DNA of 64,000 nucleotides from positions 128,001 to 192,000 of the forward strand of contig CAVUZH010000022.1 of assembly GCA_963745835.1 (NCBI GenBank), read 5' to 3'. The stretch's first letter is position 1, and every line of letters begins with the position of its first letter. Under the pieces are notes generated by a model. The model was not told where the DNA came from, ran no database searches, and saw only the letters and a list, made by a program, of their open reading frames with translations. Positions 1-64,000 of the stretch are shown here, piece by piece. The DNA is from an uncultured delta proteobacterium. Its GTDB lineage: Bacteria > Desulfobacterota > Binatia > UBA9968. A program made the position numbers and the translations under genes.

Positions 1-12
1 AATACATCCTGC

Positions 13-42
13 TTGAAAGATGGCGCCGCCTCGTCCTATGCT
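13..42 (+). promoter_or_regulatory. Putative sigma70 promoter, probably for a leaderless transcript of the LLM gene
   Basis: TTGAAA (13-18), 18-nt spacer, TATGCT (37-42); ATG follows 7 nt later at 50 with no SD. Confidence 0.35.
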
Positions 43-49
43 CACGGGC

Positions 50-1048
50 ATGGCGGAGAAAAAAACAACTTTCGGACTCACCTTGTCGAACCGAGCACTG
101 GTTACCAGAGGAACACAACCCAAGGACATGATCGACATGGCGGTGCAGGCCGAGAACAGCGGCGCGATCGATGCTATCTGGGTCGGCGACAGCATTCTTA
201 GCAAGCCTCGTTTGGAATGCATTCCACTGCTAGGCGCGATAGCCGCGCGGACTTCAACTGTTAAACTTGGCGTAGCGTGCATGGCCACCATCGCGCAGCG
301 TAATCCCGTGCTGCTTGCGTTGCAGTGGGCGAGCCTGGATGTCTTATCGGGCGGGCGCACATGGCTCGCCGCCTGCATGGGATACCCGGCGAGTCAGCAC
401 CCGATGGCGGCCAAGGAACTTGAGGTAATGGGCGTCGAGAGCAAGGAGCGGCCGGCGCGATTGGAAGAAATGATCCAAGCCCTGCGAGTGCTCTGGTCGG
501 ACGAACATGCCAGCTTCAAGGGTAAGTACTATTCGTTCCAAGATGTAAATCTCCTGCCCAAACCGGCGCAACAGCCTTGCCCGATCTACATCGCCGGCAC
601 ACCGCGATCCAATCAGATCGGCGATAGTGGACGTGGAGCGTTCGTTGCGGAGAATCGCCCGATTCGCCGACGGCTGGATGACCAATCAGATCGAGCTCGA
701 AAGGTTTAGAGATTACGTCGGGCGATTGCGTAGTATGTTGTTGGAAGAGGGACGCGACCCGAATGGCTTCAAGACCGTTTTATATTACGGCATCTCGGTC
801 AATGCCGACTGCGATCAGGCGTTTCGCGAAGCAAAAACTTTTCTCGATGCCTATTATCAAAAAGACTTTTCGCGCCAGGGCGTTGAAATTTGGAACGCCT
901 GCGGGCCTGTGAGACCACTGCGTTAAATGTGTAGAGTGGATTTATCGAGGCAGGAGTCGACCACGTCACCATTCGCCCGATCGGTAACGATTTAAGTGAG
1001 CAGCTTCGTATCTACTTGGAAGAGGTTCTTCCGGCCTTACATTCGTAA
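50..1048 (+). pseudogene. LLM-class (luciferase-like) flavin-dependent oxidoreductase interrupted by three +1 frameshifts (pseudogene or assembly error)
   Basis: Motifs AIWVGDS, LDVLSGGR, FKGKYY, PIYIAG; continues in ORF 627-926 (RRIARFADGW) and then ...DHCVKC / SGFIEAGVDHVTIRPIG...EEVLPALHS* ending at 1048; shifts near 631, 912 and 933. Confidence 0.8.
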
Positions 1049-1096
1049 GCTTGCCAACAATCAAATACCAATTTTGCCGGCAAAGAATTCCTGGAG

Positions 1097-2659
1097 CTAC
1101 AAATTCCTTGGTAGTGAAGAATCAATTGGAGGGCTCCGTCTTAGCGTCACCCCATTCAAAATCCCGACCGGCAACACGATGGTGAACGTTGTGCCTTTGC
1201 CGATTTCGCTCCGGTATGTGATCGTTCCCTTATGATCGCTAATGATCTGCTGCACAATCGGAAGCCCCAAACCCGTGCCCTCGGGTTTGGTGGTTCTAAA
1301 TAACTGGAAGACATCAACGCCATGGGCTATTCCCTCACCCGTGTCCGTCACTTCCAGAATAACCCCTCCCTCTGAAGCAGTGGCCTTGACGATTAACCTT
1401 CCGCCGTTGGGCATCGCTTCGACGGCGTTCTTGCAGAGGTTCAAAATCACCTGCTTTATTTTTTCGCGATCGACAACCATGCCTGGAACGTTTTCCAACT
1501 GAGTTTGGAGGGCGATTTTTGTCGCCCTATACATAGGCAATTGGGCGCTCAGCACCTCCTCGATAATCTGCGTCAAATCAGCCGGGCGCAGGTTGAGCCT
1601 CTGAGGTCGCGCAAACGTTCGATAGTCGGAAAGCAAGGTTGCCAAGCGCTGGACTTCTTGAAATGCGATCTCCAGCGTTTCCTGCAAAGCCGGATCGATC
1701 TTGTGAGCCGTTTCGAGAATCGATTTGACGATTTGTAAGGAAGTGGAAATGCCATTGAGCGGATTACCGATCTCATGGGCAAATACCGCGGCGGTTGTGC
1801 CCAACGTGGCGAGTCGCTCTTTCTCCTGAAGCAATCTCTCCGCCTGCTTGCGTTCCGTGATGTCGCGAATTGCCGCGCTCATCAAAACTTCCCGCCCCGT
1901 TGCAATCGGGCTTAAGCTGATTTCAACCGGGAACTCGCTGCCGTCGCGGCGAACGGCAAATAACTCCATGCCCGTTCCCATCGGCCGAACGTGCGGATTT
2001 TTTGCAAACAAGCCGCGGTGATCCTGATGTCGCTCACGGAATCGTGCGGGAACAAGCCGTTCCACAGGCTTTCCCAGAAGTTGTTTTCGATCATAACCGA
2101 ACAGTCTTTCTGTTTGTGAATTTATCAAGGTAATCATTCCTTGCGCATCGACGATCACCATAGCGTCAGGCGCCGACTCGAGTAAGGAACGGAAAAGCGT
2201 CTCGGTTTCTCTTAATTTCTGCGCGGCAAGTTCGCGCTCGGCGATTTGTTGTTGCAGTTCCTGATTGACCATTTCGAGCGAGCGCGGGCTAGGAAGCGCC
2301 AGCGCCTGCGGAATCAAAGGCCAAAGGGTCGCGGCAGTTGCCACCGAAAGACCGGCGGTGATCGCCTTGATACTTCCGTCCAACCAATAAACCGGTTCCC
2401 AGAGCTTCCATATTCCCATCAGGTGTGTGGTGCCGCATGCAAAGATGAACGCGCTGAACATCAGAAACATCCAGTTAAACGCAAGATCTCGTCGCTTACG
2501 CACGAAGATAACCAGAGCGACAGGTATTAGGTAGTAAGAAATTGCGATCAAAGAATCCGACGCTATATACAACCAGAGGAGCGGTCTCTGCCAGAGAAAA
2601 CAGTGGCCGTGCGGCTCGAAGCCCTCGGATGTAAAAAAGTTGCTCAAAGTTTCGAACAT
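1097..2659 (-). CDS. Sensor histidine kinase with N-terminal ETR1-like ethylene-binding 3-TM domain, PAS/PAC, HisKA and HATPase
   Basis: SDSLIAISYYLIP...FIFACGTTH...IKAITA; PAS (LLESAPDAMVIVD, RRDGSEFPVEISLS); H-box FAHEIGNPL; N box NLCKNAVEA; G boxes DTGEGI and GTGLGL. Confidence 0.92.
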   Translation of the reverse strand: MFETLSNFFTSEGFEPHGHCFLWQRPLLWLYIASDSLIAISYYLIPVALVIFVRKRRDLAFNWMFLMFSAFIFACGTTHLMGIWKLWEPVYWLDGSIKAITAGLSVATAATLWPLIPQALALPSPRSLEMVNQELQQQIAERELAAQKLRETETLFRSLLESAPDAMVIVDAQGMITLINSQTERLFGYDRKQLLGKPVERLVPARFRERHQDHRGLFAKNPHVRPMGTGMELFAVRRDGSEFPVEISLSPIATGREVLMSAAIRDITERKQAERLLQEKERLATLGTTAAVFAHEIGNPLNGISTSLQIVKSILETAHKIDPALQETLEIAFQEVQRLATLLSDYRTFARPQRLNLRPADLTQIIEEVLSAQLPMYRATKIALQTQLENVPGMVVDREKIKQVILNLCKNAVEAMPNGGRLIVKATASEGGVILEVTDTGEGIAHGVDVFQLFRTTKPEGTGLGLPIVQQIISDHKGTITYRSEIGKGTTFTIVLPVGILNGVTLRRSPPIDSSLPRNL

Positions 2660-2720
2660 AGTGATTTCCCTGCACGCCGCCAGCCGCGCGAACTGACACG
2701 GCTATCAACGGAGTGTCGCG

Positions 2721-3077
2721 TTAGTGCGTAAACTGAATTGTATCAAGCAGATCGCGCAAAGAGATCGGCTTTTCGAAGTAAAGCGCGCCTACCGCTGCGG
2801 CTTCTGCTTGAGCTTGCTCGGAGCCGAACGCAGTAATGAGAATGAGACGTTTTCCCGAACCCCTACAACTTTGATACTTTAGGACGTCTAGGCCGTTCAC
2901 CTTTCCCGGCAGACGAAAGTCAGAGATGACGATCTCAAAATCGACCCGAGAAATAAGCTCTAACGCAGCCTCGCCATTGTCGGTCTGGTGAACCGTGAAT
3001 TCGGCTTGCTGAAGAAACATTGCCAAGTTCCGGCGGGACAAAGGGTTGTCTTCAACCAGAAGCAGATTACACGACAT
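2721..3077 (-). CDS. Single-domain response regulator (CheY-like receiver)
   Basis: LLVED, ISDFRLPG, ILITA and EKP motifs; directly upstream of the kinase on the same strand. Confidence 0.9.
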   Translation of the reverse strand: MSCNLLLVEDNPLSRRNLAMFLQQAEFTVHQTDNGEAALELISRVDFEIVISDFRLPGKVNGLDVLKYQSCRGSGKRLILITAFGSEQAQAEAAAVGALYFEKPISLRDLLDTIQFTH

Positions 3078-3392
3078 GCCGGGACAAATTAAACCAAGAT
3101 TGTATTTTAAGCAACAAAAACTTCAGCTTAAGGCGGCAAATTGCGCTTTAGAAACAGCTTCTGTGAAGCTCTTTAGCGCTGCCAAACAGCGCCGCCGTAG
3201 CAAATTGATACAAAATATTTCGATCGATGAAGCTGCTGCATGTAAGCGAGCAGCTTAGGCAGTTTTTCTAGTTTCGCGGAGGCACTATAAAGCTATTGAG
3301 ACCGCGTTTGCATGCTTTTTGTTACTTAGCAGACAAGTCCCTCTTGACCGTTGAGCCCCGATATTTGAGCTCAGAGATCTCTGCCCAGCCGG

Positions 3393-3953
3393 TTACGGCG
3401 TCGCACGCACCGCGGGCCGCTCGAGCAAACGCTCCATCCAAGCTTTGACGTGCGGCAAGTCATCACCAATGCTCACCTGATAACGCTCGCGTCTGACGAA
3501 GAAAGGAATGTAAGTGATATCCGCGAGAGAGTATCCATCGGCTATGTACTCTCGCCCTTGCATTTGTCGATTGAGATTCTCGAGATACGTTCGAAGCTCC
3601 GTTCCGGACTCTTCGACTTTGTAGTTGTGGGCGATATAACCGGCGGCGCGCTGCACGCGGGTGTTGCAGTAGTCGATCCAAATTCTTATGCGCGCCCGGG
3701 CCAGTGGGTCTTTGGGCATCAACGGCGCTTCCGGATACTGTTCTTCCAGGTACTCGTCGATAATCGCGGACTCGTAAACAACCGCATCACCATCGACCAG
3801 AACCGGAACTTTGCCGTAAGGATTTAACTCGAGAAGATCTTTGGGCTTGTTGCCGAGGTCGCATTCGATCAGATCATAGGGAATCTTTTTTTCCGCCAGG
3901 ACAAGCCTTGTCCTGTGAGCGTAGGGTCAGGGGCCGTAAGAAAAGAGCTTCAT
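3393..3953 (-). CDS. Glutathione S-transferase family protein (omega/SspA-like), probable selenoprotein with UGA=Sec at codon 9; 186 aa
   Basis: SD GGAGGT, then ATG at 3953: MKLFSYGP-TGA-PYAHRTRLVLAEKKIPYDLIECDLGNKPKDLLELNPYGKVPVLVDGDAVVYESAIIDEYLEEQYP..., in frame with ORF 3393-3722 (GST C-domain, YSLADITYIPF). Confidence 0.88.
3894..3921 (-). promoter_or_regulatory. Putative bacterial SECIS stem-loop
   Basis: mRNA after UGA (3927-3929): CGC-(UCA bulge)-CAGGACA-[AGGCU]-UGUCCUG-GCG; loop begins 18 nt after UGA and has G at its second position. Confidence 0.75.
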
Positions 3954-4211
3954 GACGTCACCTCCATCTGATGGCCTTGTACCACCTGAGAGCCGCGGCG
4001 GCAACAATGCTGATTGATCGAAAGAATTTTTTTACTCCTCAACGTAGAGCGACTTCTTCTCTCAAATTAATTTTAGCGCCGCATCTTAGCAATTGATGCG
4101 CGGGCAGATGGTTGACACCCGCCTACGCTATGCGATAAGCGGCCATATAAACCTTTACTGGAATAACGTTTTCACTCTGCATGACGCCGGCAGTTAGCTG
4201 GAGGAGGCCGC

Positions 4212-5141
4212 ATGATTATCGATACGCACTTTCATGCCTTTCCAAAGAAATTTCTCGAGCTCGTGCCCGAGCAATCACAAAGCGACGTTCGCGGCGTGGG
4301 ATTCCACGGCTTTGACCATCAGGAATACCTCGATGTGATGGATCAACACGGCATCGATGTCGGCGTGCTCTCCAATACCGGCGGGCGAATCGAACAGGGC
4401 GGCGACCGGCGCAAGGCGCTGGAGCTGTGCACCATCATCAACGACACATTTGCCGAAGCCCACGCAAAGCACCCGCGCCGCTTCAAAGCGTTCGCCCGTT
4501 TGCCGATGGTCAACCTTGATGATTGTGTCCGGGAGCTCGAGCGGTGTTACCGTGATCTCAACATGCATGGCGTGATCCTGTCGACCAATCTGGCCGGAAG
4601 ATACCTCGACGAGCCGGAATTCAAACCCTTCTGGGACGCGCTCGAGTCAGGTGGAAAACCGCTGTTTCTTCATCCGGCCAATGCGCCATGCCAAGCCAAT
4701 TGGAACAAATATTCGCTGCACCAGAAGCTCCTCTGGCCCACCGACAGCTCTCTGGCGATATCGCGCATCGTTTATAGCGGCGTATTCGATCACTATCCGG
4801 CCATCAAACTCATTGCCTCGCATCTCGGCGGCATGCTTCTGCTTTACCTCGACCGGCTCAACTGGCACGAGGGAAATGTAGAGTGCCGGCGAGAGCCGGA
4901 GGAATACTTTAAAAAGATGTACTACGATACCGCCGGTCCGATCCGCGCCGAATTCATCAAGCTCGTCTACGACACCGTCGGTCCCGATCAGATCCTGTTC
5001 GGCGCCGATTATCCGCACGGCAGAGGCGGCCGCGACGATCAGTTCTATCCGATGACTTTAGCGGCGATGTCGAAGCTCGATATTCCAGACAGTGATAAAC
5101 AGAAGGTTTATTATCTAAACGCGCAGAAACTCGGATTCTGA
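4212..5141 (+). CDS. Amidohydrolase family 2 protein (ACMSD/LigW-like decarboxylase or hydrolase)
   Basis: IIDTHFH, LFLHP, SHLGG, YYDTA and ILFGADYPH motifs; SD GGAGGAGG. Confidence 0.9.
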   Translation: MIIDTHFHAFPKKFLELVPEQSQSDVRGVGFHGFDHQEYLDVMDQHGIDVGVLSNTGGRIEQGGDRRKALELCTIINDTFAEAHAKHPRRFKAFARLPMVNLDDCVRELERCYRDLNMHGVILSTNLAGRYLDEPEFKPFWDALESGGKPLFLHPANAPCQANWNKYSLHQKLLWPTDSSLAISRIVYSGVFDHYPAIKLIASHLGGMLLLYLDRLNWHEGNVECRREPEEYFKKMYYDTAGPIRAEFIKLVYDTVGPDQILFGADYPHGRGGRDDQFYPMTLAAMSKLDIPDSDKQKVYYLNAQKLGF

Positions 5142-5267
5142 CGGGCCGCTGAAAAAGACCCATATGCTTCGTTGCACTCGGTCGGCTCCGCTCCAACGTA
5201 CTACAACGTACGTCTTCGCTCGTCGATCTTCGTACGCCTCGCATCTGGATCTTTTTGAGCAGCCTGT
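5141..5267. mobile_element. MITE/REP-like element of about 127 bp with imperfect terminal inverted repeats
   Basis: Left end ACGGGCCGCTGAAAAAGACCCATATGC versus reverse complement of right end ACAGGCTGCTCAAAAAGATCCAGATGC (22/27 match); no coding capacity. Confidence 0.65.
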
Positions 5268-5307
5268 AGGAGATATTTCCACCAGTCGCTGAATTAAGGA
5301 GGAATCT

Positions 5308-5664
5308 ATGAGCAATCGATTGGAGCACGTTGCCATCTATTGCAAAGATATCAATGAATCGATCGAGTTTTATCGAGCCCACTTCGGCGGTCAGCCCACC
5401 GCTATCAGAAAAGGCGCCGCGGGCTACTCGTTCTGTTTTGTGACTATCGATGGCACGCCGTCGATACAGCTAATGGAATCGTCCGACAAAACCGGCGTAC
5501 ACCACTACGGTTTCATCAGCGATGATATCGAGCAGGCGGCAAAAGAATTCAAAGCAAAGAACGCGCGAATCCTGCGCGAAAATCGTGATCAGTCAGGCAA
5601 ACTCACAACTATCTTTGTACAGGATCCGCACGGGCTAGAGATGGAGATCCGCTCGGCCCGTTAG
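5308..5664 (+). CDS. VOC/glyoxalase family protein
   Basis: LEHVAIYCKDINESIEFY, HHYGF and FVQDPHGLEMEI metal-ligand motifs; SD AAGGAGG. Confidence 0.9.
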   Translation: MSNRLEHVAIYCKDINESIEFYRAHFGGQPTAIRKGAAGYSFCFVTIDGTPSIQLMESSDKTGVHHYGFISDDIEQAAKEFKAKNARILRENRDQSGKLTTIFVQDPHGLEMEIRSAR

Positions 5665-5803
5665 CCAGGGGGGGATCCAGAGAGTCTTTTTGGAAACTCT
5701 CCGATTGCTTTCATGTCGGAACCCAGAGCTACTCAGTTGACATCGTCTGACCTGGGTACGTAGCTTCTCGCAAGGCCGTTCCACCAGCCCTTGAGGAGGA
5801 ACA

Positions 5804-6826
5804 ATGTTTACCGCTCGTTACCAACGCAGCGCCGGCATCATCTTCTTTGCTGTGATCTGGGTGGCGATTGCCGCTGAAGCCGCGCGAGGCCAGGCAAAAC
5901 AGGACGACATCGCCATCGGCTATGCATCCCCGAGCGGCGTCATGACGCCGCTGTACGTCGCGCAGGAACAGGGCTTGTTCAAAAAACACGGCCTGGGAGT
6001 AAAGGAGTTGCTTCTGCTCCGTGGTACCGGGCCAGCCGCGGCGCAGATGCTGGTCGCGGGTACGGCGCCGATCGCCGCCCTCGGCGGCGCTCTCGTGGAA
6101 GGCGCGATTCGCGGCGCCGGCATCGCCTACATCGCCAGCACATCCAATCACCTGATCTTTTCGATCTATTCACGTTCGGAAATCGCCCGTCCGGAAGATC
6201 TCAAAGGAAAAACCGTCGCAGTCGATGCCAAGGGCGGCTCCATCGAACTGGCCACGATCATCGCCCTGAAACAGTTCGGTCTGACTCTCGGCAAAGACGT
6301 GAGCTCGGTTTATCTCGGCGGACCCGTGCCGCAACTAGGCGCTCTGGAAAAAGGCATCGTCGATGCGACGACGTTGTCGGCGCCGACAACCTTGCGCGCC
6401 AGAAAGATGGGCTATAAAGAGTTGATCAACATCGGCGCGCTCAAGCTCAGCTATGTTCACACCGCTATCGGGGTAAACCGCGCCTTCGCCAAGAATAATC
6501 CAGAAAGTGTCGAGGCCTTTCTCAAAGCTTATATCGAAGCGATGAAAATGACCCGAGAACAACCGGATGTCGGAATGAAGGCGATCGCCAAGTACACTCA
6601 GATCGCCGACCCCGAGGCGCTCAAGGCCACTTACGAGACCTTTCTACCCGCATTTCAACAACGCGTGCCTTATGTTTCGCGCGACTCGGTTCAGGGCGTG
6701 CTGAACTTCTCTAGTTCAGCGGAGGCTAACGCTCAACGCGCCGACGATTTTATCGACCATTCTTTGTTAAAGAAGATCGAAGCATCATCTTTTGTTAACA
6801 AACTTTATGGCGACGGCAACCCGTAA
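5804..6826 (+). CDS. ABC transporter substrate-binding protein, NMT1/THI5/SsuA-like
   Basis: Signal peptide; PLYVAQEQGLFKKHGL, DLKGKTVAV, FAKNNPESVEAFLKA. Confidence 0.88.
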   Translation: MFTARYQRSAGIIFFAVIWVAIAAEAARGQAKQDDIAIGYASPSGVMTPLYVAQEQGLFKKHGLGVKELLLLRGTGPAAAQMLVAGTAPIAALGGALVEGAIRGAGIAYIASTSNHLIFSIYSRSEIARPEDLKGKTVAVDAKGGSIELATIIALKQFGLTLGKDVSSVYLGGPVPQLGALEKGIVDATTLSAPTTLRARKMGYKELINIGALKLSYVHTAIGVNRAFAKNNPESVEAFLKAYIEAMKMTREQPDVGMKAIAKYTQIADPEALKATYETFLPAFQQRVPYVSRDSVQGVLNFSSSAEANAQRADDFIDHSLLKKIEASSFVNKLYGDGNP

Positions 6827-6936
6827 TGAATTCAGGTGCAGCCGCTAACGACCGCTCCAATGAGATAGAATCCGAGAAGCTGGCGGCTACAGAACCCGCT
6901 CTCAGTCTGAGATTTCGAAGGCAGCGAGGATAACCA

Positions 6937-8325
6937 ATGCCGAGAGATATGCGCAGTTGGATTATGCAGTTGGAAGAAGCGGGCGAGCTCATCCGTATCG
7001 CCAAGCCTGTGCATCCGCACACGCAAATGGGCGCGCTGTTATATCAGTCGCGTGAAAGAGGGTTGCTGTTCGAAAACGTCGACGGCTTTCCGGGATGGCG
7101 CAGCCTGGGCATGGCCCCCGCCAACTTGCGCCACGCGGCGATTGCCTTCGATACCAGCATTGAAAAATTAATTCCCACCGCCGCCGAAAGAACTCTCAAA
7201 CGACGCCCCGTCGAGCTGGTCTCAACCGGTCCTGTCAAGGAAGTCATCCTGAAGGGCGATCAAGTCGATCTGACGAAGTTGCCGGCGCATGTAGCAGGCA
7301 GTGAAGAGACTCCCTACATCGCATCCGGATTGATGGTTGCGCGGGATCCGGACAGCGGCATCCGCAACGTCGCGTTCCACCGGTTGCAGATCAAAGGGCC
7401 GAGAAAAACCGGAGCTTTGATCGTACCGCGGCACACCCGCGAGATTCTCAACAAGCACGAGGCGCGCAATCAGCCGATGCCCGTTTCTATTTTTATCGGC
7501 CATCATCCGCTTTACTACATGGCGGCGGCGAGCACCGGCGCGTTCGAAATGGATGAGCTGGAATTGGCCGGCGGCTTGATCGGCGAATCCGCCAGGGTGG
7601 TGAAATGCGAGACCAACGATCTCGAAGTGCCGTTCGACGCGGAGATCGTTCTTGAAGGACGCATTTTGCCAAACGTGCGCGAAGACGAGGGGCCTTTCTC
7701 CGAATTCCATGATTATTACGTCGCCGGCATGGGCAAAAATCCGGTGATCGAAATCGATTGCATCACCAGACGCCACGATGCAATCTTCAAAGCGATCCAG
7801 AATGGCTCGGAGGTCGAAGGCTGCATCTTTCACAAAGTTCCTTTCGGCGTCGCGGTCTACAATCACATCAAAAACATCGGCGGCTATGTCAATTTGCACA
7901 ATCTTCTGGTGCTACCCGGCTTGTTCGGCATCGTCGTGCAAATGACGCCGCGCTTCTACGGCGAGGCGAAGCAAATTTTAATGGGGGTTCTGTCGAGTCC
8001 AATCCTGCACCCGAAGGTGGCCATCGCGGTCGATGAAGACGTCAATATTTTCAATTACTGGGAAGTTCTCTGGGCGGTCAATACGCGCTGCAACCCGCAA
8101 GACGACATCATCGTCATTCCCGGAACTCGCATTCACCCGATGGATCCGACCGGTGTCGAGCCCGTGCCGCCGGGAGGACCTTACTGGCACCGGGTCGGCG
8201 GCAAAGTAATCATCGACGCCACCAAGCCGCCGCTTTGCGCCGGCGAACAGGCGCGCCAACCTTTTCAGCGGCTAAAACCCATGGGATGGGAAACAGTTCG
8301 TCTGGAAGATTTCTTGCCCGGATAG
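6937..8325 (+). CDS. UbiD-family prFMN-dependent (de)carboxylase
   Basis: HRLQ, EIVLEG, EGPFSEF, VDEDVN, IIDATKP motifs. Confidence 0.92.
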   Translation: MPRDMRSWIMQLEEAGELIRIAKPVHPHTQMGALLYQSRERGLLFENVDGFPGWRSLGMAPANLRHAAIAFDTSIEKLIPTAAERTLKRRPVELVSTGPVKEVILKGDQVDLTKLPAHVAGSEETPYIASGLMVARDPDSGIRNVAFHRLQIKGPRKTGALIVPRHTREILNKHEARNQPMPVSIFIGHHPLYYMAAASTGAFEMDELELAGGLIGESARVVKCETNDLEVPFDAEIVLEGRILPNVREDEGPFSEFHDYYVAGMGKNPVIEIDCITRRHDAIFKAIQNGSEVEGCIFHKVPFGVAVYNHIKNIGGYVNLHNLLVLPGLFGIVVQMTPRFYGEAKQILMGVLSSPILHPKVAIAVDEDVNIFNYWEVLWAVNTRCNPQDDIIVIPGTRIHPMDPTGVEPVPPGGPYWHRVGGKVIIDATKPPLCAGEQARQPFQRLKPMGWETVRLEDFLPG

Positions 8326-8356
8326 ATACTATGCGGCGATTGTATGCGCGATTGGG

Positions 8357-8746
8357 CTACGTTCTGTCAGCTTCCGAACCTTTTGCGAAACGCGTTGTGT
8401 TGATCACCGCCCGGCCGTGCGTGCCATCGCCGATCTTGACGTTTTGATCGTTGGTCGCCGATACCGTATAACGCAGCTTGTTGCCTTTAACTTCGCGAAG
8501 CTCGGCAGTGACCGTAACGCTCTGGCCGATATTCGTCGGTGCTAGATGCCTGACATCGACGTGAATTCCGACTGTCTGTTCATTTTCTTCCAGGTAAGGC
8601 TCGGTCAATTCAACGCAAGTTCTTTCCATGAGGCCGATCATCGCCGGGGTTGAGAAAACGTCGCGAGGGAGTTGTCGCGCCCGCATCTCCAGCGTTGTTA
8701 AGTAGATTGCTGTACGGGATAGACCCGGGCTCAGTTGGCTTTTCAT
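8357..8746 (-). CDS. Hotdog-fold thioesterase, fluoroacetyl-CoA thioesterase (FlK)-like
   Basis: VFSTPAMIGLME, TVGIHVDVRHLAPT, IGDGTHGRAVI; likely start MKSQLSPG at 8746. Confidence 0.85.
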   Translation of the reverse strand: MKSQLSPGLSRTAIYLTTLEMRARQLPRDVFSTPAMIGLMERTCVELTEPYLEENEQTVGIHVDVRHLAPTNIGQSVTVTAELREVKGNKLRYTVSATNDQNVKIGDGTHGRAVINTTRFAKGSEADRT

Positions 8747-8884
8747 TCCAGCAATATAACATGCGAGCGGCTCACGGGTAGCCATCGGGCACGTCAAGTC
8801 TCTAACCAAGGGGCGCAGGTGTTTGCGCTCCAATTTTTCGGCTCGAGTTTTGCGGCCCTGAGAAAATATTGATAATAACGGGTT

Positions 8885-9142
8885 ATGGGTCCGGCGGAAA
8901 AGATCACTGTCGTCCTACGCAACGGCAGCTCGACTCTAACCACCAACGAGTTTGAAGTATTTGATAACGTTTGTAATCAGACTCTCGGAACATTCACCTT
9001 GAAAGGTGGCGAGTCCAGATCCATTGACATCTCTCAGGATGATACCGGCAAGGGCCACTTCAAGATCCGGAACCTGGATCTCGGCCCGAACGATTGGCTG
9101 GAGGTTCCTTCCGTCAGTCGCGGAGATATCGTCACAGCTTAG
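8885..9142 (+). CDS. Hypothetical small beta-rich protein (85 aa)
   Basis: ATG-started ORF with globular composition, divergent from the thioesterase; no family recognised. Confidence 0.6.
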   Translation: MGPAEKITVVLRNGSSTLTTNEFEVFDNVCNQTLGTFTLKGGESRSIDISQDDTGKGHFKIRNLDLGPNDWLEVPSVSRGDIVTA

Positions 9143-9282
9143 CCGCGATCATCACCTGCCGCAGATACCGGCATCCAATATTCTCTACTTGCGTTCCGTA
9201 AGGTTGAAACCCCGACTTCCTTGCTTGGTCATAGCCAAGCAGCGCATAGTACGATACCAGCCGCGAGAATCGTTGAGCTGCA

Positions 9283-9894
9283 ATGCTGTTAAGTGAATTC
9301 TTTACTTGTCCCATTCCATACTCGATCAGTCTTCTCTACACTCTTTTCGTATGCGTTCTCGTGCCGGCGTATTGGCGGCAATACGGTCCGGCAAATTTTC
9401 TTTGGTTTTCCGACCTTGCTCTGTTTATCGGGTTGGCGGCTCTATGGCTAGAAAGTTCGTTGCTGGCGAGCATGCAAGCAGTCTCGGTGCTCCTGCTGGA
9501 GCTAGTATGGAATATCGATTTCTTTGCCCGCCTGATTACCGGCAAACAGATTCTCGGGCTTGCCGAGTATATGTTCAAATCCGATAAGCAGCTCTGGCTG
9601 CGCGGGTTGTCGTTGTTTCATGTTCCTCTGCCAATAATTTTGCTTTGGCAGGTTTGCTGTTTCGGATACGACACCCGGGCCTGGATCGCCCAAACGAGTC
9701 TGTTCTGGCTGGTGATGCCAATATGTTTTTTCTTCACTCGACCGGAAGAAAATATCAATTGGGTGTTCGGACCAGGAAATCTGCCGCAAAGAAAAATGCC
9801 CGCCGGAGTCTACTTGATATTGCTGCTAATTGGCGCCCCGCTGTTCATTTATCTGCCGACGCACCTTCTTCTGAGCGCGTTAATGCCCAGATAA
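9283..9894 (+). CDS. Hypothetical integral membrane protein (about 6 TM)
   Basis: Several hydrophobic segments; NFLWFSD, LSLFH and EENINWV motifs; start uncertain. Confidence 0.75.
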   Translation: MLLSEFFTCPIPYSISLLYTLFVCVLVPAYWRQYGPANFLWFSDLALFIGLAALWLESSLLASMQAVSVLLLELVWNIDFFARLITGKQILGLAEYMFKSDKQLWLRGLSLFHVPLPIILLWQVCCFGYDTRAWIAQTSLFWLVMPICFFFTRPEENINWVFGPGNLPQRKMPAGVYLILLLIGAPLFIYLPTHLLLSALMPR

Positions 9895-9933
9895 TAAGTT
9901 GCCGCTCAATGCTGATAATCCGCCGATAGTTGG

Positions 9934-9973
9934 CGCGGCGATTCTACAGTTAACGCGGCGATTCTACAGGTAA
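9934..9973. repeat. 20-bp tandem duplication
   Basis: CGCGGCGATTCTACAG(T/G)TAA twice, between convergent genes. Confidence 0.8.
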
Positions 9974-9977
9974 ATTG

Positions 9978-11228
9978 TTAGAGCTGTTCCTTGAGCGGAA
10001 TCGTGAAGAGTTCGAGGAATTTCTCGCGCCACGGACGAGCCTTCCAGGCTTCGTAGGTCAATTTTTTTGAATACTTTAAATCATCGGCAAACGCCTTCTC
10101 GAGCTCGCCGGCAACAACGTGATCGTACGCGATTAGATTGATTTCCTCGTTCAGAGCAAATGAACGGTTGTCGAGGTTGGTGGTGCCGACATGCGCCCAG
10201 ACCCCGTCGACCACCATGGTTTTGGCGTGCATCAACGCCGCCTGATATTCGTAGATTTGAATACCACCGAGCAGCAGAGGCTCGAATCCCCTGCGACTAG
10301 CCCAATACACCAGCTTATGGTCGATTTTCCCCGGCGTTAGCACGACCACCGACACTCCCCTCTTCACTGCGTCCAAAAGCGCTTCTTGCATGCGCTCGTC
10401 GGGTAAAAAATACGGGTTCGACAGATGAATGCTTTTGCGCGCCGACGAGATCGAGAGCAGCAACAGCATGTACGATTCGTAGGTGCCGCCGAGAGGCGAG
10501 CTTTTAACGATCTGCGCGTTGACCTTGCCCACCGGTTTCAGCGCCGGGAAATAAAGATCACCGCCGAGGATATGGCCGGTCGTATCGCGCCAACTCTCCA
10601 CGAACGCGGCCTGCAGTTGTTGGACAATCGGCCCTTCGACCCGGACATCGGTATCGCGCCATTTTTCGTCCGTGCGCCCGTCCCCGGTCCATTCTTCGGC
10701 CACGCCGTGACCACCGGTAAAACCCAGGATGCCGTCGATCACCAGAATGCGCCGGTGATTGCGATAATTGTAATTCAACAGCTCCCATGGGGTGATGAAT
10801 TGAAATAATCTGACACGTCGAAACCATTCGAGTTGACAGCCGGCATCGGTCAAAAGCTGGGGAATGTCTTTGGGGATCTTGCCGCCACCATGTGAATCGA
10901 GCAGAAGTTTCACGGTCAGGCCGGCGCGGCAACGCTCGGCAAATGCCGCGGCAAGCTCATACGCAATGGCGCCGTCTTGATAAAGATACTGGGCATAGGT
11001 GATCGACTTGCGCGCGCCGCGGATCGCTTTGAGCATGGCTGGGAAAGTTTGCTCGCCGTTGAGCAGGACGTCGATCTTATTGCCGCCGATGATGGGCGCG
11101 TCGGTATGCGCGGCGATGGTTGGGAAGAAAGTTGCTTCGCCAACGATCATCGGGTCGATTTTGGTGACCGGAGTAGGTCCCGCACAACCCAGAAGCAACA
11201 TCAAAGTCAGGAACAGAATACGGATCAT
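9978..11228 (-). CDS. cls: Cardiolipin synthase / phospholipase D family (ClsB-like), possibly a lipoprotein
   Basis: Two HKD-type motifs (NHRRILVIDG, MHAKTMVVDG) and NLDNRSFALNEE; N-terminal LLLGC lipobox. Confidence 0.9.
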   Translation of the reverse strand: MIRILFLTLMLLLGCAGPTPVTKIDPMIVGEATFFPTIAAHTDAPIIGGNKIDVLLNGEQTFPAMLKAIRGARKSITYAQYLYQDGAIAYELAAAFAERCRAGLTVKLLLDSHGGGKIPKDIPQLLTDAGCQLEWFRRVRLFQFITPWELLNYNYRNHRRILVIDGILGFTGGHGVAEEWTGDGRTDEKWRDTDVRVEGPIVQQLQAAFVESWRDTTGHILGGDLYFPALKPVGKVNAQIVKSSPLGGTYESYMLLLLSISSARKSIHLSNPYFLPDERMQEALLDAVKRGVSVVVLTPGKIDHKLVYWASRRGFEPLLLGGIQIYEYQAALMHAKTMVVDGVWAHVGTTNLDNRSFALNEEINLIAYDHVVAGELEKAFADDLKYSKKLTYEAWKARPWREKFLELFTIPLKEQL

Positions 11229-11898
11229 CTACATTAAAGGTAACAATTTCTGTAAAGAGCAACAAGTAGCTCCGGCGAGTGTCATCCATAGGCATCTCCG
11301 TTTTGTAGCTGCGATTTTCAAGCCTTTGATACAAAATGTAGCGTTGTACCAGTTGTATCGGCATCACGGCTGGACAACCCGCAAGCCCCAGCTCAAATAG
11401 AAGTAGCCGGAGATTAGATGGCCGGTTGGTTGCATTTCAGCCGAACGCCTACTCTGCCAAGCACAATTCGGCTTCCAGAGAATACAGAAGCAAACATTTG
11501 CTTGTAGCCTTGTCAGGGTCAAGTTTTTTACCGCTAATAACGCGATACTGTCAGCCAGGCACACGGGGTGGCGCTCGGAAGCGAAAAATCAACTTATCGG
11601 AGCGGTGAGACCGGAGATAGCCGCGATCTGATCTGCCACTCGCTGCTTGTAAGCGCAGCTGGCAAGAATCAGCACGTGCTCTCGCCAACTCTCTGGGAAG
11701 TCCAGGCAAGTCCCGCTGCAAATATAACCATCGCCTTTCTTGACATTGGTTGCCGCCATTCCTACTGTTGATAGAGTAGCTGCGTTGCGAGTGGTGTGAC
11801 AATGACAAGGGGCGTTGCACGCCGAATCGGACTCACCGACGGATGAGCCTTCACTTCGCTACTAGGGTGCCCCTTAGTTGTTGGAGGCAGCGATTAAA

Positions 11899-12333
11899 AT
11901 GGCTGAACGTGATGATTGGGATTTATTCATATGGTCTCGAGCGAACGATCTGCTCCACCGAGCAGAGCGGATCCAGCGCAACTTCATACAGATTGCCGCG
12001 GCGACCCAATATCGGTCATCTCAGAGTCGCGCTCCGAGCTGGGAGCCTCCAGTCAACGTTATCGAAACCGATGAAAGCCTCTGGGTGATCTCTGCCATTC
12101 CCGGAGTATCGTCGGACCAGGTACAAGTGCGAATCGAGGCCAACGAACTGGTGGTCACCGGTCATCGGCCTCTGCCCAAGTGTTGCAACGACGGGGATCT
12201 AAAAATATGGGAAATTCCGCTCGGTCATTTCGAGCGGCGTCTCAGGGTAATAGCAGGCGAAACCCCGTTCATTCTCGGCGAGATCACATTGAAGGAAGGC
12301 CTGCTGATTATTCAGCTAAGGAAACATTCATGA
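11899..12333 (+). CDS. Hsp20/alpha-crystallin small heat-shock protein
   Basis: WEPPVNVIET, IPGV, EIPLGHFERRL, EGLLIIQL; SD GGAGG; ATGA overlap with lon. Confidence 0.88.
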   Translation: MAERDDWDLFIWSRANDLLHRAERIQRNFIQIAAATQYRSSQSRAPSWEPPVNVIETDESLWVISAIPGVSSDQVQVRIEANELVVTGHRPLPKCCNDGDLKIWEIPLGHFERRLRVIAGETPFILGEITLKEGLLIIQLRKHS

Positions 12334-14741
12334 AAGCTGAACCGGCGGAAACTCCTAAGTCCAAGCCTCGGATAAACATCCCGGAAGGGGCAATGGTCAT
12401 TTTGCCGCTGCGCAACGCCGTACTCTTTCCGTCGACGATCATGCCGCTCGTGGTCGGTCGCCCGGCCAGTCTGCAAGCTATTGAAGAGACGGTGCGACAA
12501 CAGCTGCCGGTCGGTTTTGTCGGTCAACGAGACCCGGCAGTGGAAAACCCGACGCCTCAAGACCTGTACAACATCGGCACGGCAGCAGAAATACTCAGAA
12601 TGTTCAGCCTGCCGGATGGGCAGCGGCAAATCATTGCCCAAGGCCGGCGCCGCTTCGAAATAGCCGAGTTTCTCCAAGTCGATCCGTTGCTGATCGCGCG
12701 GATCACAATGGTAGAAGAGACGATCCCACAGACCAAACAGTTCGAGGCCAGAATCGTTAATCTGCGTCAAGAAGCGTCGAGAGCGCTGTCTTTGCTGCCC
12801 GAACCGATGAACGAGTTGAGAACGACCATTGAGAGGATCGAAGATCCTTTGATGTTGATCGATATGATCGCCTCGACACTCGACATACCAACGGCTGAGA
12901 AGCAGGAGCTACTCGCAACTCTCGACCCGGTAACCCGCGCTCAAAGAGTTTCAGAAAAATTGGCGCGCCAAATCGAAGTCCTGGAACTGAGCAAGAAAAT
13001 CAGCGAAGAGACCAAGGACTCGATGACCAAGGCGCAGCGCCAGTACTTTCTCCGTGAGCAGCTAAAGGCGATTCAAAAAGAGCTTGGTGAAGAGGACGGT
13101 AAAGGCGTCGAGGCGGAGGATCTGCGCCAGAAAATTTTTGATGCGAAGATGCCTCCGGAAGTGGAAAAGGAAGCGCTTAATGAACTGAATCGATTGCAGC
13201 GCATGCCGGAGGGCGGCCCCGAGTACGGTTCGCTGCGCACCTACTTCGACTGGTTGGTCGAACTACCCTGGAGTGTTCTCACCAAGGAAGAGATCGATCT
13301 GCCCAAGGCGCGTGAGATTCTCGATGCCGATCATTATGACCTCGAGAAGGTAAAAAAACGGATCGTCGAATTTCTTGCGGTCCGCAAGCTCATGCCCGAG
13401 GGAAAAAGTCCGATCCTGTGTTTAGTCGGACCTCCGGGAGTTGGAAAAACATCTCTCGGACAAAGTATCGCGCGAGCGATGAATCGCAAATTCGTGCGCC
13501 AAAGCTTGGGCGGCGTGCATGACGAGGCGGATATCCGGGGCCATCGCCGCACCTACATCGGTTCACTGCCGGGCAACATCATCCAAGGCATTAGAAAAGC
13601 GGGCAGCAGAAATCCGGTCTTTATGCTGGACGAAATCGATAAGCTCAGCGCCAGCTTCCACGGCGATCCTTCGGCGGCACTGCTGGAAGTTCTGGATCCA
13701 TCGCAAAACAACAGCTTTCAGGATCACTATCTCGGCGTGCCCTTCGATCTGAGCCAGGTCCTATTCATAGCCACGGCAAACGTCCTCGATACCATTCCCG
13801 GCCCGCTCCGCGATCGCATGGAAATCCTCGAAGTGCCCGGTTACATCGAGGACGACAAATTAGCCATTGCCAAGGGCTTTCTCATCCCAAGACAGACGGT
13901 GGAGAACGGACTTAAGCCAGAACAGATTCTTTTCACTGATGAGGCGATCCGGGAAATTATCAGGTCGTACACTCGAGAGGCCGGCGTCCGCCAACTCGAG
14001 CGCGAGTTGGGCGCTGTGTGCAGGAGCGTGGCGACCCGCGTTGCCGAAGGTCATACCGAGCCGATCACCATTGATGCCGAATCGATCGTCAATTATCTCG
14101 GCCAGAAGAAATTCTTTAACGAGATCGCGCTGCGCACCAGCTTACCGGGAGTGGCGACCGGTTTGGCCTGGACACCTGTAGGCGGTGATATCTTGTTTGT
14201 CGAAGCGACCAAAATGCCGGGAGAGGGTCGGTTGATTTTGACCGGCCAGCTGGGGGAGGTGATGAAGGAAAGCGCGCAGGCCGCGTTGAGTCTGGTCAAA
14301 TCACGCGCCGAAGCGCTGGGCATCGACCCGGAGGTGTTTCGAAAGAACGATCTGCATATCCACCTTCCCGCTGGCGCAATCCCCAAAGACGGTCCCAGCG
14401 CCGGTACTACGCTCTTTGTCGCTCTGGTTTCACTGTTGACCGGACGCCGAGTTAGCAAAGACGTTGCCATGACCGGCGAGATCAGCCTGCGCGGTCTCGT
14501 CCTGCCGGTCGGAGGAATCAGGGAAAAGATGCTGGCCGCCAAACGCGCCGGGATCACACACGCCTTGCTGCCCGAGCTGAACCAGAGGGATATCGAAGAG
14601 ATTCCGGCGGCAGCACGCGCCGGGATGCGCTTTGAATTTCTAAAAACCGTCGACGACGCCTTGTTGCTTGCGTTGGAATCCAACGGCGCGAGCAGCGGCT
14701 TCGATGCCCCTGATAGGCCCGCCGCCGACGCTATATCCTGA
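12330..14741 (+). CDS. lon: ATP-dependent Lon protease
   Basis: LON N-domain (ILPLRNAVLFP), Walker A GPPGVGKT, Walker B MLDEIDK, catalytic PKDGPSAG and GGIREK. Confidence 0.97.
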   Translation: MKAEPAETPKSKPRINIPEGAMVILPLRNAVLFPSTIMPLVVGRPASLQAIEETVRQQLPVGFVGQRDPAVENPTPQDLYNIGTAAEILRMFSLPDGQRQIIAQGRRRFEIAEFLQVDPLLIARITMVEETIPQTKQFEARIVNLRQEASRALSLLPEPMNELRTTIERIEDPLMLIDMIASTLDIPTAEKQELLATLDPVTRAQRVSEKLARQIEVLELSKKISEETKDSMTKAQRQYFLREQLKAIQKELGEEDGKGVEAEDLRQKIFDAKMPPEVEKEALNELNRLQRMPEGGPEYGSLRTYFDWLVELPWSVLTKEEIDLPKAREILDADHYDLEKVKKRIVEFLAVRKLMPEGKSPILCLVGPPGVGKTSLGQSIARAMNRKFVRQSLGGVHDEADIRGHRRTYIGSLPGNIIQGIRKAGSRNPVFMLDEIDKLSASFHGDPSAALLEVLDPSQNNSFQDHYLGVPFDLSQVLFIATANVLDTIPGPLRDRMEILEVPGYIEDDKLAIAKGFLIPRQTVENGLKPEQILFTDEAIREIIRSYTREAGVRQLERELGAVCRSVATRVAEGHTEPITIDAESIVNYLGQKKFFNEIALRTSLPGVATGLAWTPVGGDILFVEATKMPGEGRLILTGQLGEVMKESAQAALSLVKSRAEALGIDPEVFRKNDLHIHLPAGAIPKDGPSAGTTLFVALVSLLTGRRVSKDVAMTGEISLRGLVLPVGGIREKMLAAKRAGITHALLPELNQRDIEEIPAAARAGMRFEFLKTVDDALLLALESNGASSGFDAPDRPAADAIS

Positions 14742-14861
14742 CGGCGCTCGACTCCTGTCGAGTTGACCGAACGCAAGGCCCAATTTGGATTGCTGAAGTG
14801 TCAGAGCTTCGCTGGGGATTTCACCCGCTACAAGGAGTTTAGGTAATCCCTTCCACGGTCG

Positions 14862-14987
14862 AATATCTATTCGGCAGGCTACTGCCGGCGGCTCAATCCT
14901 GAACTGCGTATCATCAGCCGCATCACGCTCGAGAAAAATATCGAAGCTTTCTATCGCGCCGAGGACGAATCCACCGCCTCGAGATGA
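14862..14987 (+). pseudogene. Remnant of a TrkA-N/RCK (potassium channel) domain gene
   Basis: Start-less frame NIYSAGYCRRLNPELRIISRITLEKNIEAFYRA resembles the RCK_N pattern N.....ARxLNPxLRIIxR.....N...LxRAGAD. Confidence 0.5.
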
Positions 14988-15185
14988 AATTCGAAAGAGC
15001 CGGACCAACGGAATTGGCAGCGAAAGTTCAAGGTCGCGAGTCCAAGGCAAGTTCTTGCGCGACTCACCTACCCTGGTAAAAAACTTACGGATTACTGAAC
15101 TGAAAGATATTCGCAACCGACGCTAGATCGTCAATCATTTGTAACCACCAGGACCCAACACTTTAGCAACACCAAGGAGGAATCG

Positions 15186-16196
15186 ATGCACAAAAAACTA
15201 CGTCTGTTACTAGCACTGTTGACTGCTGCGTTGACCGCTGCGCCGACTTATGCGCAGGAGCCAAATCTCGTCCAAGCCGGAAAAAAAGAAGGTAAAGTTA
15301 CAGTATACGGATCGCTGGAGACCGACAGCGCGGAGGCTGTTTTCAAGGTCTTCAGGCAAAAGACCGGCATCGAGCTCGAGTACTGGAGAGCGTCATCGAC
15401 CAAAGTGATGGATCGGGCTCTGACCGAGTATCGCGCCGGCAAACCGGGCTTCGATGTGATTCTGACCAACGACAATCCGATGCAGATCATGTCGAGAGAA
15501 GGAATCTTTGCAAATTACGAATCGCCTTCGGCCAAAGAATTTACCAAGGAATCGATCGATCCCAAACTGGGCCCTCGCTACCGCAACGTCATGATCGGGA
15601 TTCTTTACAACAAGAGCATTATCAAACCTGGCGACGCGCCAAAGTCACTCGAAGATCTACTTAAGCCGCAATACAGGGGCAAGCTGGTAATGGCCGATCC
15701 GACCCAGCACACGACCACGACTCAGTGGGTCGCGAGCCTGGAAAAATTGCTGGGCAAGGAGAAGGCCGAGAAATTCACCCGCGACTTGGCCGCAACCAAA
15801 CCGATCATGGTCGAGTCCCTGTTGCCGGCAGCGGAGCGCGTGGCCAGCGGCGAGACACCGGTCGGCATCACCTATGTTAAATACGTTCATACCTTCGGCG
15901 AGAGAGGCGCGCCGATCGATTACGTGAGGCTCGGCAAGATGATGGGCGACGGCCACTATCTAACGCTTGGCAATAAGGCGCCGCACCCGAACGCAGGCAA
16001 GGCTTTTATCGACAGCTTCCTCGGCGCGGAAAGCATGACGATCCTCGCCAAGCAAGGCGAATTCGTTAATCGCAAGGGGATTTATCCGCCGATTGCCGAT
16101 GCGGAAAAAATTCAGTTCGTCGAAATGCACGATCTCGACTCGAAGGCGTTTGCCCAGAAGAAAAAAGAGTATCAAGAAATTTTTCTACGCAAGTGA
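15186..16196 (+). CDS. Extracellular solute-binding protein (Fe3+/thiamine/AfuA-like ABC family)
   Basis: Signal peptide; KEGKVTVYGS, APKSLEDLLKP, APHPNAGKAFID; SD AAGGAGG. Confidence 0.9.
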   Translation: MHKKLRLLLALLTAALTAAPTYAQEPNLVQAGKKEGKVTVYGSLETDSAEAVFKVFRQKTGIELEYWRASSTKVMDRALTEYRAGKPGFDVILTNDNPMQIMSREGIFANYESPSAKEFTKESIDPKLGPRYRNVMIGILYNKSIIKPGDAPKSLEDLLKPQYRGKLVMADPTQHTTTTQWVASLEKLLGKEKAEKFTRDLAATKPIMVESLLPAAERVASGETPVGITYVKYVHTFGERGAPIDYVRLGKMMGDGHYLTLGNKAPHPNAGKAFIDSFLGAESMTILAKQGEFVNRKGIYPPIADAEKIQFVEMHDLDSKAFAQKKKEYQEIFLRK

Positions 16197-16273
16197 TCTG
16201 ACCCGGCACCCAGGCTGTCGGTTAGTAGAGCGGCGGAATTCGGCAACAGCATCCAAGCATCGTTAGCTGATTA

Positions 16274-16309
16274 TAAACGAGGCGGTCACTCCAGTGACCG
16301 CCTCGTTTA
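16274..16309. terminator. Probable bidirectional intrinsic terminator
   Basis: Perfect inverted repeat TAAACGAGGCGGTCACT-CC-AGTGACCGCCTCGTTTA between convergent genes. Confidence 0.75.
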
Positions 16310-16338
16310 GCTTCTGCCTCTGTCATCGCAAGCGAACT

Positions 16339-17361
16339 CTAAGCAGCCGCCTCCATCTGTTTATTATAGCTGCCGCTGCGAGCCGCGCTGTTGCATTTTG
16401 CCCGGTGGTAGAAAATTTTCTGCGCCGCGCCGATATTGCCTGGATCGCCTTTCCACGCTTTCAAAGCCGGGTCCTGGAGGGCCCGCGCATAAGAGAACGT
16501 AACCTCCCAAGGAAGCGGTCCCATGGCGTTCATGGCATTGAGATGTTCGGTAGCGCTCTCCGCGCTCTGTCCGCCTGACAAAAAAGCGATGCCCGGAACC
16601 GCTGCCGGGACGGTGCGCTTCAGGCAACGAATCGTGCGCTCGGCAACTTCTTCAACACTGGCTTTCTTAGGAGAGTCCTTTCCTGGAACCACCATGCTCG
16701 GCTTGAGAATCATTCCTTCGAGGTAAACCCGCTGCAGAAAAAGCTGCGTGAAAGTGACCTTTAACGTATGCTCCGTCACCTCCTGAGCCCGTTCGATGGT
16801 GTGGGAGCCGTCGAGCAACACTTCCGGTTCGACAATCGGAACAATGCCGGCTTCCTGGCACAGCGCCGCATACCGGGCTAGCGCCTCGGCGTTGAGCTCC
16901 AGGCAGGTATAAGTCGGTATCGCGTCGCCGATCGAGATCACCGCGCGCCATTTGGCGAATTTGGCGCCGAGTTCCTTGTACTCCTTCAGCCGCGCGCGTA
17001 GTCCGTCCAATCCTTCGGTGACAACTTCCCCGGGAAAATTAGGAATGTCCACCGGACCTTTATCGACTTTGATGCCGGGCATGATGCCTTTCTTGGACAG
17101 CAATTGCGCGAACGGCGTCCCATCGCTGGCCTTCGTGCGCAGTGTTTCATCGAAGAGAATCACGCCGCTAATCGCTTCCTCGATGCCTTTGGTGGTAAAC
17201 AACATCTCGCGATAGGCGCGGCGGTTATCTTCGTTGGATTCAATTTTGATGCTGTCAAAGCGGCGCTTGATGGTTCCCATACTTTCATCGGCAGCCAATA
17301 TCCCCTTGCCTTTTGCCACCATACCTCGAGCAACGGTTTCCAGTTCCTGTGTGTTGACCAT
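16339..17361 (-). CDS. Fructose-bisphosphate aldolase class I (eukaryote-like type)
   Basis: KGILAADES, GIKVDKG, FAKWR, PIVEPEVL, Schiff-base LKPSMV, FLSGGQS, FSYARALQ. Confidence 0.95.
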   Translation of the reverse strand: MVNTQELETVARGMVAKGKGILAADESMGTIKRRFDSIKIESNEDNRRAYREMLFTTKGIEEAISGVILFDETLRTKASDGTPFAQLLSKKGIMPGIKVDKGPVDIPNFPGEVVTEGLDGLRARLKEYKELGAKFAKWRAVISIGDAIPTYTCLELNAEALARYAALCQEAGIVPIVEPEVLLDGSHTIERAQEVTEHTLKVTFTQLFLQRVYLEGMILKPSMVVPGKDSPKKASVEEVAERTIRCLKRTVPAAVPGIAFLSGGQSAESATEHLNAMNAMGPLPWEVTFSYARALQDPALKAWKGDPGNIGAAQKIFYHRAKCNSAARSGSYNKQMEAAA

Positions 17362-17634
17362 GATCGACGTGCCTCCTTTGACTAGAGCTTAGAAGTTCGT
17401 GTGACTCTTAAATGAACCATTATCAATTTGCACTCCATTTTACATTGTGAACGGGGCATGGCAAGCGGCGTAATATTCGTGTTCGTGATTGTGGGATCGT
17501 ATTCGTGGTAGAGGCCAACGACGAAAGTGGAGCTACGTAAAACCCGAGACGCAGAACTTAATTTTGCTAACACAAAGTAATCACGTTTCTTCTCCCAACA
17601 CGAGCACGGTAGTTCTCCGATCACGAACACGTCT

Positions 17635-18516
17635 TCAATCACGTTGCTTCATCGCTTCACGCCAATAGCTTGCATCGAAAAATCTTTCCGGTGGATCGTA
17701 GGGTGGTTTGTACACACCCATTTCCTTTCTTAGCTCGATAACCGTGTTTATCGCCGCCGGATTGATCCTAGCTTGCGGCACGACCTTGCGATAAGCCTGC
17801 TCTGCGGAATCTCGGTTGAGCCCTTCTTTGGCCATGATCAGTTCCAGAGTTTCCGCCCGATTTTGCGGCGTCAGCAACCAGTCCGTTGCCGCCGCCCAGG
17901 CGCGAATAAAGCGCACCGTCAGATCGCGATGCTCGAGCAGCCAGCGGCGCAATGTCCAGCCGCATGTCAGCGGCCAACCGGGGACATAGTCTTCGGCGTT
18001 GGCGAGCAGCACCCCGCCCGCGGCTAAAGCCTTGTCGGAAGCTGGCGGCGTCAACATTGCAGCAGCGACTCTGCCGTTCAGAAAAGCCTCCAGCCGTTTG
18101 GGCGAGCTGCCGATGATTTCAATTTCATATTGGTCATCGTCCATGCCATGATGACGAAGGATCTTCTTGCGAATGAGATCGAGGTTCGAATCGCCGGGAT
18201 CACCGGCAAGCAGTTCCCCGCGTAGCTGCGCGATCGACGCAATCTCCGGCTGGCCAATCAGGTACGCGCTCAATCCCTCTTCGGCTTGCATGAAAAGAAG
18301 ATAATCAACTCCATCGGTAGTTGTGCGGGCAATCATCGTATCCGCGCTGCTGAGCGTTAAATCCCAACGTCCCTCGGCCATACCCCGGTTATGATCCGGA
18401 GCATAGGTCGTTTCGTGAAAGCGAATTTCGAGCCCTTCACTAGCGAAAAAGCCCTTATACTCGGCGACCAAATGAGGCGGCCTGCGTTGGTATCCGGTCG
18501 TACTGAGCACATCCAT
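17635..18516 (-). CDS. NMT1/THI5/SsuA-like substrate-binding-fold protein with no apparent signal peptide
   Basis: VAEYKGFFASEGLEI, RLEAFLNGRVAAAML, VRFIRAW; SD GGGAGG before MDVLSTTG at 18516. Confidence 0.8.
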   Translation of the reverse strand: MDVLSTTGYQRRPPHLVAEYKGFFASEGLEIRFHETTYAPDHNRGMAEGRWDLTLSSADTMIARTTTDGVDYLLFMQAEEGLSAYLIGQPEIASIAQLRGELLAGDPGDSNLDLIRKKILRHHGMDDDQYEIEIIGSSPKRLEAFLNGRVAAAMLTPPASDKALAAGGVLLANAEDYVPGWPLTCGWTLRRWLLEHRDLTVRFIRAWAAATDWLLTPQNRAETLELIMAKEGLNRDSAEQAYRKVVPQARINPAAINTVIELRKEMGVYKPPYDPPERFFDASYWREAMKQRD

Positions 18517-18734
18517 TGCGTTTCCCTCCCAGTTCTTCTCTCTTCTATCGCCAGATGCGGCAACGCTCAAGCAGTCGAACAGCGGGCTTGATCTGGCCAT
18601 TACTCGCCGATTACGCCGATCATCCAACTGTCGCCTGTTAGCTGTCCCATCAAACTGCGCAATCAAAGTCATCTTGCTTTGGCAAACCAATTCAGTAGAC
18701 ATAAGACTAATTATATCTAATCAGGGACACCTCA

Positions 18735-19436
18735 ATGAAGCTAAAAGACAAAGTCGCGCTGGTCACCGGCGGAGCAAGAGGAATCGGTAAAGCCGTCGCC
18801 CTGGCTTACGCGCGCGAGGGCGCCAGGTTGGCGATTTGCGCGCGCACGACATCGGAGATCGATGAGACGGTTCAAGAGATTCAAAAGTTGAAAGCAGAGG
18901 CCAAAGGTTGGTCCTGCGATGTCTCCGTCGAAGATTCGGTTAAAGACTTTGTCGGCGATGTTATAAAAGACTTCGGACGTATCGACGTGTTGGTGAATAA
19001 CGCGGGAGTGATGACCCGGCCGGTTCCAATCACTCAGCTCGAAGTGAAGAAGTGGGATTATACGATTGCGGTAAATTTGCGCGGACCATTTCTCATAACT
19101 CAGTCGGTGTTGCCCGTCATGATCAAGCAAAAAAGCGGCTCGATCATCAACGTTTCATCGACGGTGGGACGCGGCGCCTACGCCAACTTTATCGCCTATG
19201 CCACTTCAAAATGGGGACTGGAAGGATTTACTCAGACCCTGGCCGCTGAAGTCCGCGCGTCAAACATTCGTGTCAACTCCGTAGAACCAGGTTACGTGGC
19301 AACCAAATTGACAGGCTATAGCGGCAGTCGCCCGGAATCTGTGACCGATGTTTTTCTTTATTTAGCATCGGATGAAGCGAACGGGATCACCGGCAAAATG
19401 CTGAGCTCCTCAGGATGGAAGTCTCAAATAAAATAA
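18735..19436 (+). CDS. SDR family NAD(P)-dependent oxidoreductase
   Basis: TGGARGIG, NNAG, YATSK, PG motifs. Confidence 0.93.
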   Translation: MKLKDKVALVTGGARGIGKAVALAYAREGARLAICARTTSEIDETVQEIQKLKAEAKGWSCDVSVEDSVKDFVGDVIKDFGRIDVLVNNAGVMTRPVPITQLEVKKWDYTIAVNLRGPFLITQSVLPVMIKQKSGSIINVSSTVGRGAYANFIAYATSKWGLEGFTQTLAAEVRASNIRVNSVEPGYVATKLTGYSGSRPESVTDVFLYLASDEANGITGKMLSSSGWKSQIK

Positions 19437-19477
19437 ACGCCCCGGGGCGAAGTTCCGATTCAGCTCTAGTTCCATCA

Positions 19478-20494
19478 TCATCCCCTCGTCGGCACCCCGT
19501 CTGGATAGATCTGTTTGAGCAAGCCGTCGTCGATGAGCTGCTTCATAAAGCGGTTGTCGACAAATTCAGCGATGAAAGCCTCGGCCTGCTGGCCCGATAC
19601 TCCTAGATGTTCGAGAATGCTTCTCACCCCTTCGGCAGTCGGGGTGGGCACGGGCTCCATGTATTGGACTTCAGAATCATAGGTGTGTTGCAGGATCGCA
19701 CTATCAGAAACCCGGGTATACTTTTGTAAAATGCTCCTGGCTTCACTCGGGCGCCTTCTGATATAGGCGACTGCCTCGGTGATGCCGGCGACAAAGCTGC
19801 GCATGCGCGCCGGCTGTTTGGCGGTATAAGAACGCAGCACCGTAGTGCAATTTCCGGCATAGGGAATGTTCAGATCGCCTAGCTCCAGCAACGGCTTGAA
19901 GCCTGCCGCCGCAGCCTGGATATCGTTGGGCGGTGACGCAAAGATGCCGTGCACTCTGCCATTGGCCAGCGCGGCAAAGGCAGCGCTGGTGGAGCCGCTA
20001 TAGATGATCGAAACATCCTGCCCGGGCCTCATTCGCTCGCGTGCCATAAATAGTTTAGCGGCAAAATCGCTGGCGGAACCTGGATTGGCGACCGCGACAA
20101 CTTTCCCCCGCAGATCGGCAATCTTCTGGATTGCCGGGTGCACCATTATCTTGGACGTGAGCTTGTGAACCACACAGGAGGTAACCGCAACGTCTCCCCC
20201 GCTCAAGCGCATCTGCACCACAGGGGGCCCGGCGGAAAAATACACCTGTATGTCGCCGCTCACCAGGGCCGGCCTGCCTGCGGCGCGCGGCAGATAAATT
20301 GGCCTGACCTGCAGACCATGCTTTTCAAACAGCTTTGCATCGGTCCCGACCCAGAGAGGCAGGATCGATCCAGAGAGGGTTCCGTGTCCGGCGAGAATGG
20401 TCGGCCGTTCTTGAGCATGCGATGCTCTCGACGACAAAACGATGATCGCCAATGCAATCAGTTGTTGCCGTAAAAGGCGACGGTTCAGTCTCAT
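19478..20494 (-). CDS. ABC transporter substrate-binding protein, NMT1/SsuA-like
   Basis: Signal peptide; LWVGTDAKLFEKHGL, DLRGKVVAVANPGS. Confidence 0.87.
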   Translation of the reverse strand: MRLNRRLLRQQLIALAIIVLSSRASHAQERPTILAGHGTLSGSILPLWVGTDAKLFEKHGLQVRPIYLPRAAGRPALVSGDIQVYFSAGPPVVQMRLSGGDVAVTSCVVHKLTSKIMVHPAIQKIADLRGKVVAVANPGSASDFAAKLFMARERMRPGQDVSIIYSGSTSAAFAALANGRVHGIFASPPNDIQAAAAGFKPLLELGDLNIPYAGNCTTVLRSYTAKQPARMRSFVAGITEAVAYIRRRPSEARSILQKYTRVSDSAILQHTYDSEVQYMEPVPTPTAEGVRSILEHLGVSGQQAEAFIAEFVDNRFMKQLIDDGLLKQIYPDGVPTRG

Positions 20495-20755
20495 ATCAAC
20501 CTCACTGTAGGAACGATATTTCAGGCGCGCACGGGCGAAGCTGTGATTACGAATTAGCGCGCCAAAATAGAATGCACGTAGACATTTCAGTGCCTGGCTT
20601 GGCGCCAGTTTGCAAGCTGTTCAGGGGTCTGGACCGGCAGTTTTGTTTGTCGTGAAGTCAACCGAGGCGGGCAGCTTGATATAAATCCGAAGATCAACAG
20701 GCAGTTCGAGCCAAGTGTTCGCCGTGGGTTCTTGAGCAGAACGCTTCGTGAGTAA

Positions 20756-21142
20756 TCAAGAATGATTATCGTCGCAGTTTTGTGTGATTAGCTCGCCAAT
20801 CTTTCGCTTCAATTCTATCATTGTGAAGGGCTTGACGATGTAACTGTTGCAACCCGCTTCCAGGCAAGCATTGAGATCGGCACGGCGACACATCGCCGTA
20901 GCCGCGAGAATCGGGATGTCCTTGGTCTCGGGATTGTCGCGCACGGCCCGGCTCGCCTGCCAGCCATCCATCTCCGGCATCATGATGTCCATCAGGATTA
21001 AGTCCGGCTGCTCTGCAATCGCTTTTGCAATTCCTGTATAACCATTCTCGGCCGAGATCACCAAATAACCTAGCATTTCGAGTTGACATCGAAGTACTTC
21101 GCGTACGTCCGGGTTGTCGTCGACAATCAAAATTTTCGCCAT
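20756..21142 (-). CDS. Single-domain response regulator (DivK-like)
   Basis: KILIVDD, PDLILMDIMMPEMDG, IPILAATA, YIVKP; start MAKIL at 21142. Confidence 0.9.
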   Translation of the reverse strand: MAKILIVDDNPDVREVLRCQLEMLGYLVISAENGYTGIAKAIAEQPDLILMDIMMPEMDGWQASRAVRDNPETKDIPILAATAMCRRADLNACLEAGCNSYIVKPFTMIELKRKIGELITQNCDDNHS

Positions 21143-21293
21143 GCTAAGTGCTCCGGCGGTGCTCTCGGAACATGCCGGGGTACTATTATCGCCTAAGATT
21201 GTTGCCGGGCGCAAATGATTCAAATACTTACATGCAGGATATCGGCTGATATCTGAGGGGATCATGGGGGCTTGGCCGCGACCCCCAGATGGA

Positions 21294-22295
21294 CTAACGC
21301 AGGAGGGTCAATGCGACGGCGGCGAGCGCCGCGATCAATGCAGTGCCGGCCAGCCCTAAAGCCACGACAACGGCGGTACGCCATCGCGCCGCAACGCTTC
21401 GCCACTCGCTCACCGAATCGGATGCCGTGACACCGCCTTCAAAAAGCGACTGCTGCATTACTGATTTCGCCGAAAGCACGTCTTCGGCGGCCCTTTCAAA
21501 ATGCTCCTGCCCTATTTGCTTGCCTAGGTCGGGACCGGATTCGGCGGCAGCAGCGGCCGCTGCCTTGATAACCGCATTTTTGATGTCGCCGCCGCTCATC
21601 TGGTAGCGCTCGGCGAGCCGGCGGAAATCTACATCCGCCCCGAGCGGTGTCTTTTTCGGGTGAATTTGCAGCTCCCAAATACGGACGCGCTCCTCCACTC
21701 CCGGCATTTCAAACAACACATGGGTTCGAATGCGCCGCTCAAATGCCGGGTCAAAATTCGCCGCTAGGTTGGTCGCAAAGATCACGATGCCGTTGAAAGC
21801 TTCCAGCTCGCGGAGAAGAACGTTGATGGTCAGGTTGCTCTCGCGGTCGTGCGGCAAAATGCTCCCCGCCGAGCGGCGCGTTGCAATGGCATCAGCTTCA
21901 TCAAAAAACAGCACCGCGCTTTGCTCGGCGGCGGCGCGAAATGCCGCGACTATGTTTTTAGGCGTTTCCCCGAACCACATGGACTCTGCTTGAGCATAGT
22001 CGACAACGAGAAGCTTCAGGCCGAGTTCATGCGCAATAGCCTCGGCGCAGATGGTCTTTCCCGTCCCCGGCGCCCCGGCAAAATTAAAAGCTAAACCCCG
22101 TCCGGCAGTGTGCCGCTCACCTAAACCCCAACGGCCAAAGATCAGTTCATGATTTCGCACTTGAGCCAGCGCGTGCTCCAATGTCCGCCGGGTTTGAGGA
22201 GGGAGGACGACATCCGCCAACGTGCGCCCCGGGGTGACGGTTTCCACGACTCGTCGCGAGCGATTGGTAAAGAACGAAAACAGAGGAGTAGTCAT
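21294..22295 (-). CDS. Single-module AAA+ ATPase with a C-terminal membrane anchor
   Basis: Walker A GAPGTGKT, pore loop MWFGE, Walker B LFFDEAD, SRH ATNLAANFDPAFERRI, SGGDIKNA; C-terminal hydrophobic helix. Confidence 0.9.
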   Translation of the reverse strand: MTTPLFSFFTNRSRRVVETVTPGRTLADVVLPPQTRRTLEHALAQVRNHELIFGRWGLGERHTAGRGLAFNFAGAPGTGKTICAEAIAHELGLKLLVVDYAQAESMWFGETPKNIVAAFRAAAEQSAVLFFDEADAIATRRSAGSILPHDRESNLTINVLLRELEAFNGIVIFATNLAANFDPAFERRIRTHVLFEMPGVEERVRIWELQIHPKKTPLGADVDFRRLAERYQMSGGDIKNAVIKAAAAAAAESGPDLGKQIGQEHFERAAEDVLSAKSVMQQSLFEGGVTASDSVSEWRSVAARWRTAVVVALGLAGTALIAALAAVALTLLR

Positions 22296-22447
22296 AATTG
22301 ATTCTAATCAAAGACGCGGCTGGGTTTGTCTTCGACTTTTCCACGCCGGTCATAAAACCAAACTCTATTTACCGTGGTGTGTCTTGCCACCGAGTCGTTA
22401 TGTGTCGGGGCTTATCGCCTCAACATCCTGTAAATTCTGCCTGCCAA

Positions 22448-22828
22448 CTAATTTGAGATCGCGATGATTATAGCAGTCATGACAGCCACGATGCTGCAAA
22501 TCATCGCAACGATAGCGATAACATTTGCCCGACGTGAGTTAGCTGCGGCCAATTGGCTGAGGGTCATCGCCTCACGAGAACGAGATATAGCCTCCGCGGC
22601 CGCCGCAGCGGCCGTGCGCGCCGTGGAAAAAGCCTCTTCGGAATTCGCTAAGCCTTTTGTCTCCCGTGCAGCGCGGCGTTCGGATTCTTTGGAATTCAAC
22701 CATGCTTTAACGGCTGTCGATTTGGAGCTCCCAACCATTCCAAATTCCCCGCGTGCCAATCGCGTACGCACTTCCGCTTCGCCGATTCTCTCCAGCTCGC
22801 TCACTAGATCGTTTCCCCAGGACGTCAT
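22448..22828 (-). CDS. Hypothetical tail-anchored protein
   Basis: Helical Ala-rich body plus a C-terminal TM segment (ANVIAIVAMICSIVAVMTAIIIAI). Confidence 0.7.
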   Translation of the reverse strand: MTSWGNDLVSELERIGEAEVRTRLARGEFGMVGSSKSTAVKAWLNSKESERRAARETKGLANSEEAFSTARTAAAAAAEAISRSREAMTLSQLAAANSRRANVIAIVAMICSIVAVMTAIIIAISN

Positions 22829-22914
22829 TAGCTTATCCGTTTCAAACAGTTTAACTTACTACCAAAAAGGCCGTCCAGCCACACAGGCGATGCCTGGGGG
22901 TGGTTCTTTCGAAA

Positions 22915-22941
22915 AGATCTCTCACTTCGTTCGAGATGACA
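22915..22941. repeat. Single REP-like palindromic unit
   Basis: Minus strand TGTCATCTCGAACGAAGTGAGAGATCT resembles the GTCATT(C/T)CGAGCGAAGCGAG(G/A)AATCT short-repeat type. Confidence 0.5.
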
Positions 22942-23779
22942 GCTCCATACTCTGATGTGATTCCAAAATCCCCCGGTGAGACTCAGGATAAGCCCCCAGA
23001 GCGTTCTTTCCCTCGGGAACGATCAAAGCAACCTCGAACTGAACCACTACCAATTCCCGTTCGGCTGCTAATCCGTCCAAGCTCCCGGCTCTTCAGCGAT
23101 TTTCTTCCGATACGCAAGAAACCTGTGCCGATTATTCACAATATGGAAACACTTTCGGTGATAGGCTGGCCGAACATAGATCTGAGCTCGACAATCAGGC
23201 AAGGAAATCATCCGCATACAGCCGCACTTCGTTACGACAGCACCTCGCTTAAAAAGGCGCACATATTGCCGTACTGTTATATTATAAATGAGAAAAAGCT
23301 CTCTGCATTCGAAGATTCTCTGGCACAGGAAACAGAACTGTTGTATGTCGTGACAGTGGTGATCTTTATCTTGGTCTGCGATCTGATCATGGCCTGGATC
23401 GGCTCCCCGCGGAACGGCAATTCTCCCAAGTAGCTAGGAACGGCACCACTCTGATCATGTCCTTTTGAGCGAGAAAGAAGCGCATGAGACATTCGAATCC
23501 GAGAAACGTATGGGCATCTTCCCGCGATCGACCACTTTGCTTACGAAGCCGATTACCTTGTAAGAAATGGCGGGCCTGGTCCCGCATAACACGGCTCAAA
23601 CCCCCTGAAATCCAGTCTCCGCGCCCGCCATCTGCTGATCTGCCTGATGAATATGTGCCCGGCGTCATTAAAGGAAGTGAAATGACACGTGATAAGACAA
23701 GCTCGAAATTAGATCGCAAGTCTCGCGCACCGCATACCTAAGGATCGAATCGAGACGTATCACGATCAAGGAGAAGGCC

Positions 23780-24685
23780 ATGTTTACCAAACTACTTGTA
23801 CCGCTGGATGGATCAAAGACGGCTGAAAAGGCGCTGCCGTACGCCCGATATTTGGCACAGGACAAGAATGTTGTGGTTGAACTGTTGGCGGTAGTCGATG
23901 TCGCGAATATGGCGAGTTCTATGACTGCCGAACGGGCGCTGCACCTTGATACGATGGTGGACGACGCGGGTCGCGCCAGTGAGAAATACTTACAAGCGGT
24001 CGCCGGTACTTTAACTGCAGCTAAGATCAAAACGGTGGTGGACAGCGGCAGGCCTGAAGAGGTGATTATTGAAAAAGCCGCGGCGGACCAAGATACGTTG
24101 ATCACGATGGCGACCCATGGTCGTTCCGGCATGAACCGCTGGCTGCTCGGCAGCGTCGCCGAAAAAGTTCTCCGGGGGGCCAGCAATCCGGTGTTATTGA
24201 TTCGTGCAACAGAAAATACCAGAAGCGAAGACGGGCCGACGCTTAAGTCGCTGATAGTACCGCTGGACGGATCCGACTTGGCGGAAAGAGTATTGCCGAC
24301 GGCGATTGAGCTGGCCAAGCAGAAGAATCTGGATATCGTGTTGATCCGCACCTATAACATTCCGAGCACTGCATATGCCGGAGTCGAGGGGTATGCATTG
24401 CCGATAGACGATTTGCTGAACGAGATGAGAGAGGAAGCCTGTGAGTATCTCGAGAACAAGGTCGCCGATGTGAAGAAGCTCGGAATCGCCAGGGTATCCT
24501 TCACCGCCAAGGAAGGCTTACCCGCCGATGAAATCATATCCTTCGCCAAAAACCTTCCCGGCGGGCTGGTTACCATGTCGACTCACGGTCGTTCAGGGGT
24601 AAGGCGCTGGGTGCTGGGCAGCGTCACAGAAACGGTGGTGCGGCATTCGGAAAATCCAGTGCTGGTGATTCGAGCTTCAACGTAG
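23780..24685 (+). CDS. Universal stress protein with tandem Usp domains
   Basis: Two LVPLDGS...THGRSG..RW.LGSV.E.V repeats; SD AAGGAG. Confidence 0.93.
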   Translation: MFTKLLVPLDGSKTAEKALPYARYLAQDKNVVVELLAVVDVANMASSMTAERALHLDTMVDDAGRASEKYLQAVAGTLTAAKIKTVVDSGRPEEVIIEKAAADQDTLITMATHGRSGMNRWLLGSVAEKVLRGASNPVLLIRATENTRSEDGPTLKSLIVPLDGSDLAERVLPTAIELAKQKNLDIVLIRTYNIPSTAYAGVEGYALPIDDLLNEMREEACEYLENKVADVKKLGIARVSFTAKEGLPADEIISFAKNLPGGLVTMSTHGRSGVRRWVLGSVTETVVRHSENPVLVIRAST

Positions 24686-24801
24686 AAGCCGACGATGCCG
24701 GCGACTTGCGGTGCTGCTCAATGGATCAATGAGACGTTGTGCGTCTGATCGCATAGCGCTATCGGCTGGTGGGTCATTCTTCGTTGGATGGCTTGCGCGG
24801 G

Positions 24802-25563
24802 TCACCAACTATTCATAACTCGGCGCGGCCGCCAGTGATGGGCCTTATGCTCAGCCACATAATCCGAGCGCGCAAACAGTTTCACGAGCACAACTCCGGC
24901 TACGAATCCACCGACGTGAGCCCAGAAAGCGACGCCGCCTGCCTCTCCACCGAAAGACACCCAGCCGCTAACGAACTGAATCAGAAACCAGTAACCGAGC
25001 ATCACCCATGCCGGCAATGCCATTGAGGTAATGAAGAAACCAAGGACCAGCAATGTATAGACGCGCACTGTTGGATAAAGCAGCAGGTAGCCACCCATGA
25101 CTCCGCTGATCGCTCCGGACGCGCCAACCATTGGAATCGCCGAGTCGGGGCTGGTGATGATCTGGGCGGTTGCGGCCGTCAAACCGCACAAAAGATAGAA
25201 CACGACGAACCGCAATCGTCCCATGGAATCTTCGACATTATTGCCGAATAGCCACAAGAACCACATGTTACCCAACATATGCATCCACGAGCCATGCAAG
25301 AACATGTGCGTCAAGATATGGGAGAGCTGACGGCCGGGATCAGTAGCGCAGGCAATCCCCTCCCCTATGGGAAACTGCGTACCGGGCGCGATCGACCCCG
25401 TCAGTTCTCCGGGTATCAGCCCAAGCTCGCATACCGAGCGCGCCAGCGCCAACGTGCTACCGGCCCCTTGAACGAACAGCCAGGCAAACACATTTAGCGC
25501 AATCAGCGTCAGCGTCACGATCGCTGTACGTTGAGTCTCGTTTTCATCGCGATAAGGAAACAT
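24802..25563 (-). CDS. Rhomboid intramembrane serine protease
   Basis: HMFLHGSWMHMLGNM, GASGAISG, AFWAHVGGF. Confidence 0.93.
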   Translation of the reverse strand: MFPYRDENETQRTAIVTLTLIALNVFAWLFVQGAGSTLALARSVCELGLIPGELTGSIAPGTQFPIGEGIACATDPGRQLSHILTHMFLHGSWMHMLGNMWFLWLFGNNVEDSMGRLRFVVFYLLCGLTAATAQIITSPDSAIPMVGASGAISGVMGGYLLLYPTVRVYTLLVLGFFITSMALPAWVMLGYWFLIQFVSGWVSFGGEAGGVAFWAHVGGFVAGVVLVKLFARSDYVAEHKAHHWRPRRVMNSW

Positions 25564-26093
25564 GCGCGCTCCTCTCTTAATCTAATCTTAATCTAACTCC
25601 CAAGGGAGAGTAGAGTTTAGTTAGACAGCTGGCATTCCCGATGATTGCGAGCGTTCTCACTCAACATATCCGGCGGAATATAGTTGCGCTAGTGTTGCGT
25701 ACGTTGAGGTAGTCATACCCCGTTAAAACCGAAATGTGCATATGACGAAGTGAAGGAAAGTCACCGCAAAATGCCGTCTTATTTACAGATTCTCTGTCGG
25801 TTATATTCCGGCAAACATGCTGGCCCGGAAAATTGCTCCCGAACCCATAATTCTCCGTGCTTCCGCAAAAACTTTGTGGGTTTCATGCGTAAACGCTACA
25901 TGATCATAAGACGTCCACAGACGCTTAAACCCGTTGCCCTTTTCTCGATTTCGGTTGTCCGAACCAATCGCGACGTTAACCGCCTCTAGTCTTGTAGTTA
26001 ATTTTCAGAGTTATACAATTTCACCAGCGACATTGCGCGTTTTAGCTTCAGCAAATTCGTGCTTGGCCTATTAAGACACCTGAAGGAAAACCG

Positions 26094-26569
26094 ATGGCCA
26101 CGATCTTCTACATCAAAGCCGGTATGATACGCCGCGCGCAGACGCACCTACCCTTCTGCGCCTTTAGTTCTGTGATCTTTTCAGCGGCATTCCTATTTTT
26201 CGGTTGCAGCATCTTGCCTTTGAACTCGGAGCGCACGGCTATGCCGGCATTGGAGCCTTTTCGAAGGCGGAACTCAGCTTGCGCACGGCTGCGGAAGCCC
26301 GGGCTGACGAACTCGCTCCGATGGATTTGCAAAGAGCTAAGGAAAAATTGGAAAACGCCAGAAGAGCGATGGCGGCGGGGAGGAATACCGAAGCTCGCCG
26401 CCTCGCCGAAGCCGCTGATGTAGAAGCGGAGCTCGCCCAAGCAAAGGCTGAAGCCGAGATTATGCGTGTGGCTGCGGATCAACTTCGACTGCGCGGCGAC
26501 GCTCTGCGACAGGAAATGGAAGGCGCCGCAAGGCGGCGATCGGCGACGGAAGCACCAAAAGGCCAATGA
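26094..26569 (+). pseudogene. DUF4398-type lipoprotein split by a 1-nt frameshift near 26255-26261
   Basis: Lipobox FLFFGC in frame 26094; DUF4398-like helices (ARADELAPMDLQRAKEKLENARRAM...AELAQAKA) in frame 26204. Confidence 0.7.
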
Positions 26570-26922
26570 TGACTTCGAAAAGTATTTTGCAGAAGTGGAA
26601 AGGGAGGGCAACGGTGCTGTCGTTGCTGGCCTTGCTTTCGGCCTCATGCGTCGCCGAGGTGCGTAATCCCGCCTTGGAGCGTGGACGAAACGCCTACGAA
26701 AGAGTTCGGCGCGACCCGGCAGTTGTCGGGCGCGCCGCGGTTGCTTTGGAAAAAACCCGTTCGACTCTAGAAGAAGCCGAACGCGTCTGGGCCGAGGAAA
26801 AGGATGCTAACGAAGTCGAGCATCTGGTTTACCTCACCGAGAAAAGAGCCGAGATCGCCCTTGCTATCTCAAGACGCAGGATAGCGGCCGACGAAATCCA
26901 ACAGCTCAGACCACAGCGTTAA
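26566..26922 (+). CDS. DUF4398-type lipoprotein without an OmpA domain
   Basis: Lipobox LSASC; NPALE...EVEHLVYLTEKRAEIA; ATGA overlap with the upstream gene. Confidence 0.75.
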   Translation: MMTSKSILQKWKGRATVLSLLALLSASCVAEVRNPALERGRNAYERVRRDPAVVGRAAVALEKTRSTLEEAERVWAEEKDANEVEHLVYLTEKRAEIALAISRRRIAADEIQQLRPQR

Positions 26923-27100
26923 AGCATGCGCCGGCGCGCACAATGGCCTCAGGAGCCGATTATCACATCACCGCTGGCGTCGCCTTTGCAATCTCCGCCC
27001 CTGCGGCAAATTCGAGCACCAATAAACCCACCAGTCGGGCGCAAAAACTTGAACTTGCCTGGCACCATCAAGGTCGCTACTTGAGATGCTAGGGCGGCCA

Positions 27101-27143
27101 CAAACAACAAGGGGGCGAGCCGATTATTCGACTTGCCCCCTTG
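27101..27143 (-). terminator. Intrinsic terminator of the ubiD-family gene
   Basis: Minus strand CAAGGGGGCAAGTCGA-ATAA-TCGGCTCGCCCCCTTG followed by TTGTTTG. Confidence 0.65.
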
Positions 27144-27168
27144 ATTCGGATTGGAAACGTTCTAGCTC

Positions 27169-28608
27169 TTACTTCTTGCCGTTGGTGCTGAACAGTTCTG
27201 CGCCCCACTTTTTAGCCGTCGCATCCAGCACTTCCTTACTCGACTCCGCAACCGGAGGAAAATCTTTCATCCACTCATACGGCCGGGTGGCATCGATGAT
27301 TGCGCGAGAGTTAAAGCCTTTCTTGGTCGGGTGAATCACCGGATCGAGCGGGCCGCTCCAACAGCGCCGCAGAATATCGATGTCTTGCTCGGGTTCGCAA
27401 CGAGTCGACATCGCCCAAATCATGTCGTCGGTGTTTGATGGATCAATATCATCATCAACAACGACGACGAAGCGGCCGAGATACGCTCCCGCGTGACACT
27501 GCGAGGCAATAACCGCGGCCTGCTTGGCATGGCCCGGATAGCGTTGCTTGATGGAAACACACATCATCAATCGGCTACCGCCGGAAACTGTAAGCCACAC
27601 GCCCTTCACATCCGGCACACCAGCTTTTTCCATTTCATCCCAGATAAGAGCCGATCGGAGGTACGAACGGTACCATCCCAACTCTGCGGGCGGTCGCCCC
27701 GGAGGCGAACCGAGAATGATCGGGTCGTTGCGGTGATAAAGCCGCTTTACCTCGACCCACGGTTCGGCGCGTTCTGCGCTGGCATAGTAGCCGGTCCACT
27801 CGCCGAACGGCCCTTCTACCGTCGGATTATCGAAATGAACGTCACCCTCGACCACGATCTCGGCATTGGCCGGAATCGGCAGTCCGGAATACTCGCCTTC
27901 GATCATTTCGAAGGGTTCGCCGCGCAACCCGCCAATAAACTCATATTCAGGCACACCGTATGGCACTTCGATGCTGCCTGCGAGAAAAGTTAGGGGATCA
28001 TGCCCGAACGACATGGCAATCTTGAAAGGCTTGCCGTTGGCGGCGTACTTTTCCCGCTGAATGCGGCCGTGCTTGCCGGGCGAGATGTAAAATCCCAACT
28101 TGTTCTTGTCGTGGATCATCACCCGGTAAGTACCGTAATTGACCCAGCCCTCATCGGGATCGCGGGTAATATCGACGCTGCCGGTGCCTATATAACGACC
28201 GCCGTCTTTGTCGTGCCAAAATGGCGTCGGAAATTTAAACATGTCGATATCGCCGTCCTTGTAAACGTTATCGAACAGCGCGCTTTTCTTGACGAACTTT
28301 GCCGGTACCGGCTTGATGCTTTTGTAATTGTCTTTCCAGATTTTGACGAAATCCATCTTGGTCTCGCCCGAGGGAAGCCCTAATGTGAGCGCCAGCCGCT
28401 TGCGTGACGAAAGCGAGTTGGAAAGTACGCGGTAGCCCTTGGGGTAACCTTTGATGTCTTCGAAAAGCACCGCCGGGCCGTCTTCTTTGTGGGCCACGAG
28501 CTCGGTGATGGCGCCGATCTCGAGGTTCCAGTCGCAACCCTTGAGGGTCTTGAGTTCGCCCATTTCATCCGCGATTTGGATCCAATCTCTAAGATCCTGA
28601 TATTCCAT
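27169..28608 (-). CDS. UbiD-family decarboxylase (second paralogue)
   Basis: DGGRYIGT, NYGTYR, EIVVEG, EGPFGEWTGYY, VVDDDID, IIDATRP. Confidence 0.93.
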   Translation of the reverse strand: MEYQDLRDWIQIADEMGELKTLKGCDWNLEIGAITELVAHKEDGPAVLFEDIKGYPKGYRVLSNSLSSRKRLALTLGLPSGETKMDFVKIWKDNYKSIKPVPAKFVKKSALFDNVYKDGDIDMFKFPTPFWHDKDGGRYIGTGSVDITRDPDEGWVNYGTYRVMIHDKNKLGFYISPGKHGRIQREKYAANGKPFKIAMSFGHDPLTFLAGSIEVPYGVPEYEFIGGLRGEPFEMIEGEYSGLPIPANAEIVVEGDVHFDNPTVEGPFGEWTGYYASAERAEPWVEVKRLYHRNDPIILGSPPGRPPAELGWYRSYLRSALIWDEMEKAGVPDVKGVWLTVSGGSRLMMCVSIKQRYPGHAKQAAVIASQCHAGAYLGRFVVVVDDDIDPSNTDDMIWAMSTRCEPEQDIDILRRCWSGPLDPVIHPTKKGFNSRAIIDATRPYEWMKDFPPVAESSKEVLDATAKKWGAELFSTNGKK

Positions 28609-28761
28609 TGATACCTCCTAAGTTTTCTCGGTAGACGAAGCTATGAAGACGCTCGGCTTGTAACTCAGACCTTAACGAAATTTCCCAGAACGGTCAAGAA
28701 GTCGATAACGTCGGAATCACGAGTAGTTATAATTGAAAACAACGGCTGATCATGCTACCCC

Positions 28762-29247
28762 TTGTGTGTGTCGGGGAAGCTCAAAAGCCTTGAGGAGATC
28801 AAGGCAATCGTCGTCGACGCGCGCACCAACGGCAAGAAAGTAGCTTTCACCAATGGGTGCTTCGATTTGCTTCACCGAGGACATGTGCATGTTCTAAGGG
28901 CAGCAAGAGCTTGCGCAGATCTGCTGATCGTCGGCATTAACAGCGATCAATCCGTCAAACAGATCAAGGGTCCCACGCGTCCGGTGCTGCCGGAATCGGA
29001 CCGCTGCGAGTTATTGGGCGCGATGGAAATGGTCGACTTCGTTATCCTATTTAACGAGCCGGACCCTCATAATCTGATCTCGGCCATACGGCCCGATGTG
29101 CTGGTTAAAGGCGGGGATTGGAACACCGAGAAGATCATCGGCGCGGACAATGTAGAGGAAGCAGGCGGTAGAGTAGTGGTCGTTCCCTATATAAAGGGTT
29201 TTTCAACAACAGAAATAATCGAGAGGATAAAGAACTCAGATGGCTAG
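28762..29247 (+). CDS. rfaE2: D-glycero-beta-D-manno-heptose 1-phosphate adenylyltransferase
   Basis: [35 protein letters not shown]. Confidence 0.93.
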
Positions 29248-29431
29248 AATTTGCTCCCTATGCGGCAAAGGTCGCTCGGTCGGAAACAGTGTCAGCCACG
29301 CCAACAACAAAACTAAGCGCACCTGGCGTCCGAACTTGCAGCGCGTTAAGGGCAACTTTGACGGTCAAGTTAAACGCGCATTGGTATGCACTGATTGCAT
29401 CCATTCAGGCCGGGTTCAAAAAGTCGCCTGA
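29240..29431 (+). CDS. rpmB: 50S ribosomal protein L28 (Zn-ribbon type)
   Basis: [10 protein letters not shown]...[20 protein letters not shown]...VCTDC. Confidence 0.97.
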
Positions 29432-29449
29432 CGTTTAAACATAGGAGCC

Positions 29450-31663
29450 TTACTGAACTTCTGCTTTCGCTGCCTGATCTCTTTCCGGCGTACCGCCGGT
29501 GCGACCGCGCGCGCGAACCGCTTTATAGACTCCATTCACTTTCAAGATGTTCTGCAGCACCTCTTTTAGGTGCTCGGAGTTCTTGATCATGACCTCGAAG
29601 GTGTTCACTGCTTTTTGTCCCGTGAACGTTCGAATCTGAGCGCGCGCAATATTGGCTTTGGCGCTGGTGATCGCGGCGCTAATTGCGGCTAATAGGCCGG
29701 GCTGATCCACGCAACTCACTTCGATCTTCACCGGACGAGGCGCCTGAACATTTTCTTCCCAGGTAACCTCAATTTTGCGGTGGGGATCGCTCTCAAGAAT
29801 GGTCGGGCAGCCGACGGTATGAACGGTGACGCCCCTGCCGCGGGTTATAAAGCCGACGATGTGTTCTCCGGGTAGCGGATGGCAGCACAAAGCGAACCGA
29901 ACCAGCACGTCGTCGATCCCTTTGACGCGAATCCCGAGATGCTTGATTTTTCCTGATGCCAGGCGGAAGAGCCGTTCGAGTGAACTTTCAGGCTGTTTGT
30001 GCCCGGGCTCGAGTTTTTCCGGTGGAACAAGCTTTACTAAAATCTGGCGCGCGGTGATCCGGCCGTAGCCCAGCGCCGCCAATAATGCCTCCTCATCCTT
30101 CAGGCCAAGCTCCTTGGGCAAAACCTGCAGCTTGCCCTGGGTTCTCAAGACTCCGTAATCCATGCCATGCCGATGCAGATCGCTCTCCAAAATTTCCCGC
30201 CCTAGAGCGACGCTGCGCTCGCGCTGCTGCGCCTTAAGCCAATTTCTTATCTTGGATTTGGCCCTTGGTGTCTTGACCAATTTCAACCAGTCCCGGCTCG
30301 GGACCTGCTGAGGCGTCGTGATGATTTCGACAGTGTCGCCGCTACGTAAAATGTACTTTAACGAAACCAGTTGGCCGTTAACCCTGGCTCCGGAGCAGTG
30401 CAGCCCTATGTCGGAGTGAATGCGGTAAGCGAAATCGATAACCGTCGAGCCCTTAGGGAAGTTGAGCAAATCACCTTTAGGCGTAAAAACATAAAGCCCT
30501 TCGGAAAAAAGGTCATCTTTCAAGCTATGCAGAAACTCCTGCGGATCTTGCAGATTCTGTTGCCATTCTAGCAGCTGACGCAGCCAGGTGTATCGTTGTA
30601 TGTCGCTGACGTGGAAATCTTCTCCTTCTTTATAGCGCCAGTGCGCTGCGATGCCTTCTTCCGCCACTCGATGCATTTCGTGGGTTCGGATTTGAATTTC
30701 CATTCTTTCACCGTACGGACCGATAACACTGGTGTGCAGCGATTGATACATATTCGGTTTAGGCACCGCGATATAGTCTTTAAACCGCCCTGAAACGGGA
30801 CGCCAATGCGAATGGATGATACCCAATGCTTCGTAAGCTTCTCTCGGAGTGTCCACTAGAACCCGAAACCCGACCAGATCGTAGATTTGATCGTAGAGCA
30901 AATTCTGACTCTCCATCTTCTGGTAAATACTGAAGAAGTGTTTGGGCCTGCCGGTCACATCGGCCTCGATCCCTTCGGACTCGAGTTTGCGCGCAATGAC
31001 TGAAATCACTTCTTCGATATATTTTTCTCGGTCGGTTTTCTTCCTGGCGACATTGCGCTTAAGCTGATGATAGATCTCGGGATGCAAGTACTTGAGCGAC
31101 AAGTCCTCCAGTTCGGTTTTGATCCAGGCGATGCCCAGTCGATGCGCCATCGGCGCATAAATATCCAGACTTTCTTGCGCCGTCAGGATCTGCTTGTCGG
31201 GCGGCATGTGATCGAGCGTCCGCATGTTGTGAACACGATCGGCGAGCTTGATGAGAATGACCCGAACATCCTTCCCCATGGCACCGAGCATCTTGCGAAA
31301 GTTCTCTGCTTGTTTCTCTTCGCGGCTGCTAAAGTTGGTCCGGCTCAGTTTGGTGACGCCATCAACTAGAGCCGTAATTTCCTTGCCGAAGATGCTTTTG
31401 AGCTCATCGAGGCTCGTCAAGGTATCCTCGACCGTGTCATGCAGCAAACCACCGACGATGCTGGGCTCATCGAGCTTCAAGTCGCTGATGATGCTGGCTA
31501 CGGCCAGAGGGTGAATTAGATAAGGCTCACCTGAGGCTCTTTTCTGCCCCTGATGAACTTTGGCGGAGAATTCGTAGGCCTTGCGGATGACCTCCACGTC
31601 AGCGGCGGGATGATACGACCGGACCTTCTCAATCACGTCGCCAATCTTGATGTCCTTACTCAT
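29450..31663 (-). CDS. rel: Bifunctional (p)ppGpp synthetase/hydrolase (Rel/SpoT)
   Basis: Intact HD motif LLHDTVED, RFKD synthetase motif, YQSLHT, TGS (DFAYRIHS), CCHPLPG, ACT domain. Confidence 0.96.
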   Translation of the reverse strand: MSKDIKIGDVIEKVRSYHPAADVEVIRKAYEFSAKVHQGQKRASGEPYLIHPLAVASIISDLKLDEPSIVGGLLHDTVEDTLTSLDELKSIFGKEITALVDGVTKLSRTNFSSREEKQAENFRKMLGAMGKDVRVILIKLADRVHNMRTLDHMPPDKQILTAQESLDIYAPMAHRLGIAWIKTELEDLSLKYLHPEIYHQLKRNVARKKTDREKYIEEVISVIARKLESEGIEADVTGRPKHFFSIYQKMESQNLLYDQIYDLVGFRVLVDTPREAYEALGIIHSHWRPVSGRFKDYIAVPKPNMYQSLHTSVIGPYGERMEIQIRTHEMHRVAEEGIAAHWRYKEGEDFHVSDIQRYTWLRQLLEWQQNLQDPQEFLHSLKDDLFSEGLYVFTPKGDLLNFPKGSTVIDFAYRIHSDIGLHCSGARVNGQLVSLKYILRSGDTVEIITTPQQVPSRDWLKLVKTPRAKSKIRNWLKAQQRERSVALGREILESDLHRHGMDYGVLRTQGKLQVLPKELGLKDEEALLAALGYGRITARQILVKLVPPEKLEPGHKQPESSLERLFRLASGKIKHLGIRVKGIDDVLVRFALCCHPLPGEHIVGFITRGRGVTVHTVGCPTILESDPHRKIEVTWEENVQAPRPVKIEVSCVDQPGLLAAISAAITSAKANIARAQIRTFTGQKAVNTFEVMIKNSEHLKEVLQNILKVNGVYKAVRARGRTGGTPERDQAAKAEVQ

Positions 31664-32310
31664 ACGTTACGAACTTTTGCTTGCCTTCTTAAAGGAGCGA
31701 TTCCCCAAGCTGTAACCCTTGAAATCTTTTGCCTTTCGGCCAAAATAATCGCTTCCAAGGTTCCCACAGCTTCTTCGATATCGCTATTAACTATATAGTA
31801 ATCGTACTGAATTACATCCCGGATTTCACGCCGGGCATTGGCCAAGCGCCGGCGGATGATCGCACGATCATCCGTGGCACGGCCGCCCAATCGCCGCTTC
31901 AATTCGCTCCACGACGGCGGCAGCAAGAAAATCGATACCGCTTCAGGATATTTTCTTTTGATCTGCCGGGCGCCCTGCACGTCGATGTCCAGGAACAGAT
32001 CCCTGCCGCTGGTCATTGCGCGATTCAAGGTCCGCACCGGGGTGCCATAAAAGAAATCATGAACGCTGGCCGATTCGGCGAATTCGCCTTTGGCGGTCAT
32101 CGCCACAAATCTGGCGTGGCTGATAAAATGATAATCGCGTCCATGTGCTTCTCCCGCGCGGGGCGCTCGCGTGGTGTAGGAGACGGAGAGGGAAATATCC
32201 GGGAATCGTTCCAACACTTCGCTGATCACGGTAGTTTTACCCGTTCCTGAAGGCGCCGACAGAATGAAGACGACGCCTTTGCGTTTGTTGATGACCCGGT
32301 TCGTTTTCAT
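31660..32310 (-). CDS. gmk: Guanylate kinase
   Basis: SAPSGTGKTT, TTRAPR, DYHF, DIDVQGA. Confidence 0.96.
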   Translation of the reverse strand: MKTNRVINKRKGVVFILSAPSGTGKTTVISEVLERFPDISLSVSYTTRAPRAGEAHGRDYHFISHARFVAMTAKGEFAESASVHDFFYGTPVRTLNRAMTSGRDLFLDIDVQGARQIKRKYPEAVSIFLLPPSWSELKRRLGGRATDDRAIIRRRLANARREIRDVIQYDYYIVNSDIEEAVGTLEAIILAERQKISRVTAWGIAPLRRQAKVRNV

Positions 32311-33173
32311 TCGACGTTCTGCGTCTGTTCGCGGATTTTTTCGACGCGTTCCTTTCCCTGCAGCACCAACTGAACCACGTCAAGGACAGGGACTTTCGCG
32401 CTGATGGTATTGAGCTCCCGCTGAATCTCCTGGAGAATGAAATCGATCTTTTTTCCTACGGCTTCGGGCGCCCGGAGAATCGTGCCTAACGCAGCTATAT
32501 GTGTTTTAAGCCGCACCACCTCCTCGTTGATGTCGCCTTTGAACACTGCACTACTGGTGTCCACGACTTCATTGCCGAGCTTGGTTGTTGCTTCGTCGCT
32601 CTTTCCTGCCGCCGAGCTTTTAGTCATCGATGGAGCAAACTGATTGGCATGCTTTTCCAAGTCGCTGGCAGCGCTCTTCAAGCGCCGCAGCTGCGACTGC
32701 ATATCGATCCTCAAGTGACGTCCTTCACGGATGCGGGAATCTTCGAGCTTTTGAAGCGCCGATCGGACCGCGGTAAACAGCGCTTGTTTTTCCATTCGCA
32801 GATTGACTTCGGTATCGCGCACACGTAGCAGATCGGGAACGCTGGAGAAAATCGAAACTCCGATTTCACCTTCCAGGTGGAACTTGTTCTTGGCGCGCTG
32901 GATCGCCTTCAGATACTTGCCGAGCAGCTCTTCGTCCAGCTCAACCTCTCGCGCATGACCCGGCGTGGACGTTCTGTTGATGAAAAGCTCGATCCGGCCG
33001 CGGCTGACGGTTTCCCGCAAGCTCTTGCGGATCTCCTCTTCGAAACCGAGATATTCGCGGGGCACTCTTAGCTGAAGATCGAGATGTCTATGATTCAAAC
33101 TTCTCACCTGGACGGTGATCTTAGCATGCTTGTCCTGATGCGAAGCTTCGCCATAGCCCGTCATGCTCTTCAT
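32307..33173 (-). CDS. yicC: YicC/YloC family endoribonuclease
   Basis: MKSMTGYG, SLNHRHLD, DINEEVVRL, GKKIDFILQEIQRELNT, REQTQNVE. Confidence 0.93.
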   Translation of the reverse strand: MKSMTGYGEASHQDKHAKITVQVRSLNHRHLDLQLRVPREYLGFEEEIRKSLRETVSRGRIELFINRTSTPGHAREVELDEELLGKYLKAIQRAKNKFHLEGEIGVSIFSSVPDLLRVRDTEVNLRMEKQALFTAVRSALQKLEDSRIREGRHLRIDMQSQLRRLKSAASDLEKHANQFAPSMTKSSAAGKSDEATTKLGNEVVDTSSAVFKGDINEEVVRLKTHIAALGTILRAPEAVGKKIDFILQEIQRELNTISAKVPVLDVVQLVLQGKERVEKIREQTQNVE

Positions 33174-34162
33174 GGCCGGTCCTTTATGATCCGAGTGAGT
33201 CTGGCCAACGGCACTGCGACTGTGCCGACTTCATCACCGACCAAGCTAGCGGCGTGATTAGCCAGAACCGCCGCCTCTTCGTAACGGGCGCCGGCAGCCA
33301 GCGCCAGCGCGCAAACTGCCACTACTGTGTCTCCGGCTCCGGTGACGTCGAAAACCTCACGCGGTTGAGTTGGAAAATGTTGCGCAGGTTGGCGCGGCCT
33401 AAAGAGACTCATTCCTTCCGGGCCCCGGGTGATTAGAACTGCTTTTGCGCGCCACAGCTGTAGCAAGCGCTGTCCAGCCATCGTCAAGGTCTGGTCATCA
33501 CGAATGGTTACTCCCGACGCAGCGCTAGCTTCGTCTTTGTTGGGCGTTATCAAAGACGCGCGTTGATAGCGCTCATAGTTTTCCCTCTTCGGGTCGATAA
33601 CCAACCGAATTTTTTTATTTGCGGCGAGACTGGCGAGACAATTCAACAACTCTGGGTGAATGACTCCCTTACCGTAATCCGACACCAGGATTCCATCGAA
33701 GCGGCTCGCTTTCCTCATGATGAACCGGCAGATTTTCTCGAGAGTCGCATCTCTGATTGCGGCGTGATTTTCACGGTCCAAACGAACGATTTGCTGATGA
33801 CTTGGACGAGCGATGATTCGCGTTTTTTGAATGCTGTTAACCTCTCGATCGGCAAATACCCCGCTAGTGGATGCGCCAATGCGCTGGAGATCAGCGACTA
33901 ACGTTTTACCCGCCCCGTCCGCGCCCACCACCCCACACGCGGACACCTGTGCCCCCAAACTTCTGACGTTGTGGACCACATTGGCAGCGCCACCCAGGCG
34001 CGAACTTTCTGAACATACCCGCAGTACCGGCACCGGCGCTTCGGGAGAAAGCCTCTCAACCTCGCCCCAAATGAAGCGATCGAGCATGAGATCGCCGACC
34101 ACAAGTAAATGTACTTTGCGAAAATTGTTTAAGATCTCCGCTAATCGCTTGCTGTCAAACAT
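33170..34162 (-). CDS. rfaE1: D-glycero-beta-D-manno-heptose-7-phosphate kinase
   Basis: VVGDLMLD, RLSPEAPVPV, SDYGKG, VFDVTGAGDT. Confidence 0.94.
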   Translation of the reverse strand: MFDSKRLAEILNNFRKVHLLVVGDLMLDRFIWGEVERLSPEAPVPVLRVCSESSRLGGAANVVHNVRSLGAQVSACGVVGADGAGKTLVADLQRIGASTSGVFADREVNSIQKTRIIARPSHQQIVRLDRENHAAIRDATLEKICRFIMRKASRFDGILVSDYGKGVIHPELLNCLASLAANKKIRLVIDPKRENYERYQRASLITPNKDEASAASGVTIRDDQTLTMAGQRLLQLWRAKAVLITRGPEGMSLFRPRQPAQHFPTQPREVFDVTGAGDTVVAVCALALAAGARYEEAAVLANHAASLVGDEVGTVAVPLARLTRIIKDRP

Positions 34163-34184
34163 GGAGGGTCTCTCTCCGACACCT

Positions 34185-35288
34185 TTATGCCGTGCCGTCG
34201 AGCAATGCGTAGTAAAAGGCTTCGTTCTGGCTTGCCATCTGCTCGATGGTGAAATGACTCAAAACCCGCGCTGCCCCTTTCCGTCCCATTGCTCGGGCCA
34301 TGGAGGGATCGGCAACCAGTCTTTCGATAGCATCCGCAAGCGCAACGCCATCTCGGGGCGGCACTAAGAATCCGGTCTCGCCATCGACAATCGATTCGGC
34401 CAGGCCGCCGACCCGAGTTGCTATCACCGGCTTTCCCGCAGCCATTGCTTCAAGCGCCGCCACGCCTAAGCCTTCATACAATGAAGGCAGCACCAGAAGG
34501 TCGATTGAAGACAAAAATTTCGGAACATCTTTAACGAAGCCAACAAAAGATACTTCCTCTCGCAATCCTAATGTCTGCACCATCCTTTGAAGCTGACTTT
34601 TTTGAGAGCCGTCTCCGGCGAATACATATCGAATTCTTCGACCGCGATCTTTAAGCACTCGCGCCGCATCCAACAAGAACCGATGTCCTTTTCGCTCTTC
34701 CAAAACCGCAAGCACTGCAATGACTGCTGAACCGTTGGCGCGCTGCTCGTCACTTGGCAGTTCTCTGAACGGCTGTGGATCGATGCCGCTGTAGATCAAA
34801 CGAATGGAGCGACCACTGACACCGGCCTCCGACAAACAATCCAGAACCGAACGAGAAATGGCGACAACACCATCTACCCGGCGATTATAAAGGTACCGAG
34901 TGTAGTGATTTTTGGGCTCGGGATAATCCATGCGTCGCGTCACAATGTACTTCGGCCTGCGCTCGCCTCGAGGCAGCCACAAAGAGAGCGCATGCGCTCT
35001 CTTTGTGTGGAAATGGACGATGTCGTATCTTTCCTGCCGAATGAGACGCCGGAGCGCGGGAACTGCTCTTATATCCAGATCGTTGCGGACGGTAAGAGGA
35101 ATTTTTCGGACGCCCGTGATAGAGCGCCGAAATAACTCACCATCAGCAGGCGTCGCAAGATCATTGCGGTGGCCCCACTGCGAAAGATTTTGCAGAAGAC
35201 CGACCACCTGCGCCTCCCCACCTCCCCAATTTTTTTCAGGATCGATGTGCAGAATTTTTAGCAAGCGGCTATGACCGCTTCCGCCCAA
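34185..35288 (-). CDS. Glycosyltransferase family 4
   Basis: WGGGEAQ, KGHRFLLDA, EGLGVAALEAMAAGKPVI. Confidence 0.92.
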   Translation of the reverse strand: MGGSGHSRLLKILHIDPEKNWGGGEAQVVGLLQNLSQWGHRNDLATPADGELFRRSITGVRKIPLTVRNDLDIRAVPALRRLIRQERYDIVHFHTKRAHALSLWLPRGERRPKYIVTRRMDYPEPKNHYTRYLYNRRVDGVVAISRSVLDCLSEAGVSGRSIRLIYSGIDPQPFRELPSDEQRANGSAVIAVLAVLEERKGHRFLLDAARVLKDRGRRIRYVFAGDGSQKSQLQRMVQTLGLREEVSFVGFVKDVPKFLSSIDLLVLPSLYEGLGVAALEAMAAGKPVIATRVGGLAESIVDGETGFLVPPRDGVALADAIERLVADPSMARAMGRKGAARVLSHFTIEQMASQNEAFYYALLDGTA

Positions 35289-36108
35289 CTTCCTTTTTCT
35301 CCTTCAGCTCAAGTTCCCAGAGCTTAGCATACTTCAAAAAGACGTACATGGCGGCAGTGACGGCCACATGAAAGCCGGCAAAGCCTTCCATGAAACCTCG
35401 CTTTAAGAAGTAAGAACGAAAGAATCTGAATGCCGGCCGTAGCAAGGCATCGCTCAACCGCCATCGTTGATCTTGCTTGCGGAGTTCCTCGGATGAAATG
35501 GATGTGTATCGATTGATCCGTTGGATATGGTCATCGATATCCCGGTAGGAAAAATGATGCAGTGGGTTTTGCAGGCGGCGCACCGGCCCGTCGACGATTA
35601 TTTTTTCATGGGGATCGGTCCCGCCCCACGTGGCGAAGTCCCTGCGAAACAATCGCACATCATAATCCGGATACCAACCGCCGCGCCGCCACCAGCGGTC
35701 TAGGTAAAACACCAGCCGGGGCACAAGATAACCCGCGTATTTCGCGCCGTCGGTCCTCAATGCTTCACGAATCTCCGTTTGTAGCGCAGCCGTAACCTCT
35801 TCATCGGAATCTACCATCAAGACCCAGTCTTTACTCGTTTGAGAGTGCGCAAATTGCTTCTGATCACGATAACCAGTCCACTTTCGTTGGATAACGATGT
35901 CAGTAAACTGGCGACAAATCTCGAGGGTTCGATCAGTACTGAAAGAATCGACGACAACAATTTCATCGCACCACTTAATGCTTTCCAGACACCGACCAAT
36001 ATTCTCTTCCTCATTGAAGGAGACCACGATTGCTGACACTGGCAATTTCACGGGGAGAAGCTTTCTTAACGAACCGGAGCGAAACTGCGACCTATTTTCA
36101 GGGTTCAC
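35269..36108 (-). CDS. Glycosyltransferase family 2 (WaaE/KdtX-like); start uncertain
   Basis: FNEEENI, VVDSFSTDRT, VDSDE, WYPDY..RLFR, HFSY. Confidence 0.9.
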   Translation of the reverse strand: MNPENRSQFRSGSLRKLLPVKLPVSAIVVSFNEEENIGRCLESIKWCDEIVVVDSFSTDRTLEICRQFTDIVIQRKWTGYRDQKQFAHSQTSKDWVLMVDSDEEVTAALQTEIREALRTDGAKYAGYLVPRLVFYLDRWWRRGGWYPDYDVRLFRRDFATWGGTDPHEKIIVDGPVRRLQNPLHHFSYRDIDDHIQRINRYTSISSEELRKQDQRWRLSDALLRPAFRFFRSYFLKRGFMEGFAGFHVAVTAAMYVFLKYAKLWELELKEKKEVGRKRS

Positions 36109-36205
36109 TCGTCATAACTACAGTGAATGGAGCGAGCCCGCGCATAAACGCGAGCTGGTCCTCCGGGCCACTTATGATTCTGCTCCGTTCCATTTTAGCC
36201 GTCGG

Positions 36206-37084
36206 TCATTTCCATTGAAACTTGTAGAACCAGTACTTCACGGAAAGTGGATATAGGGACACAGCTTTTTCAATCGCCTGGAAGGCGTTCCGATAGAGAC
36301 CGCGCTTCCTACGTTCCTTTGCCAGTCGGTAATATCGATAGGCGATACGGCGGGCGACCTTTTGGCCTCCCAGCAATTTTCTTGCATCAGGATAATTCTT
36401 TAACAGCTTTTCAATCACGCGAATATTTTCGGTCAACCGAAGATCTTCGTTCCTTCCGTCATTGCCGTCGTGCTTACGATAGTCGAACACTGTTTCGTCT
36501 ATGTAACCAACCGGGAAAGTCATCAGAAGCCGGAAAGATAAATCGAGATCCATGCAGATTCTAAGCGACTCGTCATGCCCGCCGATTTCTTCATAAGCAG
36601 ATTTCGAAATCAGGGATGCTTGCAGTCGAACGATGCTTTTCTCAAACAAGTCTTGGAGGTTGACTCCGTCGCGGCCGAGACGTCGGGATTTTCGGACCGG
36701 AATGGTCGTGTCACGCCCATGGTTCGGCCGGCCCAAGTAGGCGCCGTTCGCAAAAACCATCCGGCAATCGGGCTGCGCCGCAACATAAGCGAACAGAACC
36801 TCTAAATGATTCGGCGGAATCTTGAATAGCTATCCATTCTCCGCGCGCGTGACGGACTCCCAAATTTCGAGCAGCCGAAGGCCCGCGGTTTTCCTGACAG
36901 TAAAAGCGCAACCGATCACCATACCGGCGCAAGAGCTCTCGCGTATTATCAGTGGAACCATCATCGACGACGATCAACTCGAAGTCTCGAAATTTTGTGA
37001 GAGAACGCTGTCGATGGTTTCGGCGACATAGTGGGCTCTGTTATAGGTGGCAATGATAACCGAAACAGTTGGCTGGTGGAACAT
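36206..37084 (-). pseudogene. Glycosyltransferase family 2, disrupted by a frameshift near 36993 and an apparent short deletion near 36815
   Basis: MFHQPTVSVIIATYNRAHYVAETIDSVLSQ / FRDFELIVVDDGSTDNT...AIQDS / PNHLEVLFAYV...MVFANG... lie in three frames; the expected DD after QDS is missing. Confidence 0.82.
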
Positions 37085-37093
37085 TGGATTTCG

Positions 37094-38008
37094 TTAGGAA
37101 ATACCAATTTTTTTCTGAGAGTGTCGAAACTTACCTGCCAAAAAACCCCAACACTTCATTATCCGTCCTTCAGTTTTGTAGGCTTGTTGTTGCCGTCCCA
37201 TAGCCTTGTAAGCCAAATAGCGAAAGGAACTGCCGATTAGGTCCGGTAGAATCCGCAGCATCAGCGACTCCTTCCGATAGATACTTCGACTTAATCCTTT
37301 GCGATACTGAACCTGTCTATTGTAGGAACTGCCGTATCGTTCCGGGTTTAGCTCGTGATAAGTGATCGCCTTTGGCGCATACCCTATTTTGAACCCGTTT
37401 TCGCGAACGCGCCTAGAGTACTCAGTGTCCTCGCTAAACCCGGATGCGCCAGGGCCCAGCCGAGTGTCAAACAATCCGGCCTTTTCAAATACCTCACGCT
37501 TGAGTGAAATATTGGTCCCGGTAAATCCGCGAACCTCACACGATGCGTCACCATGATCGACTAGTGGAATGTTATACTCTCTCAGTCGCGTCATATCGGC
37601 CGGTTGTCCTTTGGGGTCAAGGCCAGCTAAAACCTTCCCTTGAACCGCGTCAAAAAACCCATCCTTATAAGCAGCAACATGCTCGGCGACGCAAAATCTA
37701 TCGACTGAAACGTCGTCGTCAAGTAGCAAGACCAAGCTTCCGGTTACACGTCCTAAACCGAGGTTCAATGCCCAAGATTTACCGTGTTTAAACTCGTCCA
37801 ATACTAAGATTGGAAATCTTCTATCCTCGGCCAATACTTCCATGAGAAGCTGCGACGTGGCATCCGTCGAATGATTGTTGACTACGATAATCTCTAACGG
37901 AGTTTCCTCGAGACCCGCCGATGCTTCCAAACTATCCAAGAGACGCTTCAAACTGCCTGCGCGATTATGCGTAGGAATTAAAATAGTGACTTTAGCGGAC
38001 AAGATCAC
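37094..38008 (-). CDS. Glycosyltransferase family 2
   Basis: ILIPTHNR, VNNHSTD, LLLDDD, FSEDTE. Confidence 0.9.
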   Translation of the reverse strand: MILSAKVTILIPTHNRAGSLKRLLDSLEASAGLEETPLEIIVVNNHSTDATSQLLMEVLAEDRRFPILVLDEFKHGKSWALNLGLGRVTGSLVLLLDDDVSVDRFCVAEHVAAYKDGFFDAVQGKVLAGLDPKGQPADMTRLREYNIPLVDHGDASCEVRGFTGTNISLKREVFEKAGLFDTRLGPGASGFSEDTEYSRRVRENGFKIGYAPKAITYHELNPERYGSSYNRQVQYRKGLSRSIYRKESLMLRILPDLIGSSFRYLAYKAMGRQQQAYKTEGRIMKCWGFLAGKFRHSQKKIGIS

Positions 38009-38178
38009 CTCGGCGGTTCAAAGCTGGCGCCTGCTTGCTTTCACAACCAAGTAATCGTCGTCCAACTGCTGGATAGAAGATGAACTGACATCAAACCGTC
38101 ATTCCAAGGCCATAGGAATTGTTGGTGATCAGTAGAGCCAGCGTCATTCCAGGAGACAAAGCCCGGCCGAACATGATC

Positions 38179-40170
38179 TTAGACTGGTTCTCTCGCGACC
38201 CGTCGTGACTTCAGATCGCGCCGCCTGCTTTGCTCAAGCACTGCGGTAACCCAGCGCCGCTTGATTGGCTTACTAGCAAAACCAGAGTCGAGATAAACTT
38301 TAAGGAAATGCATTTTCTCGGTACGACGGAGAAGACGGCCCAGAGTCTGGTTCAGCTGGACGATGTTTTTGATCTTGCGCCTGAGATTGAGCTCGGCATA
38401 TCGCCGCGTCCCTTCGAGATCGAGAAGGTAAAACAGCTCAGCATTCTTTTCGGCAACCACCATGATATTGGCGTCCTTCAGATCATTGTGGTAAACACCC
38501 TGCCGATGAAGCGCCTGGAAAGTCAGAGCCAAGCCGCTTATAAACCGCCGCCGATGCCGAAATCTGTGAGGTTGAGCGGTCGTTAGATCTTCACGCCAAT
38601 AGGCGTCGGCGGTTTTTCCACCGGCTATTTCCTCGCTGAGATAGAAGCTTTTGGTTACCACTCCCCAGCGGCGTGATTCCAGCGCCGCAATCGGCTTCGC
38701 CGTTGCAAAACCGGCGCTATGTAAAATGGCCGCGCCTCGCAAGGATCGGAAGGCGCCGGATCGGGTGAAAATCGAAAGTAACCGAGCGCGCCAGGAAAAC
38801 GCGTTGTAGCGTTTGATAAATATCCGGTAAAGCTCTCCAGAGATTTCGACTGCTACGCGCCCAACCTTGATTTTCTTCTGATCTTTAACAACGACGCATC
38901 CTTTATCGGAAAAAAACCGATCAGGATCCCAGATTAGCTCTATAATTCCCGGCTTATTGAACTTTGCATCAATCCAAACCGATGTGGCTCGATGCCGGAG
39001 CAAAACGAAGTCAGCAACATTTGCGCGGTGGCCACACCTGGAAGAGCCAACTTTGAACAAAAGATCTTCTAGTTCCCTGAAGTGATTCTGCCAGGAGAAT
39101 CGGGCCGCTACCGTTGTCGCTTCTTTGATAAGCTCCGGGTCGCCCGCATGCTCCAGGATTGCGACCAATTGGGCTTCTAATTTTACTGGATCCTCGGGAT
39201 TGTCGACAATGCCTTGGAGCAGAGCACCGCTCAGGACTTCGGCTGCTCCGACTTCGCGGCTCACCAGGACCGGCAAGCCCGACGAAAGCGCCTCGAGGAC
39301 TACATTGCCGAACGCTTCCTGCGCAGCGGGCAATGCCAGCAGATCCGCCGCAGCATAATAACTTTCAACGTCAGCTTGTCGTCCCGTAAATATGATTCGT
39401 CCCTGTCCCGCCATCTCTGCCAGTTTCCTATAGCGCGCGATGCCAGCGTCATCGCCGACCACCAACAACCAGGTCTTCTGTAATCGCTGGGATTCCCAAA
39501 TTGCAAGCAAACGATCCAGCCCCTTCCGCTGGAAGCCGCTGCCGATAAACAAGACCACCGTAGCGGTGCGCGGGATTCCCCACTGATCTCGGATTACCAC
39601 ACGCGCCTTCTCTCGGCGACTCGGCGTGAAACGAGCTGGGTCGACCCCGTTATAAATCACTCTGATCCTATGCTCCGGAATCGAGTAGGTGCGCATCAAA
39701 TCGTTTTTCACCGTGCCGGACACCGCGATGATTTCTTTGAATCCATCGACGCGGTACTGCCGGCGTTCAATTGCCAGAACGCTTTGGTGATAAATACTCA
39801 ATTTTTGCCAGGCGCGGCGACGCCAACCGCCTTCGGCGCCAAGTTGTTTTAGAAAATATCGATGGGAGCCGCCGCCGCAGCGGAGGACGTCCTGCTTGAG
39901 AATACGTCCAAAGCCAACGATGACATCACAATGTTCTGCCGCAGCGAGCCTCGATCCGCCCAGGGCAAAACTCCACAGGCGAGCGGTTCTTCCAAAAGGC
40001 ACCACCGGAACACGATGCGCGCCCACATCGGCGGGGGCTTCTACCGCAAATTCGCTGCAGAATAGATGGACCTCGTGGCCGAGATCGCGCAGCCCTTCAG
40101 CCGTTAAATAAAGGTCCCTTTCGGTTCCGCCGTTTAGATCGAGCCGTTTATGGACTAAGGCGATTTTCAA
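38179..40170 (-). CDS. Fusion of a WaaG-like GT4 glycosyltransferase and a WaaP/InaA-family LPS kinase
   Basis: N-terminal GGTERD, GSGFQRKG, EAFGNVVLEAL; C-terminal FIKRYN, LHRQGVYHNDLKDANIM, LLDLE. Confidence 0.88.
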   Translation of the reverse strand: MKIALVHKRLDLNGGTERDLYLTAEGLRDLGHEVHLFCSEFAVEAPADVGAHRVPVVPFGRTARLWSFALGGSRLAAAEHCDVIVGFGRILKQDVLRCGGGSHRYFLKQLGAEGGWRRRAWQKLSIYHQSVLAIERRQYRVDGFKEIIAVSGTVKNDLMRTYSIPEHRIRVIYNGVDPARFTPSRREKARVVIRDQWGIPRTATVVLFIGSGFQRKGLDRLLAIWESQRLQKTWLLVVGDDAGIARYRKLAEMAGQGRIIFTGRQADVESYYAAADLLALPAAQEAFGNVVLEALSSGLPVLVSREVGAAEVLSGALLQGIVDNPEDPVKLEAQLVAILEHAGDPELIKEATTVAARFSWQNHFRELEDLLFKVGSSRCGHRANVADFVLLRHRATSVWIDAKFNKPGIIELIWDPDRFFSDKGCVVVKDQKKIKVGRVAVEISGELYRIFIKRYNAFSWRARLLSIFTRSGAFRSLRGAAILHSAGFATAKPIAALESRRWGVVTKSFYLSEEIAGGKTADAYWREDLTTAQPHRFRHRRRFISGLALTFQALHRQGVYHNDLKDANIMVVAEKNAELFYLLDLEGTRRYAELNLRRKIKNIVQLNQTLGRLLRRTEKMHFLKVYLDSGFASKPIKRRWVTAVLEQSRRRDLKSRRVAREPV

Positions 40171-40341
40171 GATTGGCAGGGTCCGGTTGGATTCCGCATC
40201 AATTACCAGCTGATGCGATCACTACAATCCCAGTGAACAGTTCTCAGACCCGCTATGCCTCTCCTTCGAAGACATGGCCGATCGGAAATAGATATATTCA
40301 TCCACGCGATCGAGGCGCCGATCGCGCCGACTCCTCGTAAG

Positions 40342-42054
40342 TCAGGTCCCGTGGCCGCGAACCAGAACAAGCCGGGCATTGCCGTCGGGACCGGTCCCAC
40401 GACTGCGCTCTATGACCGTGATTTGTGAACCGTCGGCGATATGAGTATTCAAAAAATCCTCCTCGACGATGAAGTAATCTTTGGAGTGCATCATCCTCTT
40501 CTGCAGCACTGCGACATCATCGGGAAGGATCTCAACCTTGCTTTTGCTATAGAAGATGATCGACGAGGGATCGATATCATGCGGAAATAGAATGAGGGTG
40601 TGACCGCCGGCAGCTGCCGCCGTTGCCGATTGCATAAAGTCTTTGTAACTTTCCATCCTCGCGAAATTCGGCAGAATCAAGCTGCGCGCGAAAGCAACCG
40701 CCAGCACCGAGACCAAAACCATCTGGGTCAGTGCGCTGTCGATACGGCATTGGTAAAGACTCCGGGCAATTGAAAACCAAAACGCGATCGCAGCCGCAAA
40801 TGACACGGGAACAAGCCAGCCGACATCGCGCAACGCGCTCGATACGTTTGCGATTTCGAAGGCGCGCTTCTCTTGCATCGCAACCCCGAGCGATAGAAGC
40901 ACCGCCACAACGTCCAACCCCATTAAGTAAATCGCCAGACCCGCGCCAAGAACGACTCCGATCAGAGATGCGAATACCGCCACGAACTTGAAATAGCTGG
41001 TTTTCCAAAAACCGGCGACCGTCTGATCGCGAAGCCACACCGCGACGAGCAACGCTAGCGGCGGGTAGAGAGGCAGTATGTAGGGTGGTCTCTTCCCTGC
41101 CGAAAGAGAAAAGAACACGAAAACTGTGGCAGCCCACAAACCGAGAAACAGTAAGTCCTCTCGCAGGCGAAACTGATCCGAGAAATAAGACCAGGTCATT
41201 CCCGGCAAAAACAAAGTCCAAGGCATTCCCAATGTGAAAAGGTACGGAACGAAATAGTAGAAGGGTTTTTGGTGTCCGGTTCCACCTTCACCACGGACAA
41301 AATATCGCGCGAAGTTTTCCTTGACGAACTGCAGATCGAAAAATTCGTCTCCTCCTAAGTAAAGCGCCGCCGCGTACCAAGCAACGCAGAGTACCATACC
41401 GAGGAGCAGTCCCGGATGACAAAACATGATCCGAAAGATATCCCATCTCTTTCGCAGCACCAAAAAAAGAGCAATGACTAAACCGCAAAGAACAATGCTT
41501 ACCGGCCCTTTGGCGGTGACACTAGCGCCGGCCGTCATAAAAAACACATACCACCAGATTTCATGTTGGAGAAAGCCGCGATAGATCGAGAAAAACAGAA
41601 TCAGGGTAAGGGTGACAAAAAAGACCAGGGTCATGTCGACCCGGGCTTCGATGCCGGTGGCGTAGTACGACCAGGTTGTGGCAAGAATCAAACCGGCCCA
41701 AAGCCCTGTCTTTGGATCATATAAACGTCTGCCAAAAAAATAACAGAGAAAAACGCCAAGCGTCGCGAAAAGAGCTGAGGGAAAGCGGATGCTTGCTTCG
41801 GTCATTTCGCCGCGGAGGGCCGAAGTTCCAGCCGCAAACCAATGGAACAGCGGCGGCTTTGAAGCCATCTGGCCGGCCCTGAGAGGAAGCAACCAACGTC
41901 CTTCGAGCACGATGTCGCGAACCACGAGTGCCTCGCGCGGCTCTCCCTTATCGTGAAACGGAGTCTTGTCGAGGAAGAGCAAGAATACCAACGCGCAAAC
42001 GGTGGCCAAAAGGATCAAGTGAACGAGGGTATTGTGAGTAATCGCCTTTTTCAT
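40342..42054 (-). CDS. ArnT/PMT-like membrane glycosyltransferase (lipid A/LPS modifying)
   Basis: GEPRE, KPPLFHW, ARVDM, KGPV, KRPPYILPLYP; many TM segments. Confidence 0.9.
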   Translation of the reverse strand: MKKAITHNTLVHLILLATVCALVFLLFLDKTPFHDKGEPREALVVRDIVLEGRWLLPLRAGQMASKPPLFHWFAAGTSALRGEMTEASIRFPSALFATLGVFLCYFFGRRLYDPKTGLWAGLILATTWSYYATGIEARVDMTLVFFVTLTLILFFSIYRGFLQHEIWWYVFFMTAGASVTAKGPVSIVLCGLVIALFLVLRKRWDIFRIMFCHPGLLLGMVLCVAWYAAALYLGGDEFFDLQFVKENFARYFVRGEGGTGHQKPFYYFVPYLFTLGMPWTLFLPGMTWSYFSDQFRLREDLLFLGLWAATVFVFFSLSAGKRPPYILPLYPPLALLVAVWLRDQTVAGFWKTSYFKFVAVFASLIGVVLGAGLAIYLMGLDVVAVLLSLGVAMQEKRAFEIANVSSALRDVGWLVPVSFAAAIAFWFSIARSLYQCRIDSALTQMVLVSVLAVAFARSLILPNFARMESYKDFMQSATAAAAGGHTLILFPHDIDPSSIIFYSKSKVEILPDDVAVLQKRMMHSKDYFIVEEDFLNTHIADGSQITVIERSRGTGPDGNARLVLVRGHGT

Positions 42055-42067
42055 GGCCTTGTAGTGG

Positions 42068-42928
42068 CTAACTGCTTTCTGTTGGCGAGCGCATTAACCG
42101 CCGAAAGCTTATCGTCGCATCCACCGAATCGCATTCCCTGCGGCGCTCGCGTGTCTTTTGTTCCAGCCACTTCAGTAATGGGCGATTGAGATCGGCTGCG
42201 CGCTCCGCTGCTGAGTATTCTTGGAAGAATCTGATTCGATCTTGTAAGGATATGGATGAGAGAGGCAATCGGTTGAGCTGCACTAAATTGCGCTTCCATA
42301 GAGACTGCGGCAGCCATTTAGGATATCGCCGGGTGCGGTCATTATCCATCAAGACAAACAGTAAATTCCCTGCCGCATTCCGGCAGACAAAGATGTTTGA
42401 AGCCACCAAGTCACCGTGGATAAATCCGAGATCGTGAAAGTGTCGGATGTGTCGAGCCAAAGCTTGCAACGCCGCTCTCTTTTCGATGACGGAAAGCGCC
42501 GCGTTTGTGCGGCCGGTATTCTCCTTTAGAAAGGTCGTCAAAGGCGCTCCATCGATAGCCGCTGTGAGCACGAATGCCGCTTTCAATATGCCGAAATGAC
42601 GTTTCTCGCCCGCCGCAACTGCCGGTGGAACGAGAAACCCGGCGTCGGAAAGCGCCGCACCTTGTTTTAAAAAACGCAGCGCCTTCGAAGCCCGAAACCA
42701 ATCTTTCACCGCGCTCCACCCTGATGCCGAATGATAGACTTTTAGAAAGTAACTCTGCTGTCGGCTTTCAGGCAGGTTCAACTTCAAGGTTTGCGGATGC
42801 CGGCTAGGCACCTGTTTGTGGATATCTGCCAAGATAACCCGCCAGAGCGCCCGGGACCAGCTATCTGAATCAACCGTGAGGCGCCAGCCATCCTCCCTTA
42901 GCTCGCGATATCTCAGCCGATAAAACAA
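42068..42928 (-). CDS. LPS kinase (Kdo/WaaP/InaA family)
   Basis: FLKVY, FHDLGFIHGDLVASNIF, MDND. Confidence 0.85.
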   Translation of the reverse strand: MFYRLRYRELREDGWRLTVDSDSWSRALWRVILADIHKQVPSRHPQTLKLNLPESRQQSYFLKVYHSASGWSAVKDWFRASKALRFLKQGAALSDAGFLVPPAVAAGEKRHFGILKAAFVLTAAIDGAPLTTFLKENTGRTNAALSVIEKRAALQALARHIRHFHDLGFIHGDLVASNIFVCRNAAGNLLFVLMDNDRTRRYPKWLPQSLWKRNLVQLNRLPLSSISLQDRIRFFQEYSAAERAADLNRPLLKWLEQKTRERRRECDSVDATISFRRLMRSPTESS

Positions 42929-43027
42929 TGCCGCACCTTCACTGCGTGCGCGTTTGAACCACCAATATTTGCTTGAATCTCATTGGCGCAAATCGAACAT
43001 ACAGCACGATCGGTATGCTCCTCCGAG

Positions 43028-43807
43028 CTACGCTGATTCTCTATCCGCCCCGTGATACCAGGTCACTAACTTCTCCCAATCCGCCGCGGGCAGATATTGT
43101 CGTCGTGGATCGAGCTTCGATACTGAACGTAAAAGGCGCCGCAAATTTTTTTTCGCAAGCGGGTCCGGCAGGCCTCCAACGAACAATACCGCCTTGTCAA
43201 AATCAATAATATAAGCTTTCACCCCGGCGGGCTCTTGCTTTACTAGTATATTCTTAAGATTCAAATCACTGTGGTAAATACCCTCGCGATGCAACGAGCG
43301 CAGGCTGCTAGCCACCGCTCGAAGGACCTTCTCAGGGGTCCCTTTATGAACAAAGCCGTTTTGCAACGCTGTCCACAAATCATAGGAGCCCTTCAACTCT
43401 CGGGTGATGAGCCAGCCGCGGTAGAAGGGCCCGATAATACCCTCCACGCCCGCGCCGTATACCTCGACTGTCGGGACACCCCGGCGACGCAACTCCTCAG
43501 TGATCGCTAATTCTCGGAACGGGCGAGGTGGCCAGGAGAAAAATTTCTTGCCGGTGATCCAGCGAAAAACCCCGCCATGGCGGTAGGCGCGAATGAGAGC
43601 GTTTTCGCCGTTTTTTAAGGTGACACTTCTTAGTGTCTCCCTTCCTGCAAACCGGCTCAATTGACCTGGATGATTGTCTCCCCGGAACATATCAATCTGA
43701 AGTTGATCCGCCACGTCGGCGCGCAGCAGGAAGCGGCGGCGCGGCTCAGCAATTATTCTAGTGAACCCCTCGGCGCCGGCGCCCCAAATTCGTTCGTCGC
43801 TAAACAA
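43028..43807 (-). CDS. Kdo kinase (KdkA)-like protein
   Basis: IRAYRHGG, RPFREL, LHREGIYHSDLNLKNIL, IIDFDK, NLRRLLRS. Confidence 0.85.
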   Translation of the reverse strand: MFSDERIWGAGAEGFTRIIAEPRRRFLLRADVADQLQIDMFRGDNHPGQLSRFAGRETLRSVTLKNGENALIRAYRHGGVFRWITGKKFFSWPPRPFRELAITEELRRRGVPTVEVYGAGVEGIIGPFYRGWLITRELKGSYDLWTALQNGFVHKGTPEKVLRAVASSLRSLHREGIYHSDLNLKNILVKQEPAGVKAYIIDFDKAVLFVGGLPDPLAKKNLRRLLRSVSKLDPRRQYLPAADWEKLVTWYHGADRESA

Positions 43808-43857
43808 CTTGAACCTAAGCCAGCTCTGGTCTTGAGCCAGGGAGGATGAGCAAGGCT

Positions 43858-44955
43858 TTACAAATTGAGATATTGAGGCTCGTGAATGCTGGAACCTGGC
43901 GGCAGCCGGTCGTTAGGATGCAGGATTTGCATGGCTGCTTGAAAGACATCTTCAGACCGAATGAGTTTGATGCAATCTTCCGTTCCCAACGGACAGCGTC
44001 TCCCTCCGTGAGAGCTACAGGGGCGGCAGTGGAGGTCCTTTTGTACGATCACGGCTTTTGAACTGTATGGGTAAAAGCCGAGAGAGGGTGTTGTAGCACA
44101 GAATATCGCAACCACCGGAACACCGCAGGCAACGGCAATATGCATCGGCCCGCTATCGTTCGTGATAAACAGATCACATGCGCTGATCGCCGCGGGCAGA
44201 TCTTGGAGAGCAGTTTTACCGCACAAGTTTGCGACGTCGGTTCCACACAGCGCTTGAATTTGTGCGATTGTCTGGTGATCCTCGGGAGCGCCGAAAAGAA
44301 CAATTTCGCAATCTACACCCTGCTTCAGTTTTCGGATTAATTGGGCGAACAGATCGGGTGACCAACGTTTTGTAGGCCAAACAGAACCGGCATTGATCCC
44401 TATGATTTTTTTGTTTAGATCAACGCCGGCGGATTCAAACAACCGTCTACTCTGCTTTCTGCTGGCTTCGGGCACGGGGAGATTGATGGCCGGCTGGCAC
44501 GTCTCCGTAGTGATTCCCAAAGCCTCCAGGATGGAAAGATTTCTTTCGACATCATGACGCAGAGGGTCCCGATTGGCCAAAGCGTGGAACAAGAATGCTC
44601 CCTTACTCTGCCGGAAACCCACACGCCGGGGAATTCTGGCTAGGAACAACAACAAGGCGCTACGCAATGACTTGTGCGGAGAAATGGCAAGCGTGAATTT
44701 TTTTTGTTCGAGAGCTCTGGCTTTACGCCATAACCCCAAGATACCGGCGTCCTGGCGTCGTTTATCATCGACCATGACTTCATCGATGGCCTCGTGCGAT
44801 CTCAACAACTCCGCTGCAGCGGGTGCACAAAGCAAAGTCAGCTTTCCGGCGGGATAGCGCCGCTTGATTTCCGACAGCAACGGCAAAGTTAGAACCGTAT
44901 CGCCGAGAAAGCTGGTTTGAACAACCAGAACGTTTTCCCAATCGGCGGGAATCAT
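43858..44955 (-). CDS. waaF: LPS heptosyltransferase (GT9, WaaF-like)
   Basis: QTSFLGDTVLT, GSVWPTKRW, TNDSGPMHIA, CRPC..HGG..CP. Confidence 0.88.
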   Translation of the reverse strand: MIPADWENVLVVQTSFLGDTVLTLPLLSEIKRRYPAGKLTLLCAPAAAELLRSHEAIDEVMVDDKRRQDAGILGLWRKARALEQKKFTLAISPHKSLRSALLLFLARIPRRVGFRQSKGAFLFHALANRDPLRHDVERNLSILEALGITTETCQPAINLPVPEASRKQSRRLFESAGVDLNKKIIGINAGSVWPTKRWSPDLFAQLIRKLKQGVDCEIVLFGAPEDHQTIAQIQALCGTDVANLCGKTALQDLPAAISACDLFITNDSGPMHIAVACGVPVVAIFCATTPSLGFYPYSSKAVIVQKDLHCRPCSSHGGRRCPLGTEDCIKLIRSEDVFQAAMQILHPNDRLPPGSSIHEPQYLNL

Positions 44956-45123
44956 TCAAATATGCTCGGCTTCGTCAATGAGCATGATGGGAATATCATC
45001 CTTTATCGGATACATGAGACGACACGCGTCGCAGATAAGCCCATCGCCGCGATCATTTAGATGAATATCGCCCTTGCACTTCGGACACGCCAAAATATCG
45101 AGCAGCTCTTTGCTGATCGGCAT
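44956..45123 (-). CDS. Trm112/YcaR-family small protein (55 aa, below the ORF-track cutoff)
   Basis: MPISKELLDILACPKCKGDIHLNDRGDGLICDACRLMYPIKDDIPIMLIDEAEHI; abuts the waaF start. Confidence 0.92.
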   Translation of the reverse strand: MPISKELLDILACPKCKGDIHLNDRGDGLICDACRLMYPIKDDIPIMLIDEAEHI

Positions 45124-45192
45124 AATTCCCCCTAGCTGGCTATTTTTCTAATGAACGTCAAACACGTGCAAACCCCGTCTAAGCTCCATCGA

Positions 45193-46053
45193 TCATGGGC
45201 GAAACGGTATCAGGGCATCCCGGCCTCGGCGATAATTGCGCTGGCTCTGTGCCGGGTCGCGATTGACGAAATGGCGGCTGAACATAGGATGATGCAGGCT
45301 TCGAACCTCATGCTCCAGAAGAAACACAGTCCGGCCGCTATCGGCTTCGATAATCGATTGGAACCTAAACTGGTGATTGCGCACATCTTCCGATATCAAC
45401 TGATGGCTTTTGAGAAAATTATACGCCCGTGAAAAGTTTGCCACGTAGATCGCAATATGGTGGCCATCGTAAGGAGGGATCGATTCTTTCGACTCCCGGA
45501 AACGCAGCGATTGATTACGCCCAATATTCACATGCGCCACATGATGGTCCGAATCAGTTTGGACGGTAGCGGGCGCGGCGAGTACGTTCTGGTAGAAATT
45601 CGCGATTGCCGTTGCAGTTCCTTCGGGCACGTTGAAATCGACGGCGGCAAGTCCCTGCGCCATATCACCAAAGGCCGGGCCGCTCTCGTAACAGCGAAAC
45701 CGGTTGCCCCAAGGACAGGTGACGGCAACGTAATCCTGGTTGCTCGACCATGAAAATTGCGTATCTTTGAGCGCTGCTTCAACTGACGAAAGCCGTTCTC
45801 CGAGCGCTTCGAGATCCGGCATGACGAGATCGATATAACCCGAGATTTTTTGCGCAGATCTGGTCGGCAAATGGAACTGCTGTTCGCCTACGTTAGCCCA
45901 CATATTGCCGAGGCCAACGTTCAGATAAGGATCACGGGTCAATCCAAGGCCGACAATATAGAAAAGCATCGCCATAGGTTGGTCCGGCACCTGGAGATTG
46001 ACGTGCTCCAGCAATACGATATTGCCGACATCTTCCTCAGAGTAATCAAGCAT
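45193..46053 (-). CDS. Hypothetical tandem VOC/glyoxalase-fold protein
   Basis: LEHVNLQVPD...FY..GLGL, CPWGNRF, GHHIAIY, LEHEVRS; SD AGGAG. Confidence 0.75.
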   Translation of the reverse strand: MLDYSEEDVGNIVLLEHVNLQVPDQPMAMLFYIVGLGLTRDPYLNVGLGNMWANVGEQQFHLPTRSAQKISGYIDLVMPDLEALGERLSSVEAALKDTQFSWSSNQDYVAVTCPWGNRFRCYESGPAFGDMAQGLAAVDFNVPEGTATAIANFYQNVLAAPATVQTDSDHHVAHVNIGRNQSLRFRESKESIPPYDGHHIAIYVANFSRAYNFLKSHQLISEDVRNHQFRFQSIIEADSGRTVFLLEHEVRSLHHPMFSRHFVNRDPAQSQRNYRRGRDALIPFRP

Positions 46054-46112
46054 ACTGCTCTCCTGTTGATTATGCTTCATAACGCGACTTGGTGGACACG
46101 GGGACCATCCTA

Positions 46113-47054
46113 TCAACCGTCAAGCCTCTGAATCCAGTGCCATTGCTGGCTTAATCCTTCTTCCAAACTAATTTGGGGACGATAGCGTAACTTCTCAGCG
46201 GCCGCATCAAGCCGCGCTCGGGTGTGCCGTACATCCCCTTTTTGCCGTTCAAAGGTCTTTAGCTTTGCCTTGCGGCCGGATATTTTTTCGACAATATGGA
46301 TCGCGTTGAGAACGGAGCTCTCAGTACCGCCGCCAAGATTGAACACTTCGCCCGCGCCCGGATAAACCGCCGCTCCTAAAAGTCCATCAACGATGTCGGC
46401 GCAATAAGTAAAATCCCGGGTTTGCTCGCCGTCGTCATAAAGGGGAACTTCCTCATTCTTGCGCAGACGATCCATGAAAATGTGAAAGAACATGTCCGGC
46501 CTTTGCCTCGGCCCATACACGGTAAAGAATCGCAGAGATACTGTTGGGAGGCCGTAAGCTTTCCAGTAGAGATAGCAAAGGTGTTCCGCCGCCAACTTGC
46601 TGACGCCGTAGGGCGATACCGGCCGGGTATTACCTTCTTCGCGCATGGGCAGGTCGTTAGTATCGCCGTAAACCGAGGAAGAAGAGGCGTAAACAATCTT
46701 TTTGACGCCAGATTCTTTACCGGCTTCTAGAAGTAGCTGAGTCGCCATAATGTTGTTCTGACTATACTGGATGAATTCATCACCCCAACTGGAGCGAACT
46801 CCGGGTTGCGCCGCTAAATGAAAGACATAGGAGGCATCCTTCAAAAGCCCCCTCAGATTTACCTGTAGCAGATCTTCCTCGAGAAATTTGAACTTCGGGT
46901 TTTTCAAAAGTGCCCCAATGTTCTTCTGTTTGAATCGACGGGGGTAGTTATCCAAAAACTTGTCGACTCCGACAACGTCATATTTTTCGCTGAGGAGTTT
47001 CTCCGCCAAATGGGAACCGACAAAGCCGGCAACACCTGTGACTAGCACTTTCAT
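46113..47054 (-). CDS. NAD-dependent nucleotide-sugar epimerase (UDP-glucuronate/UDP-glucose 4-epimerase-like)
   Basis: TGVAGFVG, HLAAQPGVR, ASSSSVYG, YGVSK, RFFTVYGPRQRPDM; SD AGGAGG. Confidence 0.92.
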   Translation of the reverse strand: MKVLVTGVAGFVGSHLAEKLLSEKYDVVGVDKFLDNYPRRFKQKNIGALLKNPKFKFLEEDLLQVNLRGLLKDASYVFHLAAQPGVRSSWGDEFIQYSQNNIMATQLLLEAGKESGVKKIVYASSSSVYGDTNDLPMREEGNTRPVSPYGVSKLAAEHLCYLYWKAYGLPTVSLRFFTVYGPRQRPDMFFHIFMDRLRKNEEVPLYDDGEQTRDFTYCADIVDGLLGAAVYPGAGEVFNLGGGTESSVLNAIHIVEKISGRKAKLKTFERQKGDVRHTRARLDAAAEKLRYRPQISLEEGLSQQWHWIQRLDG

Positions 47055-47134
47055 GTTAAGCCTCCTGCTATCTGAATGACTCGATGCTCGCGGCAGCTCG
47101 CCCGTCCGTTCGGCAGTGCCTGGTCGATCAAGCA

Positions 47135-48262
47135 TTACACCGACAGCGCTGGACTGCGATTACGTTCGTCTTCGTTCTGAAGGCCGTGGTTACGGATAGT
47201 GCCGATGACGAGATCGAGTAAATCTTCTTCCTGCGCCACCGCCATCGATACACGCAGCGCCAACAACTTACCCCGCGCAAAAGGGAAGCGCATCAACTTC
47301 AGAATATCCTTTTCGGTGGTCACGATAAGATCGACATCGCGCGCGATCCGATTGATCTGTTGCCAGTCCGCAGCCGAGTAGTCGTGATGGTCCGGGTATT
47401 CTAATGTGTCGACGATGTCGCCATCATACTCGTGTATCGTTTGATAGAAGTTTGCCGGCTTTGCGATTCCGGCGACCGCCAGAATTTTACTGCGGTAGAG
47501 CAGCGTAAGGGGGTATTCTTTACGCTGTTCGGATTCGAAGCCGATCAGCGCCTGCGGCTGAAGCATCGCTTGGAAAGACGGACGCCCTCCGTTCGCCTGA
47601 ATCCATCTCTGCCAGCGTTCAGCAGCCCCGGTAACCAAAAAACAGTCGGCCCGTCTCAGAGAGCGGCTCGGTTCACGGAACGGACCGCAAGGCAACAGCC
47701 ATCCCGGGACATCCTCCCCTAGCAGCACCAGATCGAAATCGCGCTTTAATTTCCGGTGCTGAAACCCGTCATCCAGGATAATCACATCCATGTTTTTTTT
47801 CGCCAATAGCTCCAGGCCGGCCTGGTATCGATTCTTGGCCACGCTTACAGTTAACCCATAAATGCGCGCCATCATGACCGGCTCATCGCCGGCAGCGACC
47901 GCTTCAGAGCCATCGATGGTGGTCGATGACATGCTATCATCCCCCGATAAAATGACCGATCCTGAGCCCTTCCGCTTATAGCCGCGGCTGAGAATACCCA
48001 CTTTATATCCGCGTTCCATCAAGCGTCGCGCCAACCACAACGTCGCCGGAGTTTTTCCGGTCCCGCCAACCGATAGGTTGCCGATGCTGATTATTGGACA
48101 GTCCAGTGCGTGAACTCGAGCGCACTTCCATTGATATAAAAAATTGCGGAATGCTACGGCGAACCGATAGGCCCACGAGGCGGGCAAAAGCAAGAGCCAC
48201 AGAAGTTTGCCCGATGCTCCTCTTCGTTGCCAAACGCGCTGAATGCCAACGCTTCTCATCAA
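47135..48262 (-). CDS. lpxK: Tetraacyldisaccharide 4'-kinase
   Basis: IGNLSVGGTGKTP, SRGYK, GDEP, LDDGFQH, TTEKD. Confidence 0.95.
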   Translation of the reverse strand: MMRSVGIQRVWQRRGASGKLLWLLLLPASWAYRFAVAFRNFLYQWKCARVHALDCPIISIGNLSVGGTGKTPATLWLARRLMERGYKVGILSRGYKRKGSGSVILSGDDSMSSTTIDGSEAVAAGDEPVMMARIYGLTVSVAKNRYQAGLELLAKKNMDVIILDDGFQHRKLKRDFDLVLLGEDVPGWLLPCGPFREPSRSLRRADCFLVTGAAERWQRWIQANGGRPSFQAMLQPQALIGFESEQRKEYPLTLLYRSKILAVAGIAKPANFYQTIHEYDGDIVDTLEYPDHHDYSAADWQQINRIARDVDLIVTTEKDILKLMRFPFARGKLLALRVSMAVAQEEDLLDLVIGTIRNHGLQNEDERNRSPALSV

Positions 48263-48294
48263 GACTCTAAACGTGTATGGCGACGGCCGACCAA

Positions 48295-49584
48295 CTAGGT
48301 AGCGGCGGACGCGGGGAGATAGCTGGCGACAATGTTCAAGCTTTGATCGATCACGGTGTCATCTATGACAGCGACTTCATACGCCTTATCACCAGCTAGC
48401 CGGCGTTTTTGCGGATCCGACAGCAGTCCGGTTATTTCACGCACTAAATCTTCGGCGTCTCGTACTTCAAAGCCGCCGCCATTTTGTTTCAGCTTCCGCG
48501 CCAGCAACCCCACATTCGAAGTATAGGGACCGAAGAGAACGGGTTTGCGCAAGCGAGCCGGTTCCAAAAGATTATGCCCCCCTGCAGCTACCAGGCTGCC
48601 GCCGACAAATGCCAAATCGGCGTCGGCATAAAAACGTTCCAAGTCGCCGATGGTGTCCAAAAACAGGACATCGTGTTGGAACTCGCGCTTAGTTCCGATG
48701 CTACTTTTCTTTTCAAATGAGACTCCGCTGGTAGCCAACAGTTTTTCCACTTCGGCGAAACGTTGCGGATGACGTGGCGCTAGAATCATGCGCAGCCGCG
48801 GGAATTGCCGCTTCAGGGTTTTGAACGCCGCACAGACAATCTCTTCCTCCCCTCGATGCGAACTACCTACGACCCAAATCCAGCTGCTGGCAGGCCTTTG
48901 CTCGCAGATATCGTCCCGCGCAGTTCCGTCATTCACCACAGCGGCATCCTTTAGGTTGCCAGTGATCGAGACCCGGCTGGGCGCTGCTCCCAACCTGATG
49001 ATCCGCTGCCGATCGATTTCCGACTGCATGCCACAGGCTCTTAACAATCGAAACACTTTTTTGAAGAACCACCCGAACCGGCAGTAATTATTATATCCCT
49101 TCTCGGAAACGCGCCCACTCAGAAGAATGGTCGGTAACCCTTTGCGATGAGCTTGACGCAACAAATTGGGCCAGATTTCAGTCTCGATAAAAATCAACAC
49201 AGCTGGGTCGAAAACAGCCAGTGCTCGTCGCACCGTCCACCAAAGGTCTAAGGGCAAATAAATAACTCGATCAATCGCTGGATTTTGACGCGCGGTCAGG
49301 TTTCCCGTATGCGTCAAAGTGGATAGGATGATAGCACGATCAGGAAAGCGCCGCCTAAGTTGTTCGCTCAACGCGCGCACGGACCTGACCTCCCCGACCG
49401 AAGCCGCGTGTATCCAGAGCGGTCGCTGAGCCTTGGACAAAACTGCACTGTCGATCGAATACCACCCTAGTCTCTGCCCGAACCCAGCCCGGAAGCGTTC
49501 TCCTCCCAACACCAGCAGTGGAAGAACTGGCAAGGCGACCAAGAAAGACAGTGTAATAAACACATTGTAAATTATATAGCCCAT
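48295..49584 (-). CDS. waaA: Kdo transferase
   Basis: WIHAASVGE, ETEIWPN, APRHPQR, GGHNLLEPA. Confidence 0.95.
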   Translation of the reverse strand: MGYIIYNVFITLSFLVALPVLPLLVLGGERFRAGFGQRLGWYSIDSAVLSKAQRPLWIHAASVGEVRSVRALSEQLRRRFPDRAIILSTLTHTGNLTARQNPAIDRVIYLPLDLWWTVRRALAVFDPAVLIFIETEIWPNLLRQAHRKGLPTILLSGRVSEKGYNNYCRFGWFFKKVFRLLRACGMQSEIDRQRIIRLGAAPSRVSITGNLKDAAVVNDGTARDDICEQRPASSWIWVVGSSHRGEEEIVCAAFKTLKRQFPRLRMILAPRHPQRFAEVEKLLATSGVSFEKKSSIGTKREFQHDVLFLDTIGDLERFYADADLAFVGGSLVAAGGHNLLEPARLRKPVLFGPYTSNVGLLARKLKQNGGGFEVRDAEDLVREITGLLSDPQKRRLAGDKAYEVAVIDDTVIDQSLNIVASYLPASAAT

Positions 49585-49598
49585 CGCTCGACGATAGT

Positions 49599-51353
49599 TC
49601 AGTGCATGATCTTTGCTTCGACCGGTTGGACATCTTCGAGCAACTGCATACTGTAGAGGCGGCTGTATTCCTGCTTGCGCGCCATCAGTTCCTCGTGACG
49701 ACCTTGTTCAGCGATTTTTCCGCCAACCAAAACCACGATCCGGTCCGCGCGACGAATCGTCGACAGCCGGTGAGCCACCACTACTGTGGTCCGTCGGTTC
49801 ATAAGGTTATCGAGAGCATTTTGCACCGATCGTTCTGATTGGGCGTCGAGAGCCGAAGTCGCCTCGTCGAGAATGAGAATAGGCGCGTCTTTCAAGAGTG
49901 CCCTCGCAATCGCGAGCCGCTGCCTTTGACCGCCGGAAAGTTGCAGCCCCATTTCGCCGATGTCGGTATCATAGCCCCTGGGCAACGACATGATGAAATC
50001 ATGGGCATAGGCCGCCTTGGCAGCGGCCATGATATCATCCATGCTGCGCTCCGGATCGCCATAACTGATGTTGTTGCGTATCGTGTCGTTAAACAGAAAG
50101 GTATGCTGACTTACCAGACCGATTTGCTGCCGCAACGTTCGCAACGTGAGATCTCGGACATCGATGTTGTCCATAGTAATGGCGCCGGCCGTAACATCGT
50201 AAAAGCGCGGAATCAGGTCGGCCATAGTGCTTTTGCCAACACCGCTAACCCCGACGAGCGCGACCATTTCACCGGCGCAAATACGCAGGTTGATATCCTT
50301 TAAGACCAGCTTTTCACCGTAACCGAAACTCACATCATGAAATTCGATGGATTCCGTGAACCTCTGAGCCGCTCGGGCGCCGGGACGTTCCTGCACATCG
50401 GAATGCGTATCCAAGATTTCGAAGACTCTTTCCGCCCCGGCAATCCCTTGCTGAACCGCCGCGTAGGTTCTGGCAAGAGATTTAAACGGCTGGTACATGA
50501 GCATCATTGCGGCCATGAAGGCCATGAACTCGCCTTGCGTTCGACCACCGCCGATGACGCTCGAACCCCCGTACCAGACAACTCCGGCAATCCCGAAGGA
50601 AGCCAAAAATTCCATCGTTGGAGTGACCACCGCCTTGATTCGGCTTGCCCGAACCGATTGCTTGAAAAGACGAAAGTTCTCCACCGTAAAACGTTTGATT
50701 TCATACTCTTCCATGCCAAACGCCTTAACGATGCGATTGCCTTGGACGCTTTCCTGCAAGAGCGCGGTTAGATTACCCGTGCTGATCTGTCCGCGTTTGG
50801 TAAACCGCTTGATTTTCCTGCTCATGCGCATCACCGGCAGAACCGAGGCGGGAAATACAAAAAACGCGATCGAGGCTAAAACCCAATCCTGATAAAAAGC
50901 AACGCCGATCAGCACGATCACTGAGAGACTGTCTCGCACCAGCGAGGCCAGTGCATCCGTAAGCACGGCACGCAAGAGAGTGACGTCATTGCCCACCCGC
51001 GAGAGAAGTGTTCCCGTTGGGTGCCGGTAAAAAAAAGCCAATGACAGATACTGCAGATGGCAATTGAGCCGGTTGCGCACGTCATTGATAATGCGCAGTC
51101 CAACATAATCACTGAAATAATGCTGGCCAAAGTTGAGCAGACCGCGCGCGCTAAAGACGACAATAATGGCTAAAGGAACATAGCGCAGCATGTTCGGATC
51201 TTTTTTTTGGAAAAGATCATCGAACACACTCCGCACCAGGAATGGGATTACGCCGTCCGTGGCGCTATAGCCAAGCATGCAAACAATGCCCAATGCGAAG
51301 TAGGGCCAAATATACGGCTTCAAAAAGGGCAGTAAGCGTCGATAGGTTTTCAC
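49599..51353 (-). CDS. msbA: Lipid A flippase ABC transporter
   Basis: TM domain plus GVSGVGKST, LSGGQRQR, LDEATSALD; located in the lpx cluster. Confidence 0.92.
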   Translation of the reverse strand: MKTYRRLLPFLKPYIWPYFALGIVCMLGYSATDGVIPFLVRSVFDDLFQKKDPNMLRYVPLAIIVVFSARGLLNFGQHYFSDYVGLRIINDVRNRLNCHLQYLSLAFFYRHPTGTLLSRVGNDVTLLRAVLTDALASLVRDSLSVIVLIGVAFYQDWVLASIAFFVFPASVLPVMRMSRKIKRFTKRGQISTGNLTALLQESVQGNRIVKAFGMEEYEIKRFTVENFRLFKQSVRASRIKAVVTPTMEFLASFGIAGVVWYGGSSVIGGGRTQGEFMAFMAAMMLMYQPFKSLARTYAAVQQGIAGAERVFEILDTHSDVQERPGARAAQRFTESIEFHDVSFGYGEKLVLKDINLRICAGEMVALVGVSGVGKSTMADLIPRFYDVTAGAITMDNIDVRDLTLRTLRQQIGLVSQHTFLFNDTIRNNISYGDPERSMDDIMAAAKAAYAHDFIMSLPRGYDTDIGEMGLQLSGGQRQRLAIARALLKDAPILILDEATSALDAQSERSVQNALDNLMNRRTTVVVAHRLSTIRRADRIVVLVGGKIAEQGRHEELMARKQEYSRLYSMQLLEDVQPVEAKIMH

Positions 51354-51369
51354 GCGAGTCTTAATCTAA

Positions 51370-52524
51370 TTACGGTTTAACGGGCGCCATCAATGAGACG
51401 GCCAGTTCGGCGACGCGATTGGCGGCGCCCGGGGCACCGAGTTGCTCTCTGAGCATACGGAGGTTTGCGATCATCGTCCGGCGGGCATCGTGATCATTGA
51501 GTATCGCCTGACTCTCCTGCACGAGCCGTTTGGACGACAGATCCGATTGAACCAATTCTGGAACGATCGGCCTTCCAGCAATAATGTTGGCGATGCCGAT
51601 ATATTCGATCTTGACCAACAAGCGTGCAAGCCAATACGTGACCCAGGAAACCCGATAAACCACGATCATCGGTTTCTCGAGCAGCGCTGTTTCCAAGGTG
51701 GCGGTGCCGGAAGCCGCCCAGACAAGATCCGCGGCATTCACGGCGTTGTAGCGTCCGCCTTCTACTATAGGTATCACGAAGCCCGCGCGATCCAGCTCTT
51801 TCTGCAACTCCGCTCGATCTAAGGTACTGGCTCTGACACAAAAAAACTGCGCCTGCTCAACGCGCTTCAACTCGGTGGCCGCAGCAACCATTACCGGCAA
51901 ATGGTAAGCAATTTCTTTTCGCCTGCTGCCCGGAAGCAACGCGATGACCGGCCTTTCTTTGTCCAACCCGAGTTCGCTCAAGATCGACTCACGTTTTTGA
52001 CTCACCCGCACGACATCCAGCAATGGATGGCCGACAAATTCGACTGGCACGTGGTGTCGCTCATAGAACTCGACTTCAAACGGGAACACCACTGCCATCT
52101 TGTCAACTACCTGGGCGATTTCCCGGATTCGGCCGCGACGCCACGCCCATACCTGGGGACTAACGTAATAGAGCACCGGGACAGCGAGCTTTTTAGCGAG
52201 CCTGGCCAGTCGCAAATTGAATTCCGGGAAGTCGATGAGAATGAGAAGGCTCGGTCTGCGTGTCCGCAACGTCCGGCGCAAAAGACGATATGCCGCGATA
52301 ATATTTTTGATGTTGCCTGCCAATTCGAGGAGCCCCATTCCGGTCAGTTTCGACACGGTGAAAAGGGTCTCGAAACTTGTTCGTTGCAGCTGGTCGCCGG
52401 CGACGCCGAAGAACGTGAGATTCGGATCTCGCTTCAATAACGCTTTGACCAGGCTGGCCGCATGCATATCGCCGGAGGCTTCGCCGACGACCAGCATGAT
52501 CTCTCTGCCACCATTCATAGGCAA
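51370..52524 (-). CDS. lpxB: Lipid-A-disaccharide synthase
   Basis: GEASGD, IDFPEFN, SPQVWAWR, LLPGSR, SGTATLE. Confidence 0.96.
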   Translation of the reverse strand: MPMNGGREIMLVVGEASGDMHAASLVKALLKRDPNLTFFGVAGDQLQRTSFETLFTVSKLTGMGLLELAGNIKNIIAAYRLLRRTLRTRRPSLLILIDFPEFNLRLARLAKKLAVPVLYYVSPQVWAWRRGRIREIAQVVDKMAVVFPFEVEFYERHHVPVEFVGHPLLDVVRVSQKRESILSELGLDKERPVIALLPGSRRKEIAYHLPVMVAAATELKRVEQAQFFCVRASTLDRAELQKELDRAGFVIPIVEGGRYNAVNAADLVWAASGTATLETALLEKPMIVVYRVSWVTYWLARLLVKIEYIGIANIIAGRPIVPELVQSDLSSKRLVQESQAILNDHDARRTMIANLRMLREQLGAPGAANRVAELAVSLMAPVKP

Positions 52525-52545
52525 AATGTCGACACTTCGGGCAGA

Positions 52546-53478
52546 TCAAAGCTGAGCTCGGATCAACGACGCTATTTCCAATGCGTTAAGGCCGTCAACG
52601 CCGCTGACCAGGGGGGCCGTTCGCGCGCGCACACAATCGAGAAATGAGTCGATCTCATCGGCGAGAGCATCTCCTTCCTTGAATTCGATGTTTTCACTGC
52701 GCACGTCTAGCCATCCCGCGCCCGGCGCCGGCTTGTAGATTATCTGGGCACGGCGTTGATCGTAGTCGATTGAGATATAAGCGTCAGGTTGAAAGAATCG
52801 AACCTTTCGTTCCCGCTTGATCGAGACTCGGCTGGCGGTGACGTTGGCGATGCAGCCGTTGGCAAAGATCAGGCGGGCGTTGGCAATGTCCGGTGTTTCG
52901 GTCAGAACCGGCACGCCAACTGCCTCCACACGAATCACCGGAGAACGAACCAAGCTGGCAATAACATCGATGTCGTGAATCATCAGATCAAGCACGACGT
53001 CAACATCCGTGCCTCTTTCGACGAACGGTGCCAACCGATGGCATTCGACAAACTTCGGTTCTTTGATGACTCCTTCGAGGCGCCGGATTGCCGGGTTAAA
53101 GCGCTCCAGATGCCCCACCTGCAGAATACAATTCCGAGACTCGGCCAGGCTTACCAAATCCTTCGCCTCGTCCAGGTTTGCGGCGAGCGGTTTCTCAACC
53201 AGCACATCGATGCCGGCGGTTATAAAGTCTTTGGCGACTTGATGGTGGACCCGGGTTGGAACGGCAATGCTGACACACTGTACTCGGCCGAATAGCTCGC
53301 GGTAATCGGTCAATCCCACGGCTCCCACGCCGCCGCCAATTTCAGCGGCACGGGCACTATCTTCATCGACCACAGCGACGAGATCAGCCTTTTCCGAGGC
53401 GGCATACTTCTCCGCATGAAATTTGCCTAAGTATCCGACCCCGATGACCGCAGCTGGGATTTTCTCGCGTGGATGCAT
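52546..53478 (-). CDS. Gfo/Idh/MocA oxidoreductase, GnnA-like (UDP-GlcNAc 3-dehydrogenase)
   Basis: GVGYLGKFH, VEKP, GHLERFNP, DLMIHDID; lies between lpxA/lpxI and lpxB. Confidence 0.85.
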   Translation of the reverse strand: MHPREKIPAAVIGVGYLGKFHAEKYAASEKADLVAVVDEDSARAAEIGGGVGAVGLTDYRELFGRVQCVSIAVPTRVHHQVAKDFITAGIDVLVEKPLAANLDEAKDLVSLAESRNCILQVGHLERFNPAIRRLEGVIKEPKFVECHRLAPFVERGTDVDVVLDLMIHDIDVIASLVRSPVIRVEAVGVPVLTETPDIANARLIFANGCIANVTASRVSIKRERKVRFFQPDAYISIDYDQRRAQIIYKPAPGAGWLDVRSENIEFKEGDALADEIDSFLDCVRARTAPLVSGVDGLNALEIASLIRAQL

Positions 53479-53491
53479 GTTTACTTGCTGC

Positions 53492-54313
53492 TCAAGCGGC
53501 GACGCCGACAACAGCGATTCCGCCAGCATCGGCCTCCGCGAGCAGCGCGTCTTTCTCCAACAATAATGTTTTCCCCGCTTCTAGAGCTAAAGCAACCGCG
53601 CCGGCTTGGCGAAGTATTTTGATAGTTTCCACGCCGACGGCGGGAACGTCGAAGCGCAGATCTTGTTTGGGCTTGCTGACCTTGATGACCACACAACCGG
53701 AACGCGCCAAACTACCGCCCCGCTTAATCGCCTCATCGGTGCCTTCCACCGCCTCGACGGCGATCACCATGCCGTTTTTTACTACAACGGTTTGGCCAAT
53801 GCCCACACGGCCGATTTCTTTGGCAACATGAATCCCGAAACGGATGTCCTCCCAATGCCGATCTGACGGCGCATGGCGGGTAAGAACGCCGGCAGTGGTA
53901 ATAATTTGCGGCACGCACAGAGTTGATTCCAAGACTGTAATCCCGTCCTTCTCGAGCTCGTCGGCAATGCCACGGAGCAAGGCATCGTCGTCCCGACTCT
54001 TCAGACGGGCCAGAAAGCTGGCGCCACGCAAGTCAGGACGAAAATTGCCGAACAGCCTCACTTTGCGAATTCCACCCGCCATGACCGCCTGGGTGACCCG
54101 CGCGCGATGAAAGGTGCGGATGATTTTTCCCAACTGTCCAACATAAACCCAGGTCAATTCGTCGACAACGTTCTCAATCTCTGCCAGTGTCTCGTCGCGA
54201 TGAGCAACTGCCACAACAGAGTATCCCTCTCGTTTGGCTTCCTGAGCGAAAATATAGGGGAACCGGCCGTTGCCGGCGATTAAACCTATTCGCTTGTCGT
54301 AAAGAGAGTTCAC
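53492..54313 (-). CDS. lpxI: UDP-2,3-diacylglucosamine pyrophosphatase LpxI
   Basis: GLIAGNGRFP, IGQTVVV, AVEAVEGTD, KPKQDLRFDVPAVG. Confidence 0.93.
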   Translation of the reverse strand: MNSLYDKRIGLIAGNGRFPYIFAQEAKREGYSVVAVAHRDETLAEIENVVDELTWVYVGQLGKIIRTFHRARVTQAVMAGGIRKVRLFGNFRPDLRGASFLARLKSRDDDALLRGIADELEKDGITVLESTLCVPQIITTAGVLTRHAPSDRHWEDIRFGIHVAKEIGRVGIGQTVVVKNGMVIAVEAVEGTDEAIKRGGSLARSGCVVIKVSKPKQDLRFDVPAVGVETIKILRQAGAVALALEAGKTLLLEKDALLAEADAGGIAVVGVAA

Positions 54314-54347
54314 GCTGGCGAGCGCTGGATTGAAGGTGTGACCTTAG

Positions 54348-55124
54348 CTATCGGCAAATGCCGCGTTGCGATTGGGCGATGAAAGCTAACAAAATATCGA
54401 TTTCGGCCGTGGGTGATAACTCGCGGCGGACCTTTTCTAGCGCGTCTTTGGTTTTGAGCTTCGATTGAAAGATAATCCGGTAAGCTTTCTTCAAAGCGTC
54501 GATCGCAGTGGTAGTAAAACCCCGGCGCTTTAATCCTTCGAGGTTGAGCCCGCGAAGACGGGCCCGATCACCAGTGGCATTGCAAAAAGGCGGAACATCT
54601 TTGGAAACCATCGATCCCGCTCCCAAAATCGATCCCGAGCCGATACGGGCAAACTGATGAATGCCAACCAAGCCGCCGACGATCACATAGTCTTGGATCA
54701 TGACATGCCCGCCCAGTGTGGCGCCATTGGCAATGATATTGTGGCTGCCGATTAGACAGTCGTGAGCGATATGGCAATGCATCATCAACAAATTATGATC
54801 ACCCACACGGGTGACCATTCCGCCGCCGGCGGTTCCCGGATTAAGCGAAACGTATTCTCGGATGGTGTTGTGGTTGCCGATGATCAATTCGCTGGCCTCT
54901 CCCCTGTACTTGAGATCCTGCGGCCTGGATCCAATGGTGGCAAATTGATAGATCGTGTTTCCTTTGCCGACTGAAGTGCGGCCTTCAATCACCACATGAG
55001 ACGCCACCCTGGTTTGTTGGCCGATTCTTACCCCGGCGCCAATAACACTGTAAGGCCCGATCTCAACCTCAGAATCTATTTCCGCTTGGCGATCGATCAA
55101 AGCTGTCTGGTGGATCCTGCTCAT
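54348..55124 (-). CDS. lpxA: Acyl-ACP--UDP-GlcNAc(3N) acyltransferase
   Basis: Hexapeptide repeats; PQDLKY, HIAHDC, GGHV, HQF, GLNLEGLKRRG. Confidence 0.96.
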   Translation of the reverse strand: MSRIHQTALIDRQAEIDSEVEIGPYSVIGAGVRIGQQTRVASHVVIEGRTSVGKGNTIYQFATIGSRPQDLKYRGEASELIIGNHNTIREYVSLNPGTAGGGMVTRVGDHNLLMMHCHIAHDCLIGSHNIIANGATLGGHVMIQDYVIVGGLVGIHQFARIGSGSILGAGSMVSKDVPPFCNATGDRARLRGLNLEGLKRRGFTTTAIDALKKAYRIIFQSKLKTKDALEKVRRELSPTAEIDILLAFIAQSQRGICR

Positions 55125-55132
55125 GGTGAATC

Positions 55133-55570
55133 CTAGGGCATGTCGATTTCCATGGCGGAAATCTCAGCTTGAGCCACCAGCTTGCCGTCGACCAACGCGC
55201 TCCCGTGCATTTTCCAGAAACTGCCGCGGCGCTTCAAACAGGTCAATTCCATTCGTAATTGGTCTCCGGGTTCCACCGGCCGTTTGAACTTCACATTATC
55301 CAGACCGGTAAGAACGAACACCTTGTTATCTTCCATGCCGCCGCGGGCGTTATGGGCGAAGATCGCGCCGACCTGAGCCATAGCTTCACAGATCAATACT
55401 CCCGGCATCACCGGGCGGTTGGGAAAGTGGCCTTGGAAGAAATTCTCGTTGAACGAGACATTCTTGATAGCGATGATCTTCTCTTCTCCATCGATTTGCA
55501 AAACTTTATCGACCAACAGAAACGGATATCGATGGGGAAGATATTTTAGGATGTCTTTGACCTCGACCAT
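55133..55570 (-). CDS. fabZ: 3-hydroxyacyl-ACP dehydratase
   Basis: LPHRYPFLLVD, FQGHFP..PVMPGVLICEAMAQ. Confidence 0.96.
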   Translation of the reverse strand: MVEVKDILKYLPHRYPFLLVDKVLQIDGEEKIIAIKNVSFNENFFQGHFPNRPVMPGVLICEAMAQVGAIFAHNARGGMEDNKVFVLTGLDNVKFKRPVEPGDQLRMELTCLKRRGSFWKMHGSALVDGKLVAQAEISAMEIDMP

Positions 55571-55574
55571 GACC

Positions 55575-56639
55575 CTACTTTTCCTTTGGTTGCCGATTCG
55601 CAAGTTGTGCCACTTGCTTCTCGAGGCGCCGCACCAGTGTCCACAGCTTAGGTAACTGCGGCAAAAGAGTCATCACCTTCAGCCACTCGTGATGCGGCGC
55701 TACGCCAATACCGCCCGACAGCAACGCTCCCGCTGGCACAGACTGAGGCACTCCAGACTGCGGTCCGATGATCGCTCCGTCGCCGATCTCGATATGATTG
55801 ACTACCCCCACTTGTCCAGCCAAAGTCACATTCTTCCCCAATCTCGTACTGCCGGCGATCCCGGCTTGCGCCGCGATCGCCGAGTTTGCTCCCACGGTAA
55901 CATTATGCGCAATTTGTACGAGATTATCGATCTTAGCGCCTCGTCCAATGAGTGTGCGGCCAAGAGTTGCGCGATCAATCGTTGTATTGGCGCCGATCTC
56001 GACATCGTCTTCGACCTCGACGATGCCCACCTGAGGGATCTTGATCCTATGTTCGCCGCTCCCGGCATAGCCGAAGCCATCGCTGCCAATAACCACACCC
56101 GCATGAAGAATGACCCTGTTGCCGAGCCGGCATCCATCGCGAACGACCACATTGGGATGCAGCACGCAGTCGCTACCGATCTCCGCTCGATCACCCAAAA
56201 ACACCCCGGGAAGCAAAACGCTGCGATCTCCGATCAGGACGGATTTCCCTATGTAGACATTGGGGTAGGCTGCGACATCGTGACCAAGCTTTGCGGTTGG
56301 ATCGATATGCGCGGAAGGAGCAATTTCCCGGCGATACTCGGCACCCGGAGCAAACAGCTGAAGAATTTTAGCGAACGCCACATAGGGCTGCGCCACCTCT
56401 AAGAAACCTTGATCGATTTTCGCTCGTTCGGGGGCGACCAGTTGGGGCGTGACGATAATCGCGCTGGCCTTGGAAGCCGAAATGAATCTGGCATAGCGAG
56501 GGTTAGCGAGAAAGGTAATATCGCCCGTACCGGCTTCTTCGATCGGCGAAACTCTAGAGATCTTGACGGAGCCGTCGCCGATAACTCGGCCGCCAACGTA
56601 CTCGGCCAAATCGCGAAGTATTCTTTCTCGAGGCGGCAC
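55575..56639 (-). CDS. lpxD: UDP-3-O-acylglucosamine N-acyltransferase
   Basis: GSDGFGY, KIPQVG, EIGANTTIDR, KIDNLVQIAHNV. Confidence 0.96.
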   Translation of the reverse strand: MPPRERILRDLAEYVGGRVIGDGSVKISRVSPIEEAGTGDITFLANPRYARFISASKASAIIVTPQLVAPERAKIDQGFLEVAQPYVAFAKILQLFAPGAEYRREIAPSAHIDPTAKLGHDVAAYPNVYIGKSVLIGDRSVLLPGVFLGDRAEIGSDCVLHPNVVVRDGCRLGNRVILHAGVVIGSDGFGYAGSGEHRIKIPQVGIVEVEDDVEIGANTTIDRATLGRTLIGRGAKIDNLVQIAHNVTVGANSAIAAQAGIAGSTRLGKNVTLAGQVGVVNHIEIGDGAIIGPQSGVPQSVPAGALLSGGIGVAPHHEWLKVMTLLPQLPKLWTLVRRLEKQVAQLANRQPKEK

Positions 56640-56641
56640 TT

Positions 56642-57148
56642 CTATTTATTGCGGCTGTTGAAAACTTCGATCACTTTGTTTGTGACGTCGATTCCTTGGT
56701 CGCTGTAAAGAATTTGGTTTCGTTCCAAGATCAAAGTAAATTTGTCGGATTTTCCGATCTCGTTGACAATCTTTTCGAGCTCTTTGAGGATGTCTCCGGT
56801 TAATGCCCCCTCTTTTTGCCGAAGCTCCTGTTGCTGGTCAGTCATTGTTCGTTGATAATTGACGAATCGTCTCTGCAGATCAGCCTCCGAGTTGCGCCGC
56901 TCTTCCTCCTTCATTAGAGGTCCCTTCTTATCCAGATCCGCCTTGAGCCGTTCGAGCTCGGTCTTTTCTTTAAGAAGCTCAGCTTCCGCCTTTTTCACCT
57001 GCGCCTGAAATCGTTCCTTGGCCCGTTTACCGGCATTGGAATCCGAGATCGCTCGCTGTATGTCGATAAAGCCGATTTTGACCCGCTCTTGCGCTCCAAC
57101 TGCTGGAACACATAGAAGAGTCAAAAACAAAACCAACCAATATTTCAC
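56642..57148 (-). CDS. skp: OmpH/Skp periplasmic chaperone
   Basis: Signal peptide; KIGFIDIQR, coiled coil, IDVTNKVI; between bamA and lpxD. Confidence 0.92.
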   Translation of the reverse strand: MKYWLVLFLTLLCVPAVGAQERVKIGFIDIQRAISDSNAGKRAKERFQAQVKKAEAELLKEKTELERLKADLDKKGPLMKEEERRNSEADLQRRFVNYQRTMTDQQQELRQKEGALTGDILKELEKIVNEIGKSDKFTLILERNQILYSDQGIDVTNKVIEVFNSRNK

Positions 57149-57198
57149 TTACGCCTCCAGAAAATCAGAGATTAGTGGACAGGGAAAAAGAATGCCAG

Positions 57199-59613
57199 CT
57201 AGGGCTGGGTGCCAATGGTGAAGCCGATGACCGAAGTTTCATCCTCGGATTGCTTGTTCAGCGGGAAGCCAAGCTCGACACGCAAAGGACCGAACGGAGA
57301 CATCCATCGAGCGCCGAAGCCGATCGATTGCCTAAGCTCACTGAAACTGAATTTGTCAGATTCACTGAACGAATTTCCGATATCGAAGAAAGCCACGCCT
57401 CGAAGCCCGAATTGCTCCATGATCGGAAACATCAGCTCGGCGCTCAGAACGATGGCCCGGTCGCCACCGACTACTTCGGTGTCGTCGCAGATCCCATCAG
57501 CATTGCAATTGGCGGGTTCGCGCGGACCCAGGCTACGTTCGGCAAAGCCGCGAACGGAGTTGATCCCTCCAAGAAAGTAGCGCTCGAACAGCGGCAAATC
57601 CTTTTTGCCATTGTCTCGTTCGGCTAATCCGACGCCATACCCCAGGGATCCCCCCAAGGCCAGCACATAGGCGCCGCCCCAGTTCGGGTCTTTCAAAAGA
57701 GGATAATGCCAGCGGCCGCTCAAATCCGATTTGATGAAGCGATTATCGCCGCCCAATCCCGCAAACTTTACCGAGAAAGCTGATTTAGTTCCCTCGGTCG
57801 GGTTAAAAAAATGATCCCGGCTGTCGTAGCTGATGCTTGGGCTCATCGCGCTGGTTAACGATGTGCCCTTTTCGTCCTGAATCGTCGTCGGAGCTGTGGC
57901 TTCGACGTCGTTGATGGTTTCCCGAGTAAGCTCGTAATTCATCCCGCCGCGCATGTAGTCCCAAATCGTCGGCGGCGGGTTATTCGCCAGTTGATCCGAT
58001 CCAAGCGCAGGCTGCTTCCTCAGCCGGCCGAAAAACGGCACGCTGACATTCTTCAAAGGATAGCTAGTATTGATTCCGAAACCCAACTTTCTTTCATTGA
58101 AATCGTTGTATTCCCGCTCTGTGTTGAAGGCATTGATCCCTAAAGCCATCTGAGTGTCGTTGAAGTACGGCTCAGTGAACCCGACTATAAAGTCTTGACG
58201 GCTAGAGCCGATTGCGAAACTGCCGTTAAGTCCTTGCCCGCGGCCAAACAAATTCTTTTCAGCGATATTGGTGTTGAAAATAAACCCGTCACCGCTGCTG
58301 TATCCGGCGCCTATCGTGAATGTGCCCGTGGGCCCTTCCTTGACGTCGACCAGAACATCCACTGTATCGGGTTGGTCGGTTTTTTTCGTGGTCAGCTGGA
58401 CGTCCTCAAAATACCCCGTCCGTTGAAGCGCGTTTCGGCTCTGAGTGATTTTCGCGCTGGAATAAAGCTCTTGTTCTGAAGTCAGTAACTCCCTGCGCAC
58501 GACCTTATCCCTGGTTTTGGTGTTCCCCGCGACTAGAACTCGATTGAAGTACACCGGTGGACCCTTATCGATCACCAATGCGATATCGACCTTCTTTTCA
58601 CTTGCATTGACTTTGGTGACCGGTTCGATTTGCGCGAAAGCGAACCCTCTATTGGAGTAGAGATCGGTTAAGGTGGAAATATCGTCACGCAAACGGCTGC
58701 CTCTAAAGATCTGCCCTTCGGTGATTTTCACCTGCTTGAGCATCTCTTCGCCGCCCTGAATCAAATCGCCGCCGATCTCGACCTTGCCGACACGGTATTG
58801 CGGCCCTTCGTGGACTCTGATCACCAGTTCCAGCCCATCGCGGCCGCGTAACACCACCGGCTCATCGATCTTATGATCGATGTAGCCGTGATCGATGTAA
58901 TGATTACCTAAAATCGCAACATCATTGGTTAGGATGTCGCGATCCAGAATGCCGCGGTTTGTTATAAACGAAAAGAGCCACTCTTCCTTAGTGGCCATCA
59001 ATCCTTTGAGTTCGCTTTCGTTAAACGTACGATTACCTTCAAAGCTGATCTTTTTAATCAACAGCCGATTTCCCTCGTTTATATCAAGGACCAAAACGGC
59101 CTGATTGTTAGATTCAACCGTTACGGCATAATCCACCCGAGCATTCCCGTACCCCTGCTCGCCGTACAGCCTTCTGACCTTCTCGACCCCCTCGGCAACT
59201 CTGCTACGGTCGAGAACCGTTCGCGGTGTCACGCCGAGAGCGCCTTCAATCTTGTCACGCCCCACTTGTGAGGCGCCTTGTATTCTTACCTCGCGCACGT
59301 AGGGTTTCTCTTTGACTGAATAGATCAACACGTTCTCAGGGGAGAGCTGGGCTTCGACGTCATCGAAGAATCCCATCCTAAAAATCGCTTTGACATCTTG
59401 TTCGACGAGAGCGGGATCGAAATCGGCACCGGCCCGGCTTTTGATGTGAAGTCGAATACCGTCTTCTTCGACTCTCACATTGCCGGTTATCCTGACGTCT
59501 TTAAGGCTAACCTTTTCCTGTGCCCACAAGGCTGAAGTCAACGTAAGTGAAAGGACAAAAACACAACAAAGCACTGTCTGGAGAAATTCAACGATAGTGA
59601 ATTGCGGTTTCAT
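57199..59613 (-). CDS. bamA: Outer membrane protein assembly factor BamA
   Basis: POTRA repeats (GNTKTRDKVVRRE), SVRGF, WMSPFGPLR; likely start MKPQF at 59613. Confidence 0.95.
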   Translation of the reverse strand: MKPQFTIVEFLQTVLCCVFVLSLTLTSALWAQEKVSLKDVRITGNVRVEEDGIRLHIKSRAGADFDPALVEQDVKAIFRMGFFDDVEAQLSPENVLIYSVKEKPYVREVRIQGASQVGRDKIEGALGVTPRTVLDRSRVAEGVEKVRRLYGEQGYGNARVDYAVTVESNNQAVLVLDINEGNRLLIKKISFEGNRTFNESELKGLMATKEEWLFSFITNRGILDRDILTNDVAILGNHYIDHGYIDHKIDEPVVLRGRDGLELVIRVHEGPQYRVGKVEIGGDLIQGGEEMLKQVKITEGQIFRGSRLRDDISTLTDLYSNRGFAFAQIEPVTKVNASEKKVDIALVIDKGPPVYFNRVLVAGNTKTRDKVVRRELLTSEQELYSSAKITQSRNALQRTGYFEDVQLTTKKTDQPDTVDVLVDVKEGPTGTFTIGAGYSSGDGFIFNTNIAEKNLFGRGQGLNGSFAIGSSRQDFIVGFTEPYFNDTQMALGINAFNTEREYNDFNERKLGFGINTSYPLKNVSVPFFGRLRKQPALGSDQLANNPPPTIWDYMRGGMNYELTRETINDVEATAPTTIQDEKGTSLTSAMSPSISYDSRDHFFNPTEGTKSAFSVKFAGLGGDNRFIKSDLSGRWHYPLLKDPNWGGAYVLALGGSLGYGVGLAERDNGKKDLPLFERYFLGGINSVRGFAERSLGPREPANCNADGICDDTEVVGGDRAIVLSAELMFPIMEQFGLRGVAFFDIGNSFSESDKFSFSELRQSIGFGARWMSPFGPLRVELGFPLNKQSEDETSVIGFTIGTQP

Positions 59614-59692
59614 TCTGCCCGGGGCAAGACCTCTTTGGAGGGATGATACTGCTAAATTTTGTAGCAAATTTGCCTGATCTTGTAAAGCTAAA

Positions 59693-60382
59693 TCACGGGC
59701 AGTGAGTGATCGGGAACAACTGGCCATCACGCAACTCCAACTGCCGGCCGATCTTTTCAGCGAAGTCACGGTTGTGCGTCGCGATAACCAGCGCGACCCC
59801 GCGCTGTTCATTGAGCTGAAAGAGCAGGTCATGCACTTCCTGGCCGATGCGAAAGTCCAATGACCCCGTCGGCTCGTCGGCGAGAATCAGTTTGGGCTGA
59901 AGAATCACCGATCGCGCCACCGATACCCGCTGCTGCTCGCCTCCGGATAATTTACCAGGGCGATGGCTCATTCGCTCCTTGAGTCCGACGGATTCGAGGA
60001 GATCCTCCGCCTGCTCCCGGGCCTGCGCCGGCGAGATCCCTTGGATCAGCGCCGGCAGCATGACGTTCTCGAGAGCTGAAAAATCTGGCAACAAGTAATG
60101 GAACTGAAAAACAAAACCAATTTCTCGATTGCGGAAAGCTGAGACCGCGGTCTCGTCGTCCAATGGTAACTCCTTGCCCGAGTAAATGATTCGTCCGCTG
60201 GTCGGCCGGTCCAGCGTGCCGAGTATATGCAAAAGCGTGCTTTTACCGACACCGGATTCTCCGACAATCGCCAACCGCTCGGAGGTTTGCAACTCCAAGC
60301 TCAATTGACGCAGCACGACGATTTCCCTTCCTCCTTCGCTGTAGGATTTATCGATATCGCGCGCTGACAGGAGACTACTCAT
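59693..60382 (-). CDS. lolD: Lipoprotein-releasing ABC transporter ATP-binding subunit
   Basis: GESGVGKST, GFVFQFHYLL, LSGGEQQR, ADEPTG. Confidence 0.93.
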   Translation of the reverse strand: MSSLLSARDIDKSYSEGGREIVVLRQLSLELQTSERLAIVGESGVGKSTLLHILGTLDRPTSGRIIYSGKELPLDDETAVSAFRNREIGFVFQFHYLLPDFSALENVMLPALIQGISPAQAREQAEDLLESVGLKERMSHRPGKLSGGEQQRVSVARSVILQPKLILADEPTGSLDFRIGQEVHDLLFQLNEQRGVALVIATHNRDFAEKIGRQLELRDGQLFPITHCP

Positions 60383-61622
60383 AACGGATGATCTCGACCG
60401 GATCCAGTTTCGCGGCTTGCCGAGCCGGATAAATGCTGGCGAGCAAACAGACAATGAATGATGCCACGGTCACGATCATAAAATTACTGAAATAAATCCG
60501 CACCGGAACTGTGGAGATCAAGAACACATCTTTGGGCAGCTCAAACCGGTACTGGGCGATCAATGTGCAGACCAGAAGGCCAAGAAGTAGGCCCAACGTC
60601 GTCCCAACAATGCCAATGATAAATCCCTTGAGCAAAAAGATCTTTCGGATGCTGGCTCGGGTGGCACCCATCGACATCAAGATCGCAATATCCTTCCGTT
60701 TTTCCATCACCACCATGACTAGGGTCGAAATGATGTTAAAAGCGCCGATCAGAACCATCAACAGCAACACCAAAAAATAGACGGTCTTTTCCAGCTGCAG
60801 CGCGGAAAATAGGTTCGGCCATAGCCGGGTCCAATCTTCCGTAAGATAGGGAAATCCCAACTGTAACTGAATCCGATCGGCAATCTCACGCGATTGGTTG
60901 ACGTCATTGACCCGGATTTCTATGTTGCTGACCGCATCGCCAAGCTCGAAAAATTTTTGCGCGTCGGCAAGGCCCATAAACACCAAGGTCGAGTCAATTT
61001 CACTCATTCCGGTATTCAAGAGTCCCGTAATGACAAACCGGCGCACCTTTGGAATGACGCCGATGGCTGTTGGACTTCCAAGCGGAGAGACCACCTGAAT
61101 CGGACTACCGACAAAGACCCCGAGCTGAGCCGCCAGCCGCTCGCCCATGATCACGCCAGGGAGCATGATGGTGCGATCTTGCACCTGAACCGGATTCTGC
61201 TGCTTGAGGCCGGCGATGCTTCCTTGTTTCATGTAGCGTTGCAAATCGACAACGGCATTGACACGGTCCGGATCGACACCACGAACAACCACTCCCGAAA
61301 CCCGTGAGCCTGAGGTCAACATCACTTGGCCGTAAATCGCCGGCGAGGCGGCGACTACGCCCTCCTGCTTGACCACTTGTTGAACTAGCTCTTCGTACTC
61401 CGAAAGCTGATCGCCGGACTTCAGCAGAGCGATATGCGCGTTGATCCCGAGCAAGCGATCGCGCAGTGTTTCCTCGAACCCCGTCATGACCGCCATGACC
61501 ACGTTCAAAGTCATCACGCCGATCATAACGCCAAGCACGGAAATGACCGTGATCAGCGAGATGAAGGTTTCTTGTCGGCGAGCTCTCAGATATCTGAGAC
61601 CAATGAAAAGCTCGTAATTCAT
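60375..61622 (-). CDS. lolE: Lipoprotein-releasing ABC transporter permease (single LolC/E, LolF-like)
   Basis: FIGLRYLR, VMTGFE, EKRKDIAILMSMGA, YPARQAAKLDP. Confidence 0.92.
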   Translation of the reverse strand: MNYELFIGLRYLRARRQETFISLITVISVLGVMIGVMTLNVVMAVMTGFEETLRDRLLGINAHIALLKSGDQLSEYEELVQQVVKQEGVVAASPAIYGQVMLTSGSRVSGVVVRGVDPDRVNAVVDLQRYMKQGSIAGLKQQNPVQVQDRTIMLPGVIMGERLAAQLGVFVGSPIQVVSPLGSPTAIGVIPKVRRFVITGLLNTGMSEIDSTLVFMGLADAQKFFELGDAVSNIEIRVNDVNQSREIADRIQLQLGFPYLTEDWTRLWPNLFSALQLEKTVYFLVLLLMVLIGAFNIISTLVMVVMEKRKDIAILMSMGATRASIRKIFLLKGFIIGIVGTTLGLLLGLLVCTLIAQYRFELPKDVFLISTVPVRIYFSNFMIVTVASFIVCLLASIYPARQAAKLDPVEIIRYE

Positions 61623-61646
61623 GCTGGAGAAATTGGCTCGGGCGGG

Positions 61647-63152
61647 CTAGCGCTGCGGACGGAGCAATGGAAATAAGATAACGTCACGGATAGAGGCCGA
61701 ATTGGTGAAAAACATCACCAGCCGGTCGATGCCGATGCCTTCACCCGCCGCCGGCGGCATCCCATACTCAAGCGCGCGCAGATAATCTTCGTCAATTGGA
61801 TTAGCGGTATCATCTCCCGCGGCGCGCGCCTTCATCTGTTCGACAAACCGCTGCCGCTGGTCCGCCGGATCGTTCAACTCGGAGAAGGCATTGGCCAGCT
61901 CGCGTCCGGCGATAAATAGCTCAAATCGATCCACTAACGCAGGCTTGTTGTCGTTCTTGCGGGCCAGCGGAGAGACTTCAATGGGATATCCGGAAATAAA
62001 TGTCGGCTGGATTATTTTCGCCTCCGCCACCTCTTCGAAAACTTCAACTAACAAAGTACCATAAGGAGCATTGACATCTACCTGCAAGCCCTGACTCTTT
62101 GCGAAGCTTTGCAACCCGCCGATAGTGGCAATTTCTCTTGTCTCAACGCTACCATAAAGCGCGATGGCATCGGCAATGGTCATTCTGCGCCAGGGCGGCT
62201 TCAGATCGATGAGGTGCTCTCCGTAAGGAATCTGAAGGCTGCCGGCCACCTCATTGGCAAGCGAGACAAATAATTCTTCCGTTAGGCGCATGAGATCTTC
62301 GAACGTTGCGTAAGCCTGATAAAATTCCAGCATGGTAAATTCAGGATTATGGCGCACCGAAATTCCTTCATTGCGAAAATTGCGGTTGAGCTCAAAAACT
62401 CTTTCGATACCGCCCACCAGCAGGCGCTTTAAAAACAGCTCGGGGGCAATCCGCAGGGATAGTTCAAGATCGAGGGCGTTATGATGAGTGGTAAACGGCC
62501 GGGCGGCGGCTCCCCCAGGAATTGCCTGCATCATTGGAGTTTCCACTTCGAGAAAATCTCGCTCCTCAAAAAACTTCCGCACTAAACGGAGGATCCGAGA
62601 GCGCGTCTCGAAGACATCCCGCACTTCGGGATTGACCATTAGATCGACATAGCGCTGTCGGTACCTCGCCTCAACATCGGCTAAACCATGCCATTTCTCC
62701 GGCAAAGGCCGGAGACATTTCGCCAGCAGTCGGACGCTTTCAGCTTCGAGGGTCAATTCCTTTGTTTTGGTGCGAAAGAGATGGCCCGATACGCCGACTA
62801 TGTCGCCGACGTCAAACGACTGGAACAAAGCATATCCTTCGTCGCCGAGACGATCTTTGCGCGCGTAGACTTGCAACCTGCCTCTACGATCCTGAAGGTG
62901 AAAGAACGAAGCCTTGCCGAACTTACGTATGCCCATGATGCGCCCGGCCAAGATGATATCCGTTGCCACGCTCGGGAGATCTTCCTCGCTGCACTCGTTG
63001 AACTTGGATATGATTTCCGCTGTGGTGTGATTGGGTCGAAAGTCATTGGGGTAGATTTTGTGACCGGCTTCCCTGAGTTTTGCGAGTTTCTGCCGGCGCA
63101 CTTCAATTTGCTCGCCGGTCTCTTCTACAAGTTCTTTTTCGGACGTCGACAT
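61647..63152 (-). CDS. lysS: Lysine--tRNA ligase (class II)
   Basis: RYRQRYVDL, GGAAARPF, FRNEG...HNPEF, YGMPPAAGEGIGIDRL. Confidence 0.97.
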   Translation of the reverse strand: MSTSEKELVEETGEQIEVRRQKLAKLREAGHKIYPNDFRPNHTTAEIISKFNECSEEDLPSVATDIILAGRIMGIRKFGKASFFHLQDRRGRLQVYARKDRLGDEGYALFQSFDVGDIVGVSGHLFRTKTKELTLEAESVRLLAKCLRPLPEKWHGLADVEARYRQRYVDLMVNPEVRDVFETRSRILRLVRKFFEERDFLEVETPMMQAIPGGAAARPFTTHHNALDLELSLRIAPELFLKRLLVGGIERVFELNRNFRNEGISVRHNPEFTMLEFYQAYATFEDLMRLTEELFVSLANEVAGSLQIPYGEHLIDLKPPWRRMTIADAIALYGSVETREIATIGGLQSFAKSQGLQVDVNAPYGTLLVEVFEEVAEAKIIQPTFISGYPIEVSPLARKNDNKPALVDRFELFIAGRELANAFSELNDPADQRQRFVEQMKARAAGDDTANPIDEDYLRALEYGMPPAAGEGIGIDRLVMFFTNSASIRDVILFPLLRPQR

Positions 63153-63214
63153 CGGTGTCTGTGAAACGTACTATCGGCAAACGTTGAATTCAACGAGGCA
63201 GTCAGCAGAGAGCT

Positions 63215-64000
63215 CTAGATTCCGAGATTACCGCAGATCGCGCTGACTGAATGCGATTTATTCAAGGAGTAGAAATGCAGGCCTGTAACGCCGAACTGGA
63301 TCAACGCCTCGCATTGACGTGTCGCATATTCGATTCCTAGTTGAATTGCCGCATTATCGTCGTTTTCAACTTTGCTCAACGCTTGCTCTAACTGCGGTGG
63401 AATTCGCGCGCAACATAAAGCCGTAAAGCGGCGGATCTGGGGAGCGGAAACGATCGGCAAAACGCCCGGAATGATCGGCACTTGGATCCCTAGTTTCCTG
63501 ACATCTTCGAAATAGCGGTAATATTGATCGTTATCGAAAAATAATTGGGTGATGATCGCTTGAGCCCCAGCATCAATTTTTTCCTTCAGATAACCCAGAT
63601 CGGAGGCCCTACTTTTAGCTCGCGGATGAATCTCGGGAAAGCCTGCCACGGCAACCGAGAAGTAGCCGAAAGAAATTGCCTCTCGAACCAGTTCCACGGC
63701 ATGCTGGAAACCATCGGGATGCGGCTGCCAATTCGGCATCCCCGCCGGAGGATCCCCACCCAAAGCCAGGACATTTTCCAAACCTTTTTCCTGCAGGCGC
63801 TTGAGGACTCCGCGAGCATCATCCTTGGACTGGCCAACCACGGTCAAATGGCACATGGTTTCGAGACCGCATTCGCGATGAATTCGATCCACAAGATCGA
63901 CGGTTTTTTCGCGCGTGCTTCCGCCAGCCCCGTATGTAACAGAACAAAAAGCGGGTCTCAGCGATTTGATTAATTCGATCTCGCCGAAGAGGGCTTCCTC
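63215..64000 (-). CDS. metF: 5,10-methylenetetrahydrofolate reductase (5' end beyond the window)
   Basis: Frame open to the window edge: SVTYGAGGSTR, HLT, LALGGDPP, AGFPEIHP, ITQLFFD, HFYSLNK. Confidence 0.94.
   Translation of the reverse strand, partial: EEALFGEIELIKSLRPAFCSVTYGAGGSTREKTVDLVDRIHRECGLETMCHLTVVGQSKDDARGVLKRLQEKGLENVLALGGDPPAGMPNWQPHPDGFQHAVELVREAISFGYFSVAVAGFPEIHPRAKSRASDLGYLKEKIDAGAQAIITQLFFDNDQYYRYFEDVRKLGIQVPIIPGVLPIVSAPQIRRFTALCCARIPPQLEQALSKVENDDNAAIQLGIEYATRQCEALIQFGVTGLHFYSLNKSHSVSAICGNLGI

Follow-up and report, generated by a model that had tools for sequence, protein, structure and literature searches.

Minus-strand positions 3953 to 3393 of the window (by which we mean the whole 64-kb stretch of DNA analysed, C22:128001-192000) carry a frame that opens with ATG, encodes the peptide MKLFSYGP, meets an in-frame TGA at 3929-3927 and then continues with PYAHRTRLVLAEK. 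If the TGA is read as selenocysteine (Sec, U), the frame stays open up to a TAA and the predicted product is a protein of the glutathione transferase (GST) type. The features of the locus are as follows:

3393..3953, minus strand: predicted Sec-GST coding sequence, 186 residues plus TAA, with TGA 3929-3927 taken as Sec, from Pfam and orthologues
3960..3965, minus strand: Shine-Dalgarno sequence GGAGGT, with a 6-nt spacer before the ATG
3951..3953, minus strand: start codon ATG, followed by codons 2-8, in which the amino acids are kept and the synonymous codons vary
3927..3929, minus strand: putative Sec codon UGA, codon 9, in the motif G-P-U-P-Y-A-H-R, with TGA in orthologues and Cys in homologues
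3894..3921, minus strand: candidate SECIS hairpin, from folding, synonymous conservation and fit to the bacterial SECIS model
3726..3953, minus strand: GST N-terminal thioredoxin-like domain, residues 1-76 (Pfam GST_N_3 3-76, GST_N_2 9-72)
3414..3617, minus strand: GST C-terminal helical domain, residues 113-180 (Pfam GST_C, 36.6 bits)
3395-3393, minus strand: stop codon TAA, the frame being open up to here with TGA read as U

Analysis of the read-through product with Pfam returned GST_N_2 (PF13409) at 76.5 bits against a cut-off of 25, as well as GST_N_3, GST_N and GST_C. Together with the reading of the minus strand, this confirms the original prediction of a Shine-Dalgarno sequence, an ATG at 3953, the order MKLFSYGP-TGA-PYAHR and a complete GST frame. 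In an alignment of 44 sequences P50, S62 and D145 are invariant and V49 nearly so; P50 and S62 lie in the N-terminal domain and D145 in the C-terminal domain. We take P50 to be the cis-Pro of a V-P motif and S62 to be the Ser of an E-S motif, both glutathione-site residues. A purine-rich stretch resembling a Shine-Dalgarno sequence (GGAGG- or GAGG-like) precedes the start in most of 29 orthologue rows, as judged by eye and uncounted. Scanning 3050-4250 for promoters and terminators gave one weak promoter-like site and no terminator, a result not above that for shuffled sequences.

As had been claimed, the table-11 ORF list for the locus holds only the last 109 amino acids of this protein (3393..3722, with a TTG start). 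Among the best 120 public protein matches, 119 are N-terminally truncated (136-177 amino acids) and one (P0001) is read with Trp. The further claim that pipelines call such genes pseudogenes proved incorrect: public gene callers give truncated ORFs instead. These truncated entries are without the catalytic residue, and surveys of the soil selenoproteome and of GSTs therefore miss the Sec-GST. The value of the finding lies in annotation correction, every close public protein examined for the clade being wrong. Both the 109-residue ORF and the 119 truncated matches are in keeping with a TGA that terminates translation, leaving a pseudogene or, at most, a shorter protein from an internal start (the ORFs of 109-177 amino acids), but we consider this reading extremely improbable. 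A short product would be without the catalytic motif and strand beta-1, and the sampled public ORFs use several downstream residues as their start, a scatter that points to arbitrary choices and not to one real start.

Further evidence against termination comes from related genomes. With stop codons read through, we searched 61 genomes from three families and 27 genera of one order, including the organism's own (G000). Two of them (G012 and G018) are unpublished and enter the counts of TGA matches and of selB, the conclusions being independent of both; one row from unpublished genomes (L031) enters the group 1 DNA reading, the codon alignment and the hairpin folding described below. There were 70 listed matches with an identity of at least 54%, a further 66 weaker ones falling outside the list. 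The original prediction had looked to homologues for a TGA at codon 9, and exactly one TGA is present, at that codon, in all 68 of the listed matches that reach it, across the three families; the remaining two start beyond it, at residues 24 and 15. Of the 61 genomes, 56 have one or more TGA forms among the listed matches. As for the other five, the copy in G010 is cut by a contig end, and for G031, G033, G035 and G048 the list holds a Ser-type paralogue only.

In a codon alignment of orthologues the TGA is likewise invariant (47/47). Leu3 is conserved in all 47 rows through the use of six different codons and Ser5 in all 47 through the use of four, a pattern which indicates that the eight codons upstream of the TGA are under purifying selection at the protein level. 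That these residues are kept despite synonymous change, and that the start and the Shine-Dalgarno-like stretch before it are kept as well, rules out nonsense mutation and sequencing error as sources of the TGA and speaks against a short product. Contigs from the RNA libraries of three metatranscriptome studies span both the codon and the hairpin (X15, 3323-4012; X16, 3617-3960; X17, 3856-4030). Elsewhere these contigs depart from the window's sequence at many positions, but none of the differences listed, five others being outside the list, falls between 3856 and 3955, so that the proposed check of reads over 3927-3929 found no differing letter listed at the codon. RNA-library contigs alone do not prove transcription. 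Contigs from the DNA run X4 end at 3885 and restart at 3932, leaving the TGA codon uncovered.

The assembly comprises 7.28 Mb in 25 contigs and is 97.1% complete, with an estimated contamination of 9.3%. The original prediction called for a search of the genome for selA, selB, selC and selD, and a tRNA-Sec, selA, selB and selD are all present. The tRNA-Sec scores 74.2 bits with Rfam and is called SeC, anticodon TCA, by ARAGORN, whilst selA (608.6 bits), selB (394.3 bits) and selD (383.4 bits) all score above the curated family cut-offs. The three protein-coding genes adjoin one another at C22:65479-70161 and share their contig with the window, so that contamination cannot account for their presence. 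There are no internal stops in selA and selB, and one in-frame TGA in selD. The organism is able to make selenoproteins. It can also make glutathione, encoding gshB (399 bits) and a plant-type gshA (glutamate-cysteine ligase, 489 bits), both over their cut-offs; no E. coli-type gshA was found in the genome, the plant-type ligase being there instead. Among the 61 relatives selB scores above its cut-off in 55; in the other six, which carry the TGA form, it was not found at E <= 1e-60, and all six assemblies are fragmented (81-100% complete).

Elsewhere in the window TGA is an ordinary stop codon, ending 15 of the 40 stop-to-stop frames of at least 250 codons. This bears on the idea that readthrough of the UGA needs no selenium, a near-cognate or suppressor tRNA or an altered genetic code placing Trp, Cys or Gly there. 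The public protein P0001, which has W at the Sec position and an upstream extension, would fit such a reading, but both its W and its extension look like artefacts of a 1-kb contig whose genes were called with a TGA=W table, and Trp is never found at the Sec site among close homologues. Given also the frames that end at TGA, the freedom of selA and selB from internal stops, and the presence of the hairpin and of a full set of Sec machinery, we find readthrough without selenium hardly credible.

The hairpin has an upper stem in which CAGGACAA (3915-3908) pairs with UUGUCCUG (3904-3897), an apical loop GGC (3907-3905) and a lower stem in which CGC (3921-3919) pairs with GCG (3896-3894); the spacing from UGA to apical loop is 19 nt. 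Without the weak closing A-U pair, the upper stem has 7 bp and the loop is AGGCU, and it is in this form that the CAGGACA/UGUCCUG stem, 3-bp lower stem and AGGCU loop of the original prediction are present. The bacterial SECIS model, as set out in the legend to Fig. 2 of PMC13188914, has an apical loop of 3-9 nt with a G in the first two loop positions, an upper stem of 4-16 bp, a distance from UGA to loop of 16-37 nt and a minimum free energy of -7.5 kcal/mol or below. With a 3-nt loop starting GG, an 8-bp stem, a 19-nt spacing and -13.4 kcal/mol (for a 48-nt segment), the present hairpin lies within all four constraints. A UGA followed by such a hairpin is seen nowhere in the assembly except at the two Sec-GST genes. 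Rfam, searched at a permissive E-value over 3300-4100, gave no matches.

Of the proposed folding and SECIS analysis, then, the agreement with the published constraints stood, but the stability of the fold did not: as a single sequence it is unremarkable (-15.5 kcal/mol, z = -1.7, with 11 of 200 shuffles at least as stable). The case for the hairpin therefore rests on comparison of orthologues. Since the hairpin overlaps the conserved peptide H-R-T-R-L/I-V-L, its conservation is partly at the protein level and only synonymous positions speak for the RNA. We examined these in the 102 columns in which 35 or more rows of the alignment of 47 Sec orthologues share one degenerate amino acid. Only three of the 102 columns have zero synonymous variation, codons 14 (AGG), 16 (AGG) and 18 (GTC), and all three are in the stem; outside codons 13-20 the mean synonymous entropy is 1.31 bits (n = 95, minimum 0.30). 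The intervening codon 17 is CTT in every Leu row (30) and ATT in every Ile row (17). No Arg codon is used less in the long frames of the window than AGG (8.6%), and the same holds for ACA (13%) among the Thr codons. The expectation that homologues would keep the hairpin is thus borne out at the synonymous sites of codons 14, 16 and 18.

The core of the hairpin is identical in sequence in all 47 orthologues compared. Pairing in register is found in 91.4% of cells, as against 28-47% when the partners are slid by one to three columns. The helix is so nearly invariant that covariation is scarce and double changes are few; at the foot of the upper stem, 28 rows have a C-G pair, three have U-G and one has U-A, whilst some rows are unpaired there.

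Sec-GST genes fall into three groups. The gene in the window belongs to group 1 (motif G-P-U-P-Y-A-H-R), in which all 29 sequences read carry the TGA at the same codon, a contig-cut copy (L044) being excluded. The paralogues of group 2 (C-H-T-U-P-Y-A-H-R) have the same-codon TGA in 18 of 18 read and include a second copy in the organism's own genome, at C3:947431-947982. Group 3 is more distant (W-P-T-U-P-W-C-Q-K) and consists of two sequences, with TGA there too; its hairpin is a different one, of 5-6 bp with loop GAU, and lies one base farther from the UGA. Nearly every sampled genome of the order has a Sec-GST, often in two or three copies and in up to three Sec paralogue types. A search at E <= 1e-45 of 301 genomes spread evenly over the phylum found the gene only in the organism's own genome and in one other of its family, with none in the 299 genomes outside the family; this threshold also drops Cys and Ser paralogues, and the result speaks for the Sec clade in the searched genomes only. 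The neighbouring genes, which encode an amidohydrolase, a glyoxalase, a response regulator and a histidine kinase, are kept within the genus only, and 13 loci from other genera have different neighbours. The gene neighbourhood yields no functional inference.

The residues that occupy the Sec position in other proteins are more informative about function. As a sample of more distant homologues we took the best 150 representatives of clusters at 50% identity. The position is covered in 128 of them, with Cys in 99 cases, Ser in 27, Ile in one and Trp in one. This agrees with the claim that the Sec site corresponds to the catalytic C-P-(F/Y) of Cys-type GSTs, and the nearest full-length non-Sec homologues, at about 50% identity, read C-P-F-A-H-R-T-R and C-P-Y-A-L-R-T-R. 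The expectation of Cys in homologues is borne out by these distant proteins (99/128), whereas the nearest non-TGA paralogues from the same genomes (36-45% identity when re-aligned) have Ser in ten of ten, in S-P-N-C or a similar motif. A quick maximum-likelihood tree of 84 rows unites the 34 group 1 and group 2 Sec sequences in one clade (SH-aLRT 95) placed among the Cys representatives, with the U-P-W-C type elsewhere, under a midpoint root only. A direction of change between Cys and Sec would be inferred from this midpoint-rooted tree.

Among solved structures the closest relatives are the SspA-like GSTs 4qq7, 6v91 and RegF (4hoj), with profile scores of 209-221 bits. They have the same length as the Sec-GST, likewise without an N-terminal extension, and they share the V-P and E-S glutathione-site motifs; their C-P-F-S-Q/H-R aligns with U-P-Y-A-H-R, so that U stands opposite the Cys of C-P-F, theirs being Cys where Sec is predicted here. 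PDB alignments also place U-P-Y opposite the catalytic Ser motif S-P-F of tau GSTs. The human omega GST GSTO1 (1eem) matches residues 2-184, at 86.8 bits with the sequence alone and 164.9 bits with a profile, and has a Cys-type C-P-F at the start of helix 1. It differs in being eukaryotic, in having Cys and in carrying about 23 extra N-terminal residues (chain 25-214 against query 2-184); no such omega-type extension is found in the Sec-GST, in which Sec is already residue 9. The Sec-GST does have the features of the Cys-type GSTs, a set that takes in omega, lambda and DHAR-like forms, namely the GST_N families and GST_C, U-P-Y aligned to C-P-F/Y, and the cis-Pro and E-S residues.

The likeness to SspA raises the question of whether the protein is an RNA-polymerase-associated regulator and not an enzyme. 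SspA is the best NCBIfam model (109.9 bits) and the best PDB matches are SspA-named (108 bits alone, 221 bits with a profile), but the model score is far under the equivalog cut-off of 314 bits for NF007016, and the top PDB matches are the atypical, C-P-F-bearing 4qq7, 6v91 and 4hoj, classical SspA being without Cys there. The P-H-P stretch of SspA has a functional role; unlike 4qq7, 6v91 and 4hoj, the Sec-GST is without it, reading P-E-A-P instead, and falls below the SspA family cut-off. That a Sec codon is spent on this residue also argues for redox catalysis. We consider a regulatory SspA role very unlikely, and identity with SspA was rejected on the score (109.9 against 314 bits) and on the lack of the aligned Cys in classical SspA.

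The best explanation overall, and one that we regard as very probably correct, is that the locus encodes a real GST-like selenoprotein in which UGA9 is recoded via SelB and the hairpin and which carries out glutathione redox chemistry through Sec. The original prediction of a U-P-Y Sec-GST is supported by the Sec machinery, the conserved TGA, the synonymous conservation of the hairpin and the Cys counterparts. Translation would begin at ATG 3953 and would not terminate at UGA codon 9. Instead, SelB and Sec-tRNA(Sec), held by the loop of the coding-region hairpin 19 nt downstream, would insert Sec at this codon. We infer Sec insertion from the comparison of sequences, and on the same footing have high confidence that the recoding step would be SelB-dependent. 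Within U-P-Y-A-H-R, Sec would take the place of the catalytic Cys (C-P-F/Y) or Ser of other GSTs and would adjoin the glutathione site (P50, E61-S62). The selenolate is proposed to attack an oxidised substrate, which may be a glutathionylated or disulfide sulfur or a hydroperoxide; glutathione would then be joined to it in a selenenylsulfide, either at once or by way of Se-OH, until a second glutathione regenerated the selenol and closed the cycle. Omega-class GSTO1 forms a mixed disulfide with glutathione and may serve by analogy as a model for this Se-S chemistry. The predicted function is glutathione-dependent redox catalysis through an Se-S intermediate.

As to the reaction itself, the thiol transferase, deglutathionylase or reductase activity suggested originally is plausible from the motif, and glutathione peroxidase activity is, by analogy, an equally serious candidate. 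The Cys-type C-P-F/Y class is known for thiol-transfer and reductase reactions, and C-P-F/Y is the motif at the Sec site in most homologues (99/128), which weighs against a natural glutathione peroxidase, as does the absence of peroxide-stress genes beside the Sec-GST gene. In such a peroxidase, which would be the same selenoprotein, H2O2 or organic hydroperoxides would oxidise the selenol to Se-OH and two glutathiones would recycle it. In its favour, the nearest paralogues in the relatives' genomes are of the Ser type, and tau GSTs, with S-P-F aligned to U-P-Y, are among the closest solved relatives. These include the PDB entries of the parent scaffold of an engineered enzyme: according to PMC10812501, changing Ser13 of a tau-class GST to Sec raised the hydroperoxidase kcat 177-fold and created H2O2 reduction. 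We judge a natural peroxidase to be possible but somewhat unlikely.

More doubtful still is an extended proposal in which the clade would have arisen by a separate ancient Cys-to-Sec conversion in an SspA/omega-like lineage, one that neither the marine Sec-GSTs nor the U-P-W-C paralogue would share, with its SECIS unchanged over three families and a natural glutathione peroxidase as the outcome. Were both the separate conversion and the peroxidase activity true, the engineered seleno-GSTs would have a native counterpart in this protein, which would also be the first Sec-GST amenable to biochemical study. In the engineered enzymes (Ser-to-Sec tau, theta and zeta GSTs) Sec is at the catalytic residue of the glutathione site, as is predicted here, but they are man-made, by chemical or auxotrophic substitution (PMC10812501), whereas in the present clade Sec would be genetically encoded, with its own SECIS and an order-wide distribution.

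For the preferred reading of a natural GST-like selenoprotein there are precedents. Zhang, Fomenko and Gladyshev reported four GST selenoproteins from the Sargasso Sea in 2005 (PMC1088965), the supplement placing the TGA (codons 13 and 12) within T-U-P-W-V-Q-R and R-U-P-Y-A-I-R, at the catalytic position that Sec would also occupy here, and twelve GST selenoproteins were counted in the GOS metagenomes (PMC2398784). A GST-like selenoprotein family is listed in catalogues of 2022 and 2026 (PMC9312934, PMC13188914), and the latter describes nearly all such families, GST-like included, as known from bioinformatics only and functionally uncharacterised. The statement that Sec-GSTs are known mainly from computation agrees with PMC1088965 and PMC13188914. 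Thus GST selenoproteins are already known, and the gene described here joins a computationally defined kind. What is new is the soil clade, its near order-wide presence, the occurrence of up to three Sec paralogue types and the identical hairpin core. No paper describing the soil clade was found, bioRxiv supplements and non-CC journals lying outside the search, and a literature search for 'seleno-glutathione transferase' likewise found nothing. The picture of Sec biology is unchanged by the finding of the Sec-GST, but its small stand-alone gene with a compact SECIS makes it a convenient candidate for the first biochemistry on a natural Sec-GST, and such work could show what natural Sec brings to the GST scaffold.

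With motifs compared by eye, the marine Sec-GSTs share with the present clade COG0625/PF13409 homology and one N-terminal in-frame TGA followed by P-W/Y-x-x-R. Both are known from computation, and the marine family has widespread Cys homologues. The two differ in that the present clade has its own invariant hairpin sequence and two to three paralogues per genome, and in that the marine sequences are marine fragments whereas those of the present clade come from soil and rhizosphere bacteria. The clade's records are titled Deltaproteobacteria, Binatia or Syntrophobacteraceae, and the stretch around the locus was detected in soil and rhizosphere runs of 11 studies.

On the contig that carries the window, CAVUZH010000022.1 of assembly GCA_963745835.1 (G000), the selA, selB and selD genes (L009, L010 and L018) are adjacent at G000:C22:65479-70161, around 58 kb before the window. 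The selD gene has one in-frame TGA, and thus encodes a Sec-containing SelD. GST-like matches in this genome number 15, with TGA in only two of these, the window Sec-GST gene and a second paralogue that is found on another contig, 11 kb from a Ser-type gene:

G000:C3:947431-947982, second Sec-GST paralogue (L067), motif C-H-T-U-P-Y-A-H-R
G000:C3:959000-959587, Ser-type GST paralogue (L087), motif S-P-N-C

The two Sec-GST proteins are 55% identical and the cores of their hairpins are the same. A third Sec-GST type, not found in G000, is represented by L085 (G032:C257) and L086 (G009:C207) and has the motif U-P-W-C (UxxC), similar to the T-U-P-W motif of a published GST selenoprotein from the Sargasso Sea. 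The hairpin of this type, GUGCG-GAU-CGCAC, is unlike that of the window gene and lies one base further from the UGA. A public 211-residue member of the Sec-GST clade, P0001, carries Trp in place of Sec and is extended upstream by 25 residues; its gene seems to have been called on a 1-kb contig with a translation table in which TGA means Trp.

The window gene is flanked by the following:

1097-3077, minus strand, stand-alone response regulator and histidine kinase, downstream
4212-8325, plus strand, Amidohydro_2 protein, glyoxalase, NMT1-like binding protein and UbiD-family decarboxylase, divergently upstream

The kinase combines an ETR1_N (ethylene-receptor-like) N-terminal domain with PAS. 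In RNA-library run X15, a single 712-nt contig terminating in adapter-like letters covers window positions 3323-4012, that is, the Sec-GST gene alone with ~60-70 nt on each side, an extent that would fit a monocistronic transcript, albeit as that of a contig and not a mapped end.

Six Sec-GST loci were checked in g25, a genus with many complete genomes. In five, an ORF of ~290-317 aa, with no match in Pfam, follows closely on the same strand:

L047:604-1467, ORF behind Sec-GST
L041:537-1472, ORF behind Sec-GST
L048:605-1501, ORF behind Sec-GST
L046:2084-3004, ORF behind Sec-GST
L045:2072-3025, ORF behind Sec-GST

A Cupin_2 protein precedes Sec-GST in three of the six loci.
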